From positions 1 through 39,295 of the forward strand of contig RQSC01001082.1 in assembly GCA_013416795.1 (NCBI GenBank): a DNA stretch of 39,295 bases. The letters run 5' to 3'. Position numbers and translations under genes: made by a program. This stretch comes from Prasinococcaceae sp. CCMP 1430 (Eukaryota; Plantae; Prasinodermophyta). The first letter of the stretch is position 1. Each line of letters starts with the position of its first letter. Under the pieces are notes generated by a model. It was not told the DNA's origin. It did not search any database and saw only the letters and a program-made list of their open reading frames with translations. Shown piece after piece: positions 1 through 39,295 of this stretch.

Positions 1-551
1 CATCGCGCCGGGGGGGGGGGGCCCAGGCCGCGGCCGGCGGCGCCCCTAGGCGCGCGCGCGCGCGTTTTCGCATGTGTTTCGCACATCATTTCGGCGCTGG
101 ACCTTCGCCATTTTTCGCAGCGCGGCGCGCGGCCGGCGCCGTTGCGAGGGGCGGAATGCTAGGAGGCCGGCCAGAGCTCTGCCTGTTCACGTCGCGAGCA
201 CGCGTTCTCTTCTTCTCTCTTCTGTCCGCGACCGCCCGCGGGAAGGCGGGCAAGAAAGAACGCGCGCGCAGCACGCCTACGCGTAGGCTACGCCTGGCCA
301 AGCTCAGGCAAGCCCACGCGCACGCGCACGTCCCCGATGGAGTCTCCCGTGGGTAGTAGCGACATGAAATAAAACATGACTTACGACATCCTTCCTTCAC
401 ACACTCCCCTCTGGCCTCGGCTCTCCCTTTCGTCGCTAGCCGCTCTCGCGAGCTCTAATACCCCCCCTCCCCCCCGCGCGCGCGCGTGCGTAAGCGACTG
501 ACGTAGGCGCGCCCCCAGAAAGTCATTCTGACGCCCTCTCTCATCAGCAGC

Positions 552-578
552 TAGAGAGAGAGCGAGAGAGAGAGAGGG
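552..578. repeat. Imperfect (GA)n microsatellite downstream of the kinase-isomerase stop
   Basis: tagagagagagcgagagagagagaggg. Confidence 0.8.
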
Positions 579-612
579 ACAGTCATTAGTGTTATTACTC
601 GTGAGACGAACG

Positions 613-3256
613 TCAGCGCGCCGCCGCGTCTGCGAGCGCGTCTCGCGCAGCGGCGATCGCCGCAAGCCCGTCGCGGGCGCGCAACGCCTCCTCGGCGACC
701 CCGCTCGCGGCCATGGCTGCCGCGGCTGCCCACAGCTCCCCGACGACCCGCACGTTGTGCTCCGCTTCGGCGACAGGATCCTCGCGCAGCGGGAAGGTAT
801 CGAAGTAGAGGTGCTCGCGCTCGCCCCGACCGTAGCCCGCGCGCTGCAGCCAGAAGAGGAGCTCCAGCGCTGCCTGCGGGTGCGCAGACGCAAACGCGAG
901 GCCATCCTCGGCGCCCAGGCGGACCGGCGCGTCATTGAGCTGCACGCCAAACAGCGCACGCGCTCCGTGTGCTAGCGCGGCCGACTGTGCGGGGTTCTCG
1001 CCCGCCATGAGCAGGTGGCCGAAGTCGAGCGTCAGCCCGAAGTTGGGCCTGCCGACGCGCCGCACGAGCTCCACGGCGGCGCCCGTGCTCGGCACGAGCG
1101 CGAAGCGGCTCTTCTCATCGGTGGGCTTGAACTCGAGCGACACGCGCACGCGCGGGCCGCACGCGTCGGCAACCGCGCCGTACGCCTCCGCCGCCGCGTC
1201 GAGCGCCGCCGCATAGTCAACCTGCAAATTGTAGTCGTAGCCGTCGAACTGCGGCCAGACCACCAGCTGCGATGCGTTGAGCGCGTGCACCCAGCCGCAC
1301 GCCTCGGCTGCGAGCCGCACGGCGGACGCGCGCACGTCGGCCGATGCGGCGGTGAGCGCGCCGGCGCTGAATGCGCTCTCGGGGAAGCGCATTGCGACAC
1401 CACCCGCGCGGAGCCCCGCAGCACGCAGCGCCGCGAGCACCTCTGCCGCCGCGAGCCCCTCCAGGTGCTGCGGGTAGTTGAGCTCCACCAGCGATAGCCC
1501 CGCCACGCTGGCCTGCCGCGCGATTAAACCAAGCACGCTGCTCAGCGGTTCGGCCCCGCGCCAGAGCTCCGGCCGCGCCCTCATCGAGTTGAGGCGAGAC
1601 GCGAGAAGCGGCAGCGGCGGCGCCGCCGAAGGCGACGGTGAGGGCCACAGCTCGACGTCCGCATCGCTAGGGCCGTCGACACGCTCCTGCTTCTCGTCTG
1701 CGGCGGCACTGTCTGCGCACTCCTCCCACTCCACGGCGGGGGCGGTGTCGGTCGCGCCACCCGCACCGGCGACGGCCAACCCTGCGAGCGCGTAGCACTC
1801 CTCTCGCCGCGGCAGGCTGGGCATCGCTCCGCGCCGCGCCACTGCAATCGCACCTGCGGCTGCGCCGAGGCGCAGCGCGTCGCGGTGCGGGCGGCCCTCA
1901 GCGAGCGCCACGCCAAAGGCGGCGCGAAACGCGTCGCCCGCAGCGGTCGCGTCGACGGCAGCGCCACCACCAGGAGGCCGCAGCGCAGGCTGATGCAGCA
2001 CCACCTCCTCCTTCCCTTCAACCTCTACGCCGCCATGCACCAGGAGCGCGCCTCGATCGCCAAGGGTGACCAGCACAGCGGCGGCGCCCTGTGCGCGCAG
2101 CGCGCGCGCCGCTGCGAGCGCCTCATCTGCAGTCGCTGTTGGCATGCCGTCGGTGAGCCGCGAGAGCTCGCCCTCGTTGGGTGCGACGTAGTCGACGAGC
2201 GAGAGCAGCGTGGGCCCCAGCGCGCGGTCCTCGCCGCCCGCGTCCAGGAGCACCACCGCGCGCTGGTGGAGAGAATCGGCACGGCGAGCCATTCGTTAGC
2301 ACTCGGCACTCCTCCTGTCGCACTCCCATGACGAGGGCACCCCGACAGCCGCGCGTACGCGCCTCTCGCACCTTCCCAGCACGCCGGACACGCTCCTTCA
2401 CAGCAGCCGCGACGATCTCGTTGACGAATTCGGGAATCTCGCGCTGCAGCAGAACGACTGCGCCTGCGCCTGCTATGGCGGCCTCATCGACAGCGTCCGC
2501 GGCGGCCACGCCTGCGGCCTCGGCCTCACTCGCCGTCCACGCCGCGTTGGCCCCGCCGACCACGACGCTCGTCGCCGCGCCATCAGGTTCGAGAAGCACG
2601 TAGCCCTGTCCCGAGCCGACGCCGTTGCCGTCGTGGACGGACCGCCGCAAGTCCACGCCTTCAGCCGTGAGTTTCTCGCGCAGCCATGGCGCGTGCGTAT
2701 CGGAGCCGAAGCGCCCGCAGAACCGCGCGCGCGCGCCCAGCCGTGCTGCGGCCGCCGCCTGGTTGGCTCCCTTGCCGCCGACGGCGAGCGATACCCCGGC
2801 ACCACCATTGCCACCGCTCGAGCCATCGCTTGCCAGCAGCGTCTCCTCCCGCGCCGGGAGGCGCGGCACGGGCACCGTTATGTCGACATTCACCGACCCG
2901 ACCACGTGTACATGGGGCGCGAGCGCGCCAGCGGCGCAAGCGGCCGCGAGGAGCAGCGCGAGCGCGCAGCCGAGCGCGGGCGCGAGTGGGGGGGCGCCGC
3001 TGGTGCAAGCGTGCAGCGCTCCGAAGAAACGCCGGCATCGCGCGCGCCCCCGCGCCGCGGTCGCCGAGGGTGCCGTGCGCGCGCACTGTGACCCCTTCCC
3101 CCATGCTGCTCGTACCGGCACAAGTTCCGGCTGGCTGTTGATAGGATTTCGGGCTCGCCACAGCACACGCACGTGGCGGCGGTGCGCGCGCCCCGTGAGC
3201 GCGCGCGCGAGTTGCATCTGCGTGCGCGTGCGCACACACAGTTGGCGCGCACACAT
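613..3256 (-). CDS. Fusion of a ribokinase-like PfkB sugar kinase (N-terminal) and a xylose-isomerase-family TIM-barrel sugar isomerase (C-terminal). Two exons, intron 2263-2371. Start uncertain: in-frame ATGs at 3256 and 3217, or out-of-frame ATG at 3038.
   Basis: PfkB motifs VVGSVNVD, GGKGANQAAAAARLG, PNEGEL, VTLGDRGA and DATAAGDAF. Isomerase motifs WPQFDGYDY, LEFKP, LDFGH, QLND, EDGL and YFDTFP. The intron AAG|GTGCGA...GCTAAC...CCACCAG|CGC joins the two ORFs in phase 0. Stop TGA at 615-613. Confidence 0.9.
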
Positions 3257-3365
3257 CGCCAACTTCTACAGCACGCACGCGCACGCTCGCGGACAAGGAG
3301 GGGGAGGTGAGGGGGTGGGTGAGGTGGGGCAAGAGGGAGACCTCGGAGCTCTCGCCGGAAGCACC

Positions 3366-4206
3366 ATGGCTCTCGACCACGACAGCTGGCTCCTGCTGTA
3401 CGCCGCCCCCGGCTTGGGTGTGGTGACCTCCAACGCGACGTTCGTCTCTCCGCTCGCGCACGTGCGGCGCGCGCGCGCGAGCGGCGACTTCTCGTCGATC
3501 AACGCCGCGCCATTCGCCGCCATCGTGGCCAACTGCATGGGGTGGTGCGCGTACGCGTTCGGCACGCGCGACTGGTTCGTGTTCTGGTCTAACGCGCCCG
3601 GCGTGCTGCTGGGGCTCTTCTTTGTGTCAAGTGCGATGCAACACACAAAATGCTCGTCGCTGCTCGCGCGCTTGGAGAGGCAGCTCCTCGTGCAGACGGC
3701 GGTGACACTCGTGGGCGGTGCGGTGGCGGCGATCGCGCTCCGCGATGCGGACCGAGCTATGAGCGTTCTCGGCGCAGTCGCCGTGTTCCACCTCCTCGTC
3801 TTCTACTCGGCGCCACTCTCCGATGTCGTGAATATACTGAAGCAGCGCGACTCTTCCAGCCTCCTCTGGCCGCTCATCGCGACCTCGGCCGTCAACGGAT
3901 TACTGTGGGTGAGTGCGCCACGCTTTGAGTGGCGTGCGTGCGTATGCCGGTGCTTGTCTGTGCAGTCTCCGCTGACATGCACGTGCGCGCGCGCAGGTGG
4001 GGTATGGGCTCGCACTGTCTGACTTCTTCATTGCTGGGCCCAACGCTTTTGGCGTCCTGCTGGCAGTGTTCCAGGCGGCGCTCAAGCTGCGCCTCCCGAG
4101 CAGGCCGGCGCGGGCCCTCCCGCGCTCCGCCTCGCAGGAGCCGCTGCAAGTCGTGGCAAACGAGGCGGCCAATGCCTCGGCTTCTTCTCCCGCCTGGCCT
4201 CAGTGA
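3366..4206 (+). CDS. SWEET: SWEET (MtN3/saliva) sugar transporter; exons 3366-3908 and 3997-4206
   Basis: accATGG start. MtN3 repeat motifs FVSPLAHVRR...PFAAIVANCMGWCAY...N and FYSAPLSDVVNILKQRDSSSL...NGLLW|VGYGLALSDFFIAGPNAFG. Phase-0 intron GTGAGT...GCTGAC...GCAG. Confidence 0.92.
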
Positions 4207-4473
4207 CGACCACAGGGCGGCGCGCTGCTGCTCGTGACTGTTGTATGTGGCTGTATATTAGACTATGCATAGTACTACAGTAGACTAGCTAGAGATATCG
4301 TACAAAAGGACTCGAAAGTAGGATCCTAGGGAGACCACGACGAGACACGCGCTGCCGCTGACAGCGCGCGCTTGAGCTGATGTCAGCTCGAGGCCCTGTG
4401 CGCATGCGCGCGACGGGACGGTCTTGGGAGTTCTCGGGCACGCACACGCAGGGACCACCCACAGCTGCAAACG

Positions 4474-6462
4474 TCAGAGGGAGAACCCAGGCGCCGCGAC
4501 CATCCAGTTGGACGCCGCGCGCGGGCGCTGCTGCTGCCGGGGTTGCTGCTGCGCGGGCGGCCACATCTCGTGCGTGTACATGTCGAGTAGCCCGCCCGAG
4601 GCCGAGCCCGCACCCGCAGCGGCGGGTGGCCTCGGGATGGCCACCGCGCTCGACGTGTGCGAGGCGCCGGCAGTCATCGAGTGCGCGTCAAGAAACTCTT
4701 GCATCCCCACCGCGGGGCTCCGCGATGTCCCAGCTCCCTCGATGCTCGCGGGGTTGTCAAAGAACAGACTGGGCGTCCCGCCCCTCCTTGCGGCGCTTGT
4801 CGAGCGCCGCAGGCTGTGCTCGTAGAGTCCGTCGTAATTCTGCTTCCTCGCGCGCACGGAGAGCAAGAGCCCCACGCCGAGAACCACCACTGCACCTGCA
4901 ATGCCACCGGCGATCCCCGCCATCTCGTTCGCGCTCAGGCCCGCGTCCTTCGTGGCCGGGGGGGAGGGGGCGCCTGAAGGCGTGAGCGACAGGCTCGGAG
5001 GGGGTGACGACGGCGGGCTCGGGGGCCGTAACAGCGTCGGTGGCGGGCTCGGGTTTATGTCGACGACCTCGAGGTCGTCGAATATGGGCTCTCCGTCCTC
5101 TCCGACGCCTGAAACCTCCGCCTGGCTAATGATGGCTTCCACCTCCACCCCGGCCGCTTTCCCTGCCTCCTCAAATGCTTGACTAATGGCGTCGGCGTTT
5201 GTAACCGAGGTGCTCACGAAGTCGGTGATGATGTCCACCTCGATGGTCGGCGCCTGCAACACCTCAGCCTCGGCGCCCACCGCTGCAGCCACCGCTGCCG
5301 CATCCGCTGCCGAGTTGGCAACGATGGCTGCTGCTTTGTCGGCCTGGTCTTCTGGGAGCGTCGTCGTGAACTCCACGTCGACACCTTCGCCTTGCAGCAG
5401 GGCGCGTGAGCGCGAGCGCGAGCGCGCGCGCTGGCCGGCCGAGTCGTCGCCCGAAGTGAACGCGAGCTTCGCTTCGACGGACGCCTCGTCGATGCCCTTG
5501 ATCTGCGCGTAGCGGGCCGCCAGATCGGCCGCAGAGACGCCTAAGATCGCCTCTCCGGTGAGTCGCCAGACCTCGCGGATGATGATTGTGACCAGCACAC
5601 TCGTCGAGTCAGGTGACAGGCCCAGTTTGTCGAAGAAACCCTGCATGACATCTGCCACGATGCTGTCGATGGTGCTGACGTCTGCCAGATCGATCTGCAG
5701 GCTCGACTGCACCCGCGTGAGCGTCAGCGGCGGTGGCGGTGGCAGTGACGCCGAGAGTGCCGGAGACGTCGGAGGTGCCGGGGGCGGGCTAGCCTGCAGC
5801 GTGACACATTCACGCGAGTCTCTGTCCCACTCGCAGTGCACGAGCTCAATGCACTGCGCCTTCTTCTGCGCGGACGTGCAGGGCGCCGAGCCGTCGCTCT
5901 CGCCGCCGCTGTCCTCTTCCTTGTTCACTTTCTTCTTCATCTTCTTCGTGTGTTTCTTCGAGGAGCTAGGGGTGGCAGCGTATTCCTCGCCATCGTAGGA
6001 TGTGGAGGTGGCTGCGTATTCCTCAGCATCGTAGGAGGTAGGAGCGGCTGCGTATTCCTCACCGTAGTCGCCACCGTAGCCCATCCGAGGAGTCGTGACC
6101 CCGTAGCCTCCGCGCATGCCCCCATCCTCGGTCGGTGACTCCCCAGGCGGTCGCGTCACAGGTGGCGGTGGTGTCTCGGAAGGCGGCGATGCCGGAGGCG
6201 GTACTGACGGCGAACTCGGTGGAGACGAGGCGACCTTGGATGCGCACGGTCCCTCAAAGACGACCCAGAGGTCGTCCGAGGCGTGGCCGTAGCCGTAGCC
6301 GTAGCCGTAGCCGTAGTTGCCGACTTCACCGTAGCCATAGCCGTAGCCATAGCACTGCGCAGCTGTTGGCGCGACGGCCTGAACCTTGAGCTCAGCAGCG
6401 GCGCCTGTAACGGCCACGGCTACAGCGCCTGCCACGGCGCAGAGCGCACGCGTTGAGACCAT
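4474..6462 (-). CDS. Predicted type I membrane/cell-surface protein: signal peptide, Tyr-Gly repeats, Pro-rich segments, EEYAA repeats, short Cys module, one C-terminal TM helix
   Basis: Uninterrupted ORF. N-terminus MVSTRALCAVAGAVAVAVTGAAA is signal-like. TM segment GIAGGIAGAVVVLGVGLLLSV is followed by RARK. No recognised family. Confidence 0.7.
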   Translation of the reverse strand: MVSTRALCAVAGAVAVAVTGAAAELKVQAVAPTAAQCYGYGYGYGEVGNYGYGYGYGYGHASDDLWVVFEGPCASKVASSPPSSPSVPPPASPPSETPPPPVTRPPGESPTEDGGMRGGYGVTTPRMGYGGDYGEEYAAAPTSYDAEEYAATSTSYDGEEYAATPSSSKKHTKKMKKKVNKEEDSGGESDGSAPCTSAQKKAQCIELVHCEWDRDSRECVTLQASPPPAPPTSPALSASLPPPPPLTLTRVQSSLQIDLADVSTIDSIVADVMQGFFDKLGLSPDSTSVLVTIIIREVWRLTGEAILGVSAADLAARYAQIKGIDEASVEAKLAFTSGDDSAGQRARSRSRSRALLQGEGVDVEFTTTLPEDQADKAAAIVANSAADAAAVAAAVGAEAEVLQAPTIEVDIITDFVSTSVTNADAISQAFEEAGKAAGVEVEAIISQAEVSGVGEDGEPIFDDLEVVDINPSPPPTLLRPPSPPSSPPPSLSLTPSGAPSPPATKDAGLSANEMAGIAGGIAGAVVVLGVGLLLSVRARKQNYDGLYEHSLRRSTSAARRGGTPSLFFDNPASIEGAGTSRSPAVGMQEFLDAHSMTAGASHTSSAVAIPRPPAAAGAGSASGGLLDMYTHEMWPPAQQQPRQQQRPRAASNWMVAAPGFSL
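5965..6066 (-). repeat. Three in-frame 36-bp (12-aa) tandem repeats, EEYAA(A/T)xTSYDx
   Basis: TATTCCTC recurs on the + strand at 5981, 6017 and 6053 (period 36). Confidence 0.9.
6286..6352 (-). repeat. Hexamer microsatellite encoding (Tyr-Gly)n in two blocks
   Basis: (GCCGTA)n and (GCCATA) units on the + strand; translates as YGYGYGYG-EVGN-YGYGYGYGYG. Confidence 0.95.
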
Positions 6463-6838
6463 AGCGAGCCGCTCCCGCGCCGCCCGCGCCTCTGCGCGCA
6501 CCTGACCGCCCGCGCCTCTGCGCGCGGCGCCCGCGGGCGCGAGCGCACGCCGCCGCACTCGCTCCCTTCCCCCCCGCGTCTCTTCTCAGTCCCATCGCCC
6601 CCCCTCCCTGCCCCCATCCCCCACTCCACCCACGCACCCACCCACCCACCCACCCACCTGCCGCGCTGCGCACCGGCCGACCGCGGGCGCGAATTCGATC
6701 TGCGGCGCTCCCCTCAGCCGCTGGGCTTCCTCATCCGCCGCACCGCACCGCGCCGTTCCCCGAGCGCATACGGAAACGCATGCGGCACGGGCCGCGCGAC
6801 ACCTAGGGCGCCCGTGGGTACGTTACACATTCACATAC

Positions 6839-8197
6839 ATGTACTCTGTCATACCATCTGACGGTACGTTGGGTTCGCTGCGTCGCCTGTTTGGGGTTGA
6901 CTCCGCATACATTTTTGTAGAGTGGAGTACAATCAGGGTTCGTTCGATTGGCGAGCTTTCTGGCGCGGCGCCATCAAATCGCATGCGCGACGAAACGCAT
7001 GCGCGCGCGAAAGCGCGGCGCATTCCCCATTTCCCGCCGAGGGGGCGCACAGGTGGCGCTGCGGGCGTGCGGGCGGGGGCGCGCGCGGGGGGGCGGGCGG
7101 GGGGCGCTACCTACCCGAGTATATCGAATACCACCGCGCACTTGACCGCGCCGGCGGCGGCCGCGGCCGCCGACTGGGCGGCGGCGCGCTCGGCGCCGTA
7201 CTTCGGCAGCGCCCTCGCCATCGTGAAGGACGCCGTCGGCCCCGTGCGCGGGCGCAAGGTTGTAGACGCCGGCTGCGGCGCCGGCGAGCTCACGCAGGAG
7301 ATGGCCGTCGAGGCGGGCGCCGAGCACGTGTGGTGCGTGGAGCCCGCGGCGCACGTGATGCGCAACACCATCGACCCGTCGCTCGCCGGCACGCTCGTGA
7401 CGTACGCGACGACTGGAGCCGAGCGCATGCCTATCGCCACCGCCACCACCGACGTCGTGCTCTTCCTCAACTCGCTGCACCACGTGCGCAAGAAAAACAT
7501 GAAAGCCGCGCTCTCCGAGGCGAGCCGCGTGCTGCAGCCCGAGGGCCACGTCGTCGTGGTGGAGCCGGTTTTGCCGAACGACGGCAGCGCGTACGCCCAG
7601 CTGCTCGGCCGCGGCATCGGCGAGGACAAGGAGATAGTGGAAGCTGAGCGCGCGCTGCGCGCCTTCACCGAGCTGCCCAAGGGGCTGTACATCGAGTCGG
7701 AGGCGTACGCACGGACCGAGAGGGAGTACGCGGGCTACGACGAGTGGCGCGACGCGGTCATTCTTGCCGACAAGTCGCGCCGGCGCGTGCTGGAGCAGCG
7801 TGATGGCGAGCTGCGCGCGCTGTTCCTCGAGGCAGCCACTTTCCGGTCGCGCGCCGCCGTCGTCAGGGCAAAGGCCAGGGCCGCCGCGAGCGCCGCGGAG
7901 CGCCGGGACGAGGACGACCTCGACGCGGATGACGCCAGCTTCGACGAGTTCGGCGTGCGCAGGCCCATCTCGGACGAGGAGGTCGCCGAGGCAGCGGCAG
8001 CGGCGGAGACAAGGGCGAGCGCCGCCTACGAGTCCGCGGCGGGGAGCGACGACGACGACGACGACAACGACGACGTCGGCGTTTACGTGCTCCCGCACTA
8101 CAGCAAGGTGTACGTGCTGCGGCAGGTCGAGGGCGCGGGCGAGCGTGACTGGTGGACAGTCGAGGCGCGCGACGGCGAGGGGCTGGGCGAGCTCTAG
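6839..8197 (+). CDS. Class I SAM-dependent methyltransferase (Methyltransf_11-like) with an acidic C-terminal insertion; start uncertain (6839 or 6983)
   Basis: Motif I VVDAGCGAGE, post-I WCVEP, motif II TGAERMP, then DVVLFLNSLHHV and RVLQPEGHVVVVEP. Confidence 0.85.
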   Translation: MYSVIPSDGTLGSLRRLFGVDSAYIFVEWSTIRVRSIGELSGAAPSNRMRDETHARAKARRIPHFPPRGRTGGAAGVRAGARAGGRAGGATYPSISNTTAHLTAPAAAAAADWAAARSAPYFGSALAIVKDAVGPVRGRKVVDAGCGAGELTQEMAVEAGAEHVWCVEPAAHVMRNTIDPSLAGTLVTYATTGAERMPIATATTDVVLFLNSLHHVRKKNMKAALSEASRVLQPEGHVVVVEPVLPNDGSAYAQLLGRGIGEDKEIVEAERALRAFTELPKGLYIESEAYARTEREYAGYDEWRDAVILADKSRRRVLEQRDGELRALFLEAATFRSRAAVVRAKARAAASAAERRDEDDLDADDASFDEFGVRRPISDEEVAEAAAAAETRASAAYESAAGSDDDDDDNDDVGVYVLPHYSKVYVLRQVEGAGERDWWTVEARDGEGLGEL

Positions 8198-8424
8198 ATC
8201 TTCGAGGCGGTCCAACGTGCGCGGCAAGCGCTGGCTAGAGGCGCACGCGCGCGCGCGCGCGGTGCCGCTTGCAGCGCTGCCAGTGCGCCACTCGGATCAC
8301 GATAATCCTCCATGCATCACAGCCTCAAGCGGCGTGCCCACGGCGTCCTGACGCCACCGCCGGCGAGCGTGCGCATCGCAAGTACATTGGATGTGTTACA
8401 GGCCGGCGGGAGCTTCCACCTCAC

Positions 8425-9747
8425 TCACTTCTTCGGAGCGGCGCCGCGCTTGATTTTGGGGAAGGTGAGCGGCGCCTTGAGGCGCGCGACGGCGGTGGTG
8501 CCGGTGCGCAAGCGCTTGCGCTCGACGAAGCAGCCCATCTCGCGCAGGCGCGAGTTGACGTCCTTGGTGCCAAGCTTGAGCTCGTCGCCGTACGCGATGG
8601 CATCGAAGGCAAAGCCATCCAGATGCAGCAGCAACACGGCGATGTACAGCCCGCAGAGCTGATGCTGGCGCTTGCTGCGAGCGTAGCGTGTCGCAGTGCC
8701 CGTGCCCTGGGGCGTCATGAAGCGGTCCAAGAGACCGGCCGCCACCAGCTCCGGCACACCCAGTTTCTCCGACAGCTCCGCTGTCCCCCCGCTGCTGCCG
8801 CCACCCTTGTAGAATGCTACATGCGCCTGCAACATCCACAGCACGCGTGCACGCAGATCACGCGCCTCCGTTGTTGTCTCGGGGTCCGCGAGCGACGCGA
8901 GCCGCGCGATGACGAGAGAGCACCAGCCCTCCTCCTCCGCCTGCCTATGCGCTCCCCGCGCCTCCTTCGGGGAGCGCATGCGCCGCCCGAGCGACAGCAG
9001 CAGCTTCGCGTCGAGGCAGCCCCATTCCTCGTCGTCGCAGAGTTTGTCCAGCGGGTAGCATCCCTCCACTGTCTGCGCGCTCGCGTCGTGCGGTGGCACG
9101 TTGCGCGCGGCCTCGGCGGCCTCCTCGTCCACCTGGCTTCGGCTCTTGCCGGCAATATTGCTGACCAGCCCCGTCAGCACTTCCACCTGGGAGAGCTTCT
9201 CCGCCTTGACGAGCGCCCGCTCTGCCGACTTGAGCTTGCGCCCACTCTTGGTCGAGCCGAACGCGTCCACGAGCGCGCGCTTCGCCGCGCGCTCCTCGTC
9301 GGCAGGCCTCGACTCAGCGGCGCGCTTAGTCGCCTCCTCCGCACGGGCCTTCTTGGCCTCGGCCACCTCCGAATCGAGCATTGGTCGCAGCGACACGACG
9401 GGCCCGGCAACGGGGTAGAGCGTCGTGCACTTTGTCCGCTTGTTGTGGCGTGCAAGGGCGTATTGCGGCGCGAGCGCCCCGGCCGGCGCGCCGCCGCCGA
9501 GGTGCGTCGTGCCGCTGTCCGACGACGCGGTCACGGCCACGCAGCGCAAGGGCCGTCCGTCGTCGCCCCCAGAGACCGCTGCCTCGAACTCGAGCTGCGT
9601 GTCGCGCGTCAAGGCCGCTCCCGGCAGCCTGACAAGCAACGCCGCATTGCCAGCGCCTCCGAGCGCCGGCTGGACGCCCCCATACACCCAGCGCTGGTAG
9701 TGTGTGGGAGGTGCCGGCTCGCCGACCCGGCGGGCGTACTGCGACAT
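8425..9747 (-). CDS. RPA49: RNA polymerase I subunit RPA49/PAF53-like
   Basis: Family-like segments LVDAFGSTKSGRK, VPPHDASAQTVEGCYPLDKL and C-terminal LHLDGF...DELKL...LREMGC...ARLKAPLTFPK. TGTAA lies 25 nt after the stop. Confidence 0.85.
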   Translation of the reverse strand: MSQYARRVGEPAPPTHYQRWVYGGVQPALGGAGNAALLVRLPGAALTRDTQLEFEAAVSGGDDGRPLRCVAVTASSDSGTTHLGGGAPAGALAPQYALARHNKRTKCTTLYPVAGPVVSLRPMLDSEVAEAKKARAEEATKRAAESRPADEERAAKRALVDAFGSTKSGRKLKSAERALVKAEKLSQVEVLTGLVSNIAGKSRSQVDEEAAEAARNVPPHDASAQTVEGCYPLDKLCDDEEWGCLDAKLLLSLGRRMRSPKEARGAHRQAEEEGWCSLVIARLASLADPETTTEARDLRARVLWMLQAHVAFYKGGGSSGGTAELSEKLGVPELVAAGLLDRFMTPQGTGTATRYARSKRQHQLCGLYIAVLLLHLDGFAFDAIAYGDELKLGTKDVNSRLREMGCFVERKRLRTGTTAVARLKAPLTFPKIKRGAAPKK

Positions 9748-10441
9748 CTCCGCCTCGCGCCGCCGCAGCACCGGCCGCGCGCCCCCGGTCCCTCTCCCGC
9801 TATACGCGGGTCGAAATCCCTCTCCTTCCCGAAGCTTCCCGCGCACGGGCGCCCGCGGCGCCCCCAGCCCCTCACCCTTCCCCGTGCCGCGCCCGGCGTG
9901 TGGCGACCCGTGCCCCCGCGCCCCCGCCCGCTCGCGCGTAGCCGCCGTTGCCAGCCGCCGGCACCGTTCTGCGGAGTGCGCTTTCGGCGACCACGCAAAC
10001 CGCAGGATCCCAGTCCGCCCTGATTAAACCCCGGTTGTGCCAGGCAAGACCCTATTCAACGCCGCCTCCGCCAGAAAGACGCCGAGTCAGGGTCTACCAC
10101 GCGATACATACCCGGTTCGACCTCAGAGGCACCCCCGGACGAGCGCGGGTGCGCGGCCCCGGCGCCGCCGTTTTCGCACCGAACGTGTACATCGACGGTG
10201 CAAATCGACGGAATACCACAGTCGTCCACAGAATCATTATTATTATGTGAAACATGCGGAACGCGCCCCGAAAGTCCTACCATCTGCCGTCTCGTCACTG
10301 GGTGTTGGTGGGGATGTGCGTCCCTTCCGAATTGCCGCCTAAAAAACTGCAATTCGCAATTCCGGCGAAATCGGCGCCGCGCGGGCGGGTGTCGGAACGC
10401 ATGCGCGGCGCGCCGTACGTTTCTGGGCCACCGAATTTCGG

Positions 10442-11089
10442 ATGTGGCGCGCGCGCGCACTCGGTCCATATCCGACCGCGCACCGGCGCGCGCCGCGCGC
10501 GCGCGCGCGCGACAGCCGCGGGCGTGAGCGCGCTCGGGAGCGGCGACGCGGGGACGGAGCGGAGGCGCCATTGCGTGCGCTGCAGGCGGACGTCTACACG
10601 CCTATACACTTCGCAGCAGGAGGCGGCAGCGCCGACTGCGTGCGGCTGCTGCTCGAGGCGGGCGCCGACATGGAGAAGGCCACCGCCGACGGCCACACGC
10701 CTATGCACGCCGCAGCAGAAGGCGGCAGCGCCGAATGCGTGCGGCTGCTGCTCGAGGCGGGCGCCGACAAGGACAAGGCTGATTTCGACGGCGACACGCC
10801 TATTCACGTCGCAGTTCAATGGGTCCGCGCCGAATGCGTGCGGGTGCTGCTCGAGGCGGGCGCCGACAAGGACAAGGCTAATGTCGCCGGCAACACGCCC
10901 TTGCACCTCGCCGGAGCACGCGGCCGCGCCGACAACGTGCGGGTGCTGCTCGAGGCGGGCGCCGACGCATCCGCCCGCAATGCCGACGGCCGCACGGCGC
11001 TCCAACTCGCCGAGGAATCTGCCCACCGGTGGGAAGCGCGTGACCGCAAAGGGGCCACCGCGGCGCTGCTCAGACGCGCGCACACCTAA
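10442..11089 (+). CDS. Small ankyrin-repeat protein (4 repeats plus C-cap); 5' end uncertain
   Basis: Repeated TPxHxA...CVRLLLEAGADxxxA units. The ankyrin portion starts at about 10586. Confidence 0.85.
   Translation: MWRARALGPYPTAHRRAPRARARDSRGRERARERRRGDGAEAPLRALQADVYTPIHFAAGGGSADCVRLLLEAGADMEKATADGHTPMHAAAEGGSAECVRLLLEAGADKDKADFDGDTPIHVAVQWVRAECVRVLLEAGADKDKANVAGNTPLHLAGARGRADNVRVLLEAGADASARNADGRTALQLAEESAHRWEARDRKGATAALLRRAHT
10598..10993 (+). repeat. Four tandem 99-bp ankyrin-coding repeats with a near-identical framework
   Basis: ACG CC(T/C) starts at 10598, 10697, 10796 and 10895; GTGCGG(C/G)TGCTGCTCGAGGCGGGCGCCGAC is shared by all four. Confidence 0.95.
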
Positions 11090-11228
11090 CAACGTTGCAT
11101 GTATGTCGACTCTCTCGTTAGTCATGTATATACCAGCGCGCGCCGCTCGCGGCCTGCCACCGCCCATCCGCACCCCCGCATCATCATCACCATCTGTACG
11201 ACGCAGTCAGTCCACTTCAGAAGGACTC

Positions 11229-11807
11229 TCACTCGCCGAACAGCCTCTTCCTGATGACCGGCAGGTTGGTGTCGTGCGCGACGGCCAGCCGCTCGTCGAG
11301 CGTGTTGGCGCACACGATCTTGCCGTCCATGGACGCCACCACCACGCCGCCCGCGCACGACTCGCCCTCGAAGCCCGGCGCGGCCGCCGCCGGCAGGAAG
11401 GCCTCCGTGTTGACCACCACGCTCGGCGGCGCGCAGCCGGCGGCGCGCGCGTACTGGGCGGCGGCCTTGGGCGCCGCCGCCTCCACGAGCGCGAGGTCGG
11501 CCCTCCTGCAGCGCACCTGCATGGCGGGCTCGGCCACCTTGGTCATCGCCTGCGCGGTGAGGCTGACCAGCAGCTGCGAGTACTTGGCCTGGTCGGCCGT
11601 GATGGTGGCCAGCGTGGCGTGCGCCGCGCCGATGGCGGCGCGGATGCACTCCTCGCGCGCGCGCAGCACGCGCAGCCGCGCCTGGTTGACCTTGGTGGAG
11701 TGCTCGATGCGCTTGCGGCTCTCGATCTGCGCCTCCTTGCGCTCGAACTCGCGCCGGATGCGCTGCTTCTCCGACTCGACCATCTGCAGCTTCTCGATGT
11801 TGAACTC
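11229..11807 (-). CDS. VHA-E: V-type H+-ATPase subunit E, last exon only; the exon encoding the N-terminal ~34 aa is not found in the window
   Basis: EFNIEKLQMVESEK...SCAGGVVVASMDGKIVCANTLDERL...LPVIRKRLF. Acceptor GCAG| at 11808. Very strong G/C third-position bias. Confidence 0.95.
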   Translation of the reverse strand, partial: EFNIEKLQMVESEKQRIRREFERKEAQIESRKRIEHSTKVNQARLRVLRAREECIRAAIGAAHATLATITADQAKYSQLLVSLTAQAMTKVAEPAMQVRCRRADLALVEAAAPKAAAQYARAAGCAPPSVVVNTEAFLPAAAAPGFEGESCAGGVVVASMDGKIVCANTLDERLAVAHDTNLPVIRKRLFGE

Positions 11808-11830
11808 CTGCGGCCGGGCGCGGTCGGCGT

Positions 11831-13972
11831 GTGTTGTGCGAGCGGGGGGGCGATGGCGGGGGCCTGGCGACGACGCTCGCCGGGGTCGCCAAGGCCGCCG
11901 CGCTCAAAGCGCTCGACCTCGCGGACGAGCAGGCGAAGAGCAGGGCCGCCCGCGGCGACGCTGACGGAGGGGGCCTGAACGGGCTGAACCCGCTCAAGAC
12001 TCTCGAGGAGAGGCGCGCGAGGGAGCGCGAAGAGGAGCGCAAAAGGCGCGAGCAGGAGCGCGAGGCCGCCGCCGCGCGCGAGGCCGCCGCCGAGGCGACC
12101 GCGGATGGCACAGGCGCGACCGTGTCCCCGAGCGGCGGCAGAAGCTCGGATGCCGGGGCGCCCCAGCTGTCAGCGCGCGAGGAGCGCTGGGAGCGCCGGC
12201 GCAGGGAGAAGGAGGGGCTGCCCCAGTTCTCTTCGGACCTGCAAGGGGGCGCGGGCGAGGGCGCGAGCGACGTTGACAGCCAATCTGAGAGTGGCAGCGA
12301 GAGTGACTCGCGCGCCGCCGCCATCGCTGCCGCGGAGGATGCCGCGCTCGCGCACATGGGTCTCCGGCGGTGCGAGCGCATCGGGCGGGGCGCCGTCGCC
12401 GACGTCTTCAGCGCCGTGCCTCTGAGCGATGACGACGATGCGGAATTGCTGGGTGGCGGCGCGGACGTGACGGTCCGCGCGCAGGTGCACGAGAGGTGGA
12501 AGCCGTCTCGCGGAGGAGAGTACGCGGTGAAGATTTTGCGTGCGTCGGGGGGCGCGTCTGCGCTCAAGGATATGCAGGGGGAGATGGCGGCGTCTGGGCG
12601 CATCGGCAAGCACAAAAACGTCGTGCACCTCCTGCACGGCCGCGAGGTGCGCGTGCGGATGCCCTCCGACCGAGGCCGCAAGACGATCATCCTTGTGCTC
12701 GAGCTGCTGCGGCCGGCGACGCCGCTTAACGACGCAATCGCCAAACGCGAGTCCGAGCCGTTCGACACGCGCAAGGTGGCGCTGGACATCGCCGAGGGCC
12801 TGTGCGAGACGCACCGGCGAGGGTACGCACACAGAGACGTGAAGAGTCCCAACGTGCTTCTCTCGATGGATCCGCGCCAGCGTCGCCTGGTGGCCAAACT
12901 CTGCGACTACAGCTCGGCAGCACCGACTGAGGACGCGCTGCCCACGGTTGCGCCCAAGGAGAAGGAGAGCACGCGATCGAGTGGCGCCATGGGCATTCTC
13001 GAGAGCCTCGCCGACGCATTCACCGGCTCGGAGGGCTGGCGCCCCGTGGGCTCGCTCCTCTGGATGGCGCCTGAGATGATGTCGCCTCCCGAGGAGGGCT
13101 CTGCGCTGAGCCTCGACAAGGCCGCCTACGGCAAATGCGACGTGTATTCCTTCGGGGTGGTGCTGTGGGAGCTGCTCGCGGGGCGGCTCCCGTGGGTGGA
13201 GGAGGGCATCTCGGACGCTACCACTGGCAAGGACGAGCTGCGGCGGCGCGTCGTGCAGGAAGGTGAGCGGCTGCCCGTGCCGACCGACGGCGTCGGCGAA
13301 TCGCTGCTCAAGCTGCTCGACGACTGCTTTCTGGAGGACCCCACGCAGAGGCCTAGCATGCAGGAAGTGCTGCGGCGGCTGAAGGCCACCCGCAACGCCG
13401 ACTGGGGTCCGAGGGTCGGTGAGGCAGCAGCCGCGGCGAGCGCGATCGACACCAAGGAGACATTGTTGGCATCGGGCGCATTCACCATCGTCGAGGCCAG
13501 CAAGAGCAAGGACAGCCCAGCGGTGGTGCTCACCGACGCTGTGGTGACGCTCGGGCGCTCGCGGTCCTGCACATTTGGCATTCGTGATGGCCGTGCGTCG
13601 CGTACTCATGCCGAGATGCGCTTTGTGCTTGATGAGGAGCTCTGGCCCGATAACGTAGATGGTACGAACGGGCGCAACCTATCTGACAGGGGCGACGTCA
13701 TCGAGAAGGTTGAGTGGGCCAAGGTGAAGAAAAATGCCGACGGCAGCCTCGAGTTTACCGACTCGCCGAGCGACGATGGGGCCGTGGCAGGTGCGTCTCC
13801 AACGGGCTACTTCATCGTGTGTGACAACAGCAGCAATGGGACGTCACTCAACGGCAACAGGATTCGCAAGGGGATGTGGCGGCGCCTGGCTACTGGCGAC
13901 ACGCTCAAGATCGGGCGCACGCAGCTTGAGTTCCTGGTTGATGAGGACGCGCTGCGCAAGGCCCTCGGCTGA
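11831..13972 (+). CDS. TKL/Raf-like Ser/Thr protein kinase with an N-terminal charged coil and a C-terminal FHA domain; start unresolved
   Basis: IGRGAVADV, AVK, HRDVKSPNVLL, DYS in place of DFG, GSLLWMAPE, DVYSFGVVLWEL. FHA motifs TLGRS, SRTHA, SSNGTSLNG and GDTLKIG. Confidence 0.9.
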   Translation: MLCERGGDGGGLATTLAGVAKAAALKALDLADEQAKSRAARGDADGGGLNGLNPLKTLEERRAREREEERKRREQEREAAAAREAAAEATADGTGATVSPSGGRSSDAGAPQLSAREERWERRRREKEGLPQFSSDLQGGAGEGASDVDSQSESGSESDSRAAAIAAAEDAALAHMGLRRCERIGRGAVADVFSAVPLSDDDDAELLGGGADVTVRAQVHERWKPSRGGEYAVKILRASGGASALKDMQGEMAASGRIGKHKNVVHLLHGREVRVRMPSDRGRKTIILVLELLRPATPLNDAIAKRESEPFDTRKVALDIAEGLCETHRRGYAHRDVKSPNVLLSMDPRQRRLVAKLCDYSSAAPTEDALPTVAPKEKESTRSSGAMGILESLADAFTGSEGWRPVGSLLWMAPEMMSPPEEGSALSLDKAAYGKCDVYSFGVVLWELLAGRLPWVEEGISDATTGKDELRRRVVQEGERLPVPTDGVGESLLKLLDDCFLEDPTQRPSMQEVLRRLKATRNADWGPRVGEAAAAASAIDTKETLLASGAFTIVEASKSKDSPAVVLTDAVVTLGRSRSCTFGIRDGRASRTHAEMRFVLDEELWPDNVDGTNGRNLSDRGDVIEKVEWAKVKKNADGSLEFTDSPSDDGAVAGASPTGYFIVCDNSSNGTSLNGNRIRKGMWRRLATGDTLKIGRTQLEFLVDEDALRKALG

Positions 13973-14119
13973 ACGAGCTCCCAATCCAGATGGAAGGAGC
14001 CCAGCCTTCATTGCGCGCGAGGTCACCTCGTGATCGAGCTAGAAGCTAAGTAAGTGCATGTATATTCTGAACAGCCATTACGAGCGCAGACGCACCCCGG
14101 GATGACGCACCCCTCGCGG

Positions 14120-17100
14120 CTACGGGGTTTCGCTCCTCTGCGCACGCGCACGCAGCCACCCGAGCACCTCGCCTTCGTACTCCTCCTTCGAGCATGCGCC
14201 TATCGCCACGTCCAGCATGGGGCTCGCCAGCATCGCGCTACGCGCATCGTCAAACGTCCAGCCCCAGTTAGGTGGCCACGAGCGCTGCGGAGTGTGCAGC
14301 AGGTGCTCGCACATCGCTGTCTGCTGCTTGGCGGATTTGCCGAGGCGCTTGGGGAGCGGCTCCGCGGGGCTCGGCGAGTAACAACTGCGCACATCGGGCA
14401 GCTGCGTGCAGCCGCGCTGCTGGTAGCCTAAGCTGCCAACGAGATCTCGCACAGCCATATCGGAGGTGCTCCAGAGGAAGAGCAGCGCGGGCAGGAAGCC
14501 AGCAGCGTACGTCGCGCCAGGCACTCGTTGGGCTACAGCGTGCCCGTCCGTGTTCGAGGCTGGGCCACCCGCAAGCATCTCCTCGCGTTCAGCATCCGGC
14601 ATCGCGCGCAGGCGTTCCTGTGCTACCGGCGGGAGGTCAGCGGCCAGCACCTCGACAGGTTCGCTGGTGAAAGACGCGTACTCAGCCGTGCGCAGGTGTG
14701 TGCGGCAGTGCGCGTGCAGGTGCAGCAGATCCGCCGCCAGATCATGGCGCGCGTTGCTCGGCACGCCGTCCTCATCCTGCAAGCCGGCGACCTCGTCGCG
14801 CAGCCACAGCAGCGCAGTGCGCAGCGCAGGGCCGCCGTCCACACCGCTCGCACCCGCGGCCACACCGGCGTCGCGCGACTCAACACCAAGAGAGAGCTCG
14901 CGATGTGTCCCGTCGTCAATGTGAGGTCGCACAGCAGACAGTAACCGCCGCGCGACGGAGTCCTCGCCACACCAAAGACGTTCCGCGACGTCGGCCCCAT
15001 CACAGCGGTATATCGGCGGAGGCACCGTGGAGTCGCCATTGGTCTTGCGCCATTCTGCGAGCACCTTCCGCACCTTGTCGACAGCGATGTTCACCGCATT
15101 CATGCGCGCGTACCAGTTGCTGTCGGCGTCGTGCGTGGCGTCCTCGAGTGTGTAGACGTACCCATCCGACTCCGGGCCCTTGCGCATCAGTGCCTTGGGC
15201 AGCTCGGCCTTTTCAAAGTCACAGATTTCCACCATCTTGACCACGAAGCGTACCATCCAGCCAGGCATCGCACGCAGCATGGCGGCGCCGATGCCCGCAC
15301 GTGCGAGTGTCTGCACGCCCTCCGGGCCAGCCAGCGCCGCCACATCCTCGCTGGTCTCCACTGTGCGCGCGGCGTCAACCGCACCTTCCGAAATCGCCTG
15401 CGCGTTCTCCTCACACGCCTGCATGAGCTGTGCCTGTCTGTGCGTCATGCCATGACTGGAATCGAGCACCTGCCTGAAGGTTCGCGCGCCCTTCCACTGC
15501 AGATAGGAGCCCTGGCACCACCGGCTACCACACAGGCAGGTGGCCTTCTCGGCCTCCGCCTTCGAGTCCGTCACACAATTATAGTTGAACGTGAGCTCCT
15601 CTCCCTCAGCAATGGGGCGAGTCGTCACTGTTTGGATTGTATATACGCCGTTGACGACCTTGGCGCGCGTTTCACAGTTGGGCTCGCAGCTGTGGCTGAG
15701 GCGACTCACGAAGGCTGTCCGATACATGGCCTCGACGTAGATGATATCCGTGCCGAGCATGTCGCCCCTCGCGCGCTCGAGCGTGATATTGTAGAACTCA
15801 GGGCTCTCCTTCTCAGCGCTCAGGAAGCGCTGCGTCGACCGGATGGCGTCCTGGCGCTCGAACCAGCGCCACGGGGGATACATCTCGCCAAGGTACTGCT
15901 TGATGAACTCGCCCTTACGCAGCCCGCCCTCCTTCGCGCAGGTGATGCCCATGCCCTTTGAGTGCATGTAGAAGGACTCATCCTCTTTGGGCATTTCAAT
16001 GCGCGCCTTAAGGTCGGCGAGAAGCGTGGCAGTATCGGCGTCACCTCTTGCTGAGGCCTCGTCGGCCGCGAGCTGCACCGCGGGTGCCAGCGGTAGCGCC
16101 ACGCTCGCCTCGCCGGCCTCACGCGCAGCGCGGCCGGCATCCTGCGCCCTGGGCAGAATTTTGCCCTCTATGATGTCCGAGTACCAGTCGTACGCGTACG
16201 CCGACTTGTAGTCCGCCTGACCAGGCTTGCACGACATGAGCGCGCGCACCAGGCTGTAGTGCGTGAATCCATCGATGCCGAACACCTCTTCCTTCCGCAC
16301 GTCCACGCCAAGCCTTTTGGGAACACTCGCGTCAGCCTCGGCAACCTCTGGCAGGTCGTTCTTGTTGAGAGCAGCCAGCGACAGAGGTGCGGGCTCGTCG
16401 CCGGCTGGTGGAAGAGCGGCCTGGCGCTTTCGCTCATTGTCTTCGACCTCGCACACCACCTCGTATTCCTCGAGCTCCTTGTAAGGGATTGAGGCGGGGA
16501 TCTCCGTGCGCGTGGCCATGTCCACGCGCGTGCCACCGACGGGCCCGCCGTCCTTGTTCGCCGCGAGCCTGCGCTTGCGGGGCGCACGGCGCGCAGCGCG
16601 CGCTTCCGTGTCACGTACACGAGCACTCTCGACATTTGCCTTCGCTTGTCGCGCCGCTGTGCCCCCAAAGAGCTGCGAGGCAATGTCGGCCTCGAATTCG
16701 TCAATGAACGCGCCCCCCTCGTCAACAAGTCTTTGTCCAGTTGCGGCAATGTCCTTGCTGCTTTCATCAGAGTTGTACTTGATGCAGTTGCGCCCGATCA
16801 GCCTCACGTCGGCGCGGATGCCTGCGAGACAAGCGTTCACGTCTTCACCATACTCGCCTTGCTCAAGTTTCGTGACCATCGTACTGAAGTCCATCGGGCG
16901 CTCGATGACGTCGAGATAGTCGGGGAACTTTGCGGTGTCAACCGGCTCGCCGAAAATCCGAAACGGGTCGCACTCTTTCCTCAGTCGACTAAAGAGTTGC
17001 TGGATCTGCTGCTTGAGCAGTGCGAATGCCACCGCAGCATTGCCCCCACCCGCCAGGAGGGCAGCGAGCCGTGGCTGCTGCGAGCCGCCCACACCCACCC

Positions 17101-19048
17101 CAGCACCTTTTCCGCCGCCGTGCTTGTCGCCAAACGCCGCATCGCGATATGCCTTGCAAGTCGAGGCAAAGGATTGCAGCGCATCCTTGTCGCCGTCCTC
17201 CCTCAGGAACGCCACGATGCGATCGAGCAGCGTTGCGGGCAGAACGCCCGGGTTTTCGCGCAAATGATTCTGAGCCAGTGCGTGCTCGTGCTCGCGCTTC
17301 TTCGCGGCGTGTTCGCGCAGCTGGCGCTCCTTCGCCGCCGCCTCCTCAGCTGCCGCGCGGAGCTCTGCCTCCTTCTTCTCGCGCAGCGCGCGCTCCTTCT
17401 CCTCCTTGGCCTCCCGTCGCCGCCGCTGCTCCGCCTCCTCGCGCTCGCGGCGCCGCGCGAACCACACAGATTCCTTGACCGCACCGTCCTCGGCATCTGA
17501 GTCGATGTCGTCCATGAGCGCATCCGCCGGCAACGCAGGCGTCGGCACAGGCGCAGGCACAGACCTGCTCGGAGGATCAACGTCGTCAGCACCATTGGAG
17601 TTCCTGAGAGCGTCGTCAAACTTCTTGCATTGCTCGTGCACGACCTGATCGAGCAACCTGCGTCGCAGCACGCCCGCGAGCGCCGACTTGACCAGCTCAG
17701 CGCGCAGTAGCGCTTCGGTCTCTTCGGGAGCGCGCGGCAGTGGTGGGGCCGCAGCAGCACCCCCCCCGTCCTTGCCGTCCTCTAGCTCCGCATCCATCCA
17801 ATCATCTAAGTCTAGGTCGGAGTCGGCGCTGTCTCCGGCGGCTGTCTCGGGCTCTGGAGCGGGAGCCACGTCTGGCTCCCACCCAGGGAGCGCCACGGCG
17901 GGCATCCAGAGGTTGTCGGCCTCCCTGCACACCATGGAGTGTTGCGATAGGCCCTTGTAACGCCGTTCACCGCTCGCCGCAAGCTCGCGCAGCTGCGCGA
18001 ACGTGTAGGAGCCGTGAGGTCTCCAGCACCCGTCGTAGTAGTACCACTTGCCCTGCTCGACTGGCATCCGCGGTGGCGGCGGCTGCGGCGCGGCATCGTC
18101 CGCAATTGCTGCGCCTGCCATCCTGGCATCAGGCGGCACATCCGCCTCGCCGTCCTCAACTTCGGCATCTGCCTGCGAAGGCACGCCGCCGTGCCTACCG
18201 AGGCCCCAGCCGTCCTCGTCAAGTTCGCCCTCGTCCCTCGCCCGCTTGCGCCCGGCGCCATTGGCTACAGCGTCCGCCGCAGCATCCTGTGCGGCGGGCT
18301 CGACCGCGCCCACCGCGTCGCCAAGGACGGCCACCGCGTCGTCACGTTCGGGCGTGCGCGTGCTATCCAGCATCTCCGTCACCTCCGCCGCCCAAGGCGG
18401 AAGCTCGAGCATGGCCACGCCCGAGAGCCGCTCGTACGCGCGCTGGGCCGCCCGCGTCGTGCGCGGATCGCGCACGCGGCGGCCCGCAGGAGGGAGCGCA
18501 TCTGCGCCGTTCGCGGCAGGCGCTTCGGGGTACAGGCGATACTTGCGCGCGCCGACCTGCTCGCCGGATCCCTCGCAGATCTGCCAGTCGCCACCACGCA
18601 GGCGCCACGCGGCGGGCCGCGTGCCCTCCACCGCTGCGCCGCCCTCATCACCGTCGCCGTCACTCTCGCCCTCGCTGTCGCTGAGATCGCTCAGGTGCAC
18701 GTCGTCCGCGCCGTCAGTGACGGCGTTCGCCGTGCCGCCGAGACCGATCTCGCCGTCCTCGACGAGCTCGCCGTCCTCGGCCTCGCCGTCCCCTCCCCCA
18801 GCATCGCCAGGTGCGCCGCCCTCGTGTGCGCGCCCGCGCCTGCCCGCGCCGCGCGGCGCGCCTGCGTAGCGGCGCGCGCGGGGCGCGCAGGTGTGGCGTG
18901 CGCCCCCCACCCCGCGCCGCCGCCCTGGCGGCTGCGCGCGTTTGGTGACTCGAGTTTTTTTTTTTAACGCAGCGGCCAACAAGAAAAACAAAAATGAACC
19001 CGGTCTGCACGGCAGGATCCGCGTTTTAGACCGTGCCTCCAAGGGCAT
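14120..19048 (-). CDS. ATXR3: ATXR3/SDG2-like histone H3K4 methyltransferase: GYF-like, F-box-like, bromodomain, SET/post-SET and ATXR3-type C-terminus; start uncertain
   Basis: SET region YLGEMYPPWRWFERQDAIR, SRLSHSCEPNC, EELTFNYNCVTDS, CLCGSRWCQGSYL. GYF-like KWYYYDG...GSYTFAQLREL. F-box-like LPATLLDRIVAFL...STCKAY. Bromodomain FGEPVD...PDYLDVIERPMDF...NCIKYN. Confidence 0.92.
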   Translation of the reverse strand: MPLEARSKTRILPCRPGSFLFFLLAAALKKKTRVTKRAQPPGRRRGVGGARHTCAPRARRYAGAPRGAGRRGRAHEGGAPGDAGGGDGEAEDGELVEDGEIGLGGTANAVTDGADDVHLSDLSDSEGESDGDGDEGGAAVEGTRPAAWRLRGGDWQICEGSGEQVGARKYRLYPEAPAANGADALPPAGRRVRDPRTTRAAQRAYERLSGVAMLELPPWAAEVTEMLDSTRTPERDDAVAVLGDAVGAVEPAAQDAAADAVANGAGRKRARDEGELDEDGWGLGRHGGVPSQADAEVEDGEADVPPDARMAGAAIADDAAPQPPPPRMPVEQGKWYYYDGCWRPHGSYTFAQLRELAASGERRYKGLSQHSMVCREADNLWMPAVALPGWEPDVAPAPEPETAAGDSADSDLDLDDWMDAELEDGKDGGGAAAAPPLPRAPEETEALLRAELVKSALAGVLRRRLLDQVVHEQCKKFDDALRNSNGADDVDPPSRSVPAPVPTPALPADALMDDIDSDAEDGAVKESVWFARRREREEAEQRRRREAKEEKERALREKKEAELRAAAEEAAAKERQLREHAAKKREHEHALAQNHLRENPGVLPATLLDRIVAFLREDGDKDALQSFASTCKAYRDAAFGDKHGGGKGAGVGVGGSQQPRLAALLAGGGNAAVAFALLKQQIQQLFSRLRKECDPFRIFGEPVDTAKFPDYLDVIERPMDFSTMVTKLEQGEYGEDVNACLAGIRADVRLIGRNCIKYNSDESSKDIAATGQRLVDEGGAFIDEFEADIASQLFGGTAARQAKANVESARVRDTEARAARRAPRKRRLAANKDGGPVGGTRVDMATRTEIPASIPYKELEEYEVVCEVEDNERKRQAALPPAGDEPAPLSLAALNKNDLPEVAEADASVPKRLGVDVRKEEVFGIDGFTHYSLVRALMSCKPGQADYKSAYAYDWYSDIIEGKILPRAQDAGRAAREAGEASVALPLAPAVQLAADEASARGDADTATLLADLKARIEMPKEDESFYMHSKGMGITCAKEGGLRKGEFIKQYLGEMYPPWRWFERQDAIRSTQRFLSAEKESPEFYNITLERARGDMLGTDIIYVEAMYRTAFVSRLSHSCEPNCETRAKVVNGVYTIQTVTTRPIAEGEELTFNYNCVTDSKAEAEKATCLCGSRWCQGSYLQWKGARTFRQVLDSSHGMTHRQAQLMQACEENAQAISEGAVDAARTVETSEDVAALAGPEGVQTLARAGIGAAMLRAMPGWMVRFVVKMVEICDFEKAELPKALMRKGPESDGYVYTLEDATHDADSNWYARMNAVNIAVDKVRKVLAEWRKTNGDSTVPPPIYRCDGADVAERLWCGEDSVARRLLSAVRPHIDDGTHRELSLGVESRDAGVAAGASGVDGGPALRTALLWLRDEVAGLQDEDGVPSNARHDLAADLLHLHAHCRTHLRTAEYASFTSEPVEVLAADLPPVAQERLRAMPDAEREEMLAGGPASNTDGHAVAQRVPGATYAAGFLPALLFLWSTSDMAVRDLVGSLGYQQRGCTQLPDVRSCYSPSPAEPLPKRLGKSAKQQTAMCEHLLHTPQRSWPPNWGWTFDDARSAMLASPMLDVAIGACSKEEYEGEVLGWLRARAQRSETP

Positions 19049-19260
19049 GCTTACCGGGATGGCACAGACTCAGACCGGGTCGCATTGCCTTTGTTTGGTA
19101 CTGCACTGCAAACGATCGTCGCGCCGCGAATATTTTGGATTTTCTGTTTGAAATCGGCGTTCGCAGCCGAAGCGAGCGTCGCCATCCATCAAAACGCATG
19201 TGGTTTTTGGTTGACCCGCGGAATTTAAACAGAAAAGTTGCTTGGACGGGGACGTTGTGC
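18955..19260. promoter_or_regulatory. AT-enriched bidirectional promoter island between ATXR3 and PEX3, including a T11 tract
   Basis: Sharp GC drop between divergent genes. Similar islands lie at about 6820-7030, 10020-10450, 24720-24780, 31370-31520, 34350-34480 and 39060-39250, and a T13 tract at 21068-21080 precedes NPU. Confidence 0.6.
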
Positions 19261-19340
19261 GGCGCGCAGCGCGGCTGCACCACACCGCCTCCTCCCACCC
19301 ACCCCCGGCGGACGCCCCGCGCCCCGGGCGTCGCGGGGGG

Positions 19341-20876
19341 ATGCCGTCGGACCTGACGTCTGCGGTGTCGCGCGCGCTGCGGTGGGTTGCGGGCGCAGCG
19401 GGCGCGGCGGCGGTCGCGTACGGCGTCTCGCACGCGTACGAGGCGCACTGGGAGGCGGAGCGCGCGCGCCTCGTCGAGGAGACGAGCGATGCGCAGAAGC
19501 GCGCCGAGGAGCACCTCGCGCGGCACTTTGACAGCGTGCAGCTCATCGCAGACAACACGACGCTGCCGGCGCTGCTGCCGCACGTGCGCACGAGGCTCTT
19601 CGCACTCGCGGACGTTGGGGAGATCACACGGCAGCTGCGCCAGGCGCGCGAGGGGGGAAATGCCGTGAGCGCCGAGGAGAAGCTCGAGCTCTGGCACACG
19701 CTCACCAGGCGCTCGTTCGTGCGGTGCCTCGCAGGGCTGTGGAGCGCCGTGCTCATGGACGTGTACGTGCGCGTGCAGCTGAACGTGCTCGGGCGCCACC
19801 TGTACCTTGACTCTGCGGTTGGCCGCGCTGCCGCCGGCCTCGCAAAGGCGCCCGCGCCCACTGCGGCGGACTCGCCGGGCGGCAGCGATGGGCGCTCGCT
19901 GCCCGTCGCCACCCAGCACTGCTTCCTCGCACTTGCCGACTATTTCCCTATGGAAGGCGTGGAGATGCTGGTGGACCTGCTTTTTGACGCAGTCGACGGC
20001 GCCCTAGGAGACGTCGACCTGCAGCAAGAGCTGTCCCCTGAGAGGCTTTCGTCGCTCTTGCGCCGCTGCAGCGACCGCTTCGCGCAGAATGTCACGGGCC
20101 ATGAGGGCGCATGGGTCGGCCTGCTCATGCCGGAGGGTGCCGAGCAAGTGGTCGGGGCCATGCAGGAAAAGGAGAACGAGGTGCCGAAGGCGCTGCCCAC
20201 CCCTGCCGTGTCTGAAGGTGCCGTGGTCCTCGACGAGCAGGCGGATCGCGGCGGTGAAGCCGACGTCGACGGCACGCCCGTGGCGTCGACGGTGGCCTCC
20301 ACGCCAAGCACACCAAGCACATCCAGCACATCCGAGCGCGCGGCAGCTTCGCACCCGACGCCCAAGCTCGAACGCGGGCGCGACGTCGCGACGCTTCGCT
20401 TTCTGGCCACGGAGACTCGTGAGGCCTTAGATTCGCAGCGCTTCGTCGACACAGTGCGCAGCGCCGCGGCCGCGGCTCACGAGGTTCTCGCCGCGACGAT
20501 CGCGCAGCAGTGGCCCGCCGAGGGCTCCACGATGACGCCAGTGAAGGGGGGTGAGGCTGCGGCGATTGGGACGCCCGCGTCGGCCGCCTCTGTGGCGGGT
20601 CCGCCCGGGTCGTCCGCGGCATCGACACCTGCATCGACGCCTCCGGAGACGCCCGTGCGCAGCGTGTCGGCGCCGCCCTCCGCCGCTGTGGAGGCTGTCA
20701 CCCCGCAGCGTGTGTTGACGCTGCGACCACTCGCGCTCGCCAAGCTCGTCCCGCTGGTAGCAGGCACGGCCGGCGCAATGCTCGACCCGCCCGCGTGGAA
20801 CCCATACGTCCGCATAGTTGCTTCGCTGCCCGCCGTGAGGGAACTGGCTGCCTACGTCTACTCAGATTTTTCGTGA
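19341..20876 (+). CDS. PEX3: Peroxisomal biogenesis factor 3
   Basis: N-terminal TM segment, then HFDSVQLIADNTTLP, KLELWHTL and VRVQLNVLGRHLYLD; low-complexity insertions elsewhere. Confidence 0.88.
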   Translation: MPSDLTSAVSRALRWVAGAAGAAAVAYGVSHAYEAHWEAERARLVEETSDAQKRAEEHLARHFDSVQLIADNTTLPALLPHVRTRLFALADVGEITRQLRQAREGGNAVSAEEKLELWHTLTRRSFVRCLAGLWSAVLMDVYVRVQLNVLGRHLYLDSAVGRAAAGLAKAPAPTAADSPGGSDGRSLPVATQHCFLALADYFPMEGVEMLVDLLFDAVDGALGDVDLQQELSPERLSSLLRRCSDRFAQNVTGHEGAWVGLLMPEGAEQVVGAMQEKENEVPKALPTPAVSEGAVVLDEQADRGGEADVDGTPVASTVASTPSTPSTSSTSERAAASHPTPKLERGRDVATLRFLATETREALDSQRFVDTVRSAAAAAHEVLAATIAQQWPAEGSTMTPVKGGEAAAIGTPASAASVAGPPGSSAASTPASTPPETPVRSVSAPPSAAVEAVTPQRVLTLRPLALAKLVPLVAGTAGAMLDPPAWNPYVRIVASLPAVRELAAYVYSDFS

Positions 20877-21173
20877 GCGTCGCGGAGCGATTCTTGCCTT
20901 TAAGTTAGGACAAATGCACACAAGACGGTCGGCACAGGCGCCGCGGCCGGAGCGCCTGGCACGCCCCATCGCTCGCGCTCCTTCGCGCTCAGATCCCCCT
21001 CTCGCCTGGACCAGTACCTCTCCAGCCAGCCAGCTACGCAGCTAGCCAGCAATGTCCCCATACTCCCTTTTTTTTTTTTTGCGAATTTTGGGAAAGGGGC
21101 AAGGAACATGTCCTTGGTGCGCCCGGCGCCGGGCGCTGCCACAGCGCGTGGCGCTGCGCATGCTGCGCCCGCA

Positions 21174-22157
21174 ATGGTGGCGGGCGCGCGTCGGCTGGGC
21201 GCGCTCGCACTGCTGTGGGTGGCCGTGCTCGCAGCGCTCGGCGCGGGGCGCGTGGCGGCGTTCGGCGCGGGCGACTTCGTGCCGTGTGCGCGACGCGCGC
21301 AGTTCCATGGCAAGCGCACGCAATGGCTCGACCTGCTCGGCCGTCACTGCCCGCGCTTCGGCGCGGCGGCGAGTGCGGCGATGCCGCTCGAGATGCCCGA
21401 GGACTGGAAGCAGGATGACACGTACAAGGTCTCCATGAGCTTCGGTGAGAGGCGCCGCGATCAGTGCGCGTGCTACAACCAGCAAGCACCGGGCTCCGGC
21501 GCAGCACGCCACGTCTGCTGCGCCTCTTTGGTCGCCGCGCGTGCGTGCTTCGGCACGCGCTCTGCACAGGCTCGGGGCTGTGGCGTCGTCTGCGTGCTGA
21601 CCCGCCCGCTCTGGTCGGTTGTGCCTTTGAATCACCATCGTTCTGACTGTTACCGCAACAACTGACTCGCGGCGTCAATCACAGCGCACGATCGCTTCCA
21701 GACCCCGTGGTTGGCGGTGATCGGCCCCGGGCTCACCCACCTGCCGTTGGTGGACGTGGTGCTGACGCACTCGGGTGGCGAGCTACGCTCTGTCAGCGCG
21801 CGGCTGTACGAGCTTGAAGACTCTTTCCCTGCCCTCGCACGCCACCCGGAGGTTGCAGAGCACTACCGCAACGTGAGCCACTGGCCCAAGCACCTGCTCG
21901 TGCACTACCGGTGGATTGAGGACGTGGAGGTCGATGCCGCAGGCGGTATGTTTACGCTGCTGGGCGTTGGCGCTGTGCTGGCGACGGTGGTGATGGGGGC
22001 AGTGGTGCTCGAGAGCAGGCACCAGCTTGTGCGGCTTGCGGCCGACGTGTCGGCGCCGGGCGGGGGGGCATCGGCTGGCGGCGGCACATTTGCAGGCGAC
22101 AGCAGCATGACGAGCGGCATGAGCAGGAATACAGGGGGTGCGCACAAGGCGGACTAG
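21174..22157 (+). CDS. NPU: NPU (No Primexine and plasma membrane Undulation)-like membrane protein; exons 21174-21444 and 21685-22157
   Basis: Signal/TM N-terminus, GDFVPCARRAQFHGKRTQWLDLLGRHCPRF, YKVSMSF|AHDRFQTPWLAVI, HWPKHLLVHYRW and a C-terminal TM, matching my recollection of Arabidopsis NPU. Phase-1 intron GTGAGA...CTGAC...CACAG. Confidence 0.8.
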
Positions 22158-22230
22158 CCCGCCAAGTAGCTAGTTCAAGCGCTGGATGCGAGCTGCTGCC
22201 GCTTAGTACGTTTGAAATTATTATGCTTGC

Positions 22231-24630
22231 TCACCGAGACGACGAGCGGCGGCGTGACCTGCTCTCTTTGCGATCTGAGTGCGAGTGCTTGTGCCTGCCC
22301 CTGTGACGTTCCTTGCGCTCATCGTCGCGATCACGCGCAGAATCTGCCCCTCTGCCATCGCGCTCGCGCTCGCGCTCGCGCTCGCGCGACCTTCCACTAT
22401 CATGGTCGCGATCACGGTCGCTGCGCTTGTGCTTGTGGCTACGCCGGCGATCGGGGCTCCGGCTTCGGCTCCTGCTGCGGCTGCGGCGGTGTCTGCGCTC
22501 GTGCCTGTCGCTGCTGCGCTCACGATCTCTCTTGTGGCGCTTGTCGCTGCTGCGCTCGCGTCCACGCCGCGCCGAAAGCTCCTTGATGATGCGCAGAGCC
22601 TCCTCACGGCTGCTCACGCGCGTCGACAGAAGTGCGTCCAGAGCGCGGTCACCATCCTGCAAGGGGCTGTCGCCCCCATCTCCATCCAAGGCCGCAGCGG
22701 CGCCAGCCGCAACATCGGCTGCTCCTGCTGGCCCCGGCACAGGGGGTGGCACGGGGTCGTTCCCGTCATCCACCAGCAGGTCGTATCCCTCCGTACCGCC
22801 TGTTTTAGCATACGTGTTATGTATTTGGAAGCGCTGCAGGTACAGAGGATCGTCTATGGATGCGATGGGAGCGTTGCTTGCCCCGGGCAAGCTGCCACCC
22901 CCCTGGCCTCCCATGGCGTCTACGAGGGCAACACGTGGGCGGGGACGCGAGCGCGTGCACGTGACACACGGGGTTGTCAGAATTCTGGTACGCGCATGCG
23001 CACGCACGGGAGCCAGCTCGGCGAGGACGCGAGCGGAGACATGCGCACATCCCGACTAGCCATGCACTCGACAGGCTAGGGGTGCCGCGCGTTGACACGC
23101 ACCACCGCCTCCGCCGGTCTTGGGATCGCCGCTCGCGACCAGGTTGTTTGGGTCTACGCGCGCAAGTGCGCGTGCATCGCCGTGTGTAAGGGGCGGTGCA
23201 TGTCAGCTGTTGCAAACAAACTCATCGATAGCCTCTAGTACCGAATAAAAGCGCGCACGCGCACGTGCGGACCTCCGCGCCCGCCTGCACTCACCCTTGT
23301 CGGTGCCGTCAGACTGCGACACTACGCGCATTGAGCACGCGATCTTCAACCTGCCCTGCTCGTCTGTGCCGACGCCGATGACCTTCACGTACACCGACTC
23401 GCCTGTCTTTGCCACCTCTTGCAGCGCCTCAATCTTCTCCTCATCTGTCGCCCCTCGATCCAGTCCTAGGTAGGAACTCACCTGGCTGATGAAGACAAGC
23501 CCGTGCTTGCGGTAGCCGGACATAGAGACGAACAAACCGAAGGGGCGCACCGAGGTGACCGTCGCCTGGTGGATGCTCCACAGCGGCGGCGGTTCGTCGC
23601 TGCCGACGCCTCCTCCGCCTGCACCCGCGAGCGCATTGCTTGGATCGAGATCGGTGCCGTCCTCCTGTGAGACAGCCTTCATCGAGAGCGCTATTCGTTC
23701 GCCGTCCACGCGGACAACCTTCACCCAGCACTCCTCGCCCTCCGCAATGATGAGGCGCAGCTTGTTGACCTTCCGCTCGTCGGCCACGCGAAGAGCGGCG
23801 GCCGCCTCGGGCGTCGCGCCCTTGGGTCCGCCAGGGCCGCCCTCCACATCCGGGTCCCCGTCAAGCCGCTCGCTGACCTGCGAGCAGTGGACGAGGCCGT
23901 CCTTCGAGTAGCCCGGCATGCGAACGAACACGCCAAACGGCCGCACGCTGCGCACGGTGCCGCGGTGTATCGAGAGCGGCTGCGGCAGTCGCACCTCGCG
24001 CGGCGGCTGCGGCGCTCGCGCGTGCGGTGGCGCGCCGCTACCGGCTCCTGGCGGGGGCGGCGCACCCCAACGCGAGCGTCGCACCTGCTCGGCCGTCAGC
24101 TCAGGCACGCCCCATGGATTGCTCGCTGCTGGCTGTGGCGGCGGCGGAGGTGGCTGGCCGTGCCCAGGTAGAGGCACACTTGGAGGGGGCGGGGGCGGCG
24201 GGGGCTGGCCGTGACCCGCCCGGAGCGCCATCATCGAAGGGGGCGCGGGTGGTGGCTGCTTTCCGGGCGCTGTGGCGGGCTGCTGCTGCTGCTGCTGCGG
24301 CTGCGGCGGCAGCCGTGGCGGGCCCCAGCGTGATACGTGGGCTGGTGTTGCCTGAGGCGGCGGGGGCGGCACGCCCGCAGGTGCAGGCGCGGGGGGTTGC
24401 GGCGGCTGCGGCGGCGGCGGTGGGGGTGGCGGCGGCGAGGCGGCGGGGCGGTTGTGCGTCGGCAGGTGCGACAGCTGCTGCGGCGGCGGAGGTTGCACTC
24501 CGCTGCCGCTACCGCCGTCACTGTCGCTGCCATCGTCGAGCGCCCGGCGTCGGTGGCCGCGACCAGCGCGCCGCGCTCTGAACGTCGGTGCGGCAGCGGC
24601 AGGGGCGCCGGCACCTTCAGTGGGTGCCAT
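22231..24630 (-). CDS. Pro-rich protein with two S1 RNA-binding domains and an RS-like tail (ZCCHC17/pNO40-like); exons 24630-23295, 23153-23103, 22919-22231
   Basis: Two S1 repeats: GTVRSVRPFGVFV...GLVHCSQVS and ATVTSVRPFGLFV...GLVFISQVS. Two phase-1 introns with GTGAGT/GTGCGT donors and CTGAC give ...GTDKDPNNL...GGGDAMGG.... Tail RSRSRSRSRS. Confidence 0.8.
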
Positions 24631-24859
24631 CACTCGCGTGGCAAGCCTCGCGAGGATACGCGCAGCGCGGGGTGAGGCAAGATGGGGCGAGGGCGGGGCG
24701 CCGCCCACGCGCCGTGTGGCAACCGCAGGTCACATTTTGGACTTGAAAGCTCTCGTGTTGTCACAACTCGCGCGGCGATCGCGCCGCCGGACTCGAGGGG
24801 TGCAGTGCGTGGGTGGGTGGGTAGGCGGGTTGGTGGGTTGGTGGGTGTGAACGGCGGGT

Positions 24860-25742
24860 ATGCTGCGCCGCGTGGCAACCGCAGTGGCGCGTGCCGCACG
24901 CTGCTCCCATGCGCCGCGCGTGTGTGCATGCGGCAATGGCGTGAGTGCGAGGGCGAGCGCGTGCGCATACACGTTCGCGTTCATGCGTGGTTCCACAAGT
25001 GGCAGCAGGTGGCTCGCAGCAACGGCGGCAGGTGCAGCGGCGGCTGGGCCGCGGCTGGGCCCGCCAGGCTCGGAGGAGGCCATGCAGCGCGTTGGTGAGT
25101 CACTCCTCGCACAAGCCGAGTACGCGCAGTCGCAGCCCAAAGGGGAGCTACGGCGCTCACTGGCAGTGAGCGGCTACTACGAGGGCGGGTTCGCGCTTTC
25201 TAGCGGGCAGACAGTCGACGGCGCGCTGTTGTGCGCGGGTGAGACTGTTGCGAGCTGGGCGCCGACATCACCCGCCGAGGTCACGCCGGGGAGTCTCAAG
25301 ATGCTCGAACTGCTCTGGCCGCCTGTCGAGACGCTCATCGTCGGCACAGGTGCGGGCTGAGACGATGGCGTCATCGTGCACGCGCGTACGTGCACGTGCA
25401 CGTGTTCGCGTGCACTCGCGTGCGTGTGTATGTACGCGCACACACGCCACATAGGCCCAGTGCTGACCCCTGCGCGAGTGTCGCGCACGCTCGTGTATCC
25501 TTTGAAACGAGACCTGCACAGGTGCGCGCGTCGAGCCTAACGGTGGGCTGCCTGCTGCGGCACGCGAGTACCTCGCATCGCGCGGCGTCACACTCGACGT
25601 GCGCCCCACGCCGAGCGCGGCGTACACCTTTGGCGTGCTCAGCGAGGAAGGCCGCCCAGTCGCGGCAGCGCTCTTTCCGATGGCCGAGGGTGACCTGGAA
25701 GGTGCGAGCACGAGTGTGTACAACGATAGCAAGCGGCGGTGA
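24860..25742 (+). CDS. NDUFAF3: NDUFAF3/Mth938-like protein (mitochondrial complex I assembly); exons 24860-25349 and 25522-25742
   Basis: Arg/Ala-rich presequence-like N-terminus. Spliced product ETLIVGTG|ARV...YLASRGVTLDVRPT...FGVLSEEGRPVAAAL matches the Mth938/DUF498 pattern. Confidence 0.85.
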
Positions 25743-25743
25743 G

Positions 25744-25767
25744 TGTAAACTAGCACTAGGAATTACA
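25744..25767. terminator. Opposed TGTAA polyadenylation signals of NDUFAF3 (+, 25744-25748) and CFAP43 (-, 25767-25763)
   Basis: TGTAA is the established chlorophyte near-upstream element. It also occurs after RPA49 (8400-8396, -), at the Nudix stop (33430-33434, +) and after ValRS (36037-36033, -). Confidence 0.55.
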
Positions 25768-28700
25768 CGACAGCCCAAGGCGCGACGCGCCGTCATCGTG
25801 CAGCCCGTTGATCGGCGCGCCCACGAAGCTCGGAAATGTCCTGCGCCTCAGTCTTTCAAGCTCGTTGCGCAGGAACGTGATCTCCTCGGCCTGCGCTTTG
25901 CCGATGTCCTGCAGTTTGCGCTGCGTGACGAGAGAGCGCATACGCCGCGACGCGACCTCCTTGGAAAGCACCTTTGTGGTCGACTCCTCGATGGCGCGCG
26001 ATTGGTCCTCTACCGAACGCTCGAGATCCTCCGCATTGGCGTGGATGCTGTTGTTCTTCTCCACCGTGTCGCGCAGCGAGCGCGCCACGCGCTGCAGCAG
26101 ACGGCGCTTCTCGCCGACCTTCTTGTCGTGGAGGCGCCGATTGTGCTCGAGGCGCGATTCGAGCACCGCGAGCTCCGGCGCACTGGTAGTAGCCTCGCCA
26201 CCTTTCACCAGCTCCTGCAGCTGGCGCGTGACACGCATCAGCTGAAACTCGCGGAGCCTCTCCACGGCGTCCGTGGTGCGCATCTCTAGGCTCTGGTTGG
26301 CCCACTCGAGCTCGTAGATACCCCGCTTGAAGTCCTTGATGGCACTCAGAATGTCGAGCTTCTGCGTACCGTGCTTGCTCTCGATCTCGCAGTTGAGGTC
26401 TTCCACCACGGTGCGTTCGAGCAACAACGCGTCGGTGTCTTCCGCAGGCGACACGGTGTGCGTGAGGCCCGTGCCCCACGTCTCAACCTGCCCCTGCTTG
26501 ACACGCAGCGGGACCTCCTGGTCGCGCGCGCGCTTCGCACGACCTTGGCGCAGCGTATCAAGTGCGCGACTTGCCGCCTCGACCTCGCCGCGCACACGGT
26601 CATCCTCTGCGGAGAGAGAAGCAGCGTGGCGCAGCTTGTCGGCGAGTATCGCCTGCTGCTCGCGGATGGCAGCCTCGGTGTCGAGCTTTCGCTGGCGCGC
26701 GTCGACAAGCCGATCCCACCACGCCTGCTCGCAGCCCTCGGGCCGGTCGAATACCTCCTCGAGCACGCTGCCCCCACTTGAGGCTACAAGCTTGGCGTGT
26801 TTAGCGGCCACCAGCGCCTCAGCGAAGGGATCCTGCGAGCCGACCGCGCGCTCCTGTTCCATGAGCGAGGTGGCAGCTTGTACGGACTCCGCCTCGGCTA
26901 TCTCCGACACGCGGCGCCGCAGCATCTCGGCGTCTGCAGTGTAGGCCTCGACGCTAGCGCGGGCACCACGTGGCATCGACACACCGGTGACGGGCACGTG
27001 CTTGGCACGCGTTGGTTGTGCGCCGGTGGCCGTACCCATGGCGTTCGACGTCGCACCCGCCACCGGCATGCCATTGACGTTCACGCGAGCCACCTTGCCG
27101 CGGCGTTTGAAGAGCTTGTATAGCACGTCGAGGTACTCACCGGTGTCGGCGAAAGCGCGCTTGAACGAGCGCTCCAGGGCGCGGTCCTCGGCAACGAGCA
27201 CGTCTATGTCCTCACGCAGTGCATCCACCTCGTCTTTGTACGCAGATACCGCGCTTGAGGTACTCTTTCGCTCTCGCGTGAGGCGCTCGATAGAATTGAC
27301 GAGCTCTACCTCGGCCTCAGCGTCGGCCTCGGTCTCGCGTTCCACGCTCACAGCGAGCTGAAGCAGGCTCAGCTCGGTGGCAGCCACCTGAGCCTCGGCG
27401 GCCGCGTGTTCGGCCAGCGCACCCGCCTGTGCACTGTCGAACGCTATGCACACCTCCTCAGCGTCGGCGCTGAGCGTTTTGAGTTCCGACTCGAGCGCCT
27501 TGACGCGCTTCTCGCGTTCGTCGGCCGCAGCGGCCTCGCGCGCCTCCCACGCGGCCAGCTCCTTGATCTGCTCATCTGTCATTTTGCTGCGGTCACCCTC
27601 CATCCACTCGGGCCGCGAATCTACGGCCTCACCCGCGTCGCCGCCTTTGCCGTTCCCAACCAGTTGCCCGCCCATCATATCCTTGAGAGCGCGCTCGCGC
27701 GGGTCGTCGCCAGACATAGCTGCCATCCGCGCCGCCTCATCGGCGGCCTCCTTGGCCGCGCGTGCGCGCTCCTCATCCGACATGAAGCGCTCCACGCCAA
27801 TCTCTGAATCGTCTACACTCAACATCGAGCCCTCAACCTCCTGCGGCTCCAGCGCGGGCGTCTCCACGCGGACAATGGCCCCCTCGACGCCCTCAGCGCG
27901 GAGTTCAGACACGATCTCTGTACAGCGGGTATGGATCTCAGCAATACGGTCGATATCGGCTGCTTTGCGCTGGGCGAGTGCGTCAACGGACTCGTTGGCC
28001 GCTTTGCGCTGCTCAGCGAGGCGCAGTCCAAGCATAAAGATCTGCGCGCGTTTGCGTGTCGCAGGCGCGAGGTCGTAAGGGCCGTACAGCAGGCCTTCGA
28101 CGCTCCTGTCTAGGACACCATCGCGACCGTCAAGCGCGCTACCGCCGTCCCCAGCTGCAGCACCACCCGTGCCGCCGCCGCGCGCACCCGCGTCGTCGTC
28201 CTCACGCTCCTCGTCATCGCGGGTTTCGGTCTCCTTCATGTCGCCTAGGAAGCGTGAGCGCGTCGTGGCGGCGTTCTCAGCCATCTCGATGCGCCGCAAG
28301 AATGCTGCCTTGCGCCCGAGCGCCTCTGTGAGACCAGGCTTGCCGATGCCGAATGAGCGCAGCTCGTTGAATGCCACACACGGGGCGCTGCTGTCTTTCC
28401 CGGTGCTTGTGATGGCGCCGCTCTGGGCTGCAACGGTTGAGCCTCCCGCGACATCCGCCACTGTGACTCCGAAGGGGCGCACAACGCGCGTTTGCACCGC
28501 CATGGTGTCATGACATTGAGCCACGAGGCGGCGCGCGACGATCTCGTTGCGCGCATCACCTTCTAATACGTCGATGCGCGCTTCCGCGACACGCTCGAGG
28601 CCGCGGCGCTGCAGCGCCTCGCGTGCCTCAAAGTCAACGACGATCTCAGCACGGTCGATGCGCTCCAAATCCGACGCGGACTCATTGGTGCGCAAAATGT

Positions 28701-31077
28701 CCTGGAAGAGCGACCGCAGCTCCTGTAGCTCGACGCGTAGGCGGGCGCGATGATCACCAAGTTCACCAGCATCGTCGTTGGCTTCAAGAGTGAAATGCGA
28801 GAGCGACGCGCTTGCGTCGTCTGCACCCGAGCCGCCCTCGGCGGCGGACCCTATTGGCACCTCATCGTCGTTGTCTATGGCGTCCATGTCGTCGGCGGTG
28901 CCGCCGTCACCGCCTGCACCATTGCCGTCGTTCGTAATCCCGCACGTCTGCGACGACGACGTTGTGGCTGCTTGCGCACTGCGCGCTGCCAGGAGCAGAG
29001 CCTTTGCATCTGGCGAGCCCTCGCACGTGAGTGCGAGGATGGAGCCGTCGACGCCGGCCGATACCAGAGCGCCACCCGTAACAAGCGTAACGCCTATGCC
29101 GCCACCCTGTGCGCTCGCGTGCAGCCGCTCCTTGACCAAGCTCGGCGCCGATGTCTCTAGCCTGCCCGTGGCGAGGGGTACTATCGTCACCGAGCCATCG
29201 CCCGCACTCACACACACGTACGCGCCATCTGCCGTAAGCGATAGCGATGTGCCAGGTTTCTCAGCCACTGGTGGGGTGCGCTCGTCAGGCGAGCGCACGC
29301 GCGAGCCTGTGCCGCCCCAAGCCTGCTTGCGCTCCGACAGCACGTAGCGACAGAGCGTCTTCTCTTCGTCGAGTGCCAATATGGCACCCTTAGGAGACTC
29401 GACCAGCGAGGTCAACGCGCTCGCCACACGGAACGACTGATAGTCTACGTCGCCGGCTTTGAGCTTGTACGGGATACAGGAGGTGGTGTTTGAGGCGCGT
29501 GGGGCCGCCGCAGGTGGTCGCAAGCGGAAGACCTCCGGCGCAGCAGAGCGCAGACAGCCCACGAGCGCGCCGTCATCAGTGAAAGCGAGCGACGCGACGT
29601 CGGCGCCCTCGCCGAGATCGATGAACCCAAGCGGCACCACGGTGGCAGCACTTCCGCGGGTGGGGCTGTCGGTCGCGAGCAACCACAAACGGCCGTCGGC
29701 GCCGGCCGACGCCGCATGCGACCCGCTCGCTGAAAGCGCGAGAGCGCACACGGGCCCTGCGTGAAGGCGCGCGCGGTACGCCACGACGGGCACGGACGGC
29801 TCTGCGCAACGGACCAAGCGCACGACACCACTCTTGCCACCGATGGCCACGAGCGCGCGCGGCGAGCGCGTTGCAGCCACGAGGCAAGTCTGGGCGGAGC
29901 TGAACTGGCGCTTGCCGGCGAGCACAAACGTGCCGCCAGTGAGTTCCGGCACAGACCATACACGCAGCGTACCATCCTCGCCAGTGGTGACGACGTGTGA
30001 GCCGCCAGGTAGGCCAGCCAGTCCCGCAACTGCACCTGCATGCGCGTCAAGCTCTGTGGCAACCTCGGTTGCGACGGCTGGAGGCATGCCTTTCTTGTCG
30101 GACGGCGTGTCGGCAATGCGTACGACTGAGCCGTCGGCGAGGCCAACGAGCATGGCCAGGTGATCTTCCTCAAAGCTAACGCCGCGCACTTCGGCCATGC
30201 CAAGCACCTCTTCATGCACCAGCGATGCCGCACCAGATCTTGTCTCGCCCTGCACGTCAACGGCGTGTGTGTACCACAGAGCTCTGCCCAGTTGCGTGAA
30301 GAGGACCACGTGGTGGCGCGTCGCCGCCACGCGGGTGATCGGCGCCGCGTCATCCATCACGATGATGGACAATGCGCCCGAGACCGAGCTGCGCACCGGC
30401 CGCCCACTCAGTGCGCGCACAGCGAGCGCCTCGCCGCCGGCGCAGCCCACGTACAAGACACTGCCGGGCATCCACGCGTGGCAGTGCGGCCGCAGTGACT
30501 GCGTCAGGAAGTCGCCGCCGAAGTCAGCGTCCACGCGGCGTACAGAGTAGTGCTTGTCCGCGCGGTCGACATTGAAGATGGCCAGACGACCTGCGCCCGA
30601 TGCGCACAGCTGGTGCTCGTTGAGAGGGTTGAAAGTCAGGTCGGCTATGTCGAAGTCAAGCGTGCTCTCGACGAGCAGCGCGGGCTCAGTCTGCGAGAGG
30701 TCCCACAGGCGCAGCTTGTGGTCAGGATGCACCGATGCCGTGGCGAGCAACTGGCCATTGTTCGAGAACGCCAGAGCCGCCACGTCCAATGCTGCCGCGC
30801 CCTCGATGCTCGCCACGCGCGCGAGCGAGTCGCAATCGTGCAGGTGAACCACAGGCGCGAGCGCGCCGCGCTCGGCATAGGCGAGCATACATGTCGAGCG
30901 GCAGACAGCGAAGACACCCACGCCCGAGCCGGTTCCCTCCAGGAACTTATCGCCCTTATTGCGGGTGCGAAGCCTGAGCCCGTTGCCGCACACGCTCACC
31001 CACGTCGACGCAGTGAGATGGCCGATCCGCCCGCAGTCATACCCCACGCCTGCCTCGATGATGCTCTCGAAGTCCAT
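25756..31077 (-). CDS. CFAP43: Cilia- and flagella-associated protein 43 (WD40 repeats plus coiled coil), single exon, 1773 aa
   Basis: N-terminal WD40 repeats. C-terminal VKQGQVE, KDFKRGIYELEW, FQLMRVTRQLQ and QAEEITFLRNELERLRRRTFPSF. Confidence 0.9.
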   Translation of the reverse strand: MDFESIIEAGVGYDCGRIGHLTASTWVSVCGNGLRLRTRNKGDKFLEGTGSGVGVFAVCRSTCMLAYAERGALAPVVHLHDCDSLARVASIEGAAALDVAALAFSNNGQLLATASVHPDHKLRLWDLSQTEPALLVESTLDFDIADLTFNPLNEHQLCASGAGRLAIFNVDRADKHYSVRRVDADFGGDFLTQSLRPHCHAWMPGSVLYVGCAGGEALAVRALSGRPVRSSVSGALSIIVMDDAAPITRVAATRHHVVLFTQLGRALWYTHAVDVQGETRSGAASLVHEEVLGMAEVRGVSFEEDHLAMLVGLADGSVVRIADTPSDKKGMPPAVATEVATELDAHAGAVAGLAGLPGGSHVVTTGEDGTLRVWSVPELTGGTFVLAGKRQFSSAQTCLVAATRSPRALVAIGGKSGVVRLVRCAEPSVPVVAYRARLHAGPVCALALSASGSHAASAGADGRLWLLATDSPTRGSAATVVPLGFIDLGEGADVASLAFTDDGALVGCLRSAAPEVFRLRPPAAAPRASNTTSCIPYKLKAGDVDYQSFRVASALTSLVESPKGAILALDEEKTLCRYVLSERKQAWGGTGSRVRSPDERTPPVAEKPGTSLSLTADGAYVCVSAGDGSVTIVPLATGRLETSAPSLVKERLHASAQGGGIGVTLVTGGALVSAGVDGSILALTCEGSPDAKALLLAARSAQAATTSSSQTCGITNDGNGAGGDGGTADDMDAIDNDDEVPIGSAAEGGSGADDASASLSHFTLEANDDAGELGDHRARLRVELQELRSLFQDILRTNESASDLERIDRAEIVVDFEAREALQRRGLERVAEARIDVLEGDARNEIVARRLVAQCHDTMAVQTRVVRPFGVTVADVAGGSTVAAQSGAITSTGKDSSAPCVAFNELRSFGIGKPGLTEALGRKAAFLRRIEMAENAATTRSRFLGDMKETETRDDEEREDDDAGARGGGTGGAAAGDGGSALDGRDGVLDRSVEGLLYGPYDLAPATRKRAQIFMLGLRLAEQRKAANESVDALAQRKAADIDRIAEIHTRCTEIVSELRAEGVEGAIVRVETPALEPQEVEGSMLSVDDSEIGVERFMSDEERARAAKEAADEAARMAAMSGDDPRERALKDMMGGQLVGNGKGGDAGEAVDSRPEWMEGDRSKMTDEQIKELAAWEAREAAAADEREKRVKALESELKTLSADAEEVCIAFDSAQAGALAEHAAAEAQVAATELSLLQLAVSVERETEADAEAEVELVNSIERLTRERKSTSSAVSAYKDEVDALREDIDVLVAEDRALERSFKRAFADTGEYLDVLYKLFKRRGKVARVNVNGMPVAGATSNAMGTATGAQPTRAKHVPVTGVSMPRGARASVEAYTADAEMLRRRVSEIAEAESVQAATSLMEQERAVGSQDPFAEALVAAKHAKLVASSGGSVLEEVFDRPEGCEQAWWDRLVDARQRKLDTEAAIREQQAILADKLRHAASLSAEDDRVRGEVEAASRALDTLRQGRAKRARDQEVPLRVKQGQVETWGTGLTHTVSPAEDTDALLLERTVVEDLNCEIESKHGTQKLDILSAIKDFKRGIYELEWANQSLEMRTTDAVERLREFQLMRVTRQLQELVKGGEATTSAPELAVLESRLEHNRRLHDKKVGEKRRLLQRVARSLRDTVEKNNSIHANAEDLERSVEDQSRAIEESTTKVLSKEVASRRMRSLVTQRKLQDIGKAQAEEITFLRNELERLRRRTFPSFVGAPINGLHDDGASRLGLSCNS

Positions 31078-31653
31078 GGCCCGATGTATGCACCTGTGCG
31101 CGCCAGCGCGCGCCTGAGCGCCGCGGAGCCACGGGCGCGCCGGGCGCCGCGCGGCAGCACGCCAGCCGCGACGCTACTCGCCAGCACGTGCAGGGAGGGG
31201 AGCTGGGGGGCGACGATTGCGCCGCCCTGCCCCGCTCCACCAGAGTGGCGCACGCAGCGCGAGCGCACCCGCCGGGCTACCCCTGCCATCCCCACCCGCC
31301 GCTGGCCGCGCCGCGGCGGCAGCTTCGGCGCGCGCGGACGATGCCCCGGCGTGCGCGACGGCAGATGAACGATTTCCAGTACGAGGTGGACTGCCGCTAC
31401 TCGGGCAACGCGCCGGATCGGGAACGGATCGGTCGGGGAACTGCGGATGTGTTTGGGTTGACCGTGCTCCCAAAATTTCTGTTTACAACAAAGGGTTAAT
31501 TAAATTTCGGATGTGGACACGGGCGCGCAAAGCGTCGCTGGCGCCCACGGTGGGCGGCGGTGGCAGTGCGCGCGGGCGAGGCGGGGCTGTTGGCCGCGCC
31601 GGCCGCCGCGCGCGCGGCCGCAGGCTAAGCGGCGGCCCTCGGCCGCCGCTGCC

Positions 31654-33434
31654 ATGGCCAGGCTCAGAAGGACCGCCGACGCGGAGGCAGGCGCCGCTGA
31701 GGACGATCCAACCGAGCAACCAGCTCATCGCGGGGGGAGAAGAGCCAAGGCTGGGCGCGAGGGGGAAGCTGAGGCCGAGGACGAGCGCGCAGCCCGGAGG
31801 GTGGCAAGGGGCGCGTCGGCCTCGTCGGAAAGAGCGGCCGCGAAGGCGACGGGCGACGTGGGGGCGTTGGGCGTGGACGATGGCGAAATGATGTTTGAGT
31901 ACGACCTCCTGCTGGCGGCCCCGAGGGGCGCGCGGCTGCGAGCGGCCTTGTCGAACGAGCACGCGCGCGTGCCGCGCGGCAGCACGGAGGCCGACATGGC
32001 GTCCATCGACGCAGTCTGGGCGGCGCGTGTGGCGAAGCAGCCATCGTTGTACGATGCGCCAAAGTTTCGCCTGGCGGGGTGCAGCGTTGCGCGGGGTAGC
32101 TCACGCGCGGCCCCGGCGACCGTCACAGTGCACCTCGGCCTGACGTCGTACAAAGAGTACCTCGGAACCAACTGCGCCCCCTCCGACGGAGATGCCGATG
32201 GGAACGGTGGTGCTGGTGATGCTGGTAGTAGCAGTGACCGCCACAGGGGGGCTGACGGCTGTGCGGAGGCCAGCGGCGGTCGGAGACCAAAGATCCCGCG
32301 CGAGCACCTCGGCGGCTGGCGCGGATGGCTCGCAGAGCCGCACCGCCGTTGGGACGAACCGGGCCTGCCAGCCTTCGCCTTTGCATCGGCCGTCGGCGGC
32401 GTCGCGTGCTTCTCTGCGGGCGTGGATGAGGAGAGCGCGTCGTACAGACACATGAGCGATAGTTTGGGAAACGGAGCCATCGTCGAGACGATCGACAACG
32501 TGCGTGCGCATGTCCTGTTCAGCTCAATCCCATTGCACGAGTCGTCAACACGTCTCACCACCTGTACTCGCGCGCGCACACACAGCCCAAGCGCGCAGCC
32601 GCCACCGCCCTAGCCCTGCTTGAAGCACGCTGACTTCTGGCGCGCGCTCTCCCGCACCTTCATTTTGGACGACTGAACCTTCGCCGCGACACTCAGCACG
32701 TCCTCCTGTTGCGGCGGGGCACAGATGTTGGCGAGGCGCCCGGCCTCCTGGTGTTTCCGGGGGGACATCCGGAGCCCGAAAACGTGCGCAGGCCGACGAG
32801 CGGTGGAGTCGACCCAGCGGTGCCTGATGACGACCGCCTCGCCGCGCGTGCGACGGACGAGCCAAGGGAGAGCGCAGAACCCGTCAGTGGGGCAGCTATG
32901 GATGCGAACGTTGCGGACGGCGCTGTCGGTGACGTGCCCATGCAGGATGCTGATACACGAGCGGGAGGGACTGCGGGCGCGCGTGAGAGCCCGGAGGTGG
33001 GAACTCTCGCCGCAGCGATTGCGAGGGACGGCGCTGACAACGCCGCGAGTGGCAGCGGGTGGGACGAGCAAGTGACCGAGGAGCTCTATGACAGCATGCT
33101 CCGCGAGGTGCACGAGGAGACAGGCCTGCCGCGCGCGGTGCTCAGTGCCCCTCGCTTCATCGGCGCCGCCCGACGCCGCGAGAATGTCCGCAGCGGGCTC
33201 TTCTTCCACATCGAGGCCCGGGTGACTGCTGCCCAGGCTACAGTCGCATTCAAGGACCGACAGGACCGATTCGAGGCTCTCGAGCTGCACTGCGTGCGCG
33301 TGGAGGAGCTCCCGGCGCTCGTCGGCGACGGGACGCGCGTCATGCCGGGCTGCCACATGGGCGCCGCCAAGCTCTTTGAGTACGTTCTGTGGGAGCGCGC
33401 CAAGCACGGCAAGGGCGCCTGGCTCGATCTGTAA
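31654..33434 (+). CDS. NUDT22: Nudix hydrolase of the NUDT22/plant NUDX9 type; exons 31654-32499 and 32697-33434 (a further intron in exon 1 is possible)
   Basis: LYDAPKFRL, HLGLTSYKEYLGTN, SLGNGAIVETIDN|HVLLLRRG...FPGGHPEP and Nudix box REVHEETGL. Phase-0 intron GTGCGT...CTCAG. Confidence 0.85.
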
Positions 33435-33698
33435 GACTACGTAGCTAGATGCATCAATGACATGAGAGCGACGGACGTGTCGCGATGAACGCATCGTCAC
33501 CGATGTTTGGGTTTCGCAGAGGCGGTATAGGGTTTGACACAGAGGGTTTATGTCACGTGCTGGAAGCGGTGGGGCTCAGGGCCACATCAGGCTGCGCCTC
33601 TGCGGTCTGCAGGGCGTTGTAGCTGGGGCGGCGAGGGACGCGCGACGGGCGCCGAGTCCGCTCACCAGGCGCTCGCCGCGCGTCCCCTCCGCGGGCGC

Positions 33699-34267
33699 TC
33701 ACGCGAACGAGAGGACCTCGATCTCGAAGACGAGGCGCGAGTTGGGCATGATGCCCCACGCGGGGAAGCCGCCCGAGCCGTAGGCGTAGTCCGGCGTGCA
33801 GTCGAGAGTGGCGACTTCGCCGAGCTCCATCCCCAGAACGCCCTCGTCCCAGCCCTTGATCACGCTGCCGGTGCCAACGTTGAACGTGAACGGCTGCACG
33901 GGGGTGGCGCGTCGGGGGCAACAGGTCAGCGCCGGCGCCGGCGCCGGCGTTGGCGCCGCGCTGCGCGCCGCGCGCGGGTGGGGCCTCGCACCTGCTGACC
34001 CGGATCCTTGGTGCTCCAGAACTTCTCCTTGAGGTTGTTGTTCTTCCCGTAGCCTAAGGGGTTGCGCGCGGCGGCGGCGGCGAGCGGGCGAGCACGCGCG
34101 GTCAGCGTCAGCGCCTGCGCGGCGGCGGCGGCGGCGGCGCCTCCCATCCTCCCCCCTCCCCCTCGCCCAGCCGCGCACGCACCGGTGCAGTGCACCGTGA
34201 CGGCCTGGCCTTTCTTGGGCAGGGCGCCCGCCTGGCCTGGCTTGATCACGGTCTTGGTGACGCCCAT
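33699..34267 (-). CDS. FKBP12: FKBP12 peptidyl-prolyl isomerase, land-plant type; exons 34267-34183, 34053-33992, 33893-33699 (113 aa)
   Basis: Spliced product MGVTKTVIKPG...VTVHCTGYGKNNNLKEKFWSTKDPGQQPFTFNVGTGSVIKGWDEGV...YAYGSGGFPAWGIMPNSRLVFEIEVL. Confidence 0.97.
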
Positions 34268-34550
34268 CGCGCTCGCTGTCTGCTTGGTCGGCCTGCGTGC
34301 GCGCGTGCGGTGTGGCGCCCGCCGCGGGCCGATCGGCTCCCGGCCAAAGCGCGATACCAGTTATTTCAGATTCCTGCACATTTGACACAGCCTGTTGCGG
34401 GGCGCCCGATCGCATCGCATCGCGCGGGCGTTTTCGCGGCCCGCATTTCGCGCGTGCGCAAACCGAAAATCCCTTCCCGGGCCGGTACAGCGGCGCGCCG
34501 CTTTCGCCGCCGCCGTCTGCAGATCGGCGCGGGCGCGCGCGGCGCGGCCG

Positions 34551-35875
34551 ATGCGTTGGCGGACGCCGCGGCGGGCGCCCCCGTCAGGAGCAGCATCACC
34601 ACCCCCACGCCCATCACCTGCCAGAGCACCATCTCCAAGTCGGTGCGTGCCTCCGCGTCGAGCGCGCTCACCAAAGACACGCGCCTCGTGCTGTGCACGG
34701 AGCCCGAGGCCGAGTGGGCGCTCAAGTCCGCCATGTGCGAGGCCGGCTACGAGCCCTTCGTCTTCGCGCCGATCGATGATGCCGTGGCATCCACAGGGCC
34801 GCGCGAGGCTGCCGAGACCGCGCTGTTGGCCTTCGACAAGCGCTGGGGCACCCACGGCACAGTCGCCGGCGAGTCTGCAACGATCGCCGCCGCTCGCGCG
34901 CGCCAGGGCGGCTACGGCGACTTCGACCCGGAGACGTCGATCACCGTGCGCCTCAACGCACAGCTGAGCCGCTGCAGCGTCCACAGCGTCAACCTCGATC
35001 GCGAGCGTGCGGACGTCGCCGGCGTGGTGGCGCTCGACGGCGTGTGCACCGATGCCATGCGCGAGGAGCTGCTCACCTGGATGACCGCGCCTGGTTGGGA
35101 CCACTCCAAGGGGCCGCCCACCGACAAGTGGGAGCGGGCGACGCGGGACCAGGTGGGCGACGAGGAGGCGCCGCCCTCGTGGGGGCTCAAGGCAAAGGTG
35201 CTCGACGAACTCGCCGACCCCGAGAGGTGCCCGCCGGCGGCGCTCGAGGTGATCAGGCGTGTGGCCGCGCTCTACCCTGAGTTCGACGTGGACATGATGC
35301 CGGCGTCCGCGATGGCCGGACAGATGGCCCTCATGGAGGACGAGGACGGATCGGAGGGCGAAGGGGACGGTGCAGACGCCAGCGCAAGCGGCCCGTGCAT
35401 CCGCTCTCACGTTGGCAACGCGAGCATGGCCGGCGACACCTACGCCTGGCACCGTGACATGGACCCGAGCGCCATGTTCTTTGACTCGCCCTGGGCGGAG
35501 CGCTACGGATGCTACGCCAACCGGGAGATGCGCAAGCCCTACCTCGTCAGCGCGCTTCTCTACCTCGACGAGGACTGGCCCGATGCGTGGGATGCGGAGA
35601 CGCTCTTCTACGACGAGTCCAACGGCAGCGAAGGGGCGTGCGGGCTCTTCTCGAGGCCCGCGCCGGGGCGGATCGTGCTGATGGACCAAGACGTGAAGCA
35701 CAGGGTGAGCCCACCCTCGGCCAACGCGAAGCGCCCGCGCTACTCGCTCGTGTGGAAGCTCGCGTTCTACCCGCATCCGGGTGGCGCGGGCTACGGCGAC
35801 AAGGACACCACCGAGGCCACGCGGCGGGGCCACTACGCGCTCACTCGCAAGCGCTGGGGCAAGCCAGGCCTCTGA
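34551..35875 (+). CDS. 2-oxoglutarate/Fe(II)-dependent oxygenase (prolyl-4-hydroxylase-like clan); start unresolved (first ATG at 34551 is out of frame, first in-frame ATG is 34733)
   Basis: HxD (WHRD), SALLYLDEDW...ETLF, PAPGRIVL, distal His (KHRV) and RYS 2OG-binding motif. Confidence 0.85.
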
Positions 35876-36068
35876 GCTCTCACTCTCGTGGCGGCTGCCC
35901 CACGGGGCTCGATGCAAGCGAATGCGCGCCTAGCTTCCTCGCTCGCGGCCGCCCAGCGTAGCGTTTGGAAAGGACTTCAAGTACGTTCCAAGAGCACATA
36001 AGATCGTTTCTTTTCTTGTCAAGAAGGCCAAATTACACACACGCACCGATCGCTCTGCGCTCTTCATT

Positions 36069-38946
36069 TCACATCGCTGCGAGCTCTTCAAGCCTCGCGC
36101 GCACCTGCTCCAGGCTCGAGCGCGCCTCCTCCGCCTCAGCGCGCGTAGCCTCCACCACCTTAGCGGGCGCCTTCTTGGAGAAGTCGCTGCCCAGCCGCCC
36201 GTCGAGCTGTGCGAGCGTCTTCTCGAGCTTGGTCGCCTGCCGAGTGAGGCGCTCGGTCTCGACGGCCACGTCAACCAGACCGCTCATTGGCAGCACCACC
36301 TCCACACCATCCCCCACCACCAGCCGCGCGCAGTCCCCGAGCTCCTCCGCGGAGGGAGCGTCCGCCGTGCCCACCAGCTGGAGGGTCTCTACCTCGAGCT
36401 TGGCCAGGAAGGCGAGTGCCGCGCGCTCGCTGTCGAGATCAGCGAGGACGGCCTCGTTCGAGGCCACCACGACTGCAGGGATGCGCTTCCCGGGCGCAAC
36501 CTCGTACTCCGCGCGAGCATTGCGCACGGCGCGAACCACAGCTTGCACCTGCGCAAAGCGCTCAGCGCCGGCGTCGCCACCAGCGCCCTCGTCCGTGTAC
36601 TCGGCGGGCGCCTCGGGCCACGCCGCCACCATCACCGAGTCGCCGTCGTGGGGCAGCGCCTGCCACATTTCCTCGGTCACGTAGGGCATGACCGGGTGCA
36701 GCATGCGCACGAAGCGCTCGTAGCAGTAGCAAAGCACGCGGCGCGCCACCGCGGCGTCGGGCGTGCCCGGGTGTCCGTAGGTGCGCGTCTTGGCGATCTC
36801 GACGTACCAGTCCGCGAAGTCGTTCCAAAGGAACTCGTAGAGCGCGCGCCCCGCTTCGCCGAAGTCGAGCTTTTCCAGCTGTTTGGTCACGTGCGCCACC
36901 AGCTCGTGCGTGCGCCCAACGATCCAGCGCTCGGCCAGCGGAAGCTCGGCCGCCTCCTCGACCGTCATGGTGGGCGCCGATGCCATCGCGGCGCGCTCCT
37001 CCGCGGTGCACTCCTCCAGGCAGAGAAGCACGAACTTGCCCGCCTGCCACACCTTGTTGAGGAAGTTGCGCGAGGCGCTCAGCCGATCCATTGACAGGTT
37101 GACGTCCTGGCCTGGCGTCGTGCCCGTCACCAGAGTGTAGCGAAGCGGGTCGGCGCCGTACTCCGCCACCACGTCCAGCGGATCGACGACGTTGCCGATC
37201 GTCTTCGACATCTTGCGCCCCTTCTCGTCGCGCACGAGGCCGTGCAGGTAGATGGTGTCGAACGGAGGCTTGCCCGTCATCTCGATGCCCATCATCATCA
37301 TGCGCGCCACCCAGAAGAAGAGGATGTCATGCCCGGTCTCCATGACGCTGCTCGGGTAGTACTTCTGGAACTTGGCGGAGCCCTCGTCGGGCCAGCCGAC
37401 CGTCGAGAAGGGCCACAGCCCAGAGCTGTACCACGTGTCGAGCACGTCGGTCTCCTGGCGCAGCGGCACGTCGGGCTCGCCCTCGGCGACGCCCAGCGCG
37501 GCGCGCGCCTGCCGTTGCGCGTCCTCGGCGTCGCGCGCGACGAAGTACTGCTCCTCGCTGGCGCCCGGCGCGTCGACGTACCACACGGGGATGCGGTGAC
37601 CCCACCACAGCTGGCGGCTCACGCACCAGTCGCGGATGTTCTCCAGCCAGTAGTAGTAGGTCTTTTCGAAGCGCTCGGGCACGAACTTGACCTCGCCCGA
37701 GCGCACGGCCTCCAGGGCGGGCCCGGCCAGCGGCTCCATCTTGACGAACCACTGCGTGGACACCAGCGGCTCGATGACCTCACCGCCGCGCTGCGAGCGC
37801 GGCACGCGGCTCACGTGGGCCTCGGTCTTCACCGCCAGTCCCTCCTCCTCCATGGCCGCCCACAGCGCCTCGCGCGCCTCGAAGCGGTCCATCCCCGCGA
37901 AGCGGCCGCCGTTCTCGTTGAGCGTTGCGTCCTCATTCATAATGTTGAGCGTGGGCAGCCCCAGCCGCTTGCCGATCTCGTAGTCGTTCACGTCGTGCCC
38001 GGGCGTCACCTTCAGGCAGCCCGTGCCGAATTCCATGTCCACGTAGTCGTCGGCCAGCACGGGGATCGTGCGGTCGGTGAAGGGCACACGGCACTCCTTG
38101 CCAACCATGTCGCTGAAGCGCGGGTCCTCGGGGTGCACACACACCGCCTGGTCACCCATGATGGTCTCCGGGCGGGTGGTGGCAACGGTGAGGGCGCCGC
38201 TCCCGTCGGCGAGCGGGTACTTGAAGTAGTACATCTTTCCCTCCTCCTCGGAGTACTCCACCTCGAGGTCCGACACCGCCGTGCGCAGGTTGGGGGACCA
38301 ATTCACCATGTAGTCGCCGCGGTAGACGAGCCCCTTCTCGTGGAGCCTCACGAACGACTCGGCCACGGCCGTGCAGAGCGCCGGGTCGAGCGTGAACGCC
38401 TCCTGCTCCCAGTCGCACGAGGCGCCCAGCCGCCGCAGCTGCCCCGTGATGCGCCCGCCGTACTCCGCCTTCCACTCCCACACGCGCTCCTCGAACGCCT
38501 CGCGCCCGAGGTCGTGCTTGCTCACCCCCTCCTCGGCGAGCTTTCTCTCCACCAGCAGCTGCGTGGCGATGCCCGCATGGTCCGTCCCCGGAAGCCACAA
38601 CGTGGGCCGCCCGCGCATCCGCTGAAAGCGCGCCATGATGTCCTGCAGCGTGACGAACATGCCGTGGCCCATGTGAAGCGCGCCCGTCACGTTCGGCGGC
38701 GGCATGCTCACGACGAAGGGCTCCTTGTCCGAGGTCTCATCGGGCGCGAAGAAGCCCGAGCTCTCCCACCACTCGTAGAGCGCGCGCTCCGAGGCCGTGG
38801 GGTCGAAGTTCTTGGGCAGGTCGGTGGGGGAGGGGCACGGCGCCGGGGCGGTGCGCGCCACCGACGTCGCCGCCGCGCTCGCCGCGCACCGCCGCAGCCG
38901 ACCGCGCCGCCGCAGCCGCGGCGACAGCCGCCGTCGCCATCGCCAT
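36069..38946 (-). CDS. valS: Valyl-tRNA synthetase, bacterial/organellar type; 5' end needs an intron or a 1-nt correction
   Basis: PPPNVTGALHMGH, DHAGIATQ, TTRPET, DWCVSRQLWWGHRIP, KMSKT and C-terminal coiled-coil arm. Confidence 0.97.
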
Positions 38947-39064
38947 CCCGCCCGCCACCCCCGCGGGCCCAGCCCGGTGTGGCGCCTGCACCCCCCCACA
39001 CACCGCCCAGCCTCGCCCGCTGCCGGTGCCAAAGCCCTACTCGGGCCACGTCGCTCGCGCGCGC

Positions 39065-39147
39065 TTTAAGGGTTACATTTTTAGGGTTCAATCTCGGCGC
39101 TGCCGCCCCGCGTTTTGAGCTGCGCCTTTCGTTTGAGGTTAGGGTTT
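39065..39147 (-). promoter_or_regulatory. Telo-box cluster upstream of ValRS
   Basis: AAACCCTAA exact (39147-39139), AACCCTAAA (39088-39080) and degenerate AACCCTTAA (about 39074-39066), 120-200 nt upstream of the first AUG. Confidence 0.55.
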
Positions 39148-39295
39148 ACGCAAGATCAGATTTTGGGTTGGATATTTCCGAGGTATGATGCGTCGGAGTA
39201 CGCTCAGAGAGAACGACGGAATGGGATTCGATTGGCGCGGCGTTTTTTTGGCGCGGCGGCGGCTGGCGGCGGCTGCCGCGCGGGCGCGGCGGCGG

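What the first reader, a model, noticed from the sequence alone, without database searches (positions are those of the whole stretch)
613..2920. Single polypeptide fusing a ribokinase-like kinase to a bacterial-type xylose-isomerase-family enzyme
Seen: after one intron is removed, a complete PfkB domain with its catalytic GD(AF) Asp continues through an acidic linker, without a stop, into a complete TIM barrel (ASRLNS, ELNYPQH, WPQFDGYDYNLQVDY, LEFKP, LDFGH, QLND, EDGL, YFDTFP). Established: these E-x-K-P, D-x-x-H, N-D and D-D/E motifs are the two-metal ligands of the xylose/rhamnose isomerase superfamily. Inference from memory, not a search: the barrel resembles the proteobacterial subgroup that includes D-apiose isomerase ApsI more than plant XylA, suggesting bacterial origin and a two-step isomerise/phosphorylate salvage enzyme for a pentose or branched sugar. 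I know of no characterised enzyme with this architecture.
Basis: partly seen in the sequence, partly recalled or inferred. Interest (0 to 1): 0.78.

Follow-up and report, generated by a model that had tools for sequence, protein, structure and literature searches.

The report
Algal sugar kinase–isomerase fusion protein
This marine alga makes one expressed protein that joins a modified ribokinase to a xylose-isomerase-like barrel; the fusion is common and already annotated in algae, the same two enzymes are always neighbours in bacteria, and the sugar they process together is unknown.

Summary
On the minus strand, a PfkB (ribokinase-family) domain split by one 109-nt intron (2263-2371) runs in frame through an acidic linker into a PF01261 TIM barrel. 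Transcript contigs from two studies skip exactly that intron and cross the domain junction.

The architecture is not new. More than 100 such fusions exist in green algae, dinoflagellates and pelagophytes, some named "ribokinase/xylose isomerase". I found no paper on them.

What I add:
- **Bacterial linkage.** Every bacterial relative of the barrel examined with readable flanking sequence has a PfkB kinase in its cluster, or a PTS instead (Lactiplantibacillus), plus a sugar transporter and usually a regulator (RpiR, DeoR or SorC).
- **Kinase origin.** The kinase domain belongs to the plant/algal ribokinase clade.
- **Kinase lid.** All 110 fusions carry a remodelled sugar lid (G98/V100/S or A110 instead of A/I/I). 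The published E. coli A98G mutation raises activity on D-arabinose.
- **Barrel.** It is closest to 3KTC, class I XylA and L-rhamnose isomerase. It lacks one XylA metal ligand and has family-specific arginines.

Best reading: a two-step salvage enzyme for a ribose-like but non-ribose sugar, probably kinase first and then isomerisation of the phosphosugar. The sugar is unknown. The apiose analogy and a simple bacterial origin are not supported. This scan noted the same stretch once before (s1-389884).

The parts
616..2262 (-). Coding exon 2 (549 codons; stop codon at 613-615): C-terminal half of the kinase, linker and whole barrel
   Evidence: Open frame 613..2292; Pfam PF00294 and PF01261; acceptor confirmed by RNA contigs
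2263..2371 (-). Intron, 109 nt, GT..AG, phase 0, CTAAC branch-like site
   Evidence: Sequence; skipped exactly in X1 record 4 and X2 record 9, retained in DNA run X8
2372..3038 (-). Coding exon 1, 5' limit uncertain: hydrophobic leader plus N-terminal half of the kinase. In the window, ATG 3038 is out of frame and the in-frame ATGs lie at 3217 and 3256
   Evidence: Pfam PF00294 profile 4-156; frames and ATGs; comparison with L089
1780..2914 (-). PfkB / ribokinase-family kinase domain, interrupted by the intron. Sites (E. coli RbsK equivalent): N14 at 2888-2890, D16 at 2882-2884, K43 at 2771-2773, lid G98 at 2603-2605, V100 at 2597-2599, S110 at 2567-2569, E143 at 2438-2440, NxxE at 2176-2178, catalytic Asp of AAGDAF at 1933-1935
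1618..1779 (-). Acidic interdomain linker, 54 residues, 12 Asp/Glu against 2 Lys/Arg
   Evidence: variable in length and sequence among homologues
616..1617 (-). Xylose-isomerase-like TIM barrel (PF01261). Sites: R9 at 1594-1596, H52 at 1465-1467, R78 at 1387-1389, W122 at 1255-1257, E163 at 1132-1134, K165 at 1126-1128, D199 at 1024-1026, H202 at 1015-1017, Q227 at 940-942, D230 at 931-933, E238/D239 at 904-909, D274 at 799-801
2915..2977 (-). N-terminal hydrophobic leader (ALGCALALLLAAACAAGALAP) directly ahead of the kinase domain; signal peptide or membrane anchor, not decided
   Evidence: Kyte-Doolittle mean 2.41 over 15 residues; similar leaders in most of the 15 homologues inspected
3003..3027 (-). 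Indel-variable GC-rich tract. The window is 16 nt longer than scaffold L089, and run X8 shows a net 16-nt gap here; this decides which ATG is in frame
3366..4206 (+). Head-to-head neighbour: SWEET/MtN3 sugar transporter gene with an 88-nt intron at 3908-3995. Listed as context, not shown to be part of the system
   Evidence: PF03083 at 2e-16; intron in X1 and X2 contigs; neighbourhood not conserved in three other algae

Best explanation
The gene encodes one bifunctional enzyme whose two domains carry out consecutive steps. Together they turn a free, ribose-like but non-ribose sugar into a sugar phosphate of central metabolism.

The N-terminal domain is a paralogue of the plant/algal ribokinase. 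It keeps all polar sugar- and ATP-site residues, but its hydrophobic lid is remodelled (Gly98/Val100/Ser110 in E. coli numbering, in place of Ala/Ile/Ile). It should therefore phosphorylate the terminal CH2OH of a furanose that carries a polar group where ribose has H-2/H-3.

The C-terminal domain is a metal-dependent aldose-ketose isomerase of the xylose/L-rhamnose isomerase superfamily. The order I think most likely is kinase first, with the barrel then isomerising the phosphorylated aldose to a ketose phosphate.

Leading candidate sugars:
- D-arabinose, going to arabinose-5-P and then ribulose-5-P.
- D-allose or D-allulose.

Shown: the fusion, its expression, the conserved kinase-barrel linkage, the lid change and the fold. 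Inferred: catalytic activity, the order of the steps and the sugar.
For: **Fusion and expression.**. The Chloropicon orthologue is a single intronless ORF. MMETSP transcripts encode complete fusions.

**Functional linkage.** 23 of 24 bacterial loci with 37-50% identical barrels have a PfkB gene directly downstream on the same strand; the 24th contig ends there. More distant barrels (31-38%) in Deinococcus, Sinorhizobium, Pantoea, Klebsiella, Rhizobium, Agrobacterium and Roseibium also sit in clusters with a PfkB kinase, an RpiR or DeoR regulator and an ABC or MFS sugar transporter. No further catabolic enzyme is conserved, so the product should enter central metabolism directly.

**Kinase.**
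- Best PDB match for both halves is the ribokinase 6ILR, which I take to be the Arabidopsis enzyme.
- It forms a 100/100 clade with plant ribokinase.
- N14, D16, G41, G42, K43, N46, E143, N187, E190 and D255 are all kept.
- 109 of 110 fusions have G98 (the other has a gap there), and none has I110 (S in 89, A in 19, C in 2). By contrast 82 of 95 PfkB-only proteins have A98 and I110.
- Every bacterial barrel-partner kinase examined also lacks I110. The second, RbsD-linked kinase in SAR324 and A. vitis keeps the canonical lid.
- PMC9604405: A98, I100 and I110 face H-2'/H-3' of ribose, and A98G raises kcat on D-arabinose 15-fold.

**Barrel.** AF2 mean pLDDT 89.9. Foldseek TM-scores: 3KTC 0.85, class I XylA 0.79, L-RhI 0.77-0.80. 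The equivalents of E181, K183, E217, H220, D255 and D287 are conserved.

**Kinase-first order.**
- A Lactiplantibacillus plasmid has the same barrel subfamily (23 of 26 signature positions kept) beside PTS EIIC/EIIA, with rpiB and rpe, and with no kinase.
- R9 and R78 are invariant. R78 replaces XylA L93 and the Glu of 3KTC.
- The domain order is kinase then barrel.

**Allose-like option.** The solute-binding proteins in three clusters match D-allose-binding proteins better than ribose-binding ones.
Against: - No activity was measured, and no ligand or docking test was possible.
- XylA-type enzymes are known to act on free sugars. A phosphosugar substrate would be new for this branch, and the role I give R78 rests on an alignment plus my memory of XylA structures.
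- One XylA metal-2 ligand (D257) is Gly, so the two-metal mechanism may be altered.
- NCBI's annotation names several partner kinases 'ribokinase', so plain ribose cannot be excluded as the substrate.
- The solute-binding-protein similarity points to allose or ribose, while the lid data point to arabinose, so the clues do not converge on one sugar.
- The Lactiplantibacillus barrel is only 31% identical to the window barrel.
- A conserved hydrophobic N-terminal leader is odd for an ATP-dependent enzyme if it is a secretion signal.
Confidence: 0.55

Rival explanations
1. Isomerase first. The barrel converts a free aldose to a ketose, or a ketopentose such as D-ribulose to D-ribose or D-arabinose. 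The kinase then phosphorylates that product, as in the classical xylose, arabinose, rhamnose and fucose routes.
For: The nearest solved relatives (XylA, L-RhI) all act on free sugars. RbsD/FucU-family genes (ribose pyranase / fucose mutarotase family) lie in or beside clusters in SAR324, A. vitis and R. binae. In bacteria the barrel gene precedes the kinase gene.
Against: In Lactiplantibacillus a PTS replaces the kinase beside the same barrel subfamily, so the sugar arrives already phosphorylated. Ribokinase-type enzymes phosphorylate the exocyclic CH2OH of a furanose, which a ketopentofuranose does not offer at C5 (established chemistry, my inference). Invariant R9 and R78 are absent from XylA and 3KTC.
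Confidence: 0.25
2. The kinase domain is simply the alga's housekeeping ribokinase. The barrel is an accessory or unrelated activity fused only for co-expression.
For: UniProt and several GenBank records call these proteins 'Ribokinase'. All polar ribose ligands are conserved. The domain forms a 100/100 clade with plant ribokinase.
Against: Stand-alone ribokinases with the canonical A/I/I lid exist in algae (for example P0231-P0233 and P0247), and with the plant enzymes they form their own 100/99 clade. All 110 fusions have the altered lid. Kinase-barrel linkage recurs across at least five bacterial phyla, where a separate canonical RbsK can sit in the same locus. A98G and I110V each lower the ribose activity of the E. 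coli enzyme.
Confidence: 0.12
3. The barrel is a ketose 3-epimerase type enzyme, for example D-allulose or its 6-phosphate to D-fructose or fructose-6-P. With the kinase this would give a complete two-enzyme allulose route.
For: PF01261 also holds the tagatose/psicose 3-epimerases. The first metal site here reads E-D-(H/Q)-D, close to the epimerases' E-D-H-E as I recall it. AlsB-like binding proteins and RpiR regulators sit in the clusters. Weak NCBIfam hits to FrlC and IolO epimerases appear for an actinobacterial member.
Against: Sequence and fold matches to XylA and L-RhI are far stronger than to any epimerase. The invariant E-x-K-P lysine (XylA K183) is an isomerase hallmark. The same E-D-H-D pattern occurs in L-rhamnose isomerase (from memory).
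Confidence: 0.08
4. A D-apiose salvage enzyme: an ApsI-like isomerase plus a kinase.
For: The nearest solved structure, 3KTC, is from Pectobacterium, a genus with a described apsI cluster (PMC13001218).
Against: The apiose-route kinase aplK is an FGGY kinase and works with transketolase subunits. None of the barrel clusters examined has either; all have PfkB or a PTS. The PfkB-partnered enterobacterial barrels give only 176-185 bits against 3KTC (about 40% identity by my reading of the alignment), and 3KTC lacks R78 and H52. Whether 3KTC is ApsI was not verifiable here.
Confidence: 0.04

Closest known systems
PDB 3KTC, 'putative sugar isomerase' of Pectobacterium atrosepticum SCRI1043 (structural-genomics entry)
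   Same: Best sequence match (1.7e-32) and best fold match (TM 0.85, 30% identity). It has a similar length (about 330 aa) and shares the WP..DG.DY, E.KP, LDFGH, ND and FD.FP motifs.
   Different: It is a stand-alone protein. It has Glu where this family has the invariant R78, no counterpart of N48/H52, and DDD where this family has (E/D)-D-G. Its function was not established in any source I could read.
Class I D-xylose isomerase (Streptomyces, Arthrobacter, Actinoplanes XylA)
   Same: (beta/alpha)8 fold with the C-terminal helical tail, TM 0.79. The equivalents of E181, K183, H220, D287 and W137 are conserved, and E217 and D255 are kept as acidic residues.
   Different: Identity is 25-27%. 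D245 is Gln/His and D257 is Gly. R9 and R78 are added. The score is 68.8 bits against a cut-off of 447 for TIGR02631. It is fused to a kinase.
Pseudomonas stutzeri L-rhamnose isomerase (broad-range aldose-ketose isomerase)
   Same: Fold match TM 0.77-0.80. The first-site ligand pattern E-D-H-D is like that of this family (from memory of the L-RhI structures).
   Different: Identity is 17-18%, the enzyme is larger (about 430 aa), and its partner kinase in rhamnose pathways is FGGY, not PfkB.
Plant plastid ribokinase (PDB 6ILR, which I take to be Arabidopsis RBSK) and E. coli RbsK
   Same: 6ILR is the best PDB match of both kinase halves (78 and 93 bits). The domain shares a clade with plant ribokinase and has identical polar sugar, NxxE and GAGD motifs.
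   Different: The lid residues are G/V/S instead of A/V(I)/I. It has a hydrophobic leader, where plant RBSK is said to carry a plastid transit peptide (from memory). It is fused to the barrel.
E. coli D-allose system (AlsB, AlsR/RpiR, AlsK, RpiB, AlsE)
   Same: The bacterial barrel clusters have AlsB-like binding proteins and RpiR-family regulators. The Lactiplantibacillus cluster has rpiB and rpe homologues.
   Different: The kinase (ROK family) and the isomerase (RpiB) belong to other protein families, and no TIM barrel is involved (als composition from memory).
frl operon pair FrlC (PF01261 epimerase) and FrlD (PfkB kinase)
   Same: The same two Pfam families are linked in one catabolic operon (established knowledge). 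There is a weak NCBIfam hit to FrlC.
   Different: FrlC is an epimerase of the single-metal branch. The substrates are Amadori compounds, a deglycase is required, and it is not fused.

Membership tests
PfkB carbohydrate kinase family (PF00294) | Profile match above Pfam's gathering score | tested here: met
   62 bits (exon 1) and 89.8 bits (exon 2) against a cut-off of 25.8; together they cover profile positions 4-300 of 302
PfkB carbohydrate kinase family (PF00294) | GG dipeptide motif, NxxE motif and catalytic Asp in G-A/G-G-D | tested here: met
   GGKGANQ, PNEGE and AAGDAF are present and aligned with E. coli G41-G42-K43, N187/E190 and D255
Ribokinase proper (EC 2.7.1.15) | Polar ribose ligands N14, D16, K43, N46, E143 | tested here: met
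   All conserved in the window and in 8 other fusions
Ribokinase proper (EC 2.7.1.15) | Hydrophobic lid A98/I100/I110 that packs on H-2'/H-3' of ribose (PMC9604405) | tested here: not met
   The window has G/V/S. Of 110 fusions, none has I110, whereas 82 of 95 PfkB-only proteins have A98 and I110
Ribokinase proper (EC 2.7.1.15) | Score above the NCBIfam equivalog cut-off (TIGR02152, 299.65 bits) | tested here: inconclusive
   Fusion kinase domains score 196-244 bits, but a plant ribokinase also falls below the cut-off (258). Bacterial partner kinases score 189-247, against 312-381 for canonical bacterial ribokinases
Xylose isomerase-like TIM barrel (PF01261) | Profile match above the gathering score, and a (beta/alpha)8 fold | tested here: met
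   70.6 bits against 31.1; AF2 mean pLDDT 89.9; top Foldseek hits are all XylA, RhaI and 3KTC
D-xylose isomerase (XylA, EC 5.3.1.5) | Full set of two-metal ligands E181, E217, H220, D245, D255, D257, D287, plus K183 | tested here: not met
   E163, D199, H202, E238, D274 and K165 correspond, but D245 is Gln/His and D257 is an invariant Gly
D-xylose isomerase (XylA, EC 5.3.1.5) | Score above the equivalog cut-offs (TIGR02631 at 447, TIGR02630 at 533) | tested here: not met
   68.8 and 20.3 bits
D-apiose isomerase ApsI / apiose transketolase pathway | Clustered with the FGGY apulose kinase and the transketolase subunits AptA/AptB | tested here: not met
   The E. coli SE15 apiose cluster has an FGGY aplK and transketolases. 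None of the more than 30 barrel loci examined does
D-apiose isomerase ApsI / apiose transketolase pathway | Sequence orthology to a characterised ApsI | not testable with these tools
   No ApsI reference sequence or model was reachable. Carter et al. 2018 is not held, and no NCBIfam ApsI model was hit
Algal PfkB + PF01261 fusion family ('ribokinase/xylose isomerase' of GenBank) | Same domain order, full-length alignment and shared lid and barrel signatures | tested here: met
   40-59% identity over 51-98% of the query to the 119 listed hits from other sources, all PfkB + PF01261; alignment; lid G-V-S-V

The most novel reading that the evidence does not exclude
The fusion and its bacterial operon counterparts define an undescribed two-step route for a rare ribose-like sugar. 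A ribokinase paralogue with an opened, polar lid (or a PTS) phosphorylates the sugar. A xylose/rhamnose-isomerase-superfamily barrel then isomerises the phosphorylated aldose, for example D-arabinose-5-P to ribulose-5-P. That would be the first phosphosugar isomerase in this branch of the superfamily. The route would be shared by green algae, dinoflagellates, pelagophytes, SAR324, freshwater Actinomycetota, rhizobia, enterobacteria and lactobacilli.
Probability: 0.3. Interest if true: 0.7.

Novelty: new member of a known kind. Interest (0 to 1): 0.5.

Why it matters
The gene itself is one more member of a fusion family that the databases already hold, so the architecture is not a discovery. 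The family is, however, large, and as far as I could find it has not been characterised. It occurs in many marine and freshwater algae, and it has a strictly conserved two-gene counterpart in ecologically important bacteria: SAR324, freshwater Actinomycetota, and plant- and alga-associated rhizobia and enterics.

The current label 'ribokinase' is probably misleading. The fused kinase is a paralogue with a changed specificity lid, and canonical ribokinases exist alongside it. Working out the substrate would assign a function to hundreds of genes. It would add a sugar to the list of compounds exchanged between algae and bacteria. If the barrel works on a phosphosugar, it would also extend the chemistry known for the xylose-isomerase superfamily.

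Tried and rejected
- **Alternative splice donors** (after VAAA or after VKER). The second would restore the exact spacing seen in homologues, but RNA contigs of two runs use 2372|2262.
- **Apiose pair.** Rejected on kinase family and cluster content.
- **SWEET plus fusion as a conserved sugar mini-cluster.** The SWEET gene is real but is not next to the fusion in Micractinium, Chloropicon or Pelagophyceae CCMP2097.
- **Plant-type (class II) XylA or AP-endonuclease identity.** Very weak or no matches.
- **Sulfoquinovose route** (isomerase plus PfkB sulfofructose kinase). Considered from memory and dropped: no aldolase or reductase is conserved, and the kinase is ribokinase-like.
- **Barrel and kinase inherited together from a bacterial operon.** Rejected for the kinase: bacterial partner kinases are separate clades from the algal domain.
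- **tblastn with the Ala-rich kinase query.** It found nothing because of filtering, so I replaced it with an HMM search of ORFs.
- **Language-model atlas search.** Only generic 'TIM barrel' names came back.
- **Literature.** Ten searches found no paper on the fusion, on 3KTC, on PDB 8WL5, or on an allulose/psicose kinase. Carter et al. 2018 is not held.
- **E. coli homologue of the Klebsiella barrel.** None found.
- **Not used.** The large profile search and the second structure job, because no claim here rests on the absence of relatives.
Full report
**1. What is in the sequence**

The window is about 65-71% G+C. The gene lies on the minus strand. ORF 613..2292(-), 559 aa, contains by itself three parts:
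- the C-terminal half of a PfkB kinase domain (PF00294, 89.8 bits, profile positions 162-300);
- a 54-residue linker with 12 acidic and 2 basic residues;
- a complete PF01261 'xylose isomerase-like TIM barrel' (70.6 bits against a cut-off of 31.1).

The fusion therefore does not depend on any gene model. The N-terminal half of the kinase (profile positions 4-156, 62 bits) lies upstream in frame 2372..3262(-).

The two parts are joined by a 109-nt GT..AG intron, 2263-2371, in phase 0, with a CTAAC branch-like site.

**2. Expression and splicing**

Contigs of two small transcript-like runs from different studies join 2262 directly to 2372 (X1 record 4, X2 record 9). A DNA run of the same organism (X8 record 17) keeps the intron.

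X1 record 3 (1349-1907) and X2 record 8 (1608-1766) cross the kinase/linker/barrel junction without interruption. No listed RNA contig covers 1908-2012, which is inside the same ORF and the same domain. A marine metatranscriptome (X3) also holds near-identical pieces.

The spliced product has six more residues than its homologues at the junction. An alternative donor would remove them, but the RNA contigs do not use it.

**3. The 5' end is unsettled**

In the window the only in-frame ATGs are at 3256 and 3217. Either would give an extension of about 100-115 residues that homologues lack.

A Tara metagenome scaffold that is 98.5% identical (L089) has 16 nt fewer at about 3003-3027. That puts ATG 3038 and ATG 3104 in frame and gives the start MLARWRGSGAPPLAPALGCALALLLAAACAAGALAP followed by HVHVVGS. 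This is a 36-residue leader with a hydrophobic core. DNA run X8 shows a net 16-nt gap at the same place, but I did not see its sequence.

Most of the 15 homologues inspected have a similar short hydrophobic N-terminus directly ahead of the kinase domain. I ran no signal-peptide predictor. Whether this is a secretion signal, the first part of a plastid-targeting signal, or a membrane anchor is open.

**4. The architecture is common and already annotated**

A word-based search with the 559-aa ORF returned 344 hits. All 119 listed hits from other sources carry PF00294 plus PF01261 at 40-59% identity. They include:
- Micractinium, Chlorella, Tetradesmus and Chlamydomonas eustigma;
- Raphidocelis ('ribokinase xylose isomerase'), Scenedesmus and Monoraphidium;
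- Chloropicon primus and Nannochloris;
- the dinoflagellates Prorocentrum and Effrenium;
- Pelagophyceae CCMP2097;
- complete MMETSP transcripts.

UniProt calls several of them 'Ribokinase'. The Chloropicon gene is a single intronless ORF of 708 codons. None of my literature searches found a paper that describes the fusion.

I did not verify that.

**5. The kinase domain**

Both halves match the ribokinase of PDB 6ILR best (78 and 93 bits), ahead of bacterial ribokinases. I take 6ILR to be the Arabidopsis enzyme.

In a maximum-likelihood tree the fused kinase domains form a 100/100 clade with plant ribokinase. The PfkB genes that sit next to the barrel in bacteria form separate clades. A second PfkB in SAR324 loci, next to RbsD, groups with E. 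coli RbsK.

A second tree includes stand-alone algal ribokinases. All stand-alone eukaryotic enzymes plus the plant ones form one clade (100/99). The fused ones form an unresolved grade around it. They are paralogues, and which state is ancestral is unresolved.

All polar sugar and catalytic residues of E. coli RbsK are conserved: N14, D16, G41, G42, K43, N46, E143, N187, E190 and D255. The lid is not:

| Group | Position 98 | Position 110 |
|---|---|---|
| 110 fusions | G in 109, gap in 1 | S in 89, A in 19, C in 2; never I |
| 95 PfkB-only proteins | A in 82 | I in the same 82 |
| 11 further PfkB-only proteins | G | S (probably truncated fusions, given their signature and lengths) |

Every bacterial barrel-partner kinase examined also lacks I110 (S, T, A or G), while the co-resident canonical ribokinases keep A-I-I.

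A mutational study of the E. coli enzyme bears on this (PMC9604405). It shows that A98, I100 and I110 form the hydrophobic surface facing H-2' and H-3' of ribose. A98G lowers ribose activity and raises kcat on D-arabinose 15-fold. The natural G98/V100/S110 lid therefore argues for a substrate with a polar group on that face. It does not look like a housekeeping ribokinase.

The NCBIfam ribokinase cut-off is not decisive for eukaryotes. Fusion domains score 196-244 bits and a plant ribokinase 258, against a cut-off of 299.65. In bacteria it does separate partner kinases (189-247) from canonical ones (312-381).

**6. The barrel**

*Matches.*
- By sequence, the best solved relative is 3KTC, a 'putative sugar isomerase' of Pectobacterium atrosepticum (1.7e-32). 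Class I xylose isomerases follow at about 1e-15, and class II enzymes are marginal.
- An AlphaFold model built on a 14-sequence alignment has a mean pLDDT of 89.9.
- Foldseek gives TM-scores of 0.85 for 3KTC, about 0.79 for class I XylA and 0.77-0.80 for P. stutzeri L-rhamnose isomerase.

*Active site.* Residue numbers below count from the start of the barrel query, window:616-1620(-). The HMMER alignment to a Streptomyces XylA gives these correspondences:

| XylA residue | This family |
|---|---|
| E181 | E163 |
| K183 | K165 |
| E217 | D199 |
| H220 | H202 |
| D245 | Q227 (Gln or His in most relatives) |
| D255 | E238 (Glu or Asp) |
| D257 | G240 (invariant Gly) |
| D287 | D274 |
| W137 | W122 |

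One metal-2 ligand is therefore missing, and D230 and D239 are conserved nearby.

*Family-specific residues.* R9, N11, N48, R78, R97, D126, Q133, E208, E285 and N289 are invariant across the PfkB-partnered barrels compared. H52 and R97 are also kept in all of these, and change only in the PTS-linked Lactiplantibacillus barrel. R78 aligns with XylA L93, next to F94. It is Glu in 3KTC, which also lacks counterparts of N48 and H52.

**7. Bacterial relatives and their neighbourhoods**

*Close relatives.* A scan of one genome per species found full-length relatives at 46-50% identity in SAR324 and Trueperaceae. Relatives at 37-40% occur in Actinomycetota MAGs, one Bacteroidota-labelled MAG and Paraoceanicella. 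In 23 of 24 such loci a PfkB gene follows the barrel on the same strand, often overlapping it by 4 nt. The 24th contig ends there.

| Organism | Cluster content |
|---|---|
| Trueperaceae | RpiR, barrel, PfkB, CUT2 ABC transporter |
| Actinomycetota | SorC regulator, binding protein, permease, barrel, PfkB, ATPase |
| SAR324 | divergent TRAP transporter; barrel, PfkB, RbsD, canonical ribokinase, CUT1 ABC transporter |
| Paraoceanicella | CUT1 ABC transporter, barrel, PfkB |

*More distant relatives.* Barrels at 31-38% identity on plasmids show the same linkage. Deinococcus, Sinorhizobium, Pantoea, Rhizobium, Agrobacterium vitis and Roseibium (isolated from Symbiodiniaceae) all have a PfkB kinase, an RpiR or DeoR regulator and a CUT2 ABC transporter. 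Klebsiella has an MFS transporter instead.

No FGGY kinase, transketolase or aldolase is conserved. The product should therefore enter central metabolism directly.

*A PTS in place of the kinase.* On a Lactiplantibacillus plantarum plasmid, the same barrel subfamily (23 of 26 signature positions kept) sits beside PTS EIIC and EIIA genes. Divergent rpiB and rpe genes are present and there is no kinase. A PTS delivers its sugar already phosphorylated. This is my main reason to prefer 'phosphorylation first, isomerisation of the phosphosugar second'. The invariant arginines and the kinase-then-barrel domain order point the same way.

*Binding proteins.* Those of three clusters (Actinomycetota, S. 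meliloti, Deinococcus) match D-allose-binding proteins (139-158 bits) better than ribose-binding proteins (about 90-120 bits). The Trueperaceae binding protein matches nothing closely.

**8. Which sugar**

The evidence narrows the field but does not settle it.

- **D-arabinose.** It fits the lid data. It gives a complete two-step route through arabinose-5-P to ribulose-5-P. It also fits rpe and rpiB next to the PTS-linked barrel, and the RbsD/FucU-family genes.
- **D-allose or D-allulose.** These fit the AlsB-like binding proteins, the RpiR regulators and the L-RhI-like barrel. They would need a further epimerase that is not conserved in the clusters.
- **D-ribulose/D-ribose and branched sugars.** These remain possible.

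My rough odds are 60:40 for kinase-first over isomerase-first, and no more than 30% for any single sugar.

**9. Origin**

In the barrel tree, Trueperaceae, Actinomycetota and Paraoceanicella lie on one side (99/98). All algal sequences lie on the other, with the SAR324 clade (100/100) nested among dinoflagellate, diatom and pelagophyte sequences. The tree is unrooted.

It does not show a simple bacterium-to-alga transfer. It is equally compatible with an alga-to-SAR324 transfer. The SAR324 partner kinase nevertheless groups with the Trueperaceae one (97/91), not with the algal domain. The kinase half of the fusion is eukaryotic.

**10. The neighbour**

The head-to-head gene at 3366-4206(+) is a SWEET transporter (PF03083, 2e-16; its intron 3908-3995 is seen in RNA contigs). 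This was noted earlier in the scan (s1-389884). The pairing is not conserved in Micractinium, Chloropicon or Pelagophyceae CCMP2097, so I treat it as context only.

**11. Verdict**

The gene is a real, expressed member of a widespread, annotated but uncharacterised fusion family.

The useful new points are:
- the strict kinase-barrel linkage across bacteria;
- the diagnostic lid change, which argues against 'ribokinase' as the function;
- the hint that the barrel acts on a phosphosugar.

Noticed in passing
window 3003-3027 (minus-strand gene 5' region); L089:~900-1000: A 16-nt length difference in a GC-rich tract between the window and scaffold L089 decides whether ATG 3038/3104 or ATG 3217/3256 is in frame. 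DNA run X8 shows a net 16-nt gap at the same place. This is either a strain polymorphism or a local assembly error in the window.
   Followed up: partly
window 2915-2977 (-) and N-termini of P0003, P0005, P0011, P0015, P0036, P0061, P0063, P0031, P0097: A short, strongly hydrophobic N-terminal leader sits directly ahead of the kinase domain in most of the fusions inspected. If it is a secretion signal, that is odd for an ATP-dependent sugar kinase. It may instead be a membrane anchor, as in plant hexokinase (comparison from memory).
   Followed up: partly
window 3366-4206 (+): A SWEET/MtN3 transporter gene lies head-to-head with the fusion, about 100-330 bp away depending on the true start. 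Its 88-nt intron at 3908-3995 is confirmed by RNA contigs. The neighbourhood is not conserved in three other algae.
   Followed up: yes
L006, L009-L011, L013 (SAR324) against algal proteins; tree: SAR324 barrel sequences nest inside the algal barrel diversity, while their adjacent kinase groups with the Trueperaceae kinase. This may reflect an alga-to-bacterium transfer, or replacement of one gene of the pair.
   Followed up: partly
P0209 (Aureococcus anophagefferens), P0247 (Symbiodinium pilosum): Other architectures exist. Aureococcus has the barrel fused to ankyrin repeats instead of a kinase. A Symbiodinium stand-alone ribokinase with a canonical lid carries an acetyltransferase domain (PF00583).
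   Followed up: no
L095 (Agrobacterium vitis plasmid pRvVAR031a) 680-14544; L094 (Rhizobium binae): Large rhizobial loci combine two ABC systems (CUT1 with a binding protein of about 553 aa, and CUT2) with RbsD/FucU genes, the barrel, RpiR and the variant-lid kinase. The A. vitis locus also has a second RbsD/FucU gene and a canonical ribokinase. This suggests uptake of ribose plus a second related sugar, or of a compound that yields both.
   Followed up: partly
window 4474-6558 (-): A 694-aa ORF has GYGYGY repeats, long Pro/Ser-rich stretches and a C-terminal hydrophobic segment. It looks like a cell-surface glycoprotein.
   Followed up: no
window 548-590 and 10-21: An (AG)n-rich tract lies just downstream of the fusion gene's stop codon, and a run of 12 G sits at the window start. 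Both are low-complexity sequence.
   Followed up: no
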